From positions 37,675 to 101,674 of IMG/VR virus record IMGVR_UViG_3300005613_000015: a DNA stretch of 64,000 nucleotides; one strand, written 5' to 3'. The notes below the pieces were generated by a model. That model saw nothing but the letters and a program-made list of their open reading frames with translations. It had not been told where the DNA came from and did no database searches. A program made the translations under genes and the position numbers. Shown piece by piece: positions 1 to 64,000 of the stretch (its first letter is position 1; the number at the start of each line of letters is the position of its first letter). Origin of the DNA: a virus.

Positions 1-2423
1 TCGCTGTTCCTCCGTGGGAAAAGTACGGCTTTTATAAAGAGTGTGAGTTAGATTACGAGTCACTAGACTTCTTTTGTGATATATTATCTGGTAGCAGGGA
101 TAGCTTCGGGTTTGAGGTGTCAGAAAGCGCCGTCTCTGAATTTAAATCCCTACTCACCAGCGCTTTTGAAAGTGTATACGTCATCGAAGGTATTCCTAAA
201 TTTTCCCAAAACAATAGATTTAGATTTTTTACTGAAGGGCATCACTTACCTCCAAACTATTCGAGTTTCGTAGTTCCTGGAAGTACCGATTCCTTACAGG
301 ATTTTGATGTTTGGAGTACTAAAGCATCTTTTATGTTTGCATCTTTTGCAGCGTCTTCTATGGACTACACTTTAGATGCATACGATACGTATCGTAACCG
401 TGCCGCCTTACAAACGTTTGTAGATGTTTTAAAAGAGACGATTCCGCTGCACGTTGCACTTAGAGTTATTTTATATAATGACTTGGAAGATGACTATGAG
501 CCAACGCAGTCACTAGCTGTAATTTCAGACCAGTGTTTAGATTTATTTAATGTTGAATATTTAAATTCTAAACATGCGGATTTCTGGGCTGGTGCTAGTG
601 GCACGGGGTCTTTAGGGACAACCTATGTAAACGGAGATGGTCGAGTACTTCCAAGCTATGTTTCAAGTGATAGCGGCTGGTGGCAGGTTAGTGCGACTCT
701 AGACCGAAATACGTCTCGGAGAAGAGATTATAGGTATGCGTTAGAGTGTTATCCGTATGTTAGGTCAGGAAAAGGAATGCCTGTCGCTCTTACGCATTAT
801 AAAATTGCTACTTCGTCGGCTACGGTAGATGATAACCCGTACATTAATACGTGGGAATATATTCTTAAAGGGTTCGAATATGATAAGCAGGAGTTCCTAC
901 CAACATCTTCTACGGTATGGGATTCAAGTGGATTTTATGTCGCTACAGAAGGGTGCTACGTTTCAGGAACGTCCAACGAGTTTGACCTGTCTACCTTATA
1001 TCCAGTCAGGGCAGTTCCAGAGACCGACTACGCAGCTAGTTCCGTTCTTGTGTATAGAGATACGATGAAAGGAATTCTAGAAGTAATTACTTCTAAGAAG
1101 ATTCGGGAGGATAAGTTTGCGCCTTTATCAGATGATGATTATAAATCATTTGAATTTGGAAATAGTGTACATGAAGCATACACGATTTACAAAAATGAGT
1201 TTTCGGGGCTTTTAAAAAATACGTTAGGCCCCAACACGCCTTATTACGGTGGATACAACTTTATTTCTTATGCTTTTGGACCGACTATTTGGAATAGCGA
1301 TTTCCGACACTTAGGAGAAATTACTAACGCCTCAATCCCAACCACGCTTCCAGGGCTTACGTTATCGAAGTATGGATATGACACTCAGTGGTCTTCTGTC
1401 GTGGGAGGCACGAACGCAGGCGGTCAGTTATATCAAAATCAGAATGGTAGAAAAGTTACTGTTGCGGAGAGAACATATTTTGGAGAAGCCCCTGATGTAA
1501 TTTCAAACGAAGATATCGGCGTGACAAGAACACGGGCATTCTTGTCTACTAGAGAAATTTTATCCGGGCTAGAGCTTCGCCAAACGACATCGGACTCACA
1601 AAGCTTTATAGTGGTTAACAACCAATCGGTTACTAAAAATGAAAATACCGATTCAAAATATAGTATTACATTATTTAATCCTGACGGGAATCCGCTGTCT
1701 ATCGTAGTTCCTTTTAGACCTTCAGATAGCGCCACAACACATTATAATAAGTTACGCCCACAATCACAGTTTAGTCTTGATATATTTGCTAAGACAAGCG
1801 GAGTTAAATCTCAAGAAATTAAAATTGAACTGGTAACTTCAGGGCTAACGGATGATGCAGGTAGTGATAAAGAGTGGACGTTTGATTGGTTTGAAAGAAA
1901 ATGGCGTCCTACAGAAAATATTCTAGAAGATTATAGATTTACTACGCTTACTGTTTCAAAAGATGAGAACTGTATTAAACCTTATCGAGTAGATTTCCAT
2001 ACTGAGGATATTTTTACAGAAAAAGTGTTGCCGTGTACAACTCCTTTTAAAACGGGAGATGTACACACTTCTTCCACAAACTACCTGTTAAAGATTACCT
2101 GCCCAACAATCTCCCCCTCAAAAAGAGATGTACTTGTTGATGGGTTAACAGTTTATGAAATTTCTATTACAGATAGATTGTTAAATCAAAGTATGAATGA
2201 CTTTAATGCTTCTGAAATGGATATTGTATATAATTTTTGGGATGAACTTTCAGAGGGTAAGCATTCCAGAGACGCAACCAACTCAGCAAGTTTCTTTGAG
2301 ACTAACGGAGGTAGTAGGGCTGAATATGTTGAACTTTTGGGCGGCGGTCTGTATAGCGTTTCTTCTACTATAGGGGTGGGAGCCCCGTCAGGAAACGCAT
2401 ATATTTATAACCTAGAGGACTAA
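1..2423 (+). CDS. Large virion structural protein (baseplate/tail region), 5'-truncated by the window edge
   Basis: The frame of ORF 117..2423 is open from position 3 (AVPPWEKYGFYKECELDY...), so the gene starts upstream of the window. It is S/T/Y-rich and leads a tightly coupled structural operon. Confidence 0.55.
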   Translation, partial: AVPPWEKYGFYKECELDYESLDFFCDILSGSRDSFGFEVSESAVSEFKSLLTSAFESVYVIEGIPKFSQNNRFRFFTEGHHLPPNYSSFVVPGSTDSLQDFDVWSTKASFMFASFAASSMDYTLDAYDTYRNRAALQTFVDVLKETIPLHVALRVILYNDLEDDYEPTQSLAVISDQCLDLFNVEYLNSKHADFWAGASGTGSLGTTYVNGDGRVLPSYVSSDSGWWQVSATLDRNTSRRRDYRYALECYPYVRSGKGMPVALTHYKIATSSATVDDNPYINTWEYILKGFEYDKQEFLPTSSTVWDSSGFYVATEGCYVSGTSNEFDLSTLYPVRAVPETDYAASSVLVYRDTMKGILEVITSKKIREDKFAPLSDDDYKSFEFGNSVHEAYTIYKNEFSGLLKNTLGPNTPYYGGYNFISYAFGPTIWNSDFRHLGEITNASIPTTLPGLTLSKYGYDTQWSSVVGGTNAGGQLYQNQNGRKVTVAERTYFGEAPDVISNEDIGVTRTRAFLSTREILSGLELRQTTSDSQSFIVVNNQSVTKNENTDSKYSITLFNPDGNPLSIVVPFRPSDSATTHYNKLRPQSQFSLDIFAKTSGVKSQEIKIELVTSGLTDDAGSDKEWTFDWFERKWRPTENILEDYRFTTLTVSKDENCIKPYRVDFHTEDIFTEKVLPCTTPFKTGDVHTSSTNYLLKITCPTISPSKRDVLVDGLTVYEISITDRLLNQSMNDFNASEMDIVYNFWDELSEGKHSRDATNSASFFETNGGSRAEYVELLGGGLYSVSSTIGVGAPSGNAYIYNLED

Positions 2424-2425
2424 GA

Positions 2426-5400
2426 ATGCACGGAACTGTTCGTATTTACAAAAACTTCGAAGAAAGCCCTGTTATAGAAGAACCCAACATGATTGTTGAT
2501 GGGTTCAAGGAGCATATTGTAGATATGATGACTTGGATTCCTGCTCCTTCAGAAGGATATTCTTCAGTCTCGGCGGGTTATAACGTTTCAAATTTTACGA
2601 TTCAGGCGATGGCTTTAGCTCCTTGCCAAGCCGCAGCGCAACGCGCAGACGCTCTTCTAGCGGTTTCTGGGTATACGGTTACTGGAGCGCCTTCAGGAAT
2701 AGGGCTCTCCTCATTAAAACGTTCTGGAGAAAGTTGGACGTATATGGAGGATATACCAAATAACTTTTTCAGTTCTGTTAACTCCCGCAGCGCAAGTAGT
2801 TTTCCGAACTCCATACTAAAAAATCCGACACTTTCAGCCTATACTTCATACTTAAAAAACGGAAAATTTAAAAATTACAGCATCAATCACTTTCTATCAG
2901 GCTCTTTCATAAATGAGCTTTTAGATTTATATGAACTTCCTAATTGGTCTATTCAAAGCTACCTTAGATATGACCCAAATTCAACAGAGTATGATGATAC
3001 TTATGTTGCTGGCTCCTGCGCTAGATATGCTTTAAGTTCTGTATCTGCACTATACTCGACACTATCCTCCGTTTACGCCGAAGAAGATGAAGGCGTGTTG
3101 TATATTCGTTCTTTTGCAACTAGTTCTGAAGGAGATACCTCTGGAGCCGTAAAACTCTCGCAGCAATTTTTATTTCCTACTACGGAGTTTGAGCCTTTAG
3201 AAACTGTAGCTTCTGCAACTAGTATTGCAGAGATTACGGCTCAGTTCAGTTCTGTTAGTGGGACTACTAGCCAAGCAGCGATTCACGTTAGTCTGCGAGA
3301 TGTTACAACAGGTGAGTCGTATAATTTTGCTTCTGGAAGTTACACAAGACACTCTTGGCAAGGGTCTGGAACTCCATTAATTATTCCGGCTAGTGCAAGT
3401 ACATCTGGAACAATCTCTACGTTTTTCAATATTCCAAACGATAAGCTTAAAAATAAGTTTGAGGTTGAGTTCGCGTTCTACTGTGATGCTTCCAGTAATC
3501 CTCTAGGAACATACTTTTGGAATGCTAACGTACAACAATGTGAGGGTTGGAAGTTCGGGAACATTTACGAAAATGCTGATATTCATAGGGTCGTTAACAA
3601 TGATTTTGCTAATCCAGGAATGTACTTCTATGCGTCCAGCATAGGTAGTTCCGTTAGTGCAACGGATTTAAGCAACGTAACATATGTATCCCAGGGGGTG
3701 AGGCTTAATCCTTTAAAGAAATACTCTTTTAACCCTATGCCTTATGGTTCCTGGGCTACTAGCTCCGATAATATGAGTTATGGGCTTATTAAATGGGCAA
3801 GCTCTAATGTGCAAGAACAGTACAGATATAATTTGCTTGCTACTATCGGAGCAGAAAATCTATTAGAAACACGCTTAAATTCGGTGAGTTATGTCGTAAC
3901 TCCCAACCTATCTCGTACTTCAACCTATAACGATACTACTGTTTATAAGGAAAAGATTTTACCAGAGGACTTGTTTTTAGAGATTTCCTCCCAGCAACAA
4001 AAGACAGGGACATTTAATGTTGTGGATGGAGATTCTTTTGACCTTCAATTCTCATTCCTTAACGAGTATGACAGTACTTTAAGCGCTGGAGTTTCAAAAA
4101 TTAATCTCTTAACCTCTCGTTACGGTACAGACGGAAATCAGAGATTTTATGATTTCGCAAATAATGAGTGGGCAATATCCTCAACTAACTCTGATTTATA
4201 TACTTCATCATTAATAGTTTCAGGTCCTGTAGGTCATTACGACGGTGCAGCAATTATAACCGATGGCCTAAACGGTATTATCGACGTTGAAAGTGATAAT
4301 ACTTATGAACTAATTTTAACTGTTGAAAGTGTAGGCGATACCCCCTCCTACATAAAAAATATTCGATGCAACTCGAAACCTGTTTCGGAAACTCCAACAT
4401 CCTACGGATTTAAGTCTAATCTTTCTGGTGCGGGATATCTTGATGTAGCTTGGCTATCTACTAATGATAATAGGAACACGTTATTCAGCAGTCTCGGGTC
4501 TTTGTTCACTCCTGATGCTCCATTAAATTACGGTAGTCAGGCGGGGTCAATACTTATCGAAGGTATGTTTGATGACCCAAGGTATGTTCACACGGAGGAG
4601 TCTGAATATGAAATATTCCTTATGAATTCGAATGTAGATTCGGCTTCAAACTATATCAAACTTCGGGCTACTCTAACAGATGCGGCTTTAAGTCTTTGTA
4701 CAGAAGAGATAGACAGTAACATTTTAACGTCTGAGGATTATATCAACAAACCACGTTTCGATATTATCGGACAACCGTTCTTTGAATATAACGGATTGAG
4801 TGGATTGTACGGACAAGGAGGATTGTTTGATATCTTTTTTAGAGCCCCTGGAGGTTCGGTAAATTATATTCCTGATACTTCGTATGAGTATTTTTCAGGG
4901 ACAGGTGGATTGAATATTCACTATCCTTTCGATGCAAGTGTAGGTAGTCTTTATGGAGGTTTTGAAACGTCCCCAAAGACAAAGCTTGGGTATACTTATG
5001 CATTAAGTGATATTAGCTTGCCTGTAAGTGCAACTGAAATGGCTTTTGGGTTTGAATATAACAGTAGAGAAACCTCCTCCTACCCGTCTGTAAATTGGCA
5101 AGCCGCTGCCACTACGAAGGATGGTAATGTTTTATGGTGGGATAGCGCGGTAAATAAATGGGAGCATTACGATATTAGCGCACAACCTCTTAATGCTTTT
5201 GACCATACTCTACAACCAGGAGATTTAAGCGCGGTTGTAAAAACGGCACTTAGTACGAAAGTAGATATCACTTCTGAACGCTTTGATAGCACTACAAAAA
5301 TTACCTTCTATATTGTTTGTACTGACTGGGCTTCAAATAGCGCAGCACAGCCTGTAGACGCTGTATTTATTACAAACTGGCGATTTTACATCGTCAACCA

Positions 5401-6040
5401 AGAACCGCCCGACCATTTACCAGGGTTTCCCAGTCCTTTAGATAGAACTTTAATACCTATCAATTATGAAACGACCCCTTACGGACACTATGGAAATGAG
5501 TTGAATTATTGGAGTAGTATATCTGGGGTTTCTTACGAGAGAATAACAGGTCGTATTAATGCAGCCCCTCATGTAAAGACAGACCCGAATGGAAATTCAA
5601 TTGCTGTTAATGGTGTACAGTCTAGAAGCTTTTTGAATCAGTATAGTGGTATAAATTCAGAAGGGTATATTCTTCCTGGTAATCTGCTCGCAGGGCTGGC
5701 CGTAAAGGGTTTTGTGACAAGCGCGACGACTTCATCAATTGTACTGACCTTAGACCTTGCAAATGATTATGTCTCGAACTTTTACGACCTTGATGTACTT
5801 GAGGCTCAGGGAGGTATCGGAGCTATTGGACTGTACGTTCTTGATGTAAAAGCAACTTATAAAAAGCTTTTAGAAGGTGGTTATGATTTATCTGCTATGA
5901 ATGATGATTTATTTAATACCGATACAAATCCAGTATATAAGTTAGTTGCTAAGAAAGTATTTAGACAAGCGTTAACAAATCCTAACGACGCTCTTAGTAA
6001 TGACTACATTCGTATTCAGTGGGAGATTAACTTCTTATAA
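2426..6040 (+). CDS. Large tail/baseplate structural protein (termini resemble the next gene, with ~1000 aa between them)
   Basis: 1204 aa. N-term HGTVRIY..EEPNMIVDG and C-term IGAIGLY...LVAKKVF...IRIQWEINF parallel the 192 aa neighbour. Ser/Thr-rich beta-type composition. Confidence 0.55.
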   Translation: MHGTVRIYKNFEESPVIEEPNMIVDGFKEHIVDMMTWIPAPSEGYSSVSAGYNVSNFTIQAMALAPCQAAAQRADALLAVSGYTVTGAPSGIGLSSLKRSGESWTYMEDIPNNFFSSVNSRSASSFPNSILKNPTLSAYTSYLKNGKFKNYSINHFLSGSFINELLDLYELPNWSIQSYLRYDPNSTEYDDTYVAGSCARYALSSVSALYSTLSSVYAEEDEGVLYIRSFATSSEGDTSGAVKLSQQFLFPTTEFEPLETVASATSIAEITAQFSSVSGTTSQAAIHVSLRDVTTGESYNFASGSYTRHSWQGSGTPLIIPASASTSGTISTFFNIPNDKLKNKFEVEFAFYCDASSNPLGTYFWNANVQQCEGWKFGNIYENADIHRVVNNDFANPGMYFYASSIGSSVSATDLSNVTYVSQGVRLNPLKKYSFNPMPYGSWATSSDNMSYGLIKWASSNVQEQYRYNLLATIGAENLLETRLNSVSYVVTPNLSRTSTYNDTTVYKEKILPEDLFLEISSQQQKTGTFNVVDGDSFDLQFSFLNEYDSTLSAGVSKINLLTSRYGTDGNQRFYDFANNEWAISSTNSDLYTSSLIVSGPVGHYDGAAIITDGLNGIIDVESDNTYELILTVESVGDTPSYIKNIRCNSKPVSETPTSYGFKSNLSGAGYLDVAWLSTNDNRNTLFSSLGSLFTPDAPLNYGSQAGSILIEGMFDDPRYVHTEESEYEIFLMNSNVDSASNYIKLRATLTDAALSLCTEEIDSNILTSEDYINKPRFDIIGQPFFEYNGLSGLYGQGGLFDIFFRAPGGSVNYIPDTSYEYFSGTGGLNIHYPFDASVGSLYGGFETSPKTKLGYTYALSDISLPVSATEMAFGFEYNSRETSSYPSVNWQAAATTKDGNVLWWDSAVNKWEHYDISAQPLNAFDHTLQPGDLSAVVKTALSTKVDITSERFDSTTKITFYIVCTDWASNSAAQPVDAVFITNWRFYIVNQEPPDHLPGFPSPLDRTLIPINYETTPYGHYGNELNYWSSISGVSYERITGRINAAPHVKTDPNGNSIAVNGVQSRSFLNQYSGINSEGYILPGNLLAGLAVKGFVTSATTSSIVLTLDLANDYVSNFYDLDVLEAQGGIGAIGLYVLDVKATYKKLLEGGYDLSAMNDDLFNTDTNPVYKLVAKKVFRQALTNPNDALSNDYIRIQWEINFL

Positions 6041-6618
6041 TGACTCAAATTTTAAATTACAATAATACTGATATTCGAGGGCACTTAGAAGTTGTTAAAG
6101 TGTTTTCTGACGGTACAGAAGAAGTTCATTTTTCTGATTCAAATGTTATTACCTCTGGAATGGGCCATACCCTATTAAAAGCTTTTTCAAACCCTAGTAC
6201 ATACAATATCTCAAGTTATCAAATTGTATACTTTCAGTTAGGCGTCTCAGGAGATGCGAGCCTTCAAGTGTCTAGTACAGGAGAACTTTCTTCTGCGCTG
6301 GCTATTGGTGATTATGGCACAGCCAATTTTGAGATTTCAACTCATGATTTATCCTCTGGCGCAGGCGCAAGTAGCGTTCCTTTTGGTATCATCCCATTCT
6401 CCTATATAAAGAAGATTAGCCCTGCGAGGGTTATGTATCAAATATTTGTGGGGGAAAATGCTTGTAATAGCCAAACGCTCAATGAAGTGGGATTATTCAG
6501 CCGTAACCCCGATAATGCTGCAACCGAGGGTAGTTACTTATGCGCTTACCGATATTTTACTCCTTTGGAGAAGAATGACAGTTTTTCTGTTTTGTTTAGA
6601 TGGGTAATTGAATTCTAA
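6040..6618 (+). CDS. Baseplate wedge / tail-fibre attachment-type protein
   Basis: Pattern RGHLEV...NVITSG...NEVGLFS...AYRYF..LEK...FRWVIEF is typical of small myovirus baseplate/tail-collar proteins. TAATG-coupled to neighbours. Confidence 0.55.
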   Translation: MTQILNYNNTDIRGHLEVVKVFSDGTEEVHFSDSNVITSGMGHTLLKAFSNPSTYNISSYQIVYFQLGVSGDASLQVSSTGELSSALAIGDYGTANFEISTHDLSSGAGASSVPFGIIPFSYIKKISPARVMYQIFVGENACNSQTLNEVGLFSRNPDNAATEGSYLCAYRYFTPLEKNDSFSVLFRWVIEF

Positions 6619-9600
6619 TGGTTTCCTTTAGTTCAACACTGTACGAATACTTCGACGTTACAGGAGGTGATAATAACCTCTCAGGATACGCCTTCCCAGA
6701 AGTGCATAAGCATGACGCTAGTTCATTCTACAACTGGGAGCAGGATAACCTGCCGATACTTGACCTTGAAACGCGCTCAGATGTCCTGAAACAGCACTTG
6801 GGCTTAGACACGACCCTTACGGGGGTAACGCTTACAGTCTCAGCAGACGCGCTTAGAAGCGCCTCCAGCGTGGGGGTATACCAGACTGTTCAGGAAGCAT
6901 TGGAAGTAGTTCCTCGTAGGTTGAGGTTTCCGGTACTGATTGAGATTTGTAGCTTTGGTGATTTAGGAGAGTTACATTTAAAAGATATTCAGTGTGAGGG
7001 TGACGGGGCTTTACAAATTAGTTGTCGTCAGTATGCAAACTCCTTTTTAATGAAGGCAGCATCGGTTAGTGCCACTCCTAAATATGGACCTTCAGCCACG
7101 CAAACTGTTGCCTTGGAGATGTCTGGCCCGTCGAACCAAATTACGACAGCCATTGGGAATGCCTCTTCTACAAAGCTAGGCATAACCTGCTCATCTGTTG
7201 ATAAATGGGATAGACACGCAAGGGCCTTTTTTTCTAAGTGGCCAAATTCTCAGGATGAAGCACAGAACATAGCATTTTCTGTATTCCCTTCCCCCGATAA
7301 TGGAAGTTTTAGTTCGACAACTGCGAACTTTTTCAATCTTCCTGCGTACGATACTCGTTATGATAGTACGGTTTTACAAGACGTAAATCCAAGAGAGGCA
7401 AACGGCTCAGGCGCTTCACTTATTTCGAGTCGAGAAGCCTTAGAAGTAGGTGACTATGGTACTGTTACTCTATATGGTTCTTATTTTAGTAAGGTTACTA
7501 TCCATAACTGTTCTAAAATTAAATTACAAGGGGTATGTATAGATTCTGGTCGTGGTGCGGATTTCTCTTTCCCTAATAACCTTGTTCATTACTGCGATAC
7601 AGGACTTGAGGTAGTTAATTCAAATATTCTGCTCGAAGATGTCGCAGTCTGTCGCATGAAAAAGACAGGAATTTCAGCGCAAAACTCTGTTATTAGCGCA
7701 AGCAAGGGCTTGGTTGTTTATCGTATTTATGATAGAACTGCTACACAAGCTCGCTCTTCAAACGGTACAGGAATTTTGCTTGTTGATTCCACTCTTGCAT
7801 ACAGTACAAGTTCCGTAAACGGAGATGGGCTCGAATTAAGAAATATTTCAAAATGTAAAACAGGTCTTCACGCAATAAACTCTACCGTTGAGGGTGGTTT
7901 TAATAACCAGACTAGTAATAATTTCGTTACAAAACTTGTGTTTCATGGTAACGAAATTGGTATTAAGTTAGAGCATTCTAAATACACGCCAAATGCTAGA
8001 ACAGAAGTATTCTGTAATCTTGAAGGTATTCAAGCAGAGCAATCTATTATTGAGGCTGACACATTCTCAATTGATTCTAATCAAGGCGTAGGGATTTATC
8101 TTGATAAATCTACGTATACATATGGAAAACTGATAGGAACTTACTACACTGACGCTTCGAATTTTTCGGGAGGACCTGCCGCAGCTTCACCAAAACCCGC
8201 TTATACATGTGACTACAACGGTGTTAATTTATTCGTAAATAACGGTTCAACGGTTAAATATGCTGATGGTTGTACGACCGTAAGCAGTTTAGGTTTGTGG
8301 GGAGGTTCTGTACTTGAGCAGGGAGCAACTAACGAGCGTCCAATGTCTAATCACGGACAGGTGAATGGAAAAGCCCAACCTTGCATTATCGTATCCAAGA
8401 ATTCAAGTGCTGAGTTTGCGCATTTATCCGTAGGTGCTTCTCAAACTAGACAAGGTGTAGCTGGCGCGTGCGTACTGGCCGAAAAAGATTCTACAGTAAT
8501 CTTCCGAGGAAGTGGACAATCAAACACATGTCTTGGAGGTACTGGAGGTGTTACAACAACAACTTTAAAAAGTCTTTGGACTAATGCGGGCGTCGCAGCG
8601 GTTGATAATTCAAAAGTTATTTTCACTGGACCCACTAAAATCGCTGGGTTTGGGGTAGGCGTTCTTGCTCAAGGACGTTCAAAAATGTCTTTCGGTCCTC
8701 CTACGACTGACTACACAACATGGCTTCCTGATTCAACGAAGTTCTCTTTAGACGCATCCTCTAACCACTCTTTCTTAGATATTCATTCTGCGAGAGCTTG
8801 TTTGGTTGCAACCGATAAATCAACAATTGAATTAATGGCACTCGGAGGGTCTGCCCTAGACGCCGATAATTCAGTTGATATGAATCAGAATTATAATTCC
8901 TCCGCAATATTCGCCAGCGCTACGTCTGGAAGTTATGTAAGATTTTCTCCTAATGGTTTTACGGAGCGAGTTAATACTACCAAAGCCGCTGGAGGAGCGT
9001 TCGATGTTTTTTCACGAACTGCGGCGGCCTTTGCGGATGATGCTCAATCAGATGTAACTACAGGAGGGATGTGCGTAAGGGCAATTGGCTCTAGCCAAGT
9101 AAATGCAAATCTCGTAAATTTTAAAATAGATAACGCTCTTTCAAATTCATTATCAGGCGTTTGTTATAATTATGACGGAAATGGTTGTGAGTTTGATGAT
9201 ACGATAACATCTGGAATTGTTACCTCTCTAACCTCTAATGTTTGTGATTTAGTTTCTAGTTGCTGTACTGTTGTAACTACTATTGCTAGTACAACTACAA
9301 CCACAACTACAACCACAACTACAACCACAACTACAACCGGCATTACAACCATAACACTTCCAAGCACCATAACATTTCCACCCCCTCCAACTGAATACAA
9401 TATAAACGCAGCTATTACTTATAATGTGGACGGCGCGAGCGGCGGCGTAGATGATTTTTATACAACGCAGGGGGGTATCGAGTTCTCTTGTGTTGGTACG
9501 CAGATTCATCTATGGAATATTGCTGACACTTCCCGTCTACATGCAGCTAACTTGCTTATAAACGGTACGAATCCGAAGACTGAGTGTGTAAATAATAACC

Positions 9601-10337
9601 TTCATGGACCTACTGGTCGTTGGTACAATGGTGCTGCATGTGATTATTATGGGAAGTATGGATATGCTGCGTCTGCATTAAGTGCGGCAGGAATCGACAC
9701 TGGTGGAGAGACTGGTGATGGTTTTAGAAACTTAGGGATTTTCCGACTAGTTGGCTCTCACCGTGGTTTCCTTAAAACTTACTCCGAAGTTGACTATGGC
9801 GGGATAGGCATTTTCTCTCAAACATTTGGAGGAGGCTCTCCTTTAGACCAGATTAACTGCCAAGGATATCAAACTATGTTTGATGCTGCGATTTACACAT
9901 TTGGAGCAGAAGATGAAGTTTCTTATCACTTAGGTCTTGAGCCTGGACTTACGCCAGGAACCGAGCCTGTATTTGGTCGTGGACTAGCAGGGTCTCCTAA
10001 CATGCCAGGAAAAATGAATGGAGTGGTTACTCACGCTATGATGACAGAAGGTATTGGAATGCTTTGGGATGCAGGACAACTACACCCCTCATTCCCAGTC
10101 CCTCCATTACACTTGGATTGGCAGGGTTATATAAGAAATTGGGTTGATGAATCTGCGGCTAGTGTATTTGCAAATGCGCGTCATGGGGCAAATAAAAAAG
10201 TTAACTTACTTTCGATTTACCGCGCAACTACAGACGCCTCTCAAGGTGGCGAAGGCAGAGATATGACCACAGGCTCGCCTACCTTTGGCGTTGGAGTTCG
10301 CTCATTAAATATGTTTGATTTAGATAGGCTTTTATAA
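6618..10337 (+). CDS. Tail spike/fibre with right-handed beta-helix and poly-Thr linker (paralog 1)
   Basis: 1239 aa. Repeating GIxxxxSx motifs (GISAQNS, GILLVDS, GIKLEHS, GIYLDKS) suggest a parallel beta-helix. N-term YQTVQEALEVVP, a T16 tract, and collinear similarity to the next gene. Confidence 0.7.
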   Translation: MVSFSSTLYEYFDVTGGDNNLSGYAFPEVHKHDASSFYNWEQDNLPILDLETRSDVLKQHLGLDTTLTGVTLTVSADALRSASSVGVYQTVQEALEVVPRRLRFPVLIEICSFGDLGELHLKDIQCEGDGALQISCRQYANSFLMKAASVSATPKYGPSATQTVALEMSGPSNQITTAIGNASSTKLGITCSSVDKWDRHARAFFSKWPNSQDEAQNIAFSVFPSPDNGSFSSTTANFFNLPAYDTRYDSTVLQDVNPREANGSGASLISSREALEVGDYGTVTLYGSYFSKVTIHNCSKIKLQGVCIDSGRGADFSFPNNLVHYCDTGLEVVNSNILLEDVAVCRMKKTGISAQNSVISASKGLVVYRIYDRTATQARSSNGTGILLVDSTLAYSTSSVNGDGLELRNISKCKTGLHAINSTVEGGFNNQTSNNFVTKLVFHGNEIGIKLEHSKYTPNARTEVFCNLEGIQAEQSIIEADTFSIDSNQGVGIYLDKSTYTYGKLIGTYYTDASNFSGGPAAASPKPAYTCDYNGVNLFVNNGSTVKYADGCTTVSSLGLWGGSVLEQGATNERPMSNHGQVNGKAQPCIIVSKNSSAEFAHLSVGASQTRQGVAGACVLAEKDSTVIFRGSGQSNTCLGGTGGVTTTTLKSLWTNAGVAAVDNSKVIFTGPTKIAGFGVGVLAQGRSKMSFGPPTTDYTTWLPDSTKFSLDASSNHSFLDIHSARACLVATDKSTIELMALGGSALDADNSVDMNQNYNSSAIFASATSGSYVRFSPNGFTERVNTTKAAGGAFDVFSRTAAAFADDAQSDVTTGGMCVRAIGSSQVNANLVNFKIDNALSNSLSGVCYNYDGNGCEFDDTITSGIVTSLTSNVCDLVSSCCTVVTTIASTTTTTTTTTTTTTTTTGITTITLPSTITFPPPPTEYNINAAITYNVDGASGGVDDFYTTQGGIEFSCVGTQIHLWNIADTSRLHAANLLINGTNPKTECVNNNLHGPTGRWYNGAACDYYGKYGYAASALSAAGIDTGGETGDGFRNLGIFRLVGSHRGFLKTYSEVDYGGIGIFSQTFGGGSPLDQINCQGYQTMFDAAIYTFGAEDEVSYHLGLEPGLTPGTEPVFGRGLAGSPNMPGKMNGVVTHAMMTEGIGMLWDAGQLHPSFPVPPLHLDWQGYIRNWVDESAASVFANARHGANKKVNLLSIYRATTDASQGGEGRDMTTGSPTFGVGVRSLNMFDLDRLL
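9291..9338 (+). repeat. Tandem repeat (ACAACTACAACC)x4 encoding Thr16
   Basis: Four exact 12-bp units read directly from the sequence. Confidence 0.95.
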
Positions 10338-13300
10338 TGAACCGTCTGTTTGAGTATTATGAGGTTTCTGGAGGGTCAGATGTTATTACTTCTGGCTATC
10401 CTGACGTATTTCATTTTGACCCAAGTACCTATTACAATTATACTACAGATAATTACTCTACAACAAGCCTTGAAGAGCGCTTTGATTATTTAGCGCAAGG
10501 GTTAGGGTTTCCCGGTACTTCTACATATTCAGGCATTACATACCTTATATCCTCGACAGCCACTCCCGATTCTGATTCTGGTATCTTTTCTAGCGTTCAA
10601 GATGCCGTCGATTTTCTACCTAGAATATTAGACTATCCTGTCAATATTGAAATTGCAGATTACGGTGCGTTAGGAGCGTTAAACCTTCAAGGGCTTCGCT
10701 GTGAAGGAGACGGTGCTATTCAAATTCATTGTCTTAACTATGCCTCCGATAACCAAGCAGTCGTCAGCGGTATCAGCGTGTATGGCGATATTAGCGCAGT
10801 AAGCTCCGTTAAATCTGATGTTATTCTTGATTCCCTTACAGGGATTACCGACTTCCGAACATCCACTTCGCTTTTTGATGCTACAAGCTGGAAGGATAAT
10901 GGCAGGGCATTTGGGCAAGTAAGTCCCGATTCGCAGCACGAAACGCAGGTATTATCATTTGCTTCACAAGCGTCAGCCACTCAGTACGCATTTAGTTCCG
11001 CCTCTAACGTGTTTATTGTTGAGCAATATACTCAATACTCGGCAACCTATGATAAGAGTCTGTCAATCGACGTAGACCCAGAGAATACTTCAGATAGTAC
11101 AAAACTTCTTACAAACAGACGGGCTCCCGAAACTAGCGGTATTGCAACTGCTGTACTTTATGGCGCTTATTTCTCTTCAATTAATATTCAGGACTGTAAC
11201 AAAGTTAAGTTAAAAGGGGTTTTAATTGATGGGGTTGGAACAGATACGTTTGCAACATACGACGCTTCTGTTGGGCTGTTATTACGTAATTCAAATGTAC
11301 TATTAGAAGATGTTGCCATAACACGATGCAGCGATTACGGTCTTAAATCTCTCAACAGTAAAATTAGCGTTACGAAATCATTTATCGTTAATCGTGTTTT
11401 TGAGAAATCTTCCGATACCGTTACAGAGGTATATGGAACAAGGGGATACGGCGTTTATCTTAAAAACTCAAATTTAATTTTCGATACGAGTTCAATAGAT
11501 TACTCAGGCCGTTATATCCGTATAATTACCGGAGGGTGTAGGTACGGTATTTATGCGGATAATTCCTACATTTTAGGAGGGTCACGTTCTACACAGACTG
11601 GACTCACTATTATTAAGAATGCAGGAGGCTCTGACACAAGAACTACCCACTTGCAGTCTAGCCGTAATTTGGTAGGATTTGAGCTTATTAATAGCTTCTT
11701 TGATTTCGAAGGTCGGCTTGATTCCTTTCTGAATATTCAAGGGTTTAATGCAGCAAACTCTCATATTTCTATTCCACAGTTTAGTATAGATGATAATGAA
11801 GAACATGGAATTAATTTAGACCATTCAGTTTTATACTACGGAAAGTATTCTGATTTCGTCTACGACAACGGGGGTGTGAGCAGTAATACATATGGAATCC
11901 CTTTCTTTCATAACGATTTTAATGGGATAAACCTCATCGCCCGAAATAATTCTGTTGTCGATGTTCACCCATCTGTTAAATCATATCCTAAAGTAGGTGC
12001 TTGGGGAGGCAATACCGCTCTAAGCGCTGGAGAGACCGAGGTATCTGCAAATAGTATAGGTAGAAACTTTGGTGTTCGCGTTGGGGGTGTAATGGAGCCT
12101 TCTATAATTATTGATAATAACTCTTCTGCAAAACTCACTAGATTAGGGTATACCGGAGATGTTGGCGATTATGTTCGCCGTGGCGCGTGTGCTTTGGTAA
12201 CAAAAAACTCTTCTTTACAGTTGTACGGGTTTGGAGAGCAAAGAACTGTCATAACCTCCAACGGTAGTTTTGCATCTGATGACGCAAAACGTAAGAAAGC
12301 TTGGTCCTCGACGGCATTTTTAGTTTCTGATAATTCTCGCCTTTCTTTTCACGGTCCTGTGAAAATTTCTAGGTATGGAGTGAACGCAGTATGTGATAAC
12401 GGCTCCGAAGTATATTTTGGTATTCCAGAAGACGAAGGGCGGGCTTCTATTGCAACCATAAAATATGGTTTAGAAACAAGTTCAAACCATACTCAAGCAG
12501 ACCTACATTCAGTTCGAGCATGTCTTGTTGCAAACGATAGCTCAAGAATTAGATTCTATGGAATGGGTGCATCAAGCCTAGATGACACTTCTATCCACAC
12601 TGAGGGAGATGTTCTCGATAAATATTCAAAAGGCGGGTATCTACAGTTCTACCCAAATGGATTTACTAGTGAACTTTCAACGGTTGTCGCGATTGCTCAA
12701 GGTACTGATATTGATAGATGGACGCGCACGACGAGTTTGGATGGAGGTAATTTAGAGCTGCACCCTTCTGGAAGTACGGGAGGTATGTGTGTTCGGGCGG
12801 CAAACAACAGTGATGTTATCGTAGATTCTGTCAACTTTAGATTCGGGATGGATGCTTCCAGCGTATCCGGAACTTTCTACAACTGGCACGGTACTGGCTC
12901 AGAGTTTATTGATAGTTTAGATTATTATTCTGAGCTATCGCAAACGACAGAAACTTGTTGGATTGCGAAGCTTTGTTGTGAGTGCGCCGCGCCCACTACT
13001 TCAACCACAACTACAACCACAACTACAACCACAACTACAACCACAACTACAACCACTACTTCAACCACTACTTCAACCACAACTACAACCACTACTTCAA
13101 CCACAACTACAACCACTACTTCAACCACTACTTCAACCACAACTACAACCACTACTTCAACCACTACTTCAACCACAACTACAACCACTACTTCAACCAC
13201 AACTACAACCACTACTTCAACCACTACTCCAAGCACCATCAGTACAGCCCCGCCGCCTAGCACTATTACTATTAACCCTCCTTTCGACCCTTGGGAAGAC

Positions 13301-14248
13301 CAACGTGCGGCTATTCCTGGAAATGCTTTTGATGGCGGTGGAGAGGCAATAGTCTTGAATGATGAGTTCACTTTTAGTTCTTTTGGAACAAAAATTCATA
13401 TATGGAATATTTGTGATACCTCTCGGATACGAGTTAGTAATGTACTATTAAACTCACAAGACCCTTTTAGAAACTCGGTAAATAACGACTATCACGGCCC
13501 GACAGGTCGATGGTATAATGGCGCAGCCTGTGATTATTACGGAAAATACGGATATGCCGCGCATAATAAGTATGAAGTACCTGGATTTCAAAACCAGGGT
13601 GTTTTCCGATTAATTGTTGGGGGTGACGGACATCTAAAAACTTTAGAGGAGGCTGAGTATATTGATTTTGATACGTACGGCACTTCTGTTAGTTCAGTTG
13701 CACAGCTTACTGCTGGGTATGGCTCTCCTTATGACCAAGTAAATGGTCAAGGATATCAAATGCCTTCTGATATTGCTTATACAGTAAGTGACCTTACCTA
13801 TGAAGCCTCTATCGGTGAAAATGATATTGTAGACACTACAGGGGGTCCTCAATGGGCAAACCAAGCTGTTACAGGCGTTGTCCACGCATACGGACGAGGA
13901 CTTGCAGGGTACTATACGCTTCCAGGGCAAAATAATGGAATGTGGACTGGGGCTATTATGTCCGAAGGAAATCTTCTTAGATTTCAACACGGACAACTCC
14001 ACCCTTCGTTTACACCGCCCCCACTGCGAATGAAGTGGTTTGGATTTTTGGATAATCACTTTGATGAATCCGCTGCATCACTATTTGCAAACGCACGACA
14101 CGCAGCAAATAAAAAGGTTAACTTAGTTTCAATTTATAAACCAGTAACATCTGTTGGGGGTGCTGGTCGAGATGTAAATATTGCTGGCGCGTCTTTCGGA
14201 GTAGGCGTTAGGTCCCTAGATATATTTGAACTTACTCAGTTAGTATAA
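10337..14248 (+). CDS. Tail spike/fibre with right-handed beta-helix and long Thr/Ser linker (paralog 2)
   Basis: 1303 aa. Shares blocks with 6618..10337 (CEGDGA.QI, HS.RACLVA, TGGMCVRA, HGPTGRWYNGAACDYYGKYGYAA, FANARH.ANKKVNL, FGVGVRSL). Contains a ~80 aa T/S tract. Confidence 0.7.
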   Translation: MNRLFEYYEVSGGSDVITSGYPDVFHFDPSTYYNYTTDNYSTTSLEERFDYLAQGLGFPGTSTYSGITYLISSTATPDSDSGIFSSVQDAVDFLPRILDYPVNIEIADYGALGALNLQGLRCEGDGAIQIHCLNYASDNQAVVSGISVYGDISAVSSVKSDVILDSLTGITDFRTSTSLFDATSWKDNGRAFGQVSPDSQHETQVLSFASQASATQYAFSSASNVFIVEQYTQYSATYDKSLSIDVDPENTSDSTKLLTNRRAPETSGIATAVLYGAYFSSINIQDCNKVKLKGVLIDGVGTDTFATYDASVGLLLRNSNVLLEDVAITRCSDYGLKSLNSKISVTKSFIVNRVFEKSSDTVTEVYGTRGYGVYLKNSNLIFDTSSIDYSGRYIRIITGGCRYGIYADNSYILGGSRSTQTGLTIIKNAGGSDTRTTHLQSSRNLVGFELINSFFDFEGRLDSFLNIQGFNAANSHISIPQFSIDDNEEHGINLDHSVLYYGKYSDFVYDNGGVSSNTYGIPFFHNDFNGINLIARNNSVVDVHPSVKSYPKVGAWGGNTALSAGETEVSANSIGRNFGVRVGGVMEPSIIIDNNSSAKLTRLGYTGDVGDYVRRGACALVTKNSSLQLYGFGEQRTVITSNGSFASDDAKRKKAWSSTAFLVSDNSRLSFHGPVKISRYGVNAVCDNGSEVYFGIPEDEGRASIATIKYGLETSSNHTQADLHSVRACLVANDSSRIRFYGMGASSLDDTSIHTEGDVLDKYSKGGYLQFYPNGFTSELSTVVAIAQGTDIDRWTRTTSLDGGNLELHPSGSTGGMCVRAANNSDVIVDSVNFRFGMDASSVSGTFYNWHGTGSEFIDSLDYYSELSQTTETCWIAKLCCECAAPTTSTTTTTTTTTTTTTTTTTTTSTTTSTTTTTTTSTTTTTTTSTTTSTTTTTTTSTTTSTTTTTTTSTTTTTTTSTTTPSTISTAPPPSTITINPPFDPWEDQRAAIPGNAFDGGGEAIVLNDEFTFSSFGTKIHIWNICDTSRIRVSNVLLNSQDPFRNSVNNDYHGPTGRWYNGAACDYYGKYGYAAHNKYEVPGFQNQGVFRLIVGGDGHLKTLEEAEYIDFDTYGTSVSSVAQLTAGYGSPYDQVNGQGYQMPSDIAYTVSDLTYEASIGENDIVDTTGGPQWANQAVTGVVHAYGRGLAGYYTLPGQNNGMWTGAIMSEGNLLRFQHGQLHPSFTPPPLRMKWFGFLDNHFDESAASLFANARHAANKKVNLVSIYKPVTSVGGAGRDVNIAGASFGVGVRSLDIFELTQLV
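12995..13234 (+). repeat. Two-unit 12-bp tandem array (A=ACTACTTCAACC, B=ACAACTACAACC)
   Basis: Unit order is A BBBB AAB AB AAB AAB AB A plus a variant ACTACTCCAAGC. Encodes TTST/TTTT. Confidence 0.95.
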
Positions 14249-15936
14249 TGACGAACATTAATAAGAACATACGGTTTTATCAACCAAACGACCCTTACTA
14301 TTATCAGGTCGATAATTTACCGTTGGTAGACTTACTCAATAACGATATCACACTAGAAAATAGGCTTTCAGAACTTGAGCAGTCTGTTAATGCGGTTATT
14401 ACTGGAGGGACTCAAGGAACAATTACTTTAGGTTCTATAAGCGATTTAAAAGCTTATGTGGAGCCTTTGGATGGAGACATTGATAACTTTGGACGTATTT
14501 ACGTTCGGCCAGGTAAGTTTAATTGTCGTATGCAGTTACCCGCAACCAGAGAAAGCGGTTGGCGAATGATGCGTGATGACGATAACTTTTTTAATAACAC
14601 AAACTTCAACGGTACTGGAGGTTTGATTTCTACTAACACCGAAGCGGATTTTGTTAGAGAAACGAAAGGTTTAGCACGTACAGCAATTGTTGAGTTCTAC
14701 CAAACATCTACAGGAACCGACAAATTTATTGAAGTTCCTAGTTTTGATGCTTCCGAATTTAATAGTGCATCACCTCCCGCAGAGCGCTTAGACCTTATTT
14801 ATATTAAGGGTTCTAAATCCCTAGACACTCGGTATGAATCCACAAATATCCCAGAGGCTTCTCTCGGTATTATTAGAGGCGCTTATTTCAGAACCGATGC
14901 TGCTGCGGGCTTGAAAGGTAACGGTCCTAGATTCGATAACCCTGTAGCTCGTCTATCGGGAAAAGTGACAGGAATGTCGAATGCTCAAATCCCAGCGGGA
15001 ACTAACCTGCCTAACTTTGGCTCGGTGCCGTTGCCTGACGACTTAGTAAATTTTGCCTGGCACAAAACTACGCTAGACACGCTTGATAGTACGTTGATGA
15101 ATCAGCAGGTAGAAACACAAGCTGCTTTCTGTCTGCCTGTAGCCTATGTTCGTGTACCCGCAGGGTATACCCAAGGACAGTCTATTGACCCTTCCAATGT
15201 AGTTGATATCCGTCCTTTCTTTCGTACAGCGGAGCTTACATATAATGAACGGGCTGCTATTGCGAGCGCGGTTAGGCCAAACGGTAGTAATCCGTTTGTT
15301 ACTCGAACTGCTCTCGATGCTGAGTTAGCTGCCTTAACAAACGGCTCAAGCGAGAATTCAAACCGAATTGAAATTTTAACAGGACAAGTGGAAGTTGTTC
15401 AGGTAGAGGTTAATGATATTAAAAACGACCTTTATGGGACTGGAACTTTAGAAACCCCCACTAGCAAAAATTTTGAAGGTCGGATTATAAACCTTGAGGC
15501 GGGGTCTACAGGCGGCGGAGGTTCGGGGGCAGGGCATAAAGTTCACATGTTTTCATTTCCTGTTGCGATTGCAGGAGGTTCAACAGCTATTTTCGGAACA
15601 AATTTTCCGGCTTATCATAGTATTGGGCCACTAGTTTTACCCTCTCACCAAAATAAAGTAGTTGCTGGATTATTTACAGTAAGGTCGGAGCCTTTAGCTG
15701 GTTTAGCACAATCTCTTGCGTTACGTATTGGAGCAACCTCTACAGATTTTCTAATATCCGAAGCTATAGCTATCCCAAACATGTCTTTCCAACCAAAACA
15801 CTACCACTCCTTTCAGTGTGCGGTGGATGAAGGTGGTTCAGGCTCTTCTTATTATGCTGTTTTCCGCACAACAACGGCAGGCGTAGACGGGCATGTGTTT
15901 ACATTGTGGTGTACTGGGTATATTTATGAAGGCTAA
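14248..15936 (+). CDS. Tail fibre-like structural protein
   Basis: 562 aa. N-term (PNDPYYYQVDNLPLVDL) resembles the N-termini of the two spikes. Has a VVDIRPFF motif, a coiled coil and a Gly linker before a C-terminal domain. Confidence 0.55.
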   Translation: MTNINKNIRFYQPNDPYYYQVDNLPLVDLLNNDITLENRLSELEQSVNAVITGGTQGTITLGSISDLKAYVEPLDGDIDNFGRIYVRPGKFNCRMQLPATRESGWRMMRDDDNFFNNTNFNGTGGLISTNTEADFVRETKGLARTAIVEFYQTSTGTDKFIEVPSFDASEFNSASPPAERLDLIYIKGSKSLDTRYESTNIPEASLGIIRGAYFRTDAAAGLKGNGPRFDNPVARLSGKVTGMSNAQIPAGTNLPNFGSVPLPDDLVNFAWHKTTLDTLDSTLMNQQVETQAAFCLPVAYVRVPAGYTQGQSIDPSNVVDIRPFFRTAELTYNERAAIASAVRPNGSNPFVTRTALDAELAALTNGSSENSNRIEILTGQVEVVQVEVNDIKNDLYGTGTLETPTSKNFEGRIINLEAGSTGGGGSGAGHKVHMFSFPVAIAGGSTAIFGTNFPAYHSIGPLVLPSHQNKVVAGLFTVRSEPLAGLAQSLALRIGATSTDFLISEAIAIPNMSFQPKHYHSFQCAVDEGGSGSSYYAVFRTTTAGVDGHVFTLWCTGYIYEG

Positions 15937-16372
15937 GTTTCTGCTACTTTCTTTTCTGCTTTTATCAAGCTGTTCATCTCTTAGAACTATAGGGTTCGCA
16001 GCGGGAGGCGCGGCTGGAGGAGCATTACTTGGTCCTGGGGGTGCTGCTGCTGGTGCTGCTGTTGGCGTGGCGGGGTCTGAACTTCTTGAAAAGGATAGCG
16101 TAGAAAAGGAACTTCAAGAAGCTAGAGCCACTGTTCCTAAATCAACAGGCGAATCTTTTATTGATAGCACTACTGATTTATTACATACCGTGGGTTGGTG
16201 GTATTTGATTATCTTTATCCTCATACCTCTACTTACAAAGAAAGGTAGGAGTTGGATTGCTAATTTAGCTACTCTTCATAATACAGCAACTAAAAAAGAC
16301 GTTGATGAATATTCTTCACGACTAAATAAACTAGAGGGAATGATTTCCTCGTTACAGGATATAAAAAAATGA
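15926..16372 (+). CDS. Lipoprotein with glycine zipper and transmembrane segment (candidate spanin/lysis protein)
   Basis: Likely start is ATG 15926, giving MKAKFLLLSFLLLSSC (lipobox). Followed by a GGAAGGALLGPGGAAAGAAVG zipper and the TM segment VGWWYLIIFILIPLL. Confidence 0.5.
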   Translation: MKAKFLLLSFLLLSSCSSLRTIGFAAGGAAGGALLGPGGAAAGAAVGVAGSELLEKDSVEKELQEARATVPKSTGESFIDSTTDLLHTVGWWYLIIFILIPLLTKKGRSWIANLATLHNTATKKDVDEYSSRLNKLEGMISSLQDIKK

Positions 16373-16908
16373 AGTACTTAAACAATGAGTCGCAGTTCAC
16401 TCGTATTTCTGATGACCATGCTCGCGCTATGATGGAGAGCCTTGGTTACACCATTCCCTCGCAAGAAGAACAAAAGCCTGAGCAGGTTCACGTTGATGTT
16501 TATGCTTTCGGGGACCACCGCTTTGCTCTTAGCGAAGAAGTTGTCGAAGCTACGGATGGGCACTACATTCGTCTTGATGAACTTGATGAGAACTTTACTG
16601 TTCAGCTTGACGAGAGCGGTGAAGAAATTCTTATCGAAGCTGTCATGTTCGATGACGGTGATTACATTCTAGAAGGCGTTTATGAGGACGAAGAAGGTAA
16701 TCTCTTTGCTCGAATGATTTCTGAGGCTGACCTTGTTGACGAAGACGAAGACGATACTGACGACGAAGAAGTTGACGAGGCGATGGATAAAGAAGAGATG
16801 ATGGCTAAGATGAAAGACAAGGCCAAAAAAACTAAGAAGAAAAAGTCTGCCGCTAAAAAGTCCGATATGGAAGACGAGTCCTGCGAGGACGAAGAAGAAA
16901 TGGAGTGA
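16369..16908 (+). CDS. Acidic head-associated/core protein
   Basis: D/E-rich, 179 aa. Lies after a late-type promoter and upstream of the prohead protease. Contains (L/I)xE sites. Confidence 0.4.
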   Translation: MKYLNNESQFTRISDDHARAMMESLGYTIPSQEEQKPEQVHVDVYAFGDHRFALSEEVVEATDGHYIRLDELDENFTVQLDESGEEILIEAVMFDDGDYILEGVYEDEEGNLFARMISEADLVDEDEDDTDDEEVDEAMDKEEMMAKMKDKAKKTKKKKSAAKKSDMEDESCEDEEEME

Positions 16909-16909
16909 A

Positions 16910-17752
16910 GTGATGGAAAAGAGTATCATGTCTTTAGCTGATGATATTCTTGGAGGCGCTCTTACTAGCCCTGCCAAGGCCAAATCAGCGGTTTCAAACC
17001 CTTACAACGAGCCTGAACTTCCTGAAGTTTTGGACGAGCAACGCGAGAGTATAATTATGGAATCTATAAACGAAAAACTTGGTCCTGAGCTTAAGAAGTT
17101 TGCAAAAAAAACTTCGCGAGACCATTACCCTGGTGATAAAGGTGTGGAGACTAGAATTGACCCGAGCGCAAGGAAGGCCAGCCTGTCTGCGAAGGCAAAG
17201 TCAAAGTTAAGTCGCCATGACGTACGCAAAACATCCAGAGATGATGAAGCAACTTCGTGGGCAGTTGACCGTAGAACGGATAGACAAAAAGCTAATTGGC
17301 AAGCTACCCGCGACAGTCAGAAGGCGCACCGTCAAGCTCGCGGTGTACAAACTCGCGGTGCCAAACCCTCCGCAACGGGTGTTGATAAAGAGGCTTTGCT
17401 GAAGAAGAAGCGTGAGGCTGAAGAAAAACGTAGGCGCTCTCAAGGTATTCAGGCACGTAAGCCTGGAATGGAAAACTCTAACCTTCAAATCTTACTTCAA
17501 GCCCGTGACATTCTTCGTGAAATGACTTCCGTAGGTGCTATCGGTACTGGCCCTCAAATGACAGCTTCCCGTGCATACAGCACTCATGGAGCGAACATGG
17601 GCAAAGATACAGTACCCGTAAAGCCCGTAGATAAGTCCATGCGCAAGGTTGAGAAGGGTAAGGCATCAAAGAAAAAAGCTAAGAAGGTAAAGAAGGAGTC
17701 CTTTGAGCTATTCTTAGACCGTATTCTTAATGAACACTTAGGAGACAAGTAA
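16910..17752 (+). CDS. Basic head-associated/internal protein
   Basis: K/R-rich, 280 aa. Coupled to the protease gene. IMES, INE and LNE are potential maturation cleavage sites. Confidence 0.4.
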   Translation: MMEKSIMSLADDILGGALTSPAKAKSAVSNPYNEPELPEVLDEQRESIIMESINEKLGPELKKFAKKTSRDHYPGDKGVETRIDPSARKASLSAKAKSKLSRHDVRKTSRDDEATSWAVDRRTDRQKANWQATRDSQKAHRQARGVQTRGAKPSATGVDKEALLKKKREAEEKRRRSQGIQARKPGMENSNLQILLQARDILREMTSVGAIGTGPQMTASRAYSTHGANMGKDTVPVKPVDKSMRKVEKGKASKKKAKKVKKESFELFLDRILNEHLGDK

Positions 17753-18360
17753 TGCTTATTCGAGATATCTTTTCTTTCGGTGAAGTTTCCCTGATTTCTG
17801 AAGGACGTTCTGGTGGACCTATTCGATTTAAAGGTATCTTCTCTGAAGCCGAACGTCCAAACGGTAATAAAAGGGTTTACAGTAAAAGACTTTTAGAGCG
17901 TGAAGTAAAGAAGCTTCAAGGCCAGATTAATGACCGTAGACTTCTTGGGGAGCTAGACCACCCTTCGGATGAAATTGTTCACCTTGGTAATGTATCCCAT
18001 GTTATTACGAATCTTTCTATACAAGGTAATCATGTTATGGGAGAGGGCGAGGTTCTTAACACTCCCGCTGGCAAAGTTCTTGCAGAGCTTCTTCGTGCTG
18101 GCGTAAAACTAGGAATCTCCTCTCGCGGTACAGGCTCAGTTGATTTAGATGAGTCAGGGGCACACTATGTCGTAGGAGAGAACTACAACATGATTACCTT
18201 TGATATGGTTTCTGAGCCCTCTAGCCAGGATGCCTTTCCTGCTCTTGCGGAGCACAAACAACTAAATGAAGTACGTGGGCCGATTATTGAGGAACTTCAA
18301 CACTTTCACAATGACCGGATTTATCTTACGGCGTTAAAGAGACGTTTAAGCAAACTTTAA
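17752..18360 (+). CDS. gp21: Prohead core protease (T4 gp21-like)
   Basis: Motifs N.NKRVY, LGELDHP, VSHVI, LNTPAG, GISSRGTGS and FDMVSEPS. Confidence 0.95.
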   Translation: MLIRDIFSFGEVSLISEGRSGGPIRFKGIFSEAERPNGNKRVYSKRLLEREVKKLQGQINDRRLLGELDHPSDEIVHLGNVSHVITNLSIQGNHVMGEGEVLNTPAGKVLAELLRAGVKLGISSRGTGSVDLDESGAHYVVGENYNMITFDMVSEPSSQDAFPALAEHKQLNEVRGPIIEELQHFHNDRIYLTALKRRLSKL

Positions 18361-18418
18361 AAATAAAACGCTTTTTCTTTCGCCGTATAATACATAATCA
18401 TAGCAACCGAAATTTATT

Positions 18419-19024
18419 ATGGAAACAAATCTCGATAAGTTAGTAGAAGCTCTTCCCAAAGGTCTTACCGAGGCTGGGATTGAAGAAGTGGCTTCTCTAA
18501 TTGATGAAGTCGTTGAAGAGCGCGTTGCAGACGAAGTTAAGATTATCGAAACTAAGGTTAAGGCTTTTCTTCGTACTAAGCTTGACGAGCTAAAAGAGTC
18601 CGCACGTGAGGAGCTTGCTGCTGAGGATAACTTGGTACGAGCCTTCAAAGCGTTTGAAGCGGTAAAGATGATTGTTGCTTCTGAACTTGATAGTGTTGAT
18701 TTTGATAACGCTATTTCTGTGCATGAAGCTGCAAACACTAAACTACAAGAACAGCTTGACGCTACTCGACAGCAACTCAACGAATCCCTTAAAACAGTTA
18801 ATCTCCTTGAATCCAAGCTGGACCACCAGGAGGTTGAACTTAGCCAACTCTCAGAGGCGCTAATTGACGAACGGGAAAAGGCTGAAATTCCCTTCAAGTC
18901 CTCAGAGTCGGCGGTCATGATAACCAATGAAAATCATGAAACCCAAGGTCTGCCCGATTCAGCCCGGGAGAATTACTTCCTGAATGAGGACGTTATTCGT
19001 TTGTCCCAAACTTATAGGAGCTAA
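18419..19024 (+). CDS. gp22: Prohead core scaffolding protein (gp22-like)
   Basis: Acidic coiled-coil protein lying between the protease and major capsid genes, as in T4-like synteny. Confidence 0.7.
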   Translation: METNLDKLVEALPKGLTEAGIEEVASLIDEVVEERVADEVKIIETKVKAFLRTKLDELKESAREELAAEDNLVRAFKAFEAVKMIVASELDSVDFDNAISVHEAANTKLQEQLDATRQQLNESLKTVNLLESKLDHQEVELSQLSEALIDEREKAEIPFKSSESAVMITNENHETQGLPDSARENYFLNEDVIRLSQTYRS

Positions 19025-19027
19025 AAA

Positions 19028-20608
19028 ATGCTAAATAAACAAACATCGAAAACTCTAGTTGATAAGTGGAGTCCGATTCTTGAAGGTGTTAATGACTCGT
19101 ACACTCGCGAGACAACTGCCGTCCTCCTTGAGAACCAAGCTCGTCATATCTTGAACGAGGCTCAAAAGGATGGTATGCTCTCCGAGGCTACTCCCGGTCA
19201 GGGTCCAACCACAGTTGGTTCCATTGGTACTTTCCAGAAGTTCGCCTTCCCTCTCGTTCGTCGGGTTTTTCCCGAATTAATTGCTAACAGGGTTGTTGGC
19301 GTTCAGCCCATGCAAGGGCCTGTCTCGCAAATCTTCTACCTAGGCTACGACCGTCTTACCGACTCGCGCCGTGAGACCGTCTACGGTAAGTATGACCTTA
19401 CCTACGGCCAGAATGCTTATGGAGACGCCTCTGCTCAGTGGGCTGGTGCTTCTAGCCTCGACACAATGGTTGCTAACTCAAGCCTTTCTACCGTAACTGT
19501 TGATGCTCCCAGCGCAACTCTCGGTGGTGAGATTGCTGGGTTCCCGACTTCTGGTATCCACGTTGGCTTTGATGTCTCCACTGGTGAGGTTCTTGGTAAG
19601 GTTGTCAGTCCAAATTTCTCTGACGCTACTGCTATCGGTGACATTACTGGGTTTGATGCTACTCCAAACGGCGTCATTCCTGAGATTAACTTCCACATCG
19701 AGCAGCAGCCCGTAACCGCACAGACTCGTAAGTTCCGTGCCCTTTGGACTCTTGAAGCTGCTCAAGACCTTCGTGCTTATCACAACCTTGACCTTGAGCG
19801 TGAACTTACTGACCTTCTTGGTAAGGAAGTTGCTCTTGAGATTGACCGTGAGCTTATCGAAGATATGCGCGGCATCGCTTATGATTCCTCTGGTGCGGTT
19901 TGGCAGCGCAAGATGATGGACATGCCTAACAGCAACAACTTTACTGGTGCTGGTCGCAACGGTGCTTTTGACCCAGGCCAATTCCTGTATGATGTAACTG
20001 GTTCCACGTCTGTAACCGGACAAGGCGGCGGTCAATGGGGTACTCGTAGTAACGTTTACTTCGTAGACTTCGCTTCGACTGCTCTTAACCTTGCTCCTCG
20101 CCACGTTGGTCAGGCTTACGCAAACCTCCTTGCTACCCTGAACTTCGCTTCGCAGGATATCTACAAGACGACCTACCGTGGTGCTGGTAACTACCTTATC
20201 ACCTCGCCCTTCATGGCCGCTATTCTTAACTCGGCTTCGAAGCTCGAAGGCGGTGTGAAGGCTGGTAACTGGGAAGGTCAGCTTGGCGCTAACATCAACT
20301 ACGCTGGTAAACTCCAGGGCATGTTCGATGTTTACGTTGACCCGCTCTATCCTGACGATGAGATTCTCATGGGTTACAAGGGCAGCTCGCCTATGGACGC
20401 TGGCTTCGTGTACGCCCCGTACATCCCGCTCCAGATGCTTCCCACTGTTACCGACCCTGAGACCTTCCAGCCCCGTAAGGGTCTGCTTACCCGCTACGGC
20501 AAGGCTGCTGTGTCTCCCGAGTCCCGCTTCTTCCGTGTCATCCGAGTTGTCGGTGCTGGTAGCAACTTCCTCTTCCGTCCTGGTGCTGTTGGGCGAGCTA
20601 ACGCCTGA
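19028..20608 (+). CDS. gp23: Major capsid protein (T4 gp23-like)
   Basis: Motifs KWSPILEG, TAVLLENQ, LVRRVFPELIA, GVQPMQGP, RKFRALWTLEAAQDLRAYH, EIDRE, YAPYIPL and FQPRKGLLTRYG. Confidence 0.97.
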   Translation: MLNKQTSKTLVDKWSPILEGVNDSYTRETTAVLLENQARHILNEAQKDGMLSEATPGQGPTTVGSIGTFQKFAFPLVRRVFPELIANRVVGVQPMQGPVSQIFYLGYDRLTDSRRETVYGKYDLTYGQNAYGDASAQWAGASSLDTMVANSSLSTVTVDAPSATLGGEIAGFPTSGIHVGFDVSTGEVLGKVVSPNFSDATAIGDITGFDATPNGVIPEINFHIEQQPVTAQTRKFRALWTLEAAQDLRAYHNLDLERELTDLLGKEVALEIDRELIEDMRGIAYDSSGAVWQRKMMDMPNSNNFTGAGRNGAFDPGQFLYDVTGSTSVTGQGGGQWGTRSNVYFVDFASTALNLAPRHVGQAYANLLATLNFASQDIYKTTYRGAGNYLITSPFMAAILNSASKLEGGVKAGNWEGQLGANINYAGKLQGMFDVYVDPLYPDDEILMGYKGSSPMDAGFVYAPYIPLQMLPTVTDPETFQPRKGLLTRYGKAAVSPESRFFRVIRVVGAGSNFLFRPGAVGRANA

Positions 20609-20627
20609 TAAATAACCTAAATTAAAT

Positions 20628-20666
20628 AAGAGAGCCGTGCTTTTTCGAGTGCGGCTCTCTTTGTTT
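20628..20666 (+). terminator. Rho-independent terminator after the capsid gene
   Basis: Stem AAGAGAGCCG...CGGCTCTCTT followed by TGTTT. Confidence 0.75.
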
Positions 20667-20691
20667 GTCTATATACATTAGAGGTGATATT

Positions 20692-20955
20692 ATGCTTTTA
20701 AAGAATACAGGACATAGTTCCGTTTTTGTTCAATTTACTGGTAGTCGAATTATTTTAGGTCCCGGCCAAACTGCCGAGGTAGACGCTAAGGCGATTGTAG
20801 GTCTTCCTCCTGGAGTTGTGGAGGTAGTTGAATCTGTTGAAGTTACTACTACTACCATTATGTGTAGTACAGAGGCCGAAACAACCGTCACAGAAGAACA
20901 AGAAGTTACAACTACAAAAAAACGACACATAAAAAAAACTACTTCAGAGGAGTAA
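20692..20955 (+). CDS. Small Thr-rich hypothetical protein
   Basis: SD GAGGTG precedes ATG 20692 and a CTATATA motif lies upstream. The C-term is T/E-rich. Confidence 0.6.
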   Translation: MLLKNTGHSSVFVQFTGSRIILGPGQTAEVDAKAIVGLPPGVVEVVESVEVTTTTIMCSTEAETTVTEEQEVTTTKKRHIKKTTSEE

Positions 20956-20960
20956 GTTAA

Positions 20961-21836
20961 ATGTCATTCAGGGCAGTAAAACCTCAAACACGGTACGGTA
21001 ACACTTTCGGCTCTGTCAGCGGAAGTTATGCAGTATTAGAGGACTGGGATTATCCCGGCGATATAGAATACGGCCAACTTAATCGACGTAGATTCCGAAA
21101 TCAAACTTACTTTACTGAGTTTTATGAGATTGTAAAAGATTTTGTTCTTGCTCGTCTTGGATTTCCTGTTGTTCGTGTAGAGCTTACAGACTTTCAAATT
21201 CAGACTGCTATTGATGAGGCAGTATCAAAGTTAGATTATCATGCTCCTGACTGGTGCTCTCAGTTCTGCACCTTTGCAACATCTGCTGGAATTTCTCTTT
21301 ATGAGTTACCTCAAGTTGTCGCAAATAACTTTAGGGGTGCTGTGTATCGTAAAAACCTTCTTAGTGTTGCGCAGTCAAACGGAACACTAGAATTTGATTT
21401 CTTCATCAAATACTTTCAAGATAACTTCTTGTTTAGAGACTTTTCTATTGGAGATTATTACCTTACTATCTCTCATTTAGAAATGGTACGAAAGATACTT
21501 GGAAATGACGGAACCTTTAATTTAATTAACGGCAACTTACTTAATATTTCCCCTACACCAACTGCTGTTTATGATGAAGTTGTTGTTGAGTTCAAAGCAA
21601 TTGACACAAATACGCTTCATCCTTACTTTGTAAGCTGGATTCAAAAATATAGCCTTGCCATATGTAAAGTTATTCTAGGACAAATTCGCGGGAAGTATCA
21701 GACACTCCCCTCCCCTGGAGGCGGCGCTCAACTAAACGGAGAGGCTCTGATTACACAAGGAACTGATGAACAAGAAAAACTTGTTGAAGCCTTGTTAACC
21801 GAAATTGAAGAGCCGCCTGCATTTAGTACCTTCTAA
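20961..21836 (+). CDS. gp13: Neck protein (gp13-like)
   Basis: Motifs LARLGFPVVRVELTD.QI..AIDEA, WIQKYSLA..K.ILGQIRGKY and PGGGAQLNG. Confidence 0.85.
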   Translation: MSFRAVKPQTRYGNTFGSVSGSYAVLEDWDYPGDIEYGQLNRRRFRNQTYFTEFYEIVKDFVLARLGFPVVRVELTDFQIQTAIDEAVSKLDYHAPDWCSQFCTFATSAGISLYELPQVVANNFRGAVYRKNLLSVAQSNGTLEFDFFIKYFQDNFLFRDFSIGDYYLTISHLEMVRKILGNDGTFNLINGNLLNISPTPTAVYDEVVVEFKAIDTNTLHPYFVSWIQKYSLAICKVILGQIRGKYQTLPSPGGGAQLNGEALITQGTDEQEKLVEALLTEIEEPPAFSTF

Positions 21837-22390
21837 TGGCTGACCGTAAACAGTTCAGAACTTCTCATAAGATTGTAGGCGATACGGCTGAGCAGTTTAA
21901 TGATTTGCTAAATCTTTATGATTTAGATAATCCTGATATTGAACTGTTTAATTTGGTTGACGATGAACTTATTCGCTTAGGCGGCTCTAAAATTTTACTA
22001 TACAAATTTTTTCGTACAGACGGTATGGCTGATGATTTGTATGGAGAGGCGTCTCAAAAAGTTATATCGAATGAGCCGATTGTTCTTCAAGGCCACTACG
22101 AGCCTCAAGCCCTCGAAGAAAATTTAACTGAATTTGGTATTGAAATTACCAGCGAGCAGATATTTACATTCAATAAGAGTTATTTAGAAAAGCTCGTTGG
22201 CCGTCCTCTTATTCCTGGAGATATTCTTCAACCAGACTTTCAAAATCTAAAGTACGAGGTTTTTGAGGTTCAAGAAGACCAGTTCGATGTATACGGTGTT
22301 TACCACCTAACCTGTGCCGCCAGAGTCCTTCGCGATGATGAGGATATTACAAGAGCAGAGGAGTCCTTTCCTCAAGATGAGGTGTTCTGA
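21836..22390 (+). CDS. gp14: Neck/head-closure protein (gp14-like)
   Basis: Motifs DDLYGE, LTEFGIE and P..GDIL....YEVFEV. Synteny with gp13 and gp15. Confidence 0.8.
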   Translation: MADRKQFRTSHKIVGDTAEQFNDLLNLYDLDNPDIELFNLVDDELIRLGGSKILLYKFFRTDGMADDLYGEASQKVISNEPIVLQGHYEPQALEENLTEFGIEITSEQIFTFNKSYLEKLVGRPLIPGDILQPDFQNLKYEVFEVQEDQFDVYGVYHLTCAARVLRDDEDITRAEESFPQDEVF

Positions 22391-23178
22391 TGGCTGGGGC
22401 ATTATGGACAATTGATGATATTCGACGCGAGATTGAAAAGCTCGAATCATCCGCAAGTTTTCAAAAACCTGATTTCTATCGTATCTTTACTAGACGACTG
22501 AAAGAAATATTTAGTAGCTTTAAAGTTCTAAAGGGAGATGATACAGTACGGGAGGTAGAGATTATCTACGCTAATCCAGAGCGAGCAGTTGCTAAAATTG
22601 TCGAGGGTAAAACGCAGAATCTACCGTTGCTGTCGTTGCAGCTAGATGGAGTTTCTATTGATACTGCTAGACAGAAACCGATGGAGGCTCTTGTAGAGCG
22701 CAAGTTTTGGATACCTGAAAAACAACGAGCTATTCGATACATGGCTCTTGCACCTGTAGCAGCAAATCTAGGGTTTGTTTTAAACGTTTGGGGTAAGTAC
22801 GTAGAGGAGGTTAACCAGCTTACAGAGCAGATTATACTTCAGTTCCGCCCTAATCTAAGAGTTGATATTCGTGAGGATGAAGTTTATCAAGCTTACCTTA
22901 AAGATGTTTCAGACTCCTCTAACATGTCTGTAGGCGACCGTCAGGACAGGATTATTAAACGACAACTCAGATTTGAAGTTCAATCGTATATTCCCAGTAA
23001 AGTATTTAGATTTACTAATACTGGTGAGATACAGCTTATGAATTTTGAAGTGTACTTAGATGAAACTGCCGGTCTTGTACCTTTGGAAAGCTATCTTGCT
23101 GGGGGTGGCAGAGATTTTCAGTTAAATCAGATACCAAATAGGGGTTCGGGTATTACAACGATTACTGAAGAATCTTAA
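22390..23178 (+). CDS. gp15: Tail sheath stabiliser/terminator (gp15-like)
   Basis: Motifs V.IIYANPE, LPLLSL, PV..NLGF.L.VW and QLTEQIILQFRP. Synteny supports the call. Confidence 0.75.
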   Translation: MAGALWTIDDIRREIEKLESSASFQKPDFYRIFTRRLKEIFSSFKVLKGDDTVREVEIIYANPERAVAKIVEGKTQNLPLLSLQLDGVSIDTARQKPMEALVERKFWIPEKQRAIRYMALAPVAANLGFVLNVWGKYVEEVNQLTEQIILQFRPNLRVDIREDEVYQAYLKDVSDSSNMSVGDRQDRIIKRQLRFEVQSYIPSKVFRFTNTGEIQLMNFEVYLDETAGLVPLESYLAGGGRDFQLNQIPNRGSGITTITEES

Positions 23179-23248
23179 CAAACAACTTCAAAAAAACTAA
23201 TGGTTTTACGCTGCACCCTGTCTAAATACAATAGAGAGGATTAATCCA

Positions 23249-23437
23249 TTGACCGCTTATAAAAGAATTAAAAATCTGACCCACCAAGGTCTTGAAATTA
23301 TCACGAAACTTCCTTCGGGGCAATATGACCATATTTGGTTGGCCTCAAAGAAATCGGTTATTGTACCTGCTGACTCGATTACCGACCTTATTCGCGTTGC
23401 CGAGCAGCGACAAATGGTAAAAATCTCGAACGCCTAA
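23249..23437 (+). CDS. Small hypothetical protein
   Basis: SD GAGAGGA precedes a TTG start, and CTAAATA lies upstream. Confidence 0.55.
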   Translation: MTAYKRIKNLTHQGLEIITKLPSGQYDHIWLASKKSVIVPADSITDLIRVAEQRQMVKISNA

Positions 23438-23451
23438 TAGGAGAATAAAAC

Positions 23452-25653
23452 ATGCCCGCATATGTAAGCCCCGGAGTATATGTAATTGAAAAGGACTGGT
23501 CTGATTATACGCCGTCCCTCAACGCAACCAACGTTGGTATTATGGGATTCGCATCTCAAGGACCAGCAGGGGTAGCTACTCTAATCACAAACGCCGACCA
23601 ACTTATTCAAACCTTTGGCCGTCCTGAAGATGCTGAAGGTGGTCAAGGTTTAATCGGCGCTTATCACATTCTTGACCGTACAAATACGGTATACTTTACG
23701 AGAGTTGTTACCTCTAGTGCAACGGTAGCTGATGCTGCGGTTAAGATTGGTACATGTCCCGATGTGTCCCCATCCGCAGGACTTAGCGAGAATAATCACT
23801 ATCTTTTCATGGCAACTGTTAAAAATTCGGCTGGTGTTACGGTCACAACCGACCCGCTGATTTTTAACGTAACTCCCGCTTCTGCTAACGCCTTATGGAT
23901 TGGTGGTGCGGATGCCGTGCTGGCTACTGTCAACTCAAGGACAACTCCAAGCTCACCAATCTCTTTCCTTCGCGATACCTCGTCTACAGGGCGGTTTATA
24001 GGTTCTTACGCAGGTTCGGGTGCGGAACTTACCATGTACGCATGGTCTTCGACATCAAGCTTCCCGACTCTTCCTATAGGAACCACGAATGTAGATGTTA
24101 CTGCTTTTTCTGGCTCTAATGCAGCTTTATCGGCTACTGGGGGTAATGTTACTTTAAAGCCGTCTACTGGTAGTGGTTATGGTACTCCGGGGTCTGGTGT
24201 TACTGCCTCTGCCGTAACTATGGACTCGACAAGTCTAAGCGGCGGGGCTTATGTAACACGAACACTTTATCCCGGCGCTGGATACAATTACTCTGCAAGT
24301 ATAGAAACTTACGGATTAAAGACTACAGGGCTTCAAGATGTTGTTACGGCGAATCAAGCAGATAGGACTGAGTTTGTACTGAATAAAGGTGGCGGTGCCG
24401 AAGAAAGCTATGTTGTAAACTTAGTTAGCCCCGCCGCAGGTACGGACATTAGCCCTTCAAGCGTTATCAATAGTACGACTGACGCAACAAACAAAACTTC
24501 TGATTACATTGTGGGTGAGTTTGCTATTGACAACGCCGATAGAGATGATGTTGCCTGGACTCTACCTCCTAGATGGGGTAATGCTATGGCCGGTGATACT
24601 CTAAGTGCTGGAACCTTTATCGACTCGGCTGGAGCCTCTGCTAGTCTCGACTTTTCCGCTGTTAAGCTTATTAAACTTGTTGATGGTACTTACAACTTTG
24701 CAGGTGGTGTAAATGGAGACCTTGGAGATGGCTCTAAAACTTTCTCTGATGCCGAAGTAAAAGCTGCATTCATCGGTAATGCTGCTGACGGAAACGGTGT
24801 CTACTCCTACCTGAAAGAAGATGTTGATATCTCTCTACTTGCTATTCCTGGAGTTACAGAACAAAATATTGTGAACAATGCAATCTCGATTGCAGCAGAT
24901 TCACAAGAGTTCTTGGTTGTAACTAACCCTCCAATTGGTATTACCAACCCTCAAACTGCTATCGCCTGGTCGAATGGTACTGCCGAAGGTAGAACAGCCG
25001 CCCTCAACAACTCATACGCTTGTGTGTACTGGCCTTGGGTAAAGCTCTTCAACCCTTTCACTCAGATTGACGAGTACGTCTCACCAGACATCTTCGCTAT
25101 TCGCCAGATGGCTTTTACAGACGCTACTTTCGACGCTTGGTTTGCTCCTGCTGGCCTTGTGCGAGGTAGACTTACCAAGCCTGTCGATGTTGAAGTTGTC
25201 CTTACCAAAGGTGATAGAGACGCTCTCTATGGCCCAGGAAACGTAATCAACCCCGTTCAAAAATTCCTCACGGACGGTATCGTCCTGTGGGGCCAGCGAA
25301 CTACTCAAAGAACCGCCACGGCTCTTGATAGAATCAACGTTCGCCGTCTTATGATTGTAATTCGCAAGATGCTTCTGGCTTCTACTCGCCAGTTCGTCTT
25401 CGAGCCCAACGACGCTGCAACCTGGAAGCGAATCACGAACGCTGTCGAGCCTCTCATGGCTGACATCAAGAGTCGTAGAGGGGTTGTGGATTTCAAGGTT
25501 ATCTGTGATTCGAGTACCAACACACCAATTCGTATCGACCGAAACGAGCTTTGGTGCAAGGTAATTCTTCAGCCTACAAAGGCTGCGGAAGTTATCGTCT
25601 TCGAACTTAACCTAACAAGCGCAACCTTGGGAACTGACCTACCCACTGCTTAA
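23452..25653 (+). CDS. gp18: Contractile tail sheath protein (gp18-like)
   Basis: Motifs YVSPGVYVIEKD, FGRP, YWPWVK, WFAPAGLVRG, RDALY, INPV, WGQRT, LDRINVRRL and FEPND. Confidence 0.97.
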   Translation: MPAYVSPGVYVIEKDWSDYTPSLNATNVGIMGFASQGPAGVATLITNADQLIQTFGRPEDAEGGQGLIGAYHILDRTNTVYFTRVVTSSATVADAAVKIGTCPDVSPSAGLSENNHYLFMATVKNSAGVTVTTDPLIFNVTPASANALWIGGADAVLATVNSRTTPSSPISFLRDTSSTGRFIGSYAGSGAELTMYAWSSTSSFPTLPIGTTNVDVTAFSGSNAALSATGGNVTLKPSTGSGYGTPGSGVTASAVTMDSTSLSGGAYVTRTLYPGAGYNYSASIETYGLKTTGLQDVVTANQADRTEFVLNKGGGAEESYVVNLVSPAAGTDISPSSVINSTTDATNKTSDYIVGEFAIDNADRDDVAWTLPPRWGNAMAGDTLSAGTFIDSAGASASLDFSAVKLIKLVDGTYNFAGGVNGDLGDGSKTFSDAEVKAAFIGNAADGNGVYSYLKEDVDISLLAIPGVTEQNIVNNAISIAADSQEFLVVTNPPIGITNPQTAIAWSNGTAEGRTAALNNSYACVYWPWVKLFNPFTQIDEYVSPDIFAIRQMAFTDATFDAWFAPAGLVRGRLTKPVDVEVVLTKGDRDALYGPGNVINPVQKFLTDGIVLWGQRTTQRTATALDRINVRRLMIVIRKMLLASTRQFVFEPNDAATWKRITNAVEPLMADIKSRRGVVDFKVICDSSTNTPIRIDRNELWCKVILQPTKAAEVIVFELNLTSATLGTDLPTA

Positions 25654-25683
25654 TGCTATATAAAATAGGAGAACATAAAACCA

Positions 25684-26361
25684 ATGGTTAATGTAGACTT
25701 ACAAGACTTCTTTGGCGAAACAGGGCGTGTCCTTGATGTCGCTGGCGTTACCGGGGGTACGGAACTGTTTCACAGATACGACTCCTACCGAGCTTACAGT
25801 TGGCTCATTCGTATCAACGGTCTCGGCGGTGTTGTAGGCAGTATCTTATCGAATACTGGTCTTACAAGCCCTGATAACGTGCTAACTCTCGCGGCCAAAC
25901 AAGTTGGTCAGATTGGTTACAACGTTGAAGATATCATGGTAGACCGTGTGAACGATAAGTTTTACTACCCAGGTAGACCTTCAACTGAGGAGACAGTAAT
26001 TACGTTCGACAACCTTCTTAAAGGTGATGCTGCTAAGGCTCTTTTTAACTGGATGCGAACCACTTACGACCCGATTACTGGTACTCACTCTTCTTCGGTT
26101 CAATCTAATATCGCTGGGCAGATTATCTCTGGTGGTGGCGGTTTCAAGCGTACAATTGATGTTGTTCTTCTAGACAACAACCGCAAGCCACAGTTTGTCG
26201 CTCGAATGTACGGCGCTTACTGTAAGAACTGGCGACTTGCAGAATTCAACTACTCGGCTAACGAATTCCACTCTATCGAGTGTACGGTTCGTTACGACAT
26301 GGTTGGTTACTTCCGCAACGGTGATAACGCCTTCGAAGATATCCTGAACCCAGTCGGCTGA
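25684..26361 (+). CDS. gp19: Tail tube protein (gp19-like)
   Basis: Directly follows the sheath gene. Motifs KFYYPGR...ITFDN, FNWM and YGAY.......FNYS..EF..IECTVRYD. Confidence 0.8.
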   Translation: MVNVDLQDFFGETGRVLDVAGVTGGTELFHRYDSYRAYSWLIRINGLGGVVGSILSNTGLTSPDNVLTLAAKQVGQIGYNVEDIMVDRVNDKFYYPGRPSTEETVITFDNLLKGDAAKALFNWMRTTYDPITGTHSSSVQSNIAGQIISGGGGFKRTIDVVLLDNNRKPQFVARMYGAYCKNWRLAEFNYSANEFHSIECTVRYDMVGYFRNGDNAFEDILNPVG

Positions 26362-26382
26362 TTTTTTAACTGAATAGACTAT

Positions 26383-26420
26383 AAGATAGCTCCTAAATAT
26401 AATAGGAGCTATCTTTTTTT
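26383..26420 (+). terminator. Terminator hairpin containing a late-promoter-like CTAAATA
   Basis: Perfect 13-bp stem AAGATAGCTCCTA/TAGGAGCTATCTT followed by a T run. Confidence 0.75.
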
Positions 26421-26423
26421 GTA

Positions 26424-28721
26424 ATGTCTGTAAGCGTATTTGAAAAGCTTCTCGGGTCATACTCGGGAATGAGAAAAAGAACATGGACCCCTTCTGTGAT
26501 TTCAGAGGCGTCCGAAAAGTGGTGGGCGCAACAGTTTAGTTTGGGAGATGAGATTGACGCCCAGACTAAAATTTCGCAGTATCAGATGGCGAAAGCGAAT
26601 ATCCAGAAGGCTGGGAGTGAACAAGGAAACCTAACGCCTGACCAAGCAGCTCAACAGTTACAAACTTACGGTCAAGCTGCTGCAACAGTTAAAGGGGTGC
26701 AGGTAGTTAACCGTCAGGGACAAAAGCCAATGGCTCTGAAAAAGGATAATATTCCTGTTGTTATCCAAGCTCTAGATTCACTTATTCAAAAAGCAGGAAC
26801 AGAAAAGTCAAAAAAACCGGACTCAGATAAAAGCGAAAAAGACAAAAAAAAGGAACGTGAAGGGCTAAGCCCTATGCAGCGAGCGGAATTTTCTCCTTCA
26901 GAAAGAATAGAAATATCTCGCACTGTAGAACGTGCTTTGGGTATTGGTCCAGAAGAGGCTATGAAAATAATTGATGGTATTGAACAAACCATTAATACGC
27001 CAAGAAAAAAGACCAAGGTGGCAAAACTCTTAAGCTTAATAGGGATTGAAAAGCCAGAGTTAGTAGAAGAAGCAAAACAACAGTTAAAGAATGGTACTGG
27101 GGCTTTATTCTCTGTAATGTCCAAAGTACAACAAACCTCAGACGGTGGTTTAGTTCTCAAAGCATCAGACCTAACGAGCGCTGAGCGCGATGCTTTAAAA
27201 ATCCTCACAATTCGCAACAATGGAAATATTTTTATCGGGCGTCCAGGAGAGTATGTTGAAGAGTATAAAACTCTACAGGAAAGTGCGCAGTATGGTGATT
27301 CAAATTACGGATTTACTTTAGGCGCTCAGTTATCTCAGTTTGGTCCACTCTTACAGGAAGTTCGCTTACTTGAAGGTGATTTAGATGTAGAGAGTATGTC
27401 TAAAGAAGAGATTGAGGGTCTTCCTAAAGCCTTTCAAAGTTCAAAGTCGGGTACTGGTTCGGGTAGTAATGATGCTGTCGGTAAATTTAAAGAATATGTC
27501 GCGGAGTTAGACCTCGCGCTGAAGAGTGGAGATAAAGCAGCTATCAAAGAGGCTCGCGAAAAAGTCAAAAATGGGTTAGAAAAATTTGGCTCAATCCCTG
27601 CCGATATTACCGTGTTAGAAACTCCGTTAGATGATGAAGACTACGACGTTTTAGAATACCTAGTAAATCAAGTTAGCGAGTCCGGGGGTTTACCCGTGTT
27701 TATTAAAAATATGGTTAGAGAGCAAGTTGCGTCTGCACAAAAATTTAATGAGTCTCTCGGTATTCAACAAGGTGATGTAGTTAAGGTTGGAGCGCCTTCG
27801 CAAAGTAGCTTAATGGGAGAACGCCCAGACATTATCGCATTTGTAAGACCTGAAGCAAAACTAAACACAAACGCGCTTGGTAAAGGCGTTAAGCTACATG
27901 TTGTAACCCCTGAAGATACTGATTTAATTTCTGAGTATGGAGAAGAGATTATCGGTACTACAATGGTTAACACCAGCATTAAAGTCAAAAAAGAAGAAAA
28001 CTCTTTAACTCGGGCAGGGTCTGGCGCTGTTGCAAAAATGCTTGGAAGCGACACGGCAGAGTATGATGAGTTAAGAAATAATACATTAGATATGCTTGTT
28101 GCTGATGGAGCGTTTACACCGGAACAGAGACGTATCTCTGATAAAGCCCTTGAAAGAGATAGAGCAATCTATGAGAAGATTGACGGTAGATTATCTCGCC
28201 TAAACCCTAAAAATACAAGGGATGTTGTTTCTTTTTTACGGTCTATGGAGATTGACGAAACTACAATATCTGGACGAGAGAAGTTTCAAGCTGAAGCAAA
28301 ATCAATTGCAGAGGGTTTATCTTCTGATGACCCTGAAATGAAAAGATTAGCTACAATCAAAGTCTTCCAGCTTTATAAGATTAGAAAAGCTGCAACCTCT
28401 AGTGCTGGCAGTGATTATGCTAGGGGTGCTGTACTAAATGATGCTATTCTATCCTTCGCTGCACGCAGAGAAGAACCTCTACATATTCAATCCCCCACTA
28501 GAGATTCTATAGGAAGTAATCATACACTTATGAAAGCTTTTGCAAAAGAAGCCTTTAATCCGGATAATAATATTCGTGTAGACCCTGCTAGAAGTAATGT
28601 TACTACCCCTGATGGTAGAGTATTATTTGGTCTTAGAAGAGTTGCACGAAAGGGCAAAAATGCTGCTATTGAGTTTGAGTTAGGACACGAATCTGAACTT
28701 CGCTATATGAAATCTATTTAA
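26424..28721 (+). CDS. Large hypothetical protein, possibly an internal virion protein
   Basis: 765 aa, helical and charged. N-terminal VISE-A is a possible gp21 cleavage site, and a late motif lies upstream. Confidence 0.45.
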   Translation: MSVSVFEKLLGSYSGMRKRTWTPSVISEASEKWWAQQFSLGDEIDAQTKISQYQMAKANIQKAGSEQGNLTPDQAAQQLQTYGQAAATVKGVQVVNRQGQKPMALKKDNIPVVIQALDSLIQKAGTEKSKKPDSDKSEKDKKKEREGLSPMQRAEFSPSERIEISRTVERALGIGPEEAMKIIDGIEQTINTPRKKTKVAKLLSLIGIEKPELVEEAKQQLKNGTGALFSVMSKVQQTSDGGLVLKASDLTSAERDALKILTIRNNGNIFIGRPGEYVEEYKTLQESAQYGDSNYGFTLGAQLSQFGPLLQEVRLLEGDLDVESMSKEEIEGLPKAFQSSKSGTGSGSNDAVGKFKEYVAELDLALKSGDKAAIKEAREKVKNGLEKFGSIPADITVLETPLDDEDYDVLEYLVNQVSESGGLPVFIKNMVREQVASAQKFNESLGIQQGDVVKVGAPSQSSLMGERPDIIAFVRPEAKLNTNALGKGVKLHVVTPEDTDLISEYGEEIIGTTMVNTSIKVKKEENSLTRAGSGAVAKMLGSDTAEYDELRNNTLDMLVADGAFTPEQRRISDKALERDRAIYEKIDGRLSRLNPKNTRDVVSFLRSMEIDETTISGREKFQAEAKSIAEGLSSDDPEMKRLATIKVFQLYKIRKAATSSAGSDYARGAVLNDAILSFAARREEPLHIQSPTRDSIGSNHTLMKAFAKEAFNPDNNIRVDPARSNVTTPDGRVLFGLRRVARKGKNAAIEFELGHESELRYMKSI

Positions 28722-29223
28722 ACCAGTAATCATCTGGTTTACTTAGAACATCTTTTAGAAGATAAATGTAACAACAATTGTTGTAATAGATGTAGTTTTT
28801 TAATGAAGGAATCTTTTCTTCTACTACTACTATTTCTTTTCTTCTATTCTTCTTATAGATTACCATCCAATCTCTATTACCTGCTCTTCTAGCATCGTTC
28901 TTAGCTTGCTCGATGAACTTATGAAAGTCGCTGGAGTCCTTGAAAATATCATCAATCTCCAGGTTGTACCCATTTTTACACTCGATAGTAAATCTAAAAT
29001 TTTGTGGTGTAATCAGGTCTCCGTGGACTATAAGATGTTGTGGGAGTTGGTGGGTTGACCCGAAGGCTCCCGACCCAGGAGTTCTACTAAACTCGTTAGT
29101 TTGAAATCGCTCATTAAGAGTTTGAGCAATCTTTCTTTCGAATGTAGCTCCTTTCCTCTTACTATTAACTCTTGGCTTCTTGCCAAATTCACCGTCGTTC
29201 AGGATTTTATTCAGGTTCGACAT
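28714..29223 (-). CDS. Holliday junction resolvase (PD-(D/E)XK)
   Basis: NSKRKGATFERKIA...RTPGSGA...GDLI...IECKNG, an Hjc-like phage resolvase pattern. Confidence 0.8.
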   Translation of the reverse strand: MSNLNKILNDGEFGKKPRVNSKRKGATFERKIAQTLNERFQTNEFSRTPGSGAFGSTHQLPQHLIVHGDLITPQNFRFTIECKNGYNLEIDDIFKDSSDFHKFIEQAKNDARRAGNRDWMVIYKKNRRKEIVVVEEKIPSLKNYIYYNNCCYIYLLKDVLSKPDDYWFK

Positions 29224-29228
29224 ATTCT

Positions 29229-29585
29229 ATGAAAGTCCAAAAAAAACAATTTAAACTGAAAACTGAAGATTGGGTTTTCAAAACTAAGTCCGAAGGTAGA
29301 CGAATGAAGATTTACATTAAACTAAGCAAAGATGAATCAAACCAATGGGCAGCGATTAAGAACGCTGTAATTGGAGCGGGCAATATGTCTGATGGCGAGT
29401 TCGCTAAGATTATGTTATTCCGTGGTTTGAATGGCTTTATGAACGACCTAAACAAAGCTATGGATGAAATGTCCGAGCAAGAAAAACAGGAAGTTCTTCG
29501 TGAGGCTGGAATGGAGACGGAACTTGAACTTGATGTTCCGGTAACTGAAGATGAGAACTCTACGAGTACTGTCGCAGAAGAATGA
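29229..29585 (+). CDS. Hypothetical protein
   Basis: Open ORF. The likely start is ATG 29229 or 29304 rather than the TTG at 29172. Confidence 0.55.
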   Translation: MKVQKKQFKLKTEDWVFKTKSEGRRMKIYIKLSKDESNQWAAIKNAVIGAGNMSDGEFAKIMLFRGLNGFMNDLNKAMDEMSEQEKQEVLREAGMETELELDVPVTEDENSTSTVAEE

Positions 29586-29880
29586 GCGTGTTGTAAACCG
29601 CCTTATTCGAGATAAAAAAACTTCTTCCTTCCTGCTCTTATACCATTCCGAATGGGATAAGTATTCTCAGGTAGTTGTAGACCGCGCTACTGAGTGGGCA
29701 AAAGAAGAAGGAGATGAGGTATGCTACATTATTTCTAGTTGGGAGCTTCCTCATGTATTTTCAGCCTTTGGAGTTACCTCAGCCCCTTGCCTAGTGGAAG
29801 TGGTGAAGGGTGATGTAAAAGTGTTTGTTGAATACCCAAAGGTTTATGACTACTTCGCTCTCAAAAGCGAAGCCTCTTAA
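29551..29880 (+). CDS. Thioredoxin-fold protein lacking CxxC
   Basis: LLYHSEWDKYS aligns to the Trx F.A.WCxxC region, and FGVTSAPCLV to the cis-Pro loop. 109 aa. Confidence 0.55.
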   Translation: MRTLRVLSQKNERVVNRLIRDKKTSSFLLLYHSEWDKYSQVVVDRATEWAKEEGDEVCYIISSWELPHVFSAFGVTSAPCLVEVVKGDVKVFVEYPKVYDYFALKSEAS

Positions 29881-30269
29881 ATCTTCCCGCTACTAGAAAA
29901 GTCTTCCGCCTCTCTGGTAATCGACATTTCACCAGTAACCATCTCTTTGTAGTCCTGAAGCTTCTTGACGTATTTTTTGTCTTTCGTATAGAGCAGCTTC
30001 AGATTATTTACGATGACGGTGGTAAAATAGTTGAATGCCGAACCACTTGAGGGGCGGAAGTTCTTTAATGTCTTGAAGGCGAGCATGAAGCACTCCTGCT
30101 TCGCGTCGTCATGGTCAACACGAAACTTAAACGACATGAGGATATTTGTGATTAGTCTATCAAGTAACTCAACCAACTCTTGTTCGTGAGTTGAGCTGTC
30201 TTTTATGTATAAAGAGATTACTTCTTCGAATCTCTTGTTGTCAATATAATGTCCATTCTTTTTTGCCAT
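29877..30269 (-). CDS. gp55: Late transcription sigma factor (T4 gp55-like)
   Basis: HYIDNKRF, DDAKQEC and NF.P..GSAFNYFTTVI match the gp55 pattern HYVNN.EF...NPFAYFTQI. Confidence 0.8.
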   Translation of the reverse strand: MAKKNGHYIDNKRFEEVISLYIKDSSTHEQELVELLDRLITNILMSFKFRVDHDDAKQECFMLAFKTLKNFRPSSGSAFNYFTTVIVNNLKLLYTKDKKYVKKLQDYKEMVTGEMSITREAEDFSSSGKI

Positions 30270-30284
30270 AAGCTGTTATAGAAA

Positions 30285-31259
30285 ATGAGTATAGATGAAA
30301 TTCTAAAAAGTTTTGAAAATGCTGAAAAAACCCATAAACAAGAAGTGGGTTCGGAGCCTATCATTTTTATTCACGACTCCTGCGTCAAGCAACGCGGGCA
30401 AGTTTATTCATTTCGTGATGATGAATATGAGACTTTAGTAGGTCTTCTGGAGAAGACAAAACTCTCACGGGATGAGTATCAATTTCTGGCAGCGCTTCAA
30501 ACTCTGGACGTTTCCGAGAAAGATGTTACTACGAAGATGATTCAAGACAATCGCCCAGCGCTTGAAGAGAGTCTAAAGACTGCTCAACCAAAGCTAGTTT
30601 TTGTTCTTGGCAACCTCGCTATGAAAACGCTTCTTCGCAAGTCTGGTATTACAAACAAGCGTGGGAAAGAGTTCTGGGTTGATATCGACGGATTTAAGAT
30701 TCCGGTTGTTCCAGTATATCATCCGTTCTCGCTATACTCTGAGCCCAAGCTTCGAGGAATGTTCGTGCAGGATATTGATAATGCCTACGACAAGTTCATT
30801 CTCAAGAAGAACAAGCTCGCGGATTCTACTTACGAACTTTGCAACGAAGTTTCGAAAGCTGTGGAATATCTTGAGAACGCTGCTGAGAAAGAAGTTCTCG
30901 CAGTTGATATTGAAACCACGGGGCTTGATTACAAAAAGGATAAAATTACGAGCATTGGGTTCGCCACTGGCGAGCTTGAGGCGTTCGTTATTCCCATCCA
31001 CCACAGAGAATCTCAGCTATCGGACGCCGATTTAGAAGCGGTTCGCACTATAATATCCCGTGTGATGGGCGACTCCACCATCGCTAAGGTCTTTCACAAC
31101 TGTAAGTTCGACCTGAAGTTTTTGAAGAATTGGGGTATTCCTACATTTACAAACATTCACGACACTCAAATTATGCACTCACTAGTCGATGAGAATAAGC
31201 CTCACGGACTGATGGATATCGTAAAAGAATACTGGCCTAATGAGCTAGAGGAATTCTAA
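30285..31259 (+). CDS. polA: Family A DNA polymerase N-terminal subunit: degenerate family-4 UDG-like domain plus 3'-5' exonuclease ExoI/ExoII
   Basis: UDG-like motifs QPKLVFVLGNLAMK...GITNKRG and VVPVYHP. Exonuclease motifs AVDIETTGL (ExoI), FHNCKFD (ExoII) and HDTQIM..LVDEN..HGL. The ORF ends before ExoIII. Confidence 0.85.
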   Translation: MSIDEILKSFENAEKTHKQEVGSEPIIFIHDSCVKQRGQVYSFRDDEYETLVGLLEKTKLSRDEYQFLAALQTLDVSEKDVTTKMIQDNRPALEESLKTAQPKLVFVLGNLAMKTLLRKSGITNKRGKEFWVDIDGFKIPVVPVYHPFSLYSEPKLRGMFVQDIDNAYDKFILKKNKLADSTYELCNEVSKAVEYLENAAEKEVLAVDIETTGLDYKKDKITSIGFATGELEAFVIPIHHRESQLSDADLEAVRTIISRVMGDSTIAKVFHNCKFDLKFLKNWGIPTFTNIHDTQIMHSLVDENKPHGLMDIVKEYWPNELEEF

Positions 31260-31744
31260 TGAAAACGGACACTCAAGGACAGAGAGCAGTTACTAACGGA
31301 GCTACTTTTGAAAATATTATTGAGCGATACTTGTGCGGTGCTCTCGATATCCCCTCGGTTAAGTATGACCCAGACCATAGCGTACACGACCAAATATTAT
31401 GGAAAAACGCTCCGTATGAGAGTATCTACGGAACTAAGTGTCGTAGCGAGTTTCTTCTACAATTAAAAGAGAGAAAGATTCGCATAGAGTGCAAGTATCA
31501 GTCTGTAGCTGGAAGCGTTGATGAAAAGTTACCTTATCTTATGATGAACTTTACCTCGCAAGTCCCCGAAGATGAGACTATTATCATTATAGACGGGGAC
31601 GGTTGGCGTCCTGGCGCGGTTCAATGGCTTCGAACTGCTTGCAAAGGGACCAAGTGTAAGGTTTTTTCCGCTATCGAATTTCTATTTTATATTGCTACAG
31701 AGTTTGTAGATGCTGACAGTAAACAAGAACAAGCCGAAGGATGA
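31259..31744 (+). CDS. PD-(D/E)XK-family endonuclease lying between the two polA halves
   Basis: Motifs G..FE, YESIYG...RSEF, IRIECKYQSVAGSVDEKLPY and IIIDGDGW. Overlaps both polA ORFs. Confidence 0.75.
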   Translation: MKTDTQGQRAVTNGATFENIIERYLCGALDIPSVKYDPDHSVHDQILWKNAPYESIYGTKCRSEFLLQLKERKIRIECKYQSVAGSVDEKLPYLMMNFTSQVPEDETIIIIDGDGWRPGAVQWLRTACKGTKCKVFSAIEFLFYIATEFVDADSKQEQAEG

Positions 31745-33251
31745 AAACTTTTGGGCTAACATGCCGCTCGACGACCTCGCGTTTGGCAACGCGATGGACT
31801 GCGACTTTACTCTTCGGGCGTTTCATGTTCTCCGCAAGGAGATGGAGGAAAAGCAGGTAAACTTTGTTTACGATAACCTGCTTAAAGACATTCTTGTAAT
31901 TCTCGGAATGGTTGAGAACTTTGGTATTAGTGTTGATACTCAATACTTAAAGGTTCTCGACCAAAAGCTACAGGAGGAGATTGCGGGTCTAGATGACCGT
32001 TTACAAGAACTTATCGACTCGAAGAAGGGGAGAGACGACCGTATCAATCCAAACTCGACTATCGAGATGGCGTCTATTCTATTTACCTCAGAAGGGTTTG
32101 GCTTAATACCTTCAATGTTTTCCGATAAGACGAAGACACCTCGAATTAGTGAGGAGCATCTGACGGAGGTAATGAAAACTACAAAAAACAAAGATGCGAT
32201 TGAATTCATTCAGACACTATTGAAGTATAAGTACCGCGCCAAGCAACACAAGACTTATGTGAAAGGTGTTGAGGCTGCACTAGCGTACAATGAGGACGGT
32301 CGCATCTATTCTCAATACAACTTCGCTACAGTTGTAACTGGTCGTTTGTCTTGCTCTACTTATTCTGCTGGAAAGAAAAAGAAGGGCGTATCGTTCCATA
32401 CGCTCCCACGGGAGTCTCAGAATGATGCCGTGAATATTCGCAAGCTGATGAAAGCAGATGATAAAAAGGTTTTCCTTGCAGCCGACTTTTCTCAAGCTGA
32501 ACTGCGAGTATTGGCACAATGCTGTAAGGATAAGAATCTTATCGAAGCATTCAACTCAGGACAAGACCTTCACAGATATACGGCTTCTCTTGTATTCGGG
32601 AAGAAGCCAGAGGATGTAACAAAAGAGGAGCGTCAGATTGCAAAGTCTGTAAGCTTCCTTATTGTATATGGAGGAGGTCCAAACAAGCTCGCGCAGCAAA
32701 TTGGCAAAAGCGTTCGTTACTGCCAAGGTATCTTTTCTGCGTATGAGCAGTCTTTTCCGAAAGTTTTCAAGTGGATTGAATCAGTTCACAAGATGGTTCG
32801 GAAAAATGGATATGCAGTTAGTCTATTTGGTAGACGACGACACCTACCTAATATAAAGAGCCCGATTAGGAAGTATCAGTTCCGAGCGCTACGCCAGGGT
32901 ATGAACTTCGTAATTCAAAGCTCTGCCTCAGACTTGATGCTGCACTCCATCAAACGACTGCACAGATATCGCGACCTGGCAAGGTTGGACTTTGATATTC
33001 TGGCAACCGTACATGACTCCGTAGAAGTTCAATGTAATGCAAAGGACGCCGAGAAAGTCGCGACCTTGCTAAAAGTCGTTTTGCCTATGACGGACGATTT
33101 CCAGAAGATGTATGGAATCAAGTTCGTTGTTCCCTTTGAGGTGGATGTAGAAGTTGGTACTTCATTCGGCCATTTAACTGAGGCGAAGTTCTCTAACAAA
33201 GGAAACCTACTGAATGGCAAGGAAATTCAATCATTCCTCCAAGATGCATAG
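31710..33251 (+). CDS. polA: Family A DNA polymerase C-terminal subunit (ExoIII plus polymerase domain)
   Basis: ExoIII-like GNAMD, TVVTGRLS, motif A ADFSQAELR, motif B RQIAKSVSFLIVYG (Phe at the 762-equivalent position) and motif C TVHDS. Confidence 0.95.
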   Translation: MLTVNKNKPKDENFWANMPLDDLAFGNAMDCDFTLRAFHVLRKEMEEKQVNFVYDNLLKDILVILGMVENFGISVDTQYLKVLDQKLQEEIAGLDDRLQELIDSKKGRDDRINPNSTIEMASILFTSEGFGLIPSMFSDKTKTPRISEEHLTEVMKTTKNKDAIEFIQTLLKYKYRAKQHKTYVKGVEAALAYNEDGRIYSQYNFATVVTGRLSCSTYSAGKKKKGVSFHTLPRESQNDAVNIRKLMKADDKKVFLAADFSQAELRVLAQCCKDKNLIEAFNSGQDLHRYTASLVFGKKPEDVTKEERQIAKSVSFLIVYGGGPNKLAQQIGKSVRYCQGIFSAYEQSFPKVFKWIESVHKMVRKNGYAVSLFGRRRHLPNIKSPIRKYQFRALRQGMNFVIQSSASDLMLHSIKRLHRYRDLARLDFDILATVHDSVEVQCNAKDAEKVATLLKVVLPMTDDFQKMYGIKFVVPFEVDVEVGTSFGHLTEAKFSNKGNLLNGKEIQSFLQDA

Positions 33252-34266
33252 AGTAGTTGTATTAACTGATTTACACTTACGAGCTGATTACCTTCCAGGC
33301 TACCTTGATAAACAGGTAGAAACATTAACCCGTCTGGTTAATAAGAAACCGCCTGATACGGTAGTTATTAATGGTGATATCTTCCATCGGCGCAATCCGA
33401 AGGGAGCAGAGCTTCTTGCATTCCGTAGACTGCTAGAAGGGCTTCACACAAAGAACATTTATATCAACCGGGGTAATCATGATACGATTGCAAAAGACGG
33501 CAGCACAGAAACAACGCTTAGTTTGTTTTCGGATATTGCTACTGTAATTACCGAGACACGAACGATTCGTCTTGGGGATGTTGATTTTGATTTCATTCCG
33601 CACTATGAGGATGAGAACATTATTATCAATGACCTAGGTAAAACCGACAATCATGTCTTTGGTCACTTCGGCTTTGATGGGTGTGTCGCAAACGGCGCGT
33701 ACCTTTATGAATCGTATGTAAAGAAATCCCATTTCAAAGGAAAAGAGAAGAAGCGCCTCGCATTTCTCGGTCATATTCATAAACCCAAGGTATACGACAA
33801 GTCGATTTATGTTCTCGGCACTCAGTACTCTACCTCATTCGGAGAAGCGAATGCCCAGAAGTATATTCATGAATTGATTATTCGTGGTGGTCGGGTAGAG
33901 GTTGTAAGAAAGCCTATTAATTTTGGTATTAGACACATCACGACAACGCTCGCTTCTCTTGAGGATGATGCAAAGAAGTATAACTTTGATTCTTTCTACA
34001 CTATCCTCCGTATCAAGATGGATACTCTAGACCAGGGTACGGAAAAAGAATTGATGAAAGCTCTTCTAGACAAACACAAGGTAAAGCACATTGAAATTGT
34101 ATTTGATGATGTGCTGCCGAAGTACGAAGCATCTCATGTCGATTACGATAATATCCTTACAATTGATGATAAGATTGTAGAGGAGTATATTGACAATGCA
34201 GATGTCATCTTCTCAAAATCTGAACTACTAAAGGCGCTGGAAGAGATTAAAACATATGAAACTTAA
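33244..34266 (+). CDS. gp47: Recombination nuclease SbcD/Mre11 (gp47-like)
   Basis: Metallophosphoesterase motifs TDLH, GDIFH, GNHD, GHF and GHIH. Likely start is ATG 33244. Confidence 0.9.
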   Translation: MHRVVVLTDLHLRADYLPGYLDKQVETLTRLVNKKPPDTVVINGDIFHRRNPKGAELLAFRRLLEGLHTKNIYINRGNHDTIAKDGSTETTLSLFSDIATVITETRTIRLGDVDFDFIPHYEDENIIINDLGKTDNHVFGHFGFDGCVANGAYLYESYVKKSHFKGKEKKRLAFLGHIHKPKVYDKSIYVLGTQYSTSFGEANAQKYIHELIIRGGRVEVVRKPINFGIRHITTTLASLEDDAKKYNFDSFYTILRIKMDTLDQGTEKELMKALLDKHKVKHIEIVFDDVLPKYEASHVDYDNILTIDDKIVEEYIDNADVIFSKSELLKALEEIKTYET

Positions 34267-35869
34267 TCACATTAAGATTGAAAATTTCCTGTCTGTCAAA
34301 GAGGCAGAAATTGATTTCGAAGATTTCTCTGAACTAGTTCAGGTAGTCGGAGTTAATACTGACACGAATCCTCATTCTTCTAACGGTGCGGGAAAGAGTA
34401 CGATTATCGAAGCGATTGCCTTTGCCCTTTTTGGCAAAACAATTCGTAAGACAACTGAGAAAAGTATTCGAAACTTGCATTCCCTGGGGAAGTGTAAGGT
34501 AACTCTCACCGTCAATGATAATGTCGTCATAGAGCGCGTTAAGAAGCCGCCTATGCTCACCGTGACGGTAGACGGGGAGAAGTGTACTAAGGAGAGTATA
34601 AACGAAACACAGAAGTTCCTAGAGGGCTTCCTGAACACGAACCAGTCGGTGTTCCTCGCTTCCATTATCTTCGGACAGGGAAACGCGACAAATTTCCTTA
34701 CAGCCAGCGCAGATGAGAAGCGAACGATTATTCAAAACTTTCTATCTGTTTCAGAGCTATTTGCAAACCGCAACAAGATTAAAGCGCTTAAATCTAATCA
34801 CAATAACACCAAGAAAATATGTAGCACGCTTTTAGATGAGGCGAACGATAAGCTTACTAAATTAAAGAAAAGGCGTGATACTTTAGTTAAACTCTGTAAA
34901 GAGGCAGACTCTTTCTTAAGTTCTAAGAAAGCTACATTCATTCGCCAACACTCTATTTCTGAAATTCAGGAACTTGAGCGAAGGCATCATGAGCTAGACT
35001 TGGAACGCGCACAACAAGAGCATGTTCGATATGAGAAGTCCGGTATTCTTTCTCGCACCAAGCAACGGCTAAAAAAGCTAAAGGATGCGGTTTGCGAGCA
35101 TTGTGGGAAAGTTTCTAAGCAATCCTACGAGCTTATTCAAGAAGACTTGAATACTGTTGAGTCTTGCGAAAGAGAACTTAAATTAGCTGAGAAGAATATT
35201 AAACGACTTCAAGCAGAGCTGAAGGAGACAGAAGTTCCTATCAGTCTTCAAGACTTCGAGCTTATAGAGAAAGTCAAAACATTTGAGGCGGAACTAGCTG
35301 TTATTAATAAACAGATTGATGAGCAGCAAAAAATTTGCGAAACCCGTTTAAATGAGATGGGAATAGCTGCTAAAGGGTATGACCTTATGCGGTTCTGGGA
35401 AACTGCTTTCTCTGAACAGGGTTTAGTCAAATATGTAATTAGGAATATCCTGTCGTTCTTCAACGAAAGAGCGAACTACTATCTTGGATTCCTTACTAGC
35501 GGAAACTTTGCGATTGAGTTTGACGACTCCTTACACGACACAATTCTAAATAGAGGTAAATTAGCTTTCTTTGATACGCTTTCTGGTGGTGAGAAGAAGA
35601 AACTATCGCTATCTGTTATGTTAGCATTAAATGATTTACTACTGCTGACTGGAAAAGACAGGTCGAATGTTGTTTTCTTTGATGAGATTGCAGACTCTCT
35701 AGACGAAGAAGGAATTCGAGGGCTGTACGAACTTATTGTTCAGATTACTCAGACCAAAAGACTATTTATTATTACACACAATGATTACCTTGCATCCCTA
35801 ATTGAAGATTGGGCTGATGTTTTGGAAGTAAAAAAGAAGGACTATATTACAACTGTGAGGAAACGTTAA
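34256..35869 (+). CDS. gp46: Recombination ATPase SbcC/Rad50 (gp46-like)
   Basis: Walker A SNGAGKST, Zn-hook CEHC, signature LSGGE, Walker B VFFDE and IITH. Confidence 0.93.
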   Translation: MKLNHIKIENFLSVKEAEIDFEDFSELVQVVGVNTDTNPHSSNGAGKSTIIEAIAFALFGKTIRKTTEKSIRNLHSLGKCKVTLTVNDNVVIERVKKPPMLTVTVDGEKCTKESINETQKFLEGFLNTNQSVFLASIIFGQGNATNFLTASADEKRTIIQNFLSVSELFANRNKIKALKSNHNNTKKICSTLLDEANDKLTKLKKRRDTLVKLCKEADSFLSSKKATFIRQHSISEIQELERRHHELDLERAQQEHVRYEKSGILSRTKQRLKKLKDAVCEHCGKVSKQSYELIQEDLNTVESCERELKLAEKNIKRLQAELKETEVPISLQDFELIEKVKTFEAELAVINKQIDEQQKICETRLNEMGIAAKGYDLMRFWETAFSEQGLVKYVIRNILSFFNERANYYLGFLTSGNFAIEFDDSLHDTILNRGKLAFFDTLSGGEKKKLSLSVMLALNDLLLLTGKDRSNVVFFDEIADSLDEEGIRGLYELIVQITQTKRLFIITHNDYLASLIEDWADVLEVKKKDYITTVRKR

Positions 35870-36324
35870 TGCCTATTTATGACCATGTATGCCAAAAATG
35901 TAAAACGCATATCGAAGTTAATTTAACTATTAAAGAGTACGAGGAAGTTGAGGAAAAGTATGGACGGCATGAAAATGAGAGCGTTCAAATCCCATGTCCT
36001 GAGTGTGGTGACTGGGCTCTTCGTGATTATAGCTTTGGCTGCGCTGCTGGAATCGTAAAAGGCGGTTATAAGTATCAGTATGATATGAAATACCGTGCTG
36101 GAGCAGAAGAAGAGTTTATTCGAAATGAGATTTATAGCGGCAAAGAACGTCTTAAAAAGGGAGGTTCTAGTCAACACCGAACCTACTCGAACTATTATAT
36201 CTCGGACCCTGAAGCCGCTGGGTTCAAGAAGGTCGATAGCAAGACAGCTAAGGACCGTTCAGAAGCGGCAAAAAAAAGTTCTGGAGAACAACACCACAAA
36301 GTAGAGCAAGCAAGGAAGAAATGA
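35869..36324 (+). CDS. FmdB-like zinc-ribbon protein
   Basis: MPIYDHVCQKC...CPECG. Confidence 0.7.
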   Translation: MPIYDHVCQKCKTHIEVNLTIKEYEEVEEKYGRHENESVQIPCPECGDWALRDYSFGCAAGIVKGGYKYQYDMKYRAGAEEEFIRNEIYSGKERLKKGGSSQHRTYSNYYISDPEAAGFKKVDSKTAKDRSEAAKKSSGEQHHKVEQARKK

Positions 36325-36785
36325 TTCCCGTTAAAGTTTTGAATCAATCACCGTTCGTATTTCTTGGATATGCAACCCCAGGTTCAGCAGGGTTTGATAT
36401 CTGTATTTCAGAGGATGTATCCATTCGTCCAGGAGCAACGGTACTAGCACATACAGGTATTAGCCTTATTATTCCTAAAGGGTATGAAGGACAGCTTCGT
36501 CTTCGTAGTTCTATGAGTAAGTCTGGTCTTATCATGCCAAATGCGCCAGGAACGATTGATAGTGATTATCGCGGAGAGATTAAGATTCCGCTTCGAAATG
36601 TTCAACAATGGGATATTGTCGAGCTTAAAGCTGGAGCTAAGGTAGCTCAAATGGTAATTAACCAAATTCCAGAAGTACATTTTGAGTTTCTGGAAAAGTT
36701 TGATTTTGATGCGTATTGCCCCACCGCACGCGGCGATGGAGGTTTTGGAAGTACCGGGCAAAATTCTGACGGCGCGAGCCTATAA
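36321..36785 (+). CDS. dut: dUTPase
   Basis: Motifs GSAGFD, RSS, GTIDSDYRGE, AQMV and RGDGGFGSTG. Confidence 0.95.
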   Translation: MIPVKVLNQSPFVFLGYATPGSAGFDICISEDVSIRPGATVLAHTGISLIIPKGYEGQLRLRSSMSKSGLIMPNAPGTIDSDYRGEIKIPLRNVQQWDIVELKAGAKVAQMVINQIPEVHFEFLEKFDFDAYCPTARGDGGFGSTGQNSDGASL

Positions 36786-36791
36786 TATATC

Positions 36792-38099
36792 ATGGCTTAC
36801 CAATTTCAAGATTCAATCCAGCGTGGCATTATCTACCTGCTGAAGTCTGACGAGAGCTTTCTACTTCAAGTAATGCCGATGATTCGGGAGGAGTATTTCG
36901 AGTTTCCGTCGCACCAGAAGATGTACGCGATTACCGTACAATTCTTTCTGAGCTACAAAAAACTGCCTACAGATGACCAGCTCCTTGAAGAGGTAAAGAA
37001 GGTCATGTCTTCTAGTGAACGTTTCGGAGATTATCGAGACGAGCTAGATGCAATTAATGGGCTAGACGAGAAATCTATTTCAAACCAAGAATATCTTTTA
37101 GACTTGGTTGAAGAGTTTGCGAAAGAGCAAGCAGTAAAAGATGCGATTCTCAAGTCGGTTGATTACCTAAAGAAGAAGAATTTTCCAGCTATTGAGGAGG
37201 AGGTGCGTAATGCGTTCTCGATAAACAGAAATGTGGACTTGGGAACTGATTACTTCTCGGGTATTCGTGAGCGTTGGGACAGGTTAAACAGCGCGTCTCT
37301 AGTTCCGAAGTTCCGTACACCGTTTGAGACGCTTAACGAAGCTCTGGAAGGCGGTCTAGCGCATAAAGAGATGGCTATGGTTGTAGCCCCTCCTGGCGTT
37401 GGCAAGTCGCTATTCCTTGCAAACCAAGCTGCTCGCTCTGTGCTAGACGGCCACAATGTTCTATATATCTCTCTGGAGATGGCTGAAGACCGCGTAGCAC
37501 AACGCCTAGACAGCATCTTTACTCGTATTCGACAGCGAGAGCTATCGAACCGAGTTGATGATATTGAAGAGCGCCTTGAGATTATCAACAAACAATGGCA
37601 AGATAGGGGTCGGCTTGTTGTAAAAGAATTCCCTACAAAGCGTCTTTCTGTAACCGCGCTTCGTGCCTTCCTCAATCAGTTAAAAAATTATGAAGATTTT
37701 TCACCTGATGTTCTTATCGTGGATTATCTAGAATTGATGAAAACTGAGCGAGATATGGCTGAATATCAAGGCCAGGAGCGTCTTGCACAGGAGTTGCGCG
37801 GTATCGCGAGCGAATACGGGTGTCTTGTTTGGACAGCTACACAAACGAACCGAGAAGGTAAGAAGGTAAATATTATTACAGACGCCGAACTTGCCGATTC
37901 TTATGGCAAAATCCGTGTCTGCGACCTAGTGTTCTCGATTAACCAGACTGAGCAGGAGTTTGACCAAGGAAATGCAAGGCTTTATCTGATGAAGTCTCGT
38001 AACGGTCGAGCACGGTTTATTGTTCCTATTAAGATTGATTATTCGAGGCTGGTCGTTAGCCAATCCCAATCAAATGACTCGAAAACAGCAGATACCTGA
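36792..38099 (+). CDS. Replicative helicase (DnaB/gp41-like)
   Basis: Motifs APPGVGKS, YISLEM, VDYLE, WTATQTNR, ADS and KSRNG. Confidence 0.92.
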   Translation: MAYQFQDSIQRGIIYLLKSDESFLLQVMPMIREEYFEFPSHQKMYAITVQFFLSYKKLPTDDQLLEEVKKVMSSSERFGDYRDELDAINGLDEKSISNQEYLLDLVEEFAKEQAVKDAILKSVDYLKKKNFPAIEEEVRNAFSINRNVDLGTDYFSGIRERWDRLNSASLVPKFRTPFETLNEALEGGLAHKEMAMVVAPPGVGKSLFLANQAARSVLDGHNVLYISLEMAEDRVAQRLDSIFTRIRQRELSNRVDDIEERLEIINKQWQDRGRLVVKEFPTKRLSVTALRAFLNQLKNYEDFSPDVLIVDYLELMKTERDMAEYQGQERLAQELRGIASEYGCLVWTATQTNREGKKVNIITDAELADSYGKIRVCDLVFSINQTEQEFDQGNARLYLMKSRNGRARFIVPIKIDYSRLVVSQSQSNDSKTADT

Positions 38100-38415
38100 A
38101 CATCCGCAAGAAGTTAATGTTGGTCACAAGAAGTTTACCATCGTTAGAAAATCTCTAGGTAAAGAGGGGCTTTATGGGTGTGTAGAGTTTAATAAGAATG
38201 AAATTATTATCGACTCTACACTCTCGTTAGCCGATTACAAGTCTACGCTCCTGCATGAAATTACTCATGTGGGGCTGGACTTGTTTGGTTTGGGGGATGA
38301 CGATGAAATTCCCCTTATGTCGAATGAGTTTCTGACGAGCATAACTTCGAATATGTTTATTCTTTTAGCCTCTCTAAATCCTGAACTATTTGCTTTTATA
38401 ATAAGTGATGAATGA
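38074..38415 (+). CDS. HEXXH zincin-like small protein
   Basis: Motif TLLHEITH. Likely start is ATG 38074. Confidence 0.6.
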   Translation: MTRKQQIPEHPQEVNVGHKKFTIVRKSLGKEGLYGCVEFNKNEIIIDSTLSLADYKSTLLHEITHVGLDLFGLGDDDEIPLMSNEFLTSITSNMFILLASLNPELFAFIISDE

Positions 38416-38857
38416 TATATATGAAACCTACGACAATCTAGAAAAAACATATCTAGATATAACAAAGAAATACCTACGCCTGGACGAGTCTTCCGTAGAC
38501 CGTGCGCTTCTACAGCACACAGGAGTATATTCTTTCTTTGGCGCAGTTCTTGCACATGCAAAGATGCGTATGGACTCTGCTTCTACGGACCTAGAAAGGA
38601 CTGAAGCGCGAGTTCGAGAAACCCGACGAGAAGAGCTACTAGACTCTGGCAAGAAGGCGACTGACCGCGCTCTCGATGCGTATGTTCGAATTGTAGACGA
38701 GGTACAAGCTGCTGAGGATTCTTATAAGGAGTGTTCTCATAAGTACCACCTCGCCAAAAATATTATGAATTCTCTTGACCACCAGAAGGATATGCTGGTG
38801 CAAATCTCTGCTAACAAGCGAGCAGAAACAAAATTAATTGGAGAGACTTACTCCTAA
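38405..38857 (+). CDS. uvsY: Recombination mediator (UvsY-like)
   Basis: Helical, 150 aa, with K.T...LDAYV..EV. Lies between the helicase and SSB genes. Confidence 0.55.
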   Translation: MMNDIYETYDNLEKTYLDITKKYLRLDESSVDRALLQHTGVYSFFGAVLAHAKMRMDSASTDLERTEARVRETRREELLDSGKKATDRALDAYVRIVDEVQAAEDSYKECSHKYHLAKNIMNSLDHQKDMLVQISANKRAETKLIGETYS

Positions 38858-38915
38858 TCGACTATTATACACCGTGGGAATAGCCCCACGCTAACCAATA
38901 CTAACTTATAATAAC

Positions 38916-39683
38916 ATGGTAAGAAACCGAAACAAACTTAGTGCAACGCGAAGCCAAATCCAAAAAGCGCAAGGAGGCGGCGGCGGCAACGACGACTTCC
39001 TCAAAAAGTTCTTTATGATGGATGAGGGTACTTCGATTATTCGAGTTCTGCCCGAACCCGAGGGCTCGGAGGAGGAGTTCTATTCCGAAACGGCAATTCA
39101 CCGCATCAACGAAAAGAACTATCATTGTCCGCGTGTGAAGGGGCATGACTGCCCTATGTGCGATTTGTATTACCGTCTGTGGAAGATTGAAGGTCCGATG
39201 GCTGATGAAGCCCGAGACCTTGCTCGTCAAATCAAGCCACGCAAACGGTACTACATGAATGTTGTTGACCGACGAGACGAAAGCGTGAAGATTCTTTCGA
39301 CGGGCATGAAGCTCTTTGGTAAGATTCTTGATTGCTTCTTCGATGAGGACTATGGCGATATCACTAACCTTGAAGAAGGTTGGGACTTCAAGGTAGTTAA
39401 AGATACTCAAGGACAATGGCCGAACTATGATAAGTCGGCTCCGAAACCCAAGCCCTCGGCTGCTGGCTCTGGTAAGCAGATTGCGGAGTGGATGGATGAG
39501 CTGCACGATATTCACGGTCTTGTAAAACTTCCTGAGTATGACGAACTCAAGAAGCTGGCTATGGAATTGGAGGGTACCGTTCTCGGTCGCCCGACTGGAA
39601 ACACTTCCGACAGTTCTTCTGATGATGATGATGGTGATGATGATAGTTATATCGCCCACCTTAAGAATCTGAAAGCTGATTAA
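38916..39683 (+). CDS. gp32: Single-stranded DNA-binding protein (gp32-like)
   Basis: Motifs IIRVLP, H...CP....CPMC, RYYMNVV, EGWDFKV and WPNYDKS, with an acidic C-terminal tail. Confidence 0.85.
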   Translation: MVRNRNKLSATRSQIQKAQGGGGGNDDFLKKFFMMDEGTSIIRVLPEPEGSEEEFYSETAIHRINEKNYHCPRVKGHDCPMCDLYYRLWKIEGPMADEARDLARQIKPRKRYYMNVVDRRDESVKILSTGMKLFGKILDCFFDEDYGDITNLEEGWDFKVVKDTQGQWPNYDKSAPKPKPSAAGSGKQIAEWMDELHDIHGLVKLPEYDELKKLAMELEGTVLGRPTGNTSDSSSDDDDGDDDSYIAHLKNLKAD

Positions 39684-39705
39684 TTTATAAAAAGCGTAAA
39701 TAATT

Positions 39706-39746
39706 GAGGTGCTATGTCTTTAATGATATAGCACCTCTTATTTTTT
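39706..39746 (+). terminator. Rho-independent terminator
   Basis: Stem GAGGTGCTATGTC/GATATAGCACCTC followed by TTATTTTTT. Confidence 0.8.
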
Positions 39747-40967
39747 ATGACTAAGAAACTGAAGATACTGGCTTGTCCCGCAAACGAGGGAGGGTGTGCA
39801 TATTATCGTATTATCCTGCCCGCAAACAAACTTATAGAACACCACTCTGATGAGGTCGAGGTTCGTATAGACATGAACCCTTTAGGTTGGGACCTAGAAG
39901 AGATGCAGCGGCAGGGTAAGAAAGGTATTACGCACAAAGACTATACTGGAGAAAACTTGGAATGGGCTGATGTCGTGTGGACCCAGAACATCCATAACTT
40001 TGGAGGTGAGTATACTTTTGAGTTGATGAGGAAAGCGGCAGAAATGAACAAGCTTACTCACTACGATAATGATGATTTACTGACTGACCTATACGAAGGG
40101 CATCGCCTATTTGATGCGTATAAACAAAACAGACTAGAAGAATGTGCGAAAGCAGTCTACTCTTTCGTTGATATTGTTTCTGTAACTCAGAGAAAGTTTG
40201 CCGAGAGAATTTCACCGTATGTTGGCCGCGCTCTCGTCATTATTAAAAACTCTATTGATTACAATCTACCCTGCTGGAATCAACCTAAACTCCCTGCCCC
40301 GAGAAAAGGAAAAACATGTCGCGTAGGGTGGGTTGGAGGCATTCACCACGAAGAGGATGTAAAGGAGTTCCCAGGCGTTGCGATGGCTGTAAACGCCCGT
40401 GTAGGTCCAGAGAACGTTCATTGGGGCTGGTACGGAAGACCTCCGATGCCAATGGAAAATGGAAAGCCGAACCCTGACTGGCAGCAAGAGGTTTGGGATA
40501 ACTACACCAAACACTTATCAAGGGGTATTCGTCACAAGAATTTTCAGGTATATCAGGCACTTCCCGCAGAGCACTACGGAAGCATGTATACGAATATTGA
40601 TGTCGCAATAGCACCCCTACAGTTTAATAATTTTAATGATAGTAAATCTGAGATTAAAGTTGCTGAGTGTGGAAGATACGGCGTTCCCTTAATTGCAACA
40701 AATTGTGGGTGCTACGACGAGACAATCATTAACGGAGTTACAGGCTATTTAATTGACCCTTCAAATCCGAAGAATGACTGGCGTGATAAACTTTCGAAAG
40801 TAATCAAGGATAAGAAGCACCGAGAAGAGATGGGTCAGAATCTAAAAGAGATTACAGACAAGCATTTCGATATCAATAAAAATGTTCACGGTCGTATTGA
40901 ATTGTATTATGAGATTCTAAAAGTTAAGGGGGAGGTCCAGAAGAGAAATGAAGAAACTACAGTATGA
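39747..40967 (+). CDS. Glycosyltransferase, GT-B/GT4-like
   Basis: Motifs GGCAYYRI..P, YDNDD, RVGWVGG..H..D, DVAIAPL....FN..KSEIK..E and G.PLIA....Y...I..GVTGYL. Confidence 0.85.
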   Translation: MTKKLKILACPANEGGCAYYRIILPANKLIEHHSDEVEVRIDMNPLGWDLEEMQRQGKKGITHKDYTGENLEWADVVWTQNIHNFGGEYTFELMRKAAEMNKLTHYDNDDLLTDLYEGHRLFDAYKQNRLEECAKAVYSFVDIVSVTQRKFAERISPYVGRALVIIKNSIDYNLPCWNQPKLPAPRKGKTCRVGWVGGIHHEEDVKEFPGVAMAVNARVGPENVHWGWYGRPPMPMENGKPNPDWQQEVWDNYTKHLSRGIRHKNFQVYQALPAEHYGSMYTNIDVAIAPLQFNNFNDSKSEIKVAECGRYGVPLIATNCGCYDETIINGVTGYLIDPSNPKNDWRDKLSKVIKDKKHREEMGQNLKEITDKHFDINKNVHGRIELYYEILKVKGEVQKRNEETTV

Positions 40968-41583
40968 TACCGCACGATTACCTTTTAAAGAGGCTGTGCA
41001 AAAAGCTTTAGATGTTGATTATCCCTTAGAAGATTTACATAAGTTCTTTTCTTGGGAGCTTAAGAATAGAGAAACAGACCAATTCACACCTTTACACAAA
41101 CAGTATTACGATAACTTTGAATTGGTAGTTGCGCCTTTATGGGAGCGGTTTGTCTCAGAGGTGATTGCTCCTAAAATGCAAGGCGATTTTCTGTACCAGA
41201 AGATTCCAACCTTTAGAGTTCAGCTTCCGAATAACGTAGCCGTTGGTGAATTTCATAAAGATTCTAAATACGGACATCAAGACGGGGCTGTAAATTTGTA
41301 TATTCCTGTTACTGAGTTAAACAAATATAATACTATTCAAGTAGAGACGAAGGAGGGTAGTAATGAATATACCCCCATGATTTGTAGGTATGGTGAATTT
41401 TTTGAATGGGATGGTATTACTAGGAATCATGGAAATCTGGTAAATGAAAGCAATATTACTCGCGTAAGTATTGATGCTAGGATTGTTTTAGTAAGCGTGG
41501 CAAGAGAAATGCCTCCTGCAAAGTCTATTAACATGAACACCCCCCTTGTAGAAGGAGGGTACTATAAGAGGTTTGTTAGATAA
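40948..41583 (+). CDS. Fe(II)/2-oxoglutarate oxygenase-like protein (StrG-like)
   Basis: YQKIPTFRV, HxD (FHKD), distal H (NHGN) and TRVSIDAR. Confidence 0.7.
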   Translation: MKKLQYDTARLPFKEAVQKALDVDYPLEDLHKFFSWELKNRETDQFTPLHKQYYDNFELVVAPLWERFVSEVIAPKMQGDFLYQKIPTFRVQLPNNVAVGEFHKDSKYGHQDGAVNLYIPVTELNKYNTIQVETKEGSNEYTPMICRYGEFFEWDGITRNHGNLVNESNITRVSIDARIVLVSVAREMPPAKSINMNTPLVEGGYYKRFVR

Positions 41584-41659
41584 TAACTAAAGTAATAGCG
41601 AAGTGGCCGGATACGCCTTCAGCTTGAACTGTATCATGAAAACATTAAAATTAAATCGA

Positions 41660-43966
41660 ATGTCAAACGAGAACACCAGCCCGCAGCCCTATAAGTTGGT
41701 TTATGGCGTACCTAAAGTAACTTGCCTTTGCGCGACTAAAGGTAGATATCAGCTACTTCGCTCTGCGGTGTCTTACTTTATGTTGCAAGACTACCCGAAC
41801 AAAGAGCTTATTATTTTTAACAATCATGAAGTTGATATAGAGCTATCAGACTTTGTTAAAAACCAAGGCAATATTCATCTTGTAAATGCGGGCGAGTTTA
41901 GTTCGATTTCCGATGTGTATAATACAGCATATACTTATGTGGATAGTTTTGGAGGGCAATCCTCTGAGTTTATTGCCATATGGGATGATGATGATATTTA
42001 TTTCCCGTGGCATTTATCGATAGCAGTAAGGCATTTATCTAAAAGTACTACGCATACACACTGTGGTCCTCAAGAGCAGTTGCAAATTAATCACGGTGAA
42101 GATTGTTTTCCAAAACTAGGAGCTATTAGAAGTAGCTGTGAGGGGAGGCTACTGGTTAGAAAATGTCATTTAGATACCTACGGATTTGGTCCCGACACGG
42201 AGGACCCTGCCGCACAACAACATCCACATCCAGCATGGCTGTGGAAAGGTTCTATATTAGAATATCCCTGGCAAGAGAACAGTTTCGTGTATTTTTGGGG
42301 CGATGAGAATAGGGTAAAACCCTACCCGCATTTACAATGCGGTGACGGGAAAGCATGTACGGATACTGGAGGAGGTAAACCGCTATACCCAGGACCCACT
42401 TATTACAAGTTTATTCAAGATAACTTATATTTAAAGAAACATGATGAGGAATACACAGAACAAGAAAAGAAAGAGGTAGTAGATAGACTTAACTCTTACG
42501 ACTGGCAGTTCTTCGAAGAGCGGAAGCTATTCACTTTTTGGGAAGGTGAAAAACCCTACTTCATCGAAAAATGCTTAGAGTCTATGAAGAAAAACTCTAA
42601 TTGTGTTTTTGAAATTTGGGATTCAGACAAGCTAAAGAAAGCTTTTGATATTCCTGCGGAGTACGATAGCCTCACTGTAGAATCTAAGTCGGATTATGTA
42701 AGGCAACGTGTGCTGGCCGAGCAGGGAGGTTTGTGGTTGGATGCTGATACTATTGTTATCTCAGATATGTACGAACCTATTCTCAAATATACTTGGGAAT
42801 ACGACCAAGTAACTCCTTGTGAAAGTAACCATCATCGCGGTGTTATATGTGGTGCCATGGCTTGTAGACCAAAATCACAAGTATTTCAAAGAGTTATGAA
42901 ATCTGTGAATGCTGTGATGCCTTTAAATCTTGGGTGGGCTGATTTAATAAACACGCCTGTAAAAAATACAATTAGAGAATATACATCTAGGAACATGGTT
43001 AAATATGTTGATGAGTCTGTAATGTCTCTTAAACTAGTTCAAAACCCTAAAGGAGGTTTTGGAGAACTTTACTGCTCTCCTACCATGTCCATTTCTGATA
43101 TTGTAATGGATAATACAGCAGGTATTGTTCTGTACGGCTCAAACATCAGGGGAAAGGAAAAACACAGGATGCCGGATGATTACTTGTTGCAGCGATTGAT
43201 TGATAAGTACCTAGATAGTCCTGACGTACAGCAAGTAACTGATAAAATGAATGAACTTAATACGATTAGCGAAGGTGCTTTAGTGGATATTGTTAAGGAG
43301 TCGATTAGCGATTCGATGAGGCATATGTCTAAATTAAGTCCCGATGGAATGTTGCCGAATGGGTGTCCTCAAGGTATGACCTCCCCTAAAATTAGACATC
43401 TTGTTAATTCCCTACTCTCACGAATGCCAAACAATACAAACTACCTAGAGATTGGCACCTGGCAAGGGGGTGTCCTTATCCCAGGTCTTTACGGTAATGA
43501 CCATATTAACGTTTCTGTTATTGATATTTTTACAGACCCCAATGCTCGTAATTATGGAAGTGCGGGATTGGATGGCTGGGAGCATCATACGTCTACGAAA
43601 GAAGCTTTTTTTAGGAATTTGGATGTATATCTTCCTGGTAGAGAATCATTAGAGGTTTATGTTAACGATTGTTTCGAAGATAATATCTTGCCTAACAACC
43701 GCACTTATAAAGTTTACTTTTTTGATGGACCCCACGACAAGGAATCTCAAAAGAAAGCCTTAGTGCAATACGCTGAGTATATGGATGATGTGTTTGTTTA
43801 CCTCGTTGATGATTTTTTGGAGGCTTCCGTACAAGAAGGCACGGAAGAGGGCATAGCTGCTTGTAATCTTGAGGTTCTGTATAAACAGGAGCTATTTTCT
43901 AGGTGGAATGGCGATACTGAAAATTATTGGAATGGGTTTGGAGTATTTGTCTTAAAAAGACTATAA
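41660..43966 (+). CDS. Tri-domain fusion: GT2-like glycosyltransferase + GT32/DXD glycosyltransferase + class I SAM methyltransferase
   Basis: GT2 motifs KVTCLCATKGR...QDYPNKELII...WDDDDIY. DXD family motifs FTFWEG...SDYVR..VL...GGLWLDAD. MTase motifs YLEIGTWQGG...FFDGPH...VDD. The start is uncertain (41603, 41636 or 41660). Confidence 0.8.
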   Translation: MSNENTSPQPYKLVYGVPKVTCLCATKGRYQLLRSAVSYFMLQDYPNKELIIFNNHEVDIELSDFVKNQGNIHLVNAGEFSSISDVYNTAYTYVDSFGGQSSEFIAIWDDDDIYFPWHLSIAVRHLSKSTTHTHCGPQEQLQINHGEDCFPKLGAIRSSCEGRLLVRKCHLDTYGFGPDTEDPAAQQHPHPAWLWKGSILEYPWQENSFVYFWGDENRVKPYPHLQCGDGKACTDTGGGKPLYPGPTYYKFIQDNLYLKKHDEEYTEQEKKEVVDRLNSYDWQFFEERKLFTFWEGEKPYFIEKCLESMKKNSNCVFEIWDSDKLKKAFDIPAEYDSLTVESKSDYVRQRVLAEQGGLWLDADTIVISDMYEPILKYTWEYDQVTPCESNHHRGVICGAMACRPKSQVFQRVMKSVNAVMPLNLGWADLINTPVKNTIREYTSRNMVKYVDESVMSLKLVQNPKGGFGELYCSPTMSISDIVMDNTAGIVLYGSNIRGKEKHRMPDDYLLQRLIDKYLDSPDVQQVTDKMNELNTISEGALVDIVKESISDSMRHMSKLSPDGMLPNGCPQGMTSPKIRHLVNSLLSRMPNNTNYLEIGTWQGGVLIPGLYGNDHINVSVIDIFTDPNARNYGSAGLDGWEHHTSTKEAFFRNLDVYLPGRESLEVYVNDCFEDNILPNNRTYKVYFFDGPHDKESQKKALVQYAEYMDDVFVYLVDDFLEASVQEGTEEGIAACNLEVLYKQELFSRWNGDTENYWNGFGVFVLKRL

Positions 43967-43972
43967 TAGGGC

Positions 43973-44941
43973 ATGAGCTTCCTAGATGACATCTGCAAGC
44001 GCCTCGAAGGTGCAGCCCTCCTTTCCGAAGAAGACCAGATTCATGGATTCGTAGATTCAGGTTCCTATGCCTTGAACAAAGTCCTTTCTGGTCGCTACGA
44101 TGGTGGATATCCTATCGGTTCCATCACCGAAATATTCGGAGAGAGCAGCACGGCGAAGACTGTCTTTCTTACACACGCCTTCGTAGGCGCACAAAAGAAA
44201 GGCTACTACACCTTGATGATTGATAATGAACACGCTTACTCTCCTACGTTCGCTAGAACTCTAGGAGTTGACCCAGAAAGATTAATCTATTTAATGCCAG
44301 AGTCTATGGAAGAGTGCTTTCTGGCAATCGAAAATGCTATCCTAGCTATCCGTGAAAAAGACAAAGAAACCCCAATTATTATTGGTTACGACTCCATTGG
44401 TGTATCCCCGACCAAGAAAGAGATGGAGGACGATTTCGGCAAGAACTCAGAAATGGCAGGAGCCCTTCGCGCAAAGGTTGCTGGCCAATGTCTCCGCAGG
44501 ATTAACCCGCTTCTACGCAAACACAAAGCGGCGCTGCTTATCATTAATCAGGTTCGTAGTAAAGTCGGCGTAATGTTTGGCGACCCTCGTACAAAAGCAG
44601 GGGGCGGAAAGGCTCTTCTATACTACTGTGGAGTCTCAATCGAAACCTCTTCAAATAAGAGTGATGTTTTATACGATGATGTAAAGAACCCTCTTGGTAT
44701 TAAAGGCAACATCAAGTGCGTCAAGAATAAAGTTACGGTTCCCTACCAAGACTGCGAGTTTAAATTGCTGTACGATAAAGGTTTAGAGAAAGACTACGGG
44801 CTTACTACATATGCCTATAAGAAAGGCCAGGTAACTTGTCCTGCAAAAGGGTGGTACTCTCTTGATGGGGAATCAAAGCACCGCGCTATTGACCTGAACG
44901 CTCTTATTGCTGAAAAGATTGTGTCTGGAGAGCTAGAGTAA
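43973..44941 (+). CDS. uvsX: RecA/UvsX recombinase
   Basis: Motifs DSGSYALN, GG.P.G.ITEIFGESSTAKT, IDNEHA, INQVR.KVGVMFGDP, GGKAL and KNKV..PY. Confidence 0.95.
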   Translation: MSFLDDICKRLEGAALLSEEDQIHGFVDSGSYALNKVLSGRYDGGYPIGSITEIFGESSTAKTVFLTHAFVGAQKKGYYTLMIDNEHAYSPTFARTLGVDPERLIYLMPESMEECFLAIENAILAIREKDKETPIIIGYDSIGVSPTKKEMEDDFGKNSEMAGALRAKVAGQCLRRINPLLRKHKAALLIINQVRSKVGVMFGDPRTKAGGGKALLYYCGVSIETSSNKSDVLYDDVKNPLGIKGNIKCVKNKVTVPYQDCEFKLLYDKGLEKDYGLTTYAYKKGQVTCPAKGWYSLDGESKHRAIDLNALIAEKIVSGELE

Positions 44942-45210
44942 TGTTGTATGAGATAATAGGAATTGTGATAGCAGTTGTAGGGCTTAGTATTACCTTTCTG
45001 TCTGCAATCCTATTACCGTTTGCTTTTATACGGTGTATCTTCTCGCTTTTCTCCGCAGGAGAAGCGATTGAGGATTACTTTGACGAGGTTGATGGTGTGA
45101 AACCAGAGAAACCAGAGAAACCCAAGAAAAAATCTTCCAAGCAATCGTCCAAACCCGTTATTGATGCTTATGACGAGAAATTTAAACTACCAGCGAATCC
45201 GTTCGCGTAA
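44941..45210 (+). CDS. Small membrane protein
   Basis: N-terminal hydrophobic helix. Confidence 0.55.
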   Translation: MLYEIIGIVIAVVGLSITFLSAILLPFAFIRCIFSLFSAGEAIEDYFDEVDGVKPEKPEKPKKKSSKQSSKPVIDAYDEKFKLPANPFA

Positions 45211-45235
45211 CTAAATACTGTAAGAGGTAATACTT

Positions 45236-45655
45236 ATGGTAAATTTATTCAACGGTTGGAACCTTAATCTGGACGAAAAGAAGAAAACGGGCTTTAAAGA
45301 GACTGACAAAGAGGGTAAGAAAGCTGAGTTCGACCCACGTAAGACTCGAATCCCGTCCTTCGATAAGATTGCAGATGCTCTTAGTAAGGCAAGTTATGGG
45401 CAAATCTTTACTACTCCACAGTCCAATAACATTTATGTAATCACTCGCGGTACATGGGGTGAGAAGTCCAAAGATAAGGTTGTTAAAAGTTTCCCCGCAG
45501 GAACCCCCTACCAGGAAATCAAAGCCTACTCTGAGCGTACAAAAGCGAAGCACGGGGGCAAGGCTGTGAAGAAAGGTGAGGCAGGTCGTGAGGAAGCTGG
45601 ATACGCCACTAAAAAGAACAAAGACCGTGTAAAGAACTTCAAACCTGTAAACTGA
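45236..45655 (+). CDS. Basic hypothetical protein, possibly an internal head protein
   Basis: CTAAATA and SD GAGGT upstream. Contains NLDE-KKK and is K-rich. Confidence 0.5.
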   Translation: MVNLFNGWNLNLDEKKKTGFKETDKEGKKAEFDPRKTRIPSFDKIADALSKASYGQIFTTPQSNNIYVITRGTWGEKSKDKVVKSFPAGTPYQEIKAYSERTKAKHGGKAVKKGEAGREEAGYATKKNKDRVKNFKPVN

Positions 45656-45656
45656 T

Positions 45657-45989
45657 ATGGTTAGAAACTATGTGCCCAAAAAAAGTTTCTTCGAGCCGTC
45701 TCGAATTCATAAACTTGCAAAGGATGTTCTGTCCGATTGCAAGGATGACCGCGAGCGTGCGTTAGAAACTTTTACTTACTTTAAAGACTTGGTTTCGTCT
45801 AATCCAGAGGACGACAAAGCCAAGGCTGAAATGATTCATGCTCTAGGACTTTCACAAGATGCGAATGATAAGATTGTGAAAGTTCTGGACATGATGATTA
45901 AAATGACGCAGGCTGAGAAAAAAATCGCTGCGGATAAAACTCCTAAAACCGAATCGTTGTCCTTTGAAGATTTAAGAAAGAATGGCTGA
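45657..45989 (+). CDS. Hypothetical protein
   Basis: Helical 110 aa ORF overlapping the Clp-like ATPase gene. Confidence 0.55.
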   Translation: MVRNYVPKKSFFEPSRIHKLAKDVLSDCKDDRERALETFTYFKDLVSSNPEDDKAKAEMIHALGLSQDANDKIVKVLDMMIKMTQAEKKIAADKTPKTESLSFEDLRKNG

Positions 45990-47205
45990 ATCAGATGTGT
46001 ATGTCGTATACAACCCTCATATTGATGAGTTTGTAAGGATTAAGAAGTTTTCCGAAGATGAAGTATTAGAACTCATTAAGAAGTTCGGTACAATCATCAA
46101 TCAACCGAATGCCAAGATTACAGAGTATGTAAAAACTGTACTGGCTTCTACTATTTGTGATTACTGCGCTTCGAAAGCCTCAAAATCCTTAGAGTCCCTG
46201 TTTGAGTGCGTTGTCGAGGTTTATCCCATCTTTCAAATTGATTTCGTTTGCAAGGCACTTAATGACCTGTCGGACGATGAATCAGAAAACAACGAGAAAG
46301 TATCTATTACCCGCTCTCTCGACCAGATTGAGAAGCTAACAGTCAAGCTGAAATCAAAGCTAGTAGGACAGCCTACCGCAGTTGACGAATGTATCAAATC
46401 TATCAAGCTAATGAGTTCTGGGCTTGGTAAGTTTGTATCTATGTTCTTCGTTGGTCCTACTGGTGTAGGTAAGACTGAGCTTGCACGCCTTCTTGCCTCT
46501 GAGCATCTAGGAAACTCTAAGAAGCTGCTTAAGATTAACTGTGGAGAATACTCTACAGGACATGAGTACGCTAAACTAATTGGCTCTCCTCCAGGTTATG
46601 TTGGCCACAACGAGAAAGGCATTCTGTCTGAGAAGGCAGAGGAGTCTTCTGAGTGGGTAATTCTTTTTGATGAAATCGAGAAGGCTCACCCTAAGCTAAT
46701 GAACCTTCTTCTTGGTTTTCTTGATGATGGAAAGATTACAGATAGCCGTGGAACAGAGCTAGATTTTAGCGACTCTATAATCTGCTTCACAAGTAACATT
46801 GGCATTAAGAACAATGTAGGGAAGAGACTTGTAGGATTCGGTAAAAGCGTTCAAACATACGAAGGAGCCAAGGAAAACATTGAGAAGGATTTCAAGAATC
46901 ACTTTAGCCCAGAATTCATCAACCGTTTAGATAGTGTAATCTACTTCAACCAGCTTACCAAAGAAGATGCGGCTGAAATTACAAAAATTCAGCTAAAAAA
47001 ATTACCAATTAAAATTACCAAGCGTCTTGTTGATTTTGTTGTCGAGGGTGCGTTTTCTCCTGAATATGGAGCGCGTAACATTAAACGATTTATTCGCAAC
47101 AATATAACCATTTGTTTGGCAGATACGATTCTTAAGGATGGTAGAAAAGAACTGTATAAATGCAGCTTCAAAGATAATGCTTTGTGCGTATCTGCTATTG
47201 AATAA
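45982..47205 (+). CDS. ClpA/ClpB-like AAA+ ATPase (second AAA module only)
   Basis: Motifs LVGQP.AV, GPTGVGKTELA, KLIGSPPGYVG, LFDEIEKAH, FTSNIG, FSPEFINRLD and YGARNIKR. Confidence 0.9.
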   Translation: MAESDVYVVYNPHIDEFVRIKKFSEDEVLELIKKFGTIINQPNAKITEYVKTVLASTICDYCASKASKSLESLFECVVEVYPIFQIDFVCKALNDLSDDESENNEKVSITRSLDQIEKLTVKLKSKLVGQPTAVDECIKSIKLMSSGLGKFVSMFFVGPTGVGKTELARLLASEHLGNSKKLLKINCGEYSTGHEYAKLIGSPPGYVGHNEKGILSEKAEESSEWVILFDEIEKAHPKLMNLLLGFLDDGKITDSRGTELDFSDSIICFTSNIGIKNNVGKRLVGFGKSVQTYEGAKENIEKDFKNHFSPEFINRLDSVIYFNQLTKEDAAEITKIQLKKLPIKITKRLVDFVVEGAFSPEYGARNIKRFIRNNITICLADTILKDGRKELYKCSFKDNALCVSAIE

Positions 47206-47245
47206 ATCGTAGGGGTGTCTACCCACGTACACTATATAATGTATC

Positions 47246-47533
47246 ATGGATACTGCCCCTGACTCCACATTAACCACGCACATGGAACCTCAAAAAACTG
47301 CCTCTAGTTGGATTGGACATATTATTACTCTTTTGCTTGCAGGGACTGCTGGTGGGGTTGGATACGGCAGCGTTGAGTCTAGACTGGCTACTCTTGAAGC
47401 CCGTGTAAACACGATGGATAGTCAAGTAGTGCTAGAGCTTCGTGATATGAAACAGGATTTAGGCGACCTACGAGTGAACATCGCAGAGATGGGTCAGGAC
47501 ATCCGCTGGCTTAAGGAAAAATCTAGAAATTAG
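47246..47533 (+). CDS. Membrane-anchored coiled-coil protein (possible holin-like)
   Basis: One TM segment (IITLLLAGTAGGVGY) followed by a coiled coil. Confidence 0.45.
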   Translation: MDTAPDSTLTTHMEPQKTASSWIGHIITLLLAGTAGGVGYGSVESRLATLEARVNTMDSQVVLELRDMKQDLGDLRVNIAEMGQDIRWLKEKSRN

Positions 47534-47609
47534 CCTCAAATCTCGCCCGGGGTGACTATAACATAGTGTGGGCAAGGTCGCCCACCTAACCCTAACCAAG
47601 CGAGATAAT

Positions 47610-47882
47610 ATGAAGCAAGTTAATTTCCGTTACTCGAACGCGCAAAACGACCCGACCCCGAGTGTTCTGGTCACTACGCAGAACCAGCACATGATTCGCG
47701 GTTTCAACACCAACTATCTGACCAAGGGGCAAGCGACCCGAATTCAGAACGAATGGCGTAAGATTCAGAATCAGCGTTGGAGCACTTCTACGAAGGAGCG
47801 CGTTCTCATCAACCGCGTCGGCAGTCCTGCCCGAAACTCGTTCCGCATGTACCGAACTGAGGGCGTGCAGAACATCGACTGA
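47610..47882 (+). CDS. Small basic hypothetical protein
   Basis: Likely start is ATG 47610 after a hairpin leader. Followed by a strong terminator. Confidence 0.6.
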   Translation: MKQVNFRYSNAQNDPTPSVLVTTQNQHMIRGFNTNYLTKGQATRIQNEWRKIQNQRWSTSTKERVLINRVGSPARNSFRMYRTEGVQNID

Positions 47883-47921
47883 GCCTAAAATCCTGTTGTA
47901 ACCGCCCGAGGCGGTTGGGTG

Positions 47922-47958
47922 AGAGAGACTTCTTTCGAAGTCTCTCTTTTTTTTTTTT
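47922..47958 (+). terminator. Rho-independent terminator
   Basis: AGAGAGACTTC-TTTC-GAAGTCTCTCT followed by a long T run. Confidence 0.9.
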
Positions 47959-47999
47959 GTATAGGCTATTGTTCTAATAACAACCTATATAATTTTGTT

Positions 48000-48431
48000 A
48001 TGAGTAATCCTTTTACAGCCACAGGTAGCGCCGAGACGAGAGCCGAACAAGCAATAAATTCTTTTGTCCAGACCGTTTGTATTTCAAATGCTAGTACTGA
48101 TTTTCCTGGCACATGGACCGCTGGGTCGGACCATTTAGGATTAGGGGCTTCGGGAGTAACCGCGATAACTTGCCCTGAAGGAAAATCTATTATTTTGTTA
48201 GAAGTAATCGCATCTGTAACAAGCGTAGCTACCGCATCAACTCCCTTTGGGTTTACTTTAGCGGAGCAAGACTCAAGTGACGATATTATCCGTATGTCTG
48301 TTAATGGAGGTTCTACTGGTCGTTGGGAAGGTCCGGTAAAACTTACCAAAGAAAAGTCTTTAATATACTATAAAGGAACCTGTCAGAACACCGCAGTTGG
48401 AACTATTGTACTTTCATATTTAATAACATGA
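48000..48431 (+). CDS. Small beta-rich protein, possibly a virion component (paralog of the next gene)
   Basis: Likely start is ATG 48000. Shares spaced motifs with 48428..48934. Confidence 0.5.
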   Translation: MSNPFTATGSAETRAEQAINSFVQTVCISNASTDFPGTWTAGSDHLGLGASGVTAITCPEGKSIILLEVIASVTSVATASTPFGFTLAEQDSSDDIIRMSVNGGSTGRWEGPVKLTKEKSLIYYKGTCQNTAVGTIVLSYLIT

Positions 48432-48934
48432 TACCTACAAAATCCAACCAATATGTAGACACGGCTCACGTTACTTTTTTTGAAGGAAACTGGACAATAG
48501 ACGGAACGAGTCGTGATGTAGATTACCCTGGGGTGAGCGCTACCGGAGCGCATTTGCAAGCATCCTCTTCTGCTAACTCTTTTCAAACTATAATCGAGAA
48601 TGACGACCCCTCTAAGTCTATTTTGATTTCTCGTATAACAGTTTTTCACGGGGCGAGAGAACCAAACCCAATAGACCCGTATGTAGGCACTTTTGCCTGC
48701 GCGGGGGCTGGCAACGACTTTTTTCGATATAGCGTAAACTCTTTTGGAAACGATTGCATATCCAATACTTTAATCGCATTACCTCCAGCTACAAGTCTAC
48801 TTCATTATTCTGTTCTCGGTCCTACAAGCAATAAAACTTATAGTATTGTTATTAATTACAGACTTGTATCTGCCGTAGAAGGTGTTTCGACCGAAACCAC
48901 AACTACAGTAGCCGCTGGGGGTGGGGGTCGATAA
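48428..48934 (+). CDS. Small beta-rich protein with Thr tail, possibly a virion component
   Basis: 168 aa. C-term STETTTTVAAGGGGR. Confidence 0.5.
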   Translation: MIPTKSNQYVDTAHVTFFEGNWTIDGTSRDVDYPGVSATGAHLQASSSANSFQTIIENDDPSKSILISRITVFHGAREPNPIDPYVGTFACAGAGNDFFRYSVNSFGNDCISNTLIALPPATSLLHYSVLGPTSNKTYSIVINYRLVSAVEGVSTETTTTVAAGGGGR

Positions 48935-48984
48935 AAAAATCACTTTTTTCCTCAGAACCCATACTACTCTGTCTATTACAAGGC

Positions 48985-49203
48985 ATGAGACATATCAAAG
49001 CCGAGTATTTCGCGGAGGCTGGCGATGAGAAGACCGCAGGAACTATTATTATCCGTGGGGATGTGATTGTTTCTGTGTATAGTCTTCCTGGCTATTCCAA
49101 GCGAACTATGATTTTGACCGAACAGGGTCTTAAATTTTGCCTCAAAGGAAAGCCAGATGAGTTTATGCCTTCTGAGGAACTACTAACCGAGGCACTTGCC
49201 TAA
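48985..49203 (+). CDS. Hypothetical protein
   Basis: 72 aa ORF after a CTATTAC motif. Confidence 0.5.
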   Translation: MRHIKAEYFAEAGDEKTAGTIIIRGDVIVSVYSLPGYSKRTMILTEQGLKFCLKGKPDEFMPSEELLTEALA

Positions 49204-49213
49204 AGAAAATACC

Positions 49214-49414
49214 ATGACTGAAAACCCACAAGATAAATTTCTCTCCCAAATGCTAGAGGGTTACGAGAAGGGGCTGGAGGGCATCTCCAATTACATTGAG
49301 GAAACTCAAACCCAACTAGAGCAGGCAATTGCTCGTCGCGAAGAAATGATTCGTGATGTTGACGAGCTTAAGGCACTTCTTAGTCTTGAAGAAGAAGTGG
49401 CTGTTGCTGACTGA
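49214..49414 (+). CDS. Acidic coiled-coil hypothetical protein
   Basis: Likely start is ATG 49214. Followed by a terminator. Confidence 0.55.
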   Translation: MTENPQDKFLSQMLEGYEKGLEGISNYIEETQTQLEQAIARREEMIRDVDELKALLSLEEEVAVAD

Positions 49415-49435
49415 TAAACCAGTAATTCTGGATGT

Positions 49436-49470
49436 GCCTGCCATCGTTCGTGCGACGGCAGGCTTTTTTT
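49436..49470 (+). terminator. Rho-independent terminator
   Basis: Stem GCCTGCC...GGCAGGC followed by T7. Confidence 0.85.
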
Positions 49471-49579
49471 ATAGATACAGCGTTCGAATCGCCTCGCCCA
49501 GAGCTATAATAGACTGTCGCAAGAAGGGCTGCCCGAGAGGGTAGCTGCTCCGAATAAGACGCGGCTTCTTGTGGTATAT

Positions 49580-49656
49580 GCGCCCATAGCTCAATTGGTC
49601 AGAGCACTCGTCTTATATGCGATAGGTTCTAGGTTCAAGTCCTAGTGGGCGTACCA
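49580..49656 (+). tRNA. tRNA-Ile(UAU)
   Basis: Acceptor GCGCCCA/TGGGCGT, D-arm, anticodon loop CT-TAT-AT, T-arm CTAGG-TTCAAGT-CCTAG and encoded CCA. Confidence 0.9.
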
Positions 49657-49734
49657 AAAACATCTAGAGGCAGGATTTAGAGACATCTCTTCGTTCTTCG
49701 TGGTTGGCTCAATCCATAAGACCTCTTCTTACAA

Positions 49735-49819
49735 GCCTGGATGGTGGAATTGGTATACACATCAGACTTAAAATCTGACGCCGCGAGGCATACGGGTTCG
49801 ACTCCCGTTCTAGGCACCA
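49735..49819 (+). tRNA. tRNA-Leu(UAA)
   Basis: Acceptor GCCTGGA/TCTAGGC, anticodon arm TCAGA-CTTAAAA-TCTGA, long variable arm, GGTTCGACTCC and CCA. Confidence 0.95.
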
Positions 49820-49875
49820 AAACAACGCACTTCATAGAACATAATTAAACATAAAATAAAAACGGAGGGAAGGGA

Positions 49876-49904
49876 TTGATTGAAGCCCCTTCTTACGGTA
49901 TAAT
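49876..49904 (+). promoter_or_regulatory. sigma70-type promoter
   Basis: TTGATT-N17-TATAAT, with the ATG 6 nt after the -10 box. Confidence 0.7.
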
Positions 49905-49910
49905 ACTCAC

Positions 49911-51269
49911 ATGGAAGAAATCATCGAGCACCCGCTGTTTCTATTTCTATTACTAGGTTTCCCTTTTTGGGGGGGCATCGTTGCTATGATTGGAATTTGG
50001 TCCTTTGAGGGAGTATCCAGCATCTTTAAGGCAGTATACAACAAAGTATACAACAAAGTACGGGAAGATGTCTGGAAAGTACGGGAAGATATCTGGAAGG
50101 AAAAAGAAAGGGAGTATGAAAAAAAAGAAAGGGAGTATGAAAAAAAAGAAAGGGAGTATGAAAGAAGCTATCGAGAAAGATTACACCAACTGGAATCAAA
50201 ATATATTGGAAAAGGGGATTTTGAAAATCTAACTGACGGTAGTTGGAATTTCATAGTTAATGCCTTGAAGAAGGACGGGATTATTCAGCCCCCTTATAAG
50301 TTTCAACAATACTTGGACCGTTATGCTTGGACCCGAAAAAGGTTTATCGAAGCCTGCGATGAGAAGAAAAAGACCTTAGCCTTCACCGACTCTGAGTATC
50401 GAGCAGCATTTGAATCAATCGAGGAAGCAAAAAACACTCCCTTTCTTATTTCCGAGTATCATAAATCCCTAGAAAAAATTGATGGGAGTGATATTTCAAA
50501 GACCGTTAGTAAGTTCTTTGGTGGGTTTAGGAGTGAATTGAAAGAAGTTTCTCTTATTCGTGTTATTGATGGTGATACTTATGTATTTGATTTGGATGGG
50601 CACAGCATTAAGGTTCGTGGAATCGGCTTTGATTGTCCTGAACTAAATACTACTAATCACTCTTTTGTGGAGGCTTATGCTGAAGAAGCTACGGAATATG
50701 CTAGACAAATCCTATCTGATGCTAAAATCATGATTCGTATGGACAAACAAGCTCTAGACTTTGAAGACGGTCCCTTCGTCTTTGACCGATATGGAAGATT
50801 GCTTTGCCATATTTATGTTGATGGTAGCCTTCTTTCTGAGTCTTTGATTGGTGGGGGTCTTGCGAGAGTGGTTGGTAGTTTCCCTATCGAAAAAGATATC
50901 AAAAAATCTCTAAACAAGGCTCAGGTTGGAGCAAAATCAGAACGATTGAATTTGTGGTCGCTTCAATCTAACAACCCTGATAAACTGAATCCTATTGAGC
51001 TTGTGGATTCGCTTTCTAGCTCTAAAGAGGAAATGGGTATGTTGCTTCTGCGGGCTTTTCTTTCCTCGGTTGTCATGTCTAAAAATAGTAACATTATACA
51101 CGCCCCTGGCTGTACCTTTTCTGATAGAATTCTAGACCAAAATAAGCTCTCGGATGCAGAGGTGATTCAAATAATTAAAGACGTTTCTAATGCCCGAGCA
51201 TGTAAGAAGTGTGGGGGTGATGAAGTAGTTCAGGAAATGATTAACGAGGAACTTCAAGACCTAGAATAA
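49911..51269 (+). CDS. Membrane-anchored thermonuclease (SNase) with C-terminal Ada-like Zn-binding motif
   Basis: N-terminal TM. SNase motifs RVIDGDT, KVRGIGFDCPE, DRYGRLL.HIY, GLARV and AK....LW. C-term IHAPGC...RACKKC. Confidence 0.8.
   Translation: MEEIIEHPLFLFLLLGFPFWGGIVAMIGIWSFEGVSSIFKAVYNKVYNKVREDVWKVREDIWKEKEREYEKKEREYEKKEREYERSYRERLHQLESKYIGKGDFENLTDGSWNFIVNALKKDGIIQPPYKFQQYLDRYAWTRKRFIEACDEKKKTLAFTDSEYRAAFESIEEAKNTPFLISEYHKSLEKIDGSDISKTVSKFFGGFRSELKEVSLIRVIDGDTYVFDLDGHSIKVRGIGFDCPELNTTNHSFVEAYAEEATEYARQILSDAKIMIRMDKQALDFEDGPFVFDRYGRLLCHIYVDGSLLSESLIGGGLARVVGSFPIEKDIKKSLNKAQVGAKSERLNLWSLQSNNPDKLNPIELVDSLSSSKEEMGMLLLRAFLSSVVMSKNSNIIHAPGCTFSDRILDQNKLSDAEVIQIIKDVSNARACKKCGGDEVVQEMINEELQDLE
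50033..50163 (+). repeat. Three abutting in-frame tandem duplications
   Basis: (AGTATACAACAA)x2, (AGTACGGGAAGATRTCTGGAA)x2 and (AAAAAGAAAGGGAGTATGAAA)x3. Confidence 0.9.
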
Positions 51270-51294
51270 TACGGCTGAGAGAAGGAGTATATCA

Positions 51295-51939
51295 ATGACT
51301 GAATCTAAAGTAGAACTTTTAAACTATACCCCACAAGGAGACCTACTTGTTGTAAATGCAGCAAGATGTTCATTCGATAAACAGCATGATACATTCGATG
51401 AAGAAAAAGATACTCGCCTTATCAACTATCTGGCAAGAGAGAAGCACCTTCTCCCGTTTCGCCATCCTTCTGCTACTCTACGAATTTATGCTCCTATTTT
51501 CGTATTCCGTCAGCTCGGTAAGCACCAAGTAGGCTTTTCGTGGAGCGAGGTGAGTCGTAGATACATTTCTTCTGAACCTGAGTTCTGGGTTCCCAAAGAA
51601 GTTCGTAAAAAAGCAGACAATGTAAAGCAAGGTTCATCTGAGGAAACACTTCCTAATTCTTGGATTGTAGACTTTCAACAACAAAATAAATCATGTCTTC
51701 ATACCTACAATACTCTTCTTAGGGCTGGGGCATCACCAGAGCAAGCCCGTGCTGTTCTGCCACAATCCATGTATACGACCTGTGTGGTTACAGGAACGCT
51801 TCTGGGATGGCACCACCTCTATACTCAGAGGACGGAAGAACACACGCAGAGAGAGACGCAGGAGTACGCTCAGGAGATAGGGGATGTGATGTCTGAACTA
51901 TTTCCTAGAAGTTGGAAGGCTTTAAATGAAAATATTTAG
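51295..51939 (+). CDS. thyX: Flavin-dependent thymidylate synthase
   Basis: Motifs VVNAARCSF, H..PFRH, APIFV.RQ..KH...WSEVSRRY, EQARAVLPQSMYT and HTQRE. Confidence 0.93.
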   Translation: MTESKVELLNYTPQGDLLVVNAARCSFDKQHDTFDEEKDTRLINYLAREKHLLPFRHPSATLRIYAPIFVFRQLGKHQVGFSWSEVSRRYISSEPEFWVPKEVRKKADNVKQGSSEETLPNSWIVDFQQQNKSCLHTYNTLLRAGASPEQARAVLPQSMYTTCVVTGTLLGWHHLYTQRTEEHTQRETQEYAQEIGDVMSELFPRSWKALNENI

Positions 51940-52123
51940 ATTCTGTAAAGCAGTTATCAAATGGGCGTTGTCTGGCTTTAAGTTATCAAACCTGCATGAT
52001 AAGAGGATGGAGACTTGTTTTATCTGTACCCACTATAACAAAGGTAGGTGTGATATTTGTGGATGTGTATTACGAGCCAAGACGAGGATGTTTACTGAGG
52101 AATGCCCAATAAAGAAATGGTAA
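51926..52123 (+). CDS. Small Cys-rich protein
   Basis: Pattern R...C..C......C..CGC....K.......CP..KW. Confidence 0.6.
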   Translation: MKIFRFCKAVIKWALSGFKLSNLHDKRMETCFICTHYNKGRCDICGCVLRAKTRMFTEECPIKKW

Positions 52124-52169
52124 AAGGCAGTATCCTTTTGAGACTGCCGAATGGCTGAGATTGAACAAG

Positions 52170-52266
52170 GGAAGAGATTGGTAAGGGATTGAGGTTCGAT
52201 TCCTCTTTAGTATGGTACATGAACAGGCGACGGCCACCCGAAGGTTCGAGTCCTTCCTCTTCCACC
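52170..52266 (+). ncRNA. tRNA-like element (acceptor stem and T-arm, no canonical D or anticodon arm)
   Basis: GGAAGAG pairs with CTCTTCC-A-CC. T-arm GAAGG-TTCGAGT-CCTTC. A second internal T-loop hairpin GAGG-TTCGATT-CCTC is present. Confidence 0.45.
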
Positions 52267-52273
52267 TTACAAC

Positions 52274-52297
52274 GCACCCATAGCTCAATTGGATAGA
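52274..52297 (+). pseudogene. 5' fragment of an interrupted tRNA (Arg-like)
   Basis: GCACCCATAGCTCAATTGGATAGA comprises the 5' acceptor strand and D-arm, breaking off in the 3' strand of the D-stem. Confidence 0.85.
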
Positions 52298-52773
52298 TTT
52301 AGTATTCCATTATCAAACTCCCAATGGCAGTTTCTACATAATTGAATAACATTGTCTGGATGATTTACTTCTTCCAATAGAGCAGAGTCTGGGAACGACG
52401 AAACTGCTTTGATGTGGCAAAGTTCAACATGCTTATTATACCCACAGTTGGCGCAAGGTTTTGTTATAAGGTCTTTATTCCAACTACGACAAAAATTCCT
52501 TACATGAGAATGAACCCAAGAGGGGTGCTTCCCTTTTACTGATGTTTTTTCTCTGTATTCACCTAGAGTTTTCTTTTTAATCGCTGGTTGACAAGCATCA
52601 CACCAAGTTTTTCTAGTACTAATACCAACCCCACAAGTTCTACAAGAACCTTCTGGTTGACGATAGGAGTCTTTACCCCTTTGTTTGTTGGTATACTGTG
52701 CTGAACATGACCGAGAACAAAATTTTGGATTATCAGTTTTCTGGTTACAGTTTATACAAGTCTTATCTATCAT
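52285..52773 (-). CDS. HNH endonuclease with N-terminal Zn-finger motifs
   Basis: CINC...KFCSRSC and CRTC...WCDAC, then the HNH core CANCG...ELCHIK...N..DNVIQLCRNCHWEFD. Confidence 0.9.
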   Translation of the reverse strand: MIDKTCINCNQKTDNPKFCSRSCSAQYTNKQRGKDSYRQPEGSCRTCGVGISTRKTWCDACQPAIKKKTLGEYREKTSVKGKHPSWVHSHVRNFCRSWNKDLITKPCANCGYNKHVELCHIKAVSSFPDSALLEEVNHPDNVIQLCRNCHWEFDNGILNLSN

Positions 52774-52906
52774 AATATATGGGGGTATGGTGTAACAGAT
52801 AGCACATGACTCTTCTAAAGTCAGAGTGAGGGTGCAATTCCTTCTACCCCTACCATATATTTATATAGGTGAGTCGAACCTCTAACCTAATAAAAAAATA
52901 AAGCTT
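52298..52906. mobile_element. Candidate HNH + tRNA-Arg homing cassette inserted into a tRNA gene
   Basis: Lies exactly between complementary 5' and 3' tRNA fragments. Contains the HNH gene and an intact tRNA-Arg(UCU). Confidence 0.65.
52781..52855 (+). tRNA. tRNA-Arg(UCU), non-canonical D and T loops
   Basis: Acceptor GGGGGTA/TACCCCT, anticodon arm TGACT-CTTCTAA-AGTCA, T-arm GAGGG-TGCAATT-CCTTC and CCA. Confidence 0.85.
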
Positions 52907-52934
52907 TCTGGTTCGAGTCCAGATGGGTGTACCA
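52907..52934 (+). pseudogene. 3' fragment of the interrupted tRNA
   Basis: T-arm TCTGG-TTCGAGT-CCAGA followed by TGGGTGT-A-CCA. TGGGTGT pairs 7/7 (one G.U) with GCACCCA at 52274. Confidence 0.85.
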
Positions 52935-52978
52935 TCTACATAATACACAGCCAGCAACCTTGGCAAGAAGGAGATAAA

Positions 52979-54442
52979 ATGCAACCAAATATTGAAATTA
53001 GTTTAACGGTAAGAGGAGGTATGGAGTCTAAAATCTCCGTTCCTCAGAATCTAAAATGGATTAACGAAGGACATCTTCGTTATATTGAGTATTGTGAAAA
53101 CCTTTTGGGGAGTCTTGTCCATGTGTTTATGATTAGGCACACTGGTTTTGATGCTACCGAAGTTATCGTCAATCTTTCTAATGGAGTCGTTGAAAATGGT
53201 ATTATATACTTTACTGACTACATGGTGAAAGTAGATGACCAGATGGAAAGGTATACTGGCCGTCATGTAATCCGACCCCGAGGAATGTTTGCTGACCGAT
53301 TTGTGGTTGGACCTGATGCAGAAAAGGTCCGCAACTACCAGCATATTCCCACTAAAAAAGAGCCTTCTTGGGCATCGAGCCAAGCCCATGACCTTATTGT
53401 ACAATATCGTGATAGGAGAGAAGATTCTTATGGTCCTTATAAGCCTTTTTGGAATAAGTTCCATTCCCTCTCGGATTCCCACGGAGGGGCTGGAGTCTCT
53501 CCTTACTCGAACTGGCTGGGTTCCCCTCTAGGATACCAAATTCGTGCTCTTGAATTCTATGGAGAGGTTTGTCGTTCTCCTCTAGCCTGCATGAATAGCC
53601 GAGGACAAACTCTTCGTCTGGATGAGCAATACTGGCTGGGAAGAACCCCTCAGCACGAACTTCCTCAATTCAATTACAGAGATGAATATGATGGTTGGTG
53701 TCCTTATGAGGAGTGGCTTCTTCGTTATGAGGCTCACGACTACACCCACCTCTGGAGAACAATTCGTGCTGCATCTGAACTAGCCCACTGGAACCCTTTT
53801 GCTAGAAAGTTCCTTCTTTGGGTTTGGAATGATTGTACGATGTGGTTACTTGGAAAGAAAGGAAATACTTCTACCAATTCTCTTTTCTGGTCACTAACGA
53901 AACTTGCAAGAACTACTGCCCCCAACCAAACCGCATCTTGGGGTGGTCGAGGACTATATCATGTAATTCGATGCTTCCTCACCGTGAAGCAGTATCTTTC
54001 AGTTCGTGAACAGAACTATTTCACAAACCAGTTCCAAAAGACTCTTCGGCATATTGCGAATGAGTATGGTGTGTGCCACGGAACTAAGTCTGCTGGTGCT
54101 TGGGGTCAGGCTGTTTGGGACCACTTCGGAGACACAGAGGTCGCTAGAGGATTTGAAACCCAACTGCTTGCTAGTGTGTATGAACCTCTAGGACTAATGG
54201 ACCTCCTAGACAAGTACAACACGACATTCCCAGAGGAAGTTCCTAACTGGTTTGAAGCAAATAATCCTGTAAACAATTACGGTGGAGAACTCTATCCTCC
54301 TTACCGTGCTCTTTATGTAAATCGAGTAAGTGGATATCCAAGTGCTGAAAAGCTGGTAGAGATGTCTGCTGGCAGAAATATTAACGGGTCTTCTCAAGAT
54401 TTAGACTGTCATATGAATACAGCATATCAAAATGAACTATGA
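52979..54442 (+). CDS. Hypothetical protein (aromatic-rich, 487 aa)
   Basis: SD AGGAG and a CTACATA motif upstream. No recognised motif. Confidence 0.6.
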   Translation: MQPNIEISLTVRGGMESKISVPQNLKWINEGHLRYIEYCENLLGSLVHVFMIRHTGFDATEVIVNLSNGVVENGIIYFTDYMVKVDDQMERYTGRHVIRPRGMFADRFVVGPDAEKVRNYQHIPTKKEPSWASSQAHDLIVQYRDRREDSYGPYKPFWNKFHSLSDSHGGAGVSPYSNWLGSPLGYQIRALEFYGEVCRSPLACMNSRGQTLRLDEQYWLGRTPQHELPQFNYRDEYDGWCPYEEWLLRYEAHDYTHLWRTIRAASELAHWNPFARKFLLWVWNDCTMWLLGKKGNTSTNSLFWSLTKLARTTAPNQTASWGGRGLYHVIRCFLTVKQYLSVREQNYFTNQFQKTLRHIANEYGVCHGTKSAGAWGQAVWDHFGDTEVARGFETQLLASVYEPLGLMDLLDKYNTTFPEEVPNWFEANNPVNNYGGELYPPYRALYVNRVSGYPSAEKLVEMSAGRNINGSSQDLDCHMNTAYQNEL

Positions 54443-54458
54443 GGCTCTATAATAAAAT

Positions 54459-54902
54459 ATGGCAAACCAAGAAAGACTAGACGAGACTTACATGGCGATG
54501 GCTGAGAAGCTTTCCGAGCTTTCTCACGCAGAACGAGCAAAAGTAGGTGCTTTGATTGTAAAGGACACTCATATTATTGCAGAGGGCTATAATGGAACCC
54601 CAGCAAGGTTCCCAAACAGATGTGAGGATTATGATTTCTTGGGATACTATCGTACGAAACCAGAAGTGCTTCATGCGGAGTCTAATGCTATTGCTAAAAT
54701 CGCTAAGTCTACAAATAGTTCTCTTGGTGCCACTTTGTATACTACTTTGGCTCCTTGCGTAGAGTGTTCTAAGTTAATCATTCAGGCAGGAATTTTCAGA
54801 GTAGTTTACAAAAATACTTACCACAGTACTGGAATAGCTTTGCTAAAAAAAGCAGGTATTCAAGTTGATTTCCTTACTAGAGAATCTAAGGGGCCAGCAT
54901 AG
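54459..54902 (+). CDS. dCMP deaminase
   Basis: Motifs KVGALIV, GYNGTP, LHAESNAI and PCVECSKLIIQAGI. Confidence 0.92.
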   Translation: MANQERLDETYMAMAEKLSELSHAERAKVGALIVKDTHIIAEGYNGTPARFPNRCEDYDFLGYYRTKPEVLHAESNAIAKIAKSTNSSLGATLYTTLAPCVECSKLIIQAGIFRVVYKNTYHSTGIALLKKAGIQVDFLTRESKGPA

Positions 54903-54968
54903 CTCAATTGGCAGAGCAATTGACCTGTAATCAATAGGTTTTCGGTTCGAGTCCGAATGCTGGCTCCA
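54893..54968 (+). tRNA. tRNA-Thr(UGU) with C33
   Basis: Acceptor GCCAGCA/TGCTGGC, anticodon arm ATTGA-CCTGTAA-TCAAT, T-arm TTCGG-TTCGAGT-CCGAA and CCA. Confidence 0.9.
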
Positions 54969-54990
54969 CTTTTACCCTACATAAAATAGT

Positions 54991-55427
54991 AAAAGTCAAA
55001 AGAAGGTAGACCTCTTCTAACAAAAGTCAAAAGATGCCTCTCAAATCCGGTAAAGGTAAAAAGGCTGTATCAGCCAATATCAGCAAGCTAAGTGATGAGG
55101 GATATCCTCACAAACAAGCTATTGCTATTGCTCTTGATAAGGCGGGTAAATCCCGCAAGAAGATGCGTAAGAAAGTCAAAGAGAGTTATGTAACTCAAGG
55201 AGCCAAACCTAGTGAGTTTGGTCGCACCTTTGATAACGCATGGAAACCGGATTTGAATGTAGGATTTAAGGTTCCTACAAAAGTCAAGAGCATGAATGAT
55301 GTTTCTGAAAAGTATAAACCAGTTTCAAATAAACCACGAATGCGAAAATCTAAAAAGAGATTTTCAAAAACATAAAGTGGTAAATGAGAAAAGCCAGTTG
55401 ATTTTTCACAAACATAAAGTCAAAAGA
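54991..55427 (+). repeat. Dispersed AAAGTCAA(A)AGA repeats
   Basis: Copies at 54991, 55022, 55172, 55279 and 55416. Confidence 0.6.
55034..55375 (+). CDS. Small basic phage protein
   Basis: MPLKSGKGKKAVSANI...HKQAIAIAL.KAGKS, a common small phage protein pattern. Confidence 0.65.
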   Translation: MPLKSGKGKKAVSANISKLSDEGYPHKQAIAIALDKAGKSRKKMRKKVKESYVTQGAKPSEFGRTFDNAWKPDLNVGFKVPTKVKSMNDVSEKYKPVSNKPRMRKSKKRFSKT

Positions 55428-55481
55428 CTGACCACTCTATTATAGTCCTGCAACGCCCAAAATGTTCCTGTAATCTCAAAA

Positions 55482-55901
55482 ATGGAAAAAAATAACTACA
55501 TCCTCAAAATCCGTATGGACGAAAAGGAGGTTGAGACATTTGCAAAGTTGACGCCCCTAATCAATCTTTCTATTAGTGAAATCGAAGCAAACATGGTTTC
55601 CAATCTTCTTGGTTATCAAACTGCAAGAGAGTTAGTTCTTCGTGGGTTTAAGAAGAATCCGTATCTACAAAATGCTTTTATTGCTCTTTCCTTTTTGTAT
55701 ATCACAAGAGAGGATAAAGAGACATTTGAAGATTTCTGGAGTAGAATCGTTTTTACAGATAAAGATGTTGAGCGCAGAGTGAAAAAGATTTTCAACATTA
55801 GCATAGATGAGGTAGAAGGATTGAGTAAACTTCAACTCGAACTAATGTGGATGTTGGAGACAGAAAAGGACGAATGGGACGATACCGTGAGTGGTAAGTA
55901 G
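55482..55901 (+). CDS. Hypothetical protein
   Basis: 139 aa ORF flanked by 14-bp direct repeats. Confidence 0.55.
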   Translation: MEKNNYILKIRMDEKEVETFAKLTPLINLSISEIEANMVSNLLGYQTARELVLRGFKKNPYLQNAFIALSFLYITREDKETFEDFWSRIVFTDKDVERRVKKIFNISIDEVEGLSKLQLELMWMLETEKDEWDDTVSGK

Positions 55902-56019
55902 CTATTATAGTCCTGTACGACCATAATACTACCGACGAGCCGCGCCTCAACGCTAAACCCATGTAGGACAAGGACTTACGACAACTTGTAAAAATCGCTG
56001 GAAAACCGCTTCTAGGGTC

Positions 56020-56048
56020 TTGACCTGGGGGCGGTTCTGTGGTATAAT
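56020..56048 (+). promoter_or_regulatory. Strong sigma70 early promoter
   Basis: TTGACC-N17-TATAAT with extended -10 (TGTGG). Confidence 0.85.
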
Positions 56049-56107
56049 ACGGCTTCCCTTCGGGGGATTCTACTTCTTCCCTGTTCCCTGCGCTGGAGGC
56101 GCGACCT

Positions 56108-56923
56108 ATGTTTGTAATCGACGAAACCAAAAAGGAAATGCTCACCGCCCTTATTCAGTCTGGTAAGAACTGTCTTCTTACTGGTGCGACTGGATGCGGT
56201 AAAACTACTCTTTGCTTTGAGATTGCTAAAGAGCTTGGCATGAACCCTGTTGTTATCAACATGGGTTCGACGCAAGATGCCCGTACTTCGCTTGTCGGGT
56301 ATCATGTTCTTGAGAACGGCAATACCCGTTTCCAAGTTTCCGATTTCATCAACGCGATTCAGACGCCTAACACGCTCATCATTCTTGACGAGCTTTCTCG
56401 CGCTTCTGATGATGCGTTCAACATCGTGTTCCCGCTTCTCGATTTCCGCAAGGACATTCGTGTTGAGGAGCTTTCCAATGGTAACGGTGAGACGATTCAT
56501 GTTGACCCGACTGTGCGTTTTGTCGCTACGGCAAACATCGGTCTGGATTACTCGTCTGCCCGTTCGCTTGACCGCGCTCTGAAAGACCGCTTTATTCCTT
56601 TCCACCTCGACTACATTCCTGGCAAGGAACTCAAGAAGTATATCACCGCTCTGTATGATGGTGAAACCTCGAAAGCGGTGAAACCCCTTCTTGATGTTTA
56701 CGATTACTCGCACCAACAATACAAGGAGAGCAAGATTTCTTCTATGATTTCTACTCGTATGGTTCTTGAGTGTGTTCCGCTTCTCAAGCAGTTCCCGCTC
56801 AAAGCTATTCTGAACAATGTTCTTCTGTCCATGTACGAAGAGGATTCGTGCAGCATTGTGAATGATGCGAACATCATTCGTGAGTACGCCGATTCGCTTG
56901 GTCTGTTCGAGGTGAAACCGTGA
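56108..56923 (+). CDS. MoxR/CbbQ/CobS-type AAA+ ATPase
   Basis: Motifs LLTGATGCGKT, IILDELSR, FVATANIG..Y and LDRALKDRF. Confidence 0.9.
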   Translation: MFVIDETKKEMLTALIQSGKNCLLTGATGCGKTTLCFEIAKELGMNPVVINMGSTQDARTSLVGYHVLENGNTRFQVSDFINAIQTPNTLIILDELSRASDDAFNIVFPLLDFRKDIRVEELSNGNGETIHVDPTVRFVATANIGLDYSSARSLDRALKDRFIPFHLDYIPGKELKKYITALYDGETSKAVKPLLDVYDYSHQQYKESKISSMISTRMVLECVPLLKQFPLKAILNNVLLSMYEEDSCSIVNDANIIREYADSLGLFEVKP

Positions 56924-57108
56924 TGAAAAAGCAAACCTACGCTATCATGGTTCTTTCTGATGGAGAAACCTACACCGCTGCTAAAGATTGTGAGATTCTC
57001 ATTCTGAACGATGAGGGTATGGACCTTCTCGAAGAGGGAGGAAGCCCTTTGGACCTTCTCGAAGAACACCTTGTTCATACTATCAAGTTTGACGCATACG
57101 ATGACTGA
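56920..57108 (+). CDS. Small hypothetical protein
   Basis: 62 aa ORF overlapping both neighbours. Confidence 0.5.
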   Translation: MMKKQTYAIMVLSDGETYTAAKDCEILILNDEGMDLLEEGGSPLDLLEEHLVHTIKFDAYDD

Positions 57109-58423
57109 TAAGATTGAGATTGATGCGGAATACATGAACCGCTGGCTTGGAGAAAATAGTTCTATTCAAACGCTTTCTCCGAAGACTATGTACGATGTCC
57201 AGGCGCTACTTGAGTATTATCGTGATATTATTGTTCCTGGGTCTAAGGTTTCCATTTCCTTTCCTGTAGAAAAGGGTAACACTTCTCCGCGTGCTTCTAT
57301 CGAGCATAACGAAGTTATCATTCCCTTGTACCTGCTACAAGAAGGACGGGTTGACCATACCATCGGTGCGATGATTCACGAACTGCACCACATCAAACTT
57401 AGTCCTAGTGAGCGGTTTATCCAAAACACCGCTTTCAGGTTTCTGCGTGGATTGATGGAGAATATCGAGTGTGGAGGAATGTCTCTTGCAGAGCGTGTCT
57501 TCTCTGATTCTAGCGTCTCTCGCAAGGTTATCTTTTCCGACGAGCAGAATGTAAGTAACGATGTTCTCTTTCTTCGTCAGGCGATTAGCGATTTGCTTTT
57601 CCTGATGAACGCTGTTGAGGATGTTCGTATTGATGCAAACACTCCTCCGAACCTGCGAAAGTATATCGACAAGGTTGATGCTTCTGCTAGGGAAAGGTTG
57701 AAAGAAATGTTCGAAGATGGTAGTTTGGATATGGAAGACCTTTCTTCTATTGGACTGCTGCTTCTTGGACATCACAAAGGTATGTTCGAGTCTGAGTTTG
57801 TCGCAGAACGATTCGGTGATATCGACCGTATCGTAAATGGCGACCCGCTCTCTCTGTCGAAGGAACTCTTCATCGCGTTCCAGAAAGAGATTGCTGCTCA
57901 TGTTCGAGAACTTTACTTCAAGTATTGTGGAGTTCCTAAAAGCACTAACACGCAATCCGGTTTGGATGTTAGCTTTGACCTAGATGCCTACTTCGGTAGT
58001 AAGGTTCAAGGTACTGTCGGTGAGGGTATTGAGAACGAGTTTTCTTCAATGCCTGTTGCGGAATCGCAAGATACGCAAGATGCGATGTCGGAAGACCATG
58101 CGCTGTCTTCTGATTCCGAAGAGCTGAAAGAGCTTGGCAAACAAGCGGCAAAAGCACTTCAAGAAGCTGATGCCGAGAAAGCTGATGTAACTCCCACCAA
58201 ACCGATTTCTGTTGCTGGGGATGTTACGAACAAAAATCCAATGTCCGCTGCGGAGGCTTACCGTATTGAGATTGAAGATAAGAAAAAAGATGTTTTCATG
58301 GACACTGCTACCTCGATGCAGGTAAAATCGTTCCGAGATGTTCAGGTTTTCACCGCTACTGAACACTTCAATGATAACAAAGTGGTGTTCGATGCTGTTC
58401 TCTACGATACCGTAAACCAGTAA
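57101..58423 (+). CDS. HEXXH metallopeptidase-like protein (N-terminal half of a CobT-like MoxR partner)
   Basis: IHELHHI...LMNAVEDVRID followed by an acidic low-complexity linker. Likely start is ATG 57101. Confidence 0.7.
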   Translation: MTDKIEIDAEYMNRWLGENSSIQTLSPKTMYDVQALLEYYRDIIVPGSKVSISFPVEKGNTSPRASIEHNEVIIPLYLLQEGRVDHTIGAMIHELHHIKLSPSERFIQNTAFRFLRGLMENIECGGMSLAERVFSDSSVSRKVIFSDEQNVSNDVLFLRQAISDLLFLMNAVEDVRIDANTPPNLRKYIDKVDASARERLKEMFEDGSLDMEDLSSIGLLLLGHHKGMFESEFVAERFGDIDRIVNGDPLSLSKELFIAFQKEIAAHVRELYFKYCGVPKSTNTQSGLDVSFDLDAYFGSKVQGTVGEGIENEFSSMPVAESQDTQDAMSEDHALSSDSEELKELGKQAAKALQEADAEKADVTPTKPISVAGDVTNKNPMSAAEAYRIEIEDKKKDVFMDTATSMQVKSFRDVQVFTATEHFNDNKVVFDAVLYDTVNQ

Positions 58424-58436
58424 CCAACCTATACAG

Positions 58437-59135
58437 ATGAAACTTTACTACATTCAACATCCTCTTACCGAACTCAACAACCTTTCTGACGATGTTTGTG
58501 CAACCTTTACTGACGACCAGATTTCGGAATATTCTTCTCTGTACGATGAGTATTTGACGGTACAACGAAAAGCAGCAAGTGACGGTGTAGATATTGCGAA
58601 CCAGCTTCGTGACCTTATCCGAAAGCTATTCAATGACCCGAATAGTCCGTACAGCACTTCGAAGCAGTCGAAATACTTTGAGCGTATGATTCGAAACGGC
58701 GAAACCATTGTCGATATTCACTCTCGCCGTTATCCGAAACCGTCTGCTGTTCGTACACGCATCGAAGCTGCTCGTGAGCGGTTTCCTGCCACTACGGATT
58801 CGTCTCCGACGCACAGCCAAGAGACTCTACAGGAAATCAACAATGCCGTTGCGTATCTTCTTGAGCAGGGCATGGAACTCAATCGAGACTTTACTGTGTC
58901 TAACGCTCTTGCAGTTGCTAGTGTGTTTGCGGAAACTAAACTAGTTGAGTTCGGTGCTAAAAAGTCCCAGGTCGAAGGGTTCGATATGATGATTGAAGGC
59001 GTCCCTCGCCCGATTTCTCGACTGGAAGTGTTTGGAACTACTTACTATGTTCACGGAGACGATTTCATTTCAGAACGGATTCTTAAGCTCAACATTTCAT
59101 TCAAGCAAGGTAAGACCCCTACCCTTCTCAAGTAA
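58437..59135 (+). CDS. Hypothetical protein
   Basis: 232 aa ORF, TAATG-coupled to the vWA gene. Confidence 0.6.
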   Translation: MKLYYIQHPLTELNNLSDDVCATFTDDQISEYSSLYDEYLTVQRKAASDGVDIANQLRDLIRKLFNDPNSPYSTSKQSKYFERMIRNGETIVDIHSRRYPKPSAVRTRIEAARERFPATTDSSPTHSQETLQEINNAVAYLLEQGMELNRDFTVSNALAVASVFAETKLVEFGAKKSQVEGFDMMIEGVPRPISRLEVFGTTYYVHGDDFISERILKLNISFKQGKTPTLLK

Positions 59136-60046
59136 TGACTCAGCCTAGCTACACTTTCTCTAGCCAACACCTATTTCACGAAACCGCTGTTGGTCTAACT
59201 ACGCACTACCGCGACTTCATGTATGAGAAGTTTCGTCGGCACATCACGCTTCTTCTCGAACAGAAGAAGAGCCGCAAAGTTCCTTCGCGTAAAGGACTGC
59301 TGAATCCTCGCCATCTTCACCGATACCAGTATTCTGATAACATCTTTGAGAAGACTATTCGTACCACGACTACCGACACTACGATTGTATTTCTCATTGA
59401 CGGTTCTGGTAGTATGGATGCCAAGGTAAGCACTCCGCTCGGAACCGAAATCTCTGCGATGCGAATGTGTGGTGCAGTAGCCTCTGCTTTTGCAAAAGCT
59501 AATGCTACGGTTCTAAAAAATAGTCTACCCCTTGAAGTGTTTGTAAAGTCCGCTCCTCCTGTTGAGAGTTTGGATGCTACAGGAACGAATAACGGTGGTA
59601 TGGTTACTCTCACTCGCGTATTCTCTTCGAACGCAAAGAAGCAAGACTACAACCGTTTGTGTACGCTCAGACCTTACTCTCCTCTGGTAAGTAGTGAGGG
59701 TCGTCTAGTTGGTAGTTTTACTTCTGAGTATGCTGTTCTTCCCGCTCTAAGCAAGTGGATGAAGAAGAATATTCGAACCAAACAGTGTATTGTCTTCAAC
59801 CTTACTGATGGTGAGACTTACTGCCTGGTTGGCAATCAGTATCAGTTCCGAAATAGAGATACGAAAGCTATGCGTATGAAATACCTTCGTGGGATTCCGA
59901 ATGTTACTCTAATGATTGATTCAAACTACGGTTATGGGGGTTCAAACATGGAGTCTCTTCGTGATACTTACGGAGACAATATGTTGCTTGCTTCTGAGGA
60001 CTTCACGGGCGCACTCTTCCGTGTTTTTGCGGGGTTCTTGAACTGA
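59135..60046 (+). CDS. von Willebrand factor A domain protein (CobT C-terminal-like)
   Basis: G.LNP..LHRY.YSDNIF, MIDAS VFLIDGSGSM and LTDGE. Confidence 0.85.
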   Translation: MTQPSYTFSSQHLFHETAVGLTTHYRDFMYEKFRRHITLLLEQKKSRKVPSRKGLLNPRHLHRYQYSDNIFEKTIRTTTTDTTIVFLIDGSGSMDAKVSTPLGTEISAMRMCGAVASAFAKANATVLKNSLPLEVFVKSAPPVESLDATGTNNGGMVTLTRVFSSNAKKQDYNRLCTLRPYSPLVSSEGRLVGSFTSEYAVLPALSKWMKKNIRTKQCIVFNLTDGETYCLVGNQYQFRNRDTKAMRMKYLRGIPNVTLMIDSNYGYGGSNMESLRDTYGDNMLLASEDFTGALFRVFAGFLN

Positions 60047-60630
60047 TGCTTACTAACGACCAATGGAAAAAGATTCAGTCCAAATACAAACGACTAATGT
60101 ACGCAATCGCTCACCGCATTGGAGGTGATAAGGTCGCACATGACTTTGATGATTCGCAGCAAGACCTTTCGATTATTGCGATGGATGCTGTGGATGCGTA
60201 TGCTCGTAAGACTGGAAAAGAGTTTGACGAGTTCTTTGGCACCGTAGAGTTTGATAAGTATATCAAGACCTGTCTGTGGAACAAGAAGAACAATACAGGT
60301 AACAAAATCAAGAAGAAATACGGTGTTCGAAACTGTGTTTCTCTCTCTGAAAACCCTGAAATGTTCTCCACGCAAACGGGAACTACTTACGGTAGCAACT
60401 CGTTGGAGGTAGAAGCTCATTCGCTATCCGCGTTTGACGATGCTCCGCTCGATACTCTGTCCCGCCGTGTTGTAGATGCGGTAGCTGATGATATGCGAAT
60501 CATCAAGCCTGATGGTTCTCTCAATGTTTCAAAACTAGCGCGTATTCTTGATACGCCTAAAGCAGAAGTTCGCAACGCAATCGACCGCCTCAAGTTTCAA
60601 CTACAGGATTATAACGATGAAAGTCTCTAA
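60046..60630 (+). CDS. Phage-encoded sigma70/ECF-like sigma factor
   Basis: Region 2-like YKRLMYAIAHR...DDSQQDL.IIAMDAV..Y.....F.KYI...LWN, and a C-terminal HTH NVSKLARILDTPKAEVRNAIDRLK. Confidence 0.65.
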   Translation: MLTNDQWKKIQSKYKRLMYAIAHRIGGDKVAHDFDDSQQDLSIIAMDAVDAYARKTGKEFDEFFGTVEFDKYIKTCLWNKKNNTGNKIKKKYGVRNCVSLSENPEMFSTQTGTTYGSNSLEVEAHSLSAFDDAPLDTLSRRVVDAVADDMRIIKPDGSLNVSKLARILDTPKAEVRNAIDRLKFQLQDYNDESL

Positions 60631-61183
60631 AAATCTTCCCCCCATTTTCGCATACAACATTGTTAAGGCGCTGTCTGTGATTTCCACTTATGTAAAGTCT
60701 TTGTGGCCGGAAAAAGGGGATGCGTGTGGCACGATTCTAGCTGCGTTCAAGGATTCGGGAATGGACCTCCGACCTCCCATGTCGGGTTTTGTTGCGATTT
60801 TCAACAATCCCGAAAAGCGTGTAAAGTATAACAGCACCAACGGTTTGAGCTTTGTTATTTCTACGGGTCTGATTCGCGCTGCTCTCAATGAGTACATTCT
60901 TTGCTGTAGTGTTGAACGTCGTGATTTCGTTGCCGGGTTTGTTGTTCTTGATATGCTGCGCTACTTAGAAGAAACCAACTTGAATGTTATTGAGTTTACT
61001 CTCGGTGCGCCTCTAGTGTCTCGGCGTTTCCATGAGTACGATAAACAGCCTGTACAGTTCCCTCTTTGTGACCGTTACCAAGAACATTCTTGGAATACTG
61101 TGCTAAAAACTACCTATCCAAGCTATGATACTAGTGCAGACGCCCTTAAAACCATTTTTCAAGCAGAATACAACATTCTATGA
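60617..61183 (+). CDS. Hypothetical protein
   Basis: Likely start is ATG 60617. Confidence 0.55.
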   Translation: MKVSKNLPPIFAYNIVKALSVISTYVKSLWPEKGDACGTILAAFKDSGMDLRPPMSGFVAIFNNPEKRVKYNSTNGLSFVISTGLIRAALNEYILCCSVERRDFVAGFVVLDMLRYLEETNLNVIEFTLGAPLVSRRFHEYDKQPVQFPLCDRYQEHSWNTVLKTTYPSYDTSADALKTIFQAEYNIL

Positions 61184-61428
61184 AAGAACAAGACGATTAC
61201 GAAGCAATCAATCACCCTGCACATTACAACATCGGAATCGAAACCACGGAGTATATTCAGTCTTGGGGAATGTCTTTTGTTGAAGGTAACATCATCAAGT
61301 ATGTGTCTCGATACAAATGGAAACGTGGTCTTCAAGACCTGAAAAAAGCCCAATGGTATCTCAACTACCTGATTTCCAAAGTTCAATCTGAGTCTTCCGA
61401 GACTAAAAAAGAGGAAGATTATAGTTGA
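61180..61428 (+). CDS. DUF3310 (SaV / T7 gp1.7-like) protein
   Basis: INHPAHY...IE..EYI....F..GNIIKY..RY..K.G.QDLKKA.WYL. Confidence 0.85.
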   Translation: MKEQDDYEAINHPAHYNIGIETTEYIQSWGMSFVEGNIIKYVSRYKWKRGLQDLKKAQWYLNYLISKVQSESSETKKEEDYS

Positions 61429-61453
61429 CGCACGGCGTCCTTTATGGTATAAT
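61425..61453 (+). promoter_or_regulatory. sigma70 early promoter
   Basis: TTGACG-N17-TATAAT with TG extension, and the ATG 6 nt downstream. Confidence 0.85.
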
Positions 61454-61459
61454 GACGGC

Positions 61460-61993
61460 ATGAATATTTTTGCAATCGAGAATGATGTCCAAGGCAACAT
61501 CGACTGGTATCAGTCTGCTTTGTCGCACGACAACTTCCGCGTCAACAAAATGATTATCGAATCATGCCAAATGCTCTCTACCAATGCACAGTTGATGGGT
61601 GAGACTACGCGATACCGTATGTCGTTTCAGAATCACCCATCAACTATATGGTCCCGAGAGTCTTCTACCAACTTCCGCGACCTTGTAACGCTCGCTAAGT
61701 CTTTGCGCGATGAGTTTTGTCGTCGGTACAACCGCGATAAGCACGGCTGCGATGATGTAATCGAGCAGATGCAAACTCTCATCACTACTCCGTCGTTCGT
61801 CAATCGCTTTTCCCAGCACACACCTACGCAGCTTCCTCTGTGTATGCCTGACGAATATAAGACTGCTAGTGTTGTCGAGTCTTACCGTAACTACTTTGCC
61901 AACAAACCTAACTTGCGTTACTTTGTTGGACAAGTCCCTGAATGGGTTTCGCAGTACCGTACTGTTGATACTCCGATTGCTATTCAAGAATGA
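61460..61993 (+). CDS. Pyrimidine-dimer DNA glycosylase-like (DenV/Pyr_excise family)
   Basis: MNIF...KMIIESCQMLS...NHPSTIW.RES...EF..RY...H...CMPDEYK...V.SYRNY. Confidence 0.7.
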   Translation: MNIFAIENDVQGNIDWYQSALSHDNFRVNKMIIESCQMLSTNAQLMGETTRYRMSFQNHPSTIWSRESSTNFRDLVTLAKSLRDEFCRRYNRDKHGCDDVIEQMQTLITTPSFVNRFSQHTPTQLPLCMPDEYKTASVVESYRNYFANKPNLRYFVGQVPEWVSQYRTVDTPIAIQE

Positions 61994-62340
61994 TTGAACA
62001 CGCAAAGAAGGCGGCTCGAAATGGCCACGGCAAGTTTCGTCTTGGCGCGGCTATTTACGACAAGAAAGGAAAGCTGATTTCGGTCGGCTGGAATAAACCA
62101 AAGACGCACCCGAAGTATGGTTCTCATCTTTTCAATAAGATTCATGCGGAAGGTGATGCGCTCATCAAAGCACTCAGGAAGACCAAGACTTTGAAAGGCG
62201 CTTACATTGTTGTCTATCGGCATCGTGGGAACATGGCAAAGCCTTGTCCGTGCTGCGAGAATATGCTGCGCGAAGCAGGGATTGAGCGTGTTTACTATAC
62301 CGATGGAAAAGATAATCTACAGCAAATGAGGTTAAACTAA
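61990..62340 (+). CDS. Second Zn-dependent cytidine/dCMP deaminase-like protein
   Basis: Motifs LGAAI, GWNK, IHAE and AKPCPCC....GI.RVYY. Confidence 0.8.
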   Translation: MIEHAKKAARNGHGKFRLGAAIYDKKGKLISVGWNKPKTHPKYGSHLFNKIHAEGDALIKALRKTKTLKGAYIVVYRHRGNMAKPCPCCENMLREAGIERVYYTDGKDNLQQMRLN

Positions 62341-62525
62341 TGCCCCAAAGAACCAAGTTCCGTAACCACAAATCATTCTCGTCCCAGAAAGATGCACAAG
62401 ACTTTCTGGAAAAGCTGCAAGCCGCAAACCCCCACATCGTTTACAACATCAAAAAGCGAGAGTTTCCTGGCAAGATAAAGGTCCGCTTTATGGTGCGTAG
62501 CATTGTAAAAAGGGGGTTCAAGTGA
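62340..62525 (+). CDS. Small basic hypothetical protein
   Basis: Coupled ORF in the early operon. Confidence 0.5.
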   Translation: MPQRTKFRNHKSFSSQKDAQDFLEKLQAANPHIVYNIKKREFPGKIKVRFMVRSIVKRGFK

Positions 62526-62848
62526 AGCTGAAAGACGCAGTTCGTTTCGCCTATCAGTTCATCGAGAAGGAGATTGATATTCTCGAAACAACGCTTCCCG
62601 ACAATGAATGGGGGGATTCTAAACTCAACCCCCTGTACGATACAAAAGACAGGCTTTTGAAGTTCCTTGCTGCTGAGTATTGGACTCCAGAGGTGGTTCA
62701 ATGTCTCTCCTCTGCTGCTGATTACCTACAAGCAGCTATGGACAATGAAGACATCTCAAAACAAGTGCCTGACTGGTTTCTTCCCGCACAGAACTCTGTG
62801 CAATCTCTCCGCAAACACGCTTTCCAAGCACAACACTACTTTGATTGA
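62522..62848 (+). CDS. Hypothetical protein
   Basis: Coupled ORF. Confidence 0.55.
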   Translation: MKLKDAVRFAYQFIEKEIDILETTLPDNEWGDSKLNPLYDTKDRLLKFLAAEYWTPEVVQCLSSAADYLQAAMDNEDISKQVPDWFLPAQNSVQSLRKHAFQAQHYFD

Positions 62849-62849
62849 T

Positions 62850-63089
62850 ATGAATAAATACATCGTTTGTAAAAAAGTTTTCGCCACCGAGCTTATCTGG
62901 GTTGAAGCAGACTCGAAAGAAGAAGCAGTCAACCTCGTTTCAGAAGGTGACGGTGTTCCCGCCCGACTTGAGTTTGAGTGGGATGGAGATATGCCGCCGC
63001 ACTTTTGGACTGCCCATGAAGTAGAAATCACGGGCGAGGATGTTCAAAGTCTTCAAAAATACACCACGGCTCTTGCTTTCGAGGAGTAA
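62850..63089 (+). CDS. Hypothetical protein
   Basis: Likely start is ATG 62850. Contains a VEADSKEEA motif common in small early phage proteins. Confidence 0.55.
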   Translation: MNKYIVCKKVFATELIWVEADSKEEAVNLVSEGDGVPARLEFEWDGDMPPHFWTAHEVEITGEDVQSLQKYTTALAFEE

Positions 63090-63091
63090 CC

Positions 63092-63412
63092 ATGTCTGAT
63101 ATTCGTAAATACCAAGTAATTATTCCAGTCACCACTTACGAGAAGCGTACCGTCTATGCTCGCAGCGAATGGCAAGCGAAAGAACTCGCTTCCGTAGAAG
63201 CTCCTGAGAACGCCTCCTATAGCTGTGACTGGATGGTAAGTGAGGTTGTGGAGCAGAACACTCCCGAGCGTCAGAAAGTCTACTACACGCCACTACAGAA
63301 CATTCCTGGCAAGCTGGCGCACCTTCGACTGGAAGACGCCATTCGATTTGCTAAACTCAACAACACGATTGTTCTTGACGAAGAAGGATATGTGATTGAA
63401 TATGAAGATTGA
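63092..63412 (+). CDS. Hypothetical protein
   Basis: SD GAGGAG upstream. VYARSEWQAKELA resembles the preceding gene. Confidence 0.55.
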   Translation: MSDIRKYQVIIPVTTYEKRTVYARSEWQAKELASVEAPENASYSCDWMVSEVVEQNTPERQKVYYTPLQNIPGKLAHLRLEDAIRFAKLNNTIVLDEEGYVIEYED

Positions 63413-63587
63413 ACTAAACAAAGACCAGTACGACCGTCTCGTTTGTTGGATGGCAGACTACGAAGCACCTGAGCTACTTGAGGAGAGCTTTCCCGATATG
63501 CCAGACTACAGAGACTTTCTTCTGGAAGAAGCCTTTGAACTGTTCCACGGAATGTATCAGAACACTTATGAAGTTACTAAAGATTGA
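63396..63587 (+). CDS. Hypothetical protein
   Basis: Overlapping small ORF in the early operon. Confidence 0.45.
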   Translation: MNMKIELNKDQYDRLVCWMADYEAPELLEESFPDMPDYRDFLLEEAFELFHGMYQNTYEVTKD

Positions 63588-63750
63588 CGCGAACGACTGC
63601 CGAATCAGCATGACGCTACCCGAGATTGAGATGCTCAAGAATGGTCTGTTCTATCTTTCTCATATCACGAACAACGCCTTTTCAGATGAAGCCCTGCAAG
63701 AAGCAGCTAACTTTCTGAAAGACGCTGAACGACAGATTAGAAACCTATAG
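63568..63750 (+). CDS. Hypothetical protein
   Basis: Likely start is the ATG of MKLLKID within ORF 63478..63750. Confidence 0.45.
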   Translation: MKLLKIDANDCRISMTLPEIEMLKNGLFYLSHITNNAFSDEALQEAANFLKDAERQIRNL

Positions 63751-63751
63751 C

Positions 63752-64000
63752 ATGATGAATAAACAAGAAGTTATCAAAAGCCTTGAAGCCTTTATCGAGG
63801 CTTTGAAGGCTGAGGAGCAAGAAGAGGTTACTACCTTTGATTTCGGTAATGGACCTGTTCCTGCTCATCGACATAAGAACCCTGATGGTTCTCTTGGTGG
63901 TTGGGTAGCTAATACTGCTACTGTTGCTGATACTGCCTACATTGGGGAAAATGCCAAGGTGTTTGGTGATGCTGGGGTGTATGGTCATGCCAAGGTGTCT
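63752..64000 (+). CDS. Hexapeptide-repeat (left-handed beta-helix) protein, 3'-truncated
   Basis: Own translation: MMNKQEV...FDFGNGPVPAHRHKNPDGSLGGWVANTATVADTAYIGENAKVFGDAGVYGHAKVS. Runs off the window edge. Confidence 0.75.
   Translation, partial: MMNKQEVIKSLEAFIEALKAEEQEEVTTFDFGNGPVPAHRHKNPDGSLGGWVANTATVADTAYIGENAKVFGDAGVYGHAKVS

Follow-up and report, generated by a model that had tools for sequence, protein, structure and literature searches.

Homing endonucleases are thought to persist in essential genes only by way of introns or inteins, or else between genes. Mobile group I introns in the anticodon loops of bacterial tRNA genes encode endonucleases, an example being I-Ssp6803I of Synechocystis tRNA-fMet. 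Phage tRNA gene clusters house another type, T4 SegB, a free-standing GIY-YIG homing endonuclease whose 27-bp site includes the conserved 11-bp T-psi-C motif of tRNA genes and which, in mixed infections, drives the inheritance of itself and of neighbouring tRNA genes (PMC2330249; PMC13096335). F-TflI, F-TflII and F-TflIV are cited as HNH enzymes of the T5 tRNA region (PMC2330249, PMC10644984). Protein genes may be split by homing-endonuclease insertion and rescued by split inteins, as in fractured genes (PMC2677866). Synthetic Cleave-and-Rescue and home-and-rescue gene drives are engineered Cas9 systems in eukaryotes (PMC10592828).

The locus described here was analysed in a 64,000-nt window of IMG/VR record IMGVR_UViG_3300005613_000015 (record positions 37,675-101,674; genome of 101.7 kb), and all coordinates below are those of the window. 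Its HNH gene lies inside, and overlaps, a resident tRNA-Arg gene, and so is not free-standing in the manner of SegB. As with SegB, a phage endonuclease lives among tRNA genes, whereas SegB belongs to another nuclease family, sits between genes, has no split halves and brings no dedicated replacement for the destroyed gene. Insertion in the target region, and an occupied allele that would be immune, are shared with the anticodon-loop introns; unlike these, the window has no ribozyme, a second tRNA gene would restore function and the host gene is permanently dead. The T5/Felix O1-type HNHs also sit in phage tRNA clusters, but are described as free-standing, between tRNA genes. To our knowledge, neither a nested split-tRNA architecture nor a replacement logic has been reported for them. 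As in fractured genes, insertion of an endonuclease gene breaks up an essential gene, and a rescue is built in; fractured genes are, however, rescued by protein trans-splicing of the halves, whereas the cassette abandons its halves and supplies a whole spare gene. The likeness to Cleave-and-Rescue, where a nuclease destroys a needed resident gene and a linked copy restores its function, is limited to function, and the cassette's rescue copy is only putatively resistant. Literature searches found no published description of the split-tRNA design with HNH and cargo.

Results

Of the resident tRNA-Arg(UCU) gene, the 5′ fragment (52274..52297, + strand; tRNA positions 1 to ~23) was read by inspection as GCACCCA TA GCTC AATTGGATA GA, comprising the acceptor 5′ strand followed by the D arm (stem 5′ strand and loop) up to 2 nt into the stem's 3′ strand. 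This 24-mer occurs exactly in 31 IMG/VR contigs, each time at the start of a complete tRNA-Arg gene, with the anticodon UCU in most and ACG in some, which excludes a chance match. The 3′ fragment (52903..52934, + strand) holds a variable-loop remnant, GCTT (52903-52906), the T arm, TCTGG TTCGAGT CCAGA (52907-52923), the acceptor 3′ strand, TGGGTGT (52924-52930), and the discriminator A with CCA (52931-52934). TGGGTGT pairs with GCACCCA at 7/7 positions, with G1.U72 as a wobble. The tRNA halves and the full acceptor pairing reported in a first-pass annotation, made from the sequence alone, were thereby confirmed base for base.

The same annotation had placed ~610 bp where the anticodon arm should be. 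The arm is indeed absent, but homology to the intact gene restarts at ~52903, within the variable loop, so that ~22 nt of the tRNA are missing and the insert measures 605 nt. Resident positions ~24-45 are lost, a stretch that would complete the D stem 3′ strand, form the anticodon arm and begin the variable loop. In their place stand an antisense HNH gene (489 nt), a cargo tRNA-Arg(UCU) (75 nt) and a spacer. Searching positions 49000-55500 with the Rfam model Intron_gpI gave no match at E≤10, and 605 nt leave no space for a ribozyme, so that the insert is not an intron, in agreement with the non-intron element proposed in the first-pass annotation. Group I intron identity was rejected on the lack of a ribozyme core and on exons that fall short by ~22 nt of tRNA. 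A tmRNA-like reading of the halves was also rejected, as they have neither G3:U70 nor a tag reading frame and ARAGORN called no tmRNA. In split tRNA genes of the Nanoarchaeum type the halves jointly hold every part of the tRNA, whereas those of the window lack the anticodon arm.

The HNH gene (52285..52773, - strand) encodes 162 aa and matched Pfam HNH_2 (30.9 bits against a cut-off of 21; 2.4e-7; residues 107-156) and PHROG 1271 'HNH endonuclease' (3.2e-8). Two N-terminal CxxC...CxxC zinc-ribbon motifs are followed by a C-terminal HNH domain. The residues invariant among 58 homologues are all present, namely the catalytic set H120, N141 and H150 and the metal-binding pairs C107/C110 and C146/C149. 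An AF2 model (pLDDT 90.8) has a strand-strand-helix across residues 116-154; the top Foldseek matches were HNH nucleases, namely Gme HNH 4h9d (probability 0.96), McrA, TagI, Cap5 and T5 SciA, all at E>0.01, and a sequence search of solved structures gave no match. The TGA stop is antisense to TCA (52285-52287, within GCTCA), and the D arm of the resident 5′ fragment, read antisense, supplies the final four codons (L S N stop). Homologues P0001 (96% identity) and P0003 likewise end in ...LSN-stop, and the inner junctions of the cassette were seen in independent assemblies (P0001, P0003, P0004). At E≤1e-10, 823 homologues were retrieved. At 30-38% identity, homologues were also detected in the Felix O1 group and in Erwinia phage Ep030 (OQ603357); HNH genes adjoin tRNA-Ile in Felix O1-like phages, and in Ep030 a rewired tRNA-Arg(UCU) lies directly upstream. 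A promoter and terminator scan revealed neither a convincing promoter nor a convincing ribosome-binding site upstream of the HNH gene, promoter-like matches being at chance level. One of these, a + strand -35/-10 candidate, stops 7 nt before the cargo and was not relied upon.

The cargo tRNA-Arg(UCU) (52781..52855, + strand) was called Arg (tct) by ARAGORN and scored 57.3 bits against the Rfam tRNA model (gathering threshold 29); its minimum-free-energy fold is a cloverleaf. G1.U72, A73 and an encoded CCA are present; the D loop (AACAGATA) and the T loop (TGCAATT) are atypical. No other tRNA-Arg(UCU) occurs in the 101.7-kb genome, where AGA makes up 24.6% of Arg codons. The over-called N-terminus of P0003 proved to be an antisense translation of the same cargo, 28/30 identical, while the HNH is only 71-76% identical; the cargo is thus far better conserved. 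The exact cargo anticodon arm matched only the window's own record in IMG/VR. The sister cassettes L045 and L166 carry an ordinary tRNA-Arg as cargo, its D arm (GGATAGAGC) being that of target genes; recoding is therefore not a general rule, which speaks against it as the general route to immunity. The cassette spacer (52856..52902, + strand; 51 nt when counted from the cargo end to the T stem) includes a hairpin at 52866-52889 with an 'anti-T-arm' motif, TCGAACC (52874-52880), complementary to GGTTCGA (52910-52916) in the T arm that follows. Spacers of 50-51 nt with the TCGAACC motif also occur in L045, L166 and L189 (shuffle p 0.001-0.01). The reverse-oriented zinc-finger HNH, its terminal codons and TGA within the antisense D-arm region, the complete tRNA-Arg(UCU) inside the insert and the small hairpin had all been noted in the first-pass annotation, and each was found as described.

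Four relatives (L008, L030, L013, L007) carry an intact tRNA-Arg(UCU) gene at the syntenic place, for example at L008:5078-5154 and L013:5422-5498. They are distant, with proteins ~60-77% identical to those of the window, and have in common with it ThyX, dCMP deaminase and the tRNA order Ile(UAU)-Leu(UAA)-...-Arg(UCU). Their intact genes are identical to the 5′ fragment over 24-26 nt and have the same acceptor 3′ strand; the 3′ ends in L007, L008 and L013 are 88-96% identical to the 3′ fragment. The broken gene is therefore a tRNA-Arg(UCU) and both halves derive from one gene, as had been claimed. The continuous empty allele predicted from the halves was borne out in kind by these intact copies; the exact allele was not found in IMG/VR, and the nearest intact genes differ by a compensated T-stem pair (TCTGG/CCAGA in the window, TCAGG/CCTGA in the relatives). 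The T stem of the window matches that of intron-bearing tRNA-Arg genes in L060 and L208. The 3′ half is chimeric, combining the acceptor strand of the relatives with the T stem of the intron-bearing genes, and this exact combination was found nowhere else in IMG/VR besides the window's record.

Among the retrieved relatives there was no near-identical genome with an empty site, and the closest relatives of this copy retrieved with DNA context were no more than 62% identical. In an isolate-phage collection, a DNA search for close relatives gave ThyX matches only. Relatives retrieved by way of ThyX have that gene elsewhere in the genome, and so give no empty-site junction. The downstream 487-aa ORF retrieved no relatives. 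L013 has a member of the HNH family alongside its intact tRNA-Arg(UCU), a gene of the presumed target type, so that family members must either have different specificities or tolerate or control the cutting of their own genome. L033, to which the phage itself is most closely related, has an HNH gene and a cargo but has lost the halves almost entirely; the element may be an old resident of this phage lineage. A 103-nt tract with two orphan T-arm-like pieces (52170..52272, + strand) is 100% identical to L033 and stops 1 nt short of the split tRNA; a scar or a recent exchange tract is the probable explanation. The tRNA-like sequence within it (52172-52271) is not supported as a real tRNA, for want of an ARAGORN or Rfam call and with a fold no better than shuffles.

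To survey the family, 154 HNH-family loci were fetched (74 IMG/VR, 80 metagenome), giving 155 with the window. The HNH gene lies antisense inside a split tRNA in ~30 of the 154 (~11 of 74 IMG/VR and ~22 of 80 metagenome loci) and on the sense strand in 0; decoy acceptors, used as a control, gave fewer matches, visibly not tRNA. A UCU or CCU anticodon arm stands ≤250 nt from the HNH gene in 106/155 loci. A neighbourhood of this kind, named in the first-pass annotation as something to look for in other phages, thus recurs: in many loci an HNH gene and a cargo tRNA-Arg are nested together between tRNA halves.

This recurrence bears on whether the locus could be an assembly chimera, or the product of tRNA fragments brought together by chance, in a tRNA cluster prone to rearrangement, beside an unrelated free-standing HNH gene. 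The region does look like a rearrangement hot spot, with the orphan T-arm pieces upstream, a ThyX module displaced relative to the relatives and the tract shared at 100% with L033. Against this, both inner junctions recur in the independent assemblies, the nested order and strand are identical in ~30 loci from different samples, and both fragments match one syntenic gene in relatives. Because the architecture recurs, an artefact or accident is effectively refuted, and we assign it almost no probability.

The split-tRNA loci were of two kinds, true group I introns in the tRNA-Arg(UCU) anticodon loop and intron-free cassettes with a cargo tRNA-Arg. Intron_gpI spans the HNH gene in L070 (54 bits) and L180 (62 bits) and was also found in L201, L208 and L060 (E 5e-6 to 9e-5); the exons of the intron form read CTT|CTAA, i.e. 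Arg(UCU). In the HNH tree, intron-type and cassette-type members are interleaved. The intron form of the same HNH family, antisense in the same tRNA, had been missed by the first-pass annotation.

L056 and L199 share a ~625 nt cassette at 99% identity, with host tRNA halves from clearly different genes and unrelated flanks, and L045 and L166 are ~95% identical from nt 1 of the 5′ half through CCA, followed by unrelated flanks. L189 has the junction of L045/L166 with three compensated acceptor differences. Two pairs 95-99% identical within unrelated flanks indicate that such cassettes move. Among loci, the 5′ breakpoint falls as early as the D loop and as late as the anticodon loop, so that loss of the anticodon arm looks secondary; this variation, too, had escaped the first-pass annotation.

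These breakpoints would also fit progressive internal deletion, as expected if the window held an immobile relic of a mobile group I intron whose ribozyme and anticodon arm decayed after a second tRNA-Arg(UCU) arrived nearby. Such a fossil would no longer home, and its HNH may be inactive or have another role. The antisense position of the same HNH family in introns of the tRNA-Arg(UCU) anticodon loop agrees with this origin, as do the antisense orientation kept by every cassette, the near-complete loss of the halves in L033 and the fact that this copy was not seen in a new context in any close relative. The halves of the window are nevertheless undecayed (5′ 24/24, acceptor 7/7, T arm and CCA perfect), set against relatives' proteins that are only ~60-77% identical; the HNH ORF retains all invariant residues, and intron-free sister cassettes are demonstrably mobile. 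We consider an inactive relic unlikely. As an origin story it is compatible with a homing cassette, the conflict being only over whether this copy is still active.

The preserved halves could otherwise owe their state to a function as RNA, forming through the 7-bp acceptor stem an anticodon-less tRNA-like molecule that acts as a decoy against tRNA-targeting defences, a processing handle or a substrate for rejoining. Full acceptor complementarity, T arm, discriminator and CCA are kept in ~20 loci, even where the acceptors differ by compensated changes, and a conserved motif in the spacer complements the T arm. Complementarity would, however, be automatic if each insertion hits a working tRNA gene. 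The window lacks the anticodon arm and half of the D stem and can form no decoding tRNA, break positions differ among loci, and L033 manages without halves. The halves of L045 and L166 have 5 differences in ~67 nt against ~5% overall, about the same rate as the unit. A search of the genome for RtcB, an RNA ligase for rejoining, found no gene. Rejoined halves or a decoy, offered as an alternative in the first-pass annotation, thus found no support, and a role of this kind is very improbable.

Discussion

The locus is probably a homing-endonuclease cassette, free of introns and dedicated to phage tRNA-Arg(UCU), which disrupts the gene and brings a replacement. The first-pass annotation had proposed a homing element that restores function with a recoded, cleavage-resistant isoacceptor. 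This proposal gained partial support from near-identical sister cassettes in unrelated flanks and different host tRNAs, from recurrence, and from the cargo being the only tRNA-Arg(UCU); recoding did not hold as a general feature, given the canonical cargo of L045/L166. The cassette is a sibling of the group I introns with the same antisense HNH, and in it the spare tRNA would do the job of self-splicing.

In a mixed infection, the HNH, which we infer to be still active in this copy, would nick or cut a tRNA-Arg(UCU) gene that has no insert, within or close to the anticodon arm; this region, presumably the one recognised, is absent from the occupied locus. The cassette-bearing genome would then serve as the template for break repair. 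Because the tRNA is the only homology between unrelated phages, crossovers would fall in the conserved D-arm and T-arm segments, with the recipient's own acceptor stem retained. The chimeric 3′ half of the window is in line with this. At ~24 and ~32 nt, the homology arms are short for repair by recombination, which counts against this route. Once disrupted, the gene could no longer be cut, and AGA would be decoded by the putatively immune cargo tRNA; for both reasons insertion would cost the phage little.

More tentatively, and with somewhat less than an even chance in our estimate, the family may constitute a natural 'home-and-rescue' gene drive that switches between an intron form and a spare-tRNA form, the spare tRNA being sometimes topologically rewired. 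Its homology arms would be the near-universal D-arm and T-arm sequences of tRNA-Arg, and one element could therefore hop between unrelated phages. The chimeric 3′ half suggests such an event, in which the recipient may have kept its acceptor stem and received the inner arms of the donor.

Beside introns or inteins and intergenic residence, this locus would represent a third solution, in which the gene is broken and a spare is brought along. Among uncultured phages the solution appears to be common, and in evolution it seems to be exchanged freely with the intron solution; it offers a comparative system for the gain and loss of mobile introns. Tools for tRNA finding and annotation overlook the halves, as well as the rewired cargo tRNAs in sister loci. 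The HNH enzymes would be candidate sequence-specific nickases for conserved tRNA-gene sequences. The cassette would provide a natural precedent for cleave-and-rescue gene drives, and would help to account for phage tRNA clusters as hot spots of exchange.

Anatomy of the split tRNA-Arg gene

The window covers the final 64 kb of an IMG/VR virus record of 101.7 kb (estimated completeness 93%). The 5' half of the resident tRNA-Arg lies on the plus strand at 52274-52297 (GCACCCA TA GCTC AATTGGATA GA) and the 3' half, on the same strand, at 52903-52934 (GCTT TCTGG TTCGAGT CCAGA TGGGTGT A CCA). The two acceptor strands pair at 7/7 positions, G1.U72 being a wobble. Alignment to intact genes, such as those of the related phages L007 and L008, showed that ~22 nt are absent, namely the remainder of the D stem's 3' strand, all of the anticodon arm and the first part of the variable loop. 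A 605-nt insert (52298-52902) stands in their place.

An HNH ORF of 162 aa runs on the minus strand (52285-52773; Pfam HNH_2, PHROG 1271), and its last three sense codons and stop are the antisense of the broken tRNA's D arm, in agreement with the first-pass annotation, which had the stop read from the antisense of the D-loop. All residues invariant across 58 homologues are present, including H120, N141, H150 and two CxxC pairs. The protein was modelled confidently (pLDDT 90.8); its best fold matches are HNH nucleases, but weak. A complete cargo tRNA-Arg(UCU) (52781-52855, plus strand) starts seven nt past the HNH start codon; it was called by ARAGORN, scored 57.3 bits in Rfam and folds as a cloverleaf. 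It is followed by a 51-nt spacer that holds a hairpin. Re-examination of sequence, ORF, ARAGORN, Rfam and fold therefore confirmed in every detail the initial observation of tRNA halves, a reverse-oriented HNH gene, a complete tRNA-Arg(UCU) and a hairpin. Rfam detected no group I intron in the insert (E ≤ 10), which has no space left for a ribozyme, and the proposal of a non-intron element was thereby borne out.

Within this hairpin, the spacer motif TCGAACC (52874-52880) is complementary to GGTTCGA (52910-52916) on the 5' side of the downstream T arm. It is conserved 30-36 nt upstream of the 3' half in the window and in the comparison loci L045, L166 and L189 (shuffle p 0.001-0.01), and could be a mask for the orphan T arm or a recombination footprint.

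Identity of the broken gene and role of the cargo

The 5' half recurs exactly in 31 further IMG/VR contigs, always as the start of a complete tRNA-Arg, whose anticodon is mostly UCU. Phages that have ThyX in common with the window (62-69% identity) also have dCMP deaminase in common (up to 77%), and their tRNA genes come in the order Ile(UAU)-Leu(UAA)-(Asn)-Arg(UCU), as here. The tRNA-Arg(UCU) is intact at the corresponding position in L008, L030, L013 and L007, where the window halves agree with it over the first 24-26 nt, the 3' acceptor strand and ACCA; these matches to both halves bear out the claim that the broken gene was a tRNA-Arg. Because the cargo is the sole tRNA-Arg(UCU) among only four tRNA genes in the whole genome, and AGA is its second commonest Arg codon (24.6%), the cargo is taken to have replaced the lineage's resident tRNA-Arg(UCU) and now to do its job.

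In its acceptor strand and ACCA the window 3' half agrees with the phage's relatives, but its T stem does not: TCTGG/CCAGA here, TCAGG/CCTGA in all four. A TCTGG/CCAGA T arm also occurs in the intron-bearing tRNA-Arg of L060 and L208, and an exact search found the window's acceptor/T-stem combination nowhere else in IMG/VR. The chimeric 3' half is suggestive, though not proof, of a crossover within the tRNA, in which the recipient acceptor would be kept and the donor T arm copied in.

Recurrence and forms of the HNH family

The window HNH has 823 homologues at E ≤ 1e-10, for which 74 IMG/VR and 80 JGI metagenome loci were fetched. A UCU/CCU anticodon arm lies ≤250 nt from the HNH gene in 106 of the 155 loci (154 fetched plus the window). 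Split tRNAs were sought as pairs of orphan pieces with complementary acceptor strands, one on each side of the HNH gene: an acceptor strand with D arm (5') and a T arm with acceptor strand (3'). The gene sits inside a split tRNA in ~11/74 IMG/VR and ~22/80 metagenome loci, and the tRNA is antisense to it in every such locus found; reversed-acceptor decoys gave fewer matches, without the look of a tRNA. The HNH gene with adjacent tRNA-Arg(UCU) and tRNA halves, expected earlier in other phages, was thus recovered there. An assembly artefact was ruled out because the architecture recurs in independent assemblies.

Three forms were distinguished. Form A comprises true group I introns in the anticodon loop of tRNA-Arg(UCU) (CTT/CTAA junction), a peripheral loop of which holds the HNH gene in antisense orientation. 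An Rfam Intron_gpI match extends across the gene in L070 (54 bits) and in L180 (62 bits); in L201, L208 and L060 the model matches at E 5e-6 to 9e-5. Form B is an anticodon-loop cassette of HNH gene and cargo tRNA-Arg that retains the host anticodon stem (L056/L198, L199, L205/L206). Form C, that of the window, has a 5' fragment whose break point varies between the D loop and the anticodon loop; the HNH frame continues antisense into the tRNA remnant up to the first stop, and the cargo is always a tRNA-Arg, with anticodon UCU or, rarely, CCU. The three forms are intermixed on the HNH tree. Descent from an intron is best taken as the probable origin of the window cassette, and a relic of this kind rivals the reading as an intron-free homing cassette solely on the present activity of the window copy.

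Cargo tRNA-Arg genes are 'rewired' in L034, L036, L039, L040, L051, L064, L137, L139, L140, L168, L189 and L214, with a 7-bp acceptor, an 8-nt connector replacing the D arm, an anticodon arm, ~20 nt including GTAATTGGA, and a T arm. These were overlooked by ARAGORN; those searched scored 31-44 bits with the Rfam tRNA model. One lies in the cultured Erwinia phage Ep030 (OQ603357; L214 ~1405-1485), directly upstream of a 38%-identical HNH gene. The stretches upstream of the 5' half and of the cargo in L045 are ~80% alike, with TATAAT-like boxes, which suggests that this cargo may be a duplicate of the resident tRNA-Arg plus its promoter.

Mobility of sister cassettes

The ~625-nt cassettes of L056 and L199 are 99% identical, in host tRNA halves from clearly different genes and with unrelated flanks. 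Identity between L045 and L166 is ~95% from base 1 of the 5' half to the CCA that closes the 3' half; outside these limits the two are unrelated. L189 shares their inner junction, but three positions of its acceptor stem are different, every change being matched by a compensating one on the opposite strand. Because these units are alike inside unrelated or different surroundings, it follows that sister cassettes move between unrelated genomes, the tRNA gene being the only shared border sequence. The window HNH clusters with L045, L166 and L189 on the tree, without strong support, and all four loci agree in element order (5' half-HNH-cargo-spacer-3' half), in spacer length and in having the anti-T-arm motif.

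At the ends of the L056 and L199 cassettes lie inverted repeats of 9 nt (TTAAAATAT ... ATATTTTAA), by which the host anticodon stem is lengthened into a long helix.

Age and surroundings of the window copy

The HNH homologues P0001, P0003 and P0004 (62-96% identity) end in ...LSN-stop, the antisense of TCAATTGGATAG; both inner junctions of the cassette are, by this comparison, old. The over-called N-terminus of P0003 is an antisense translation of the same cargo tRNA. Since 28/30 of its residues are identical, against only 71-76% for the HNH proper, the cargo is evidently under much stronger constraint than the nuclease and travels with it.

The outer halves show no decay, despite the 60-77% protein identity of the nearest relatives, and for this reason a fairly recent landing in a working gene fits better than a long-dead fossil. 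Three observations speak against a recent landing: the phage's closest relative, L033, has a family HNH too (58% identity), accompanied by another, rewired cargo; L013 combines a family member by tRNA-Ile with an intact tRNA-Arg(UCU); and no closer copy of the cassette was recovered together with its context. Of the tRNA-Arg 5' end only 11 nt survive in L033, and there is no 3' half; the halves can therefore be lost. A functional role of the halves themselves is unlikely, given that the anticodon arm is absent, break points differ between loci, L033 gets by without them, the L045/L166 halves change at about the same rate as the remainder of the unit, and no RtcB gene was found in the genome.

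On the reverse complement of L033, only GCACCCCATAG of the tRNA-Arg 5' end is left after tRNA-Leu (2090-2110), and a second tRNA-Leu(UAA) abuts the 58%-identical HNH gene, with a non-canonical cargo tRNA-Arg(UCU) (2897-3560).

A 103-nt tract (window 52170-52272; L033 reverse complement 2503-2605) stops 1 nt before the split tRNA. It is 100% identical in L033, L134 and L135, phages whose neighbouring DNA is only 70-75% identical, and holds two orphan T-arm-like pieces (GAGG TTCGATT CCTC; GAAGG TTCGAGT CCTTC plus CTCTTCC ACC). In L033 a small ORF ends within it, taking up the first ~23 nt. The tract has the look of a scar, or of a recently exchanged segment, next to the nuclease gene. Comparison with L107-L120 showed that the ThyX-DUF6171 module (51295-52123) has changed position: here it is inside the tRNA cluster, whereas in relatives the genes on either side of it correspond to window genes at ~32-33 kb and 34-35 kb. 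The stretch from tRNA-Leu to ThyX contains a 452-aa ORF (49911-51269) whose product combines a staphylococcal-nuclease domain with KEREYEK repeats. For the 487-aa ORF immediately beyond the split tRNA (52979-54442), neither Pfam nor PHROG gave a match, and IMG/VR held no close relatives.

Relation to known systems

Among studied homing endonucleases the closest is T4 SegB, which makes use of tRNA-gene sequence and propagates tRNA genes (PMC2330249); it is free-standing and of a different family from the window HNH. Intron-encoded enzymes aimed at tRNA anticodon regions have their target logic in common with the cassette, but depend on splicing. 'Fractured genes' (PMC2677866) share the gene-splitting, with rescue there by split inteins, and synthetic cleave-and-rescue drives (PMC10592828) share the logic. 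A full-text literature search found no account of a unit of this kind, an endonuclease with a replacement tRNA lodged inside a split tRNA. For the window copy, the target, the cut site, the immunity of the cargo and present activity are putative. The split-tRNA cassette itself is, on the comparative sequence evidence, real, and an instance of a widespread and apparently undescribed variant of homing-endonuclease biology.
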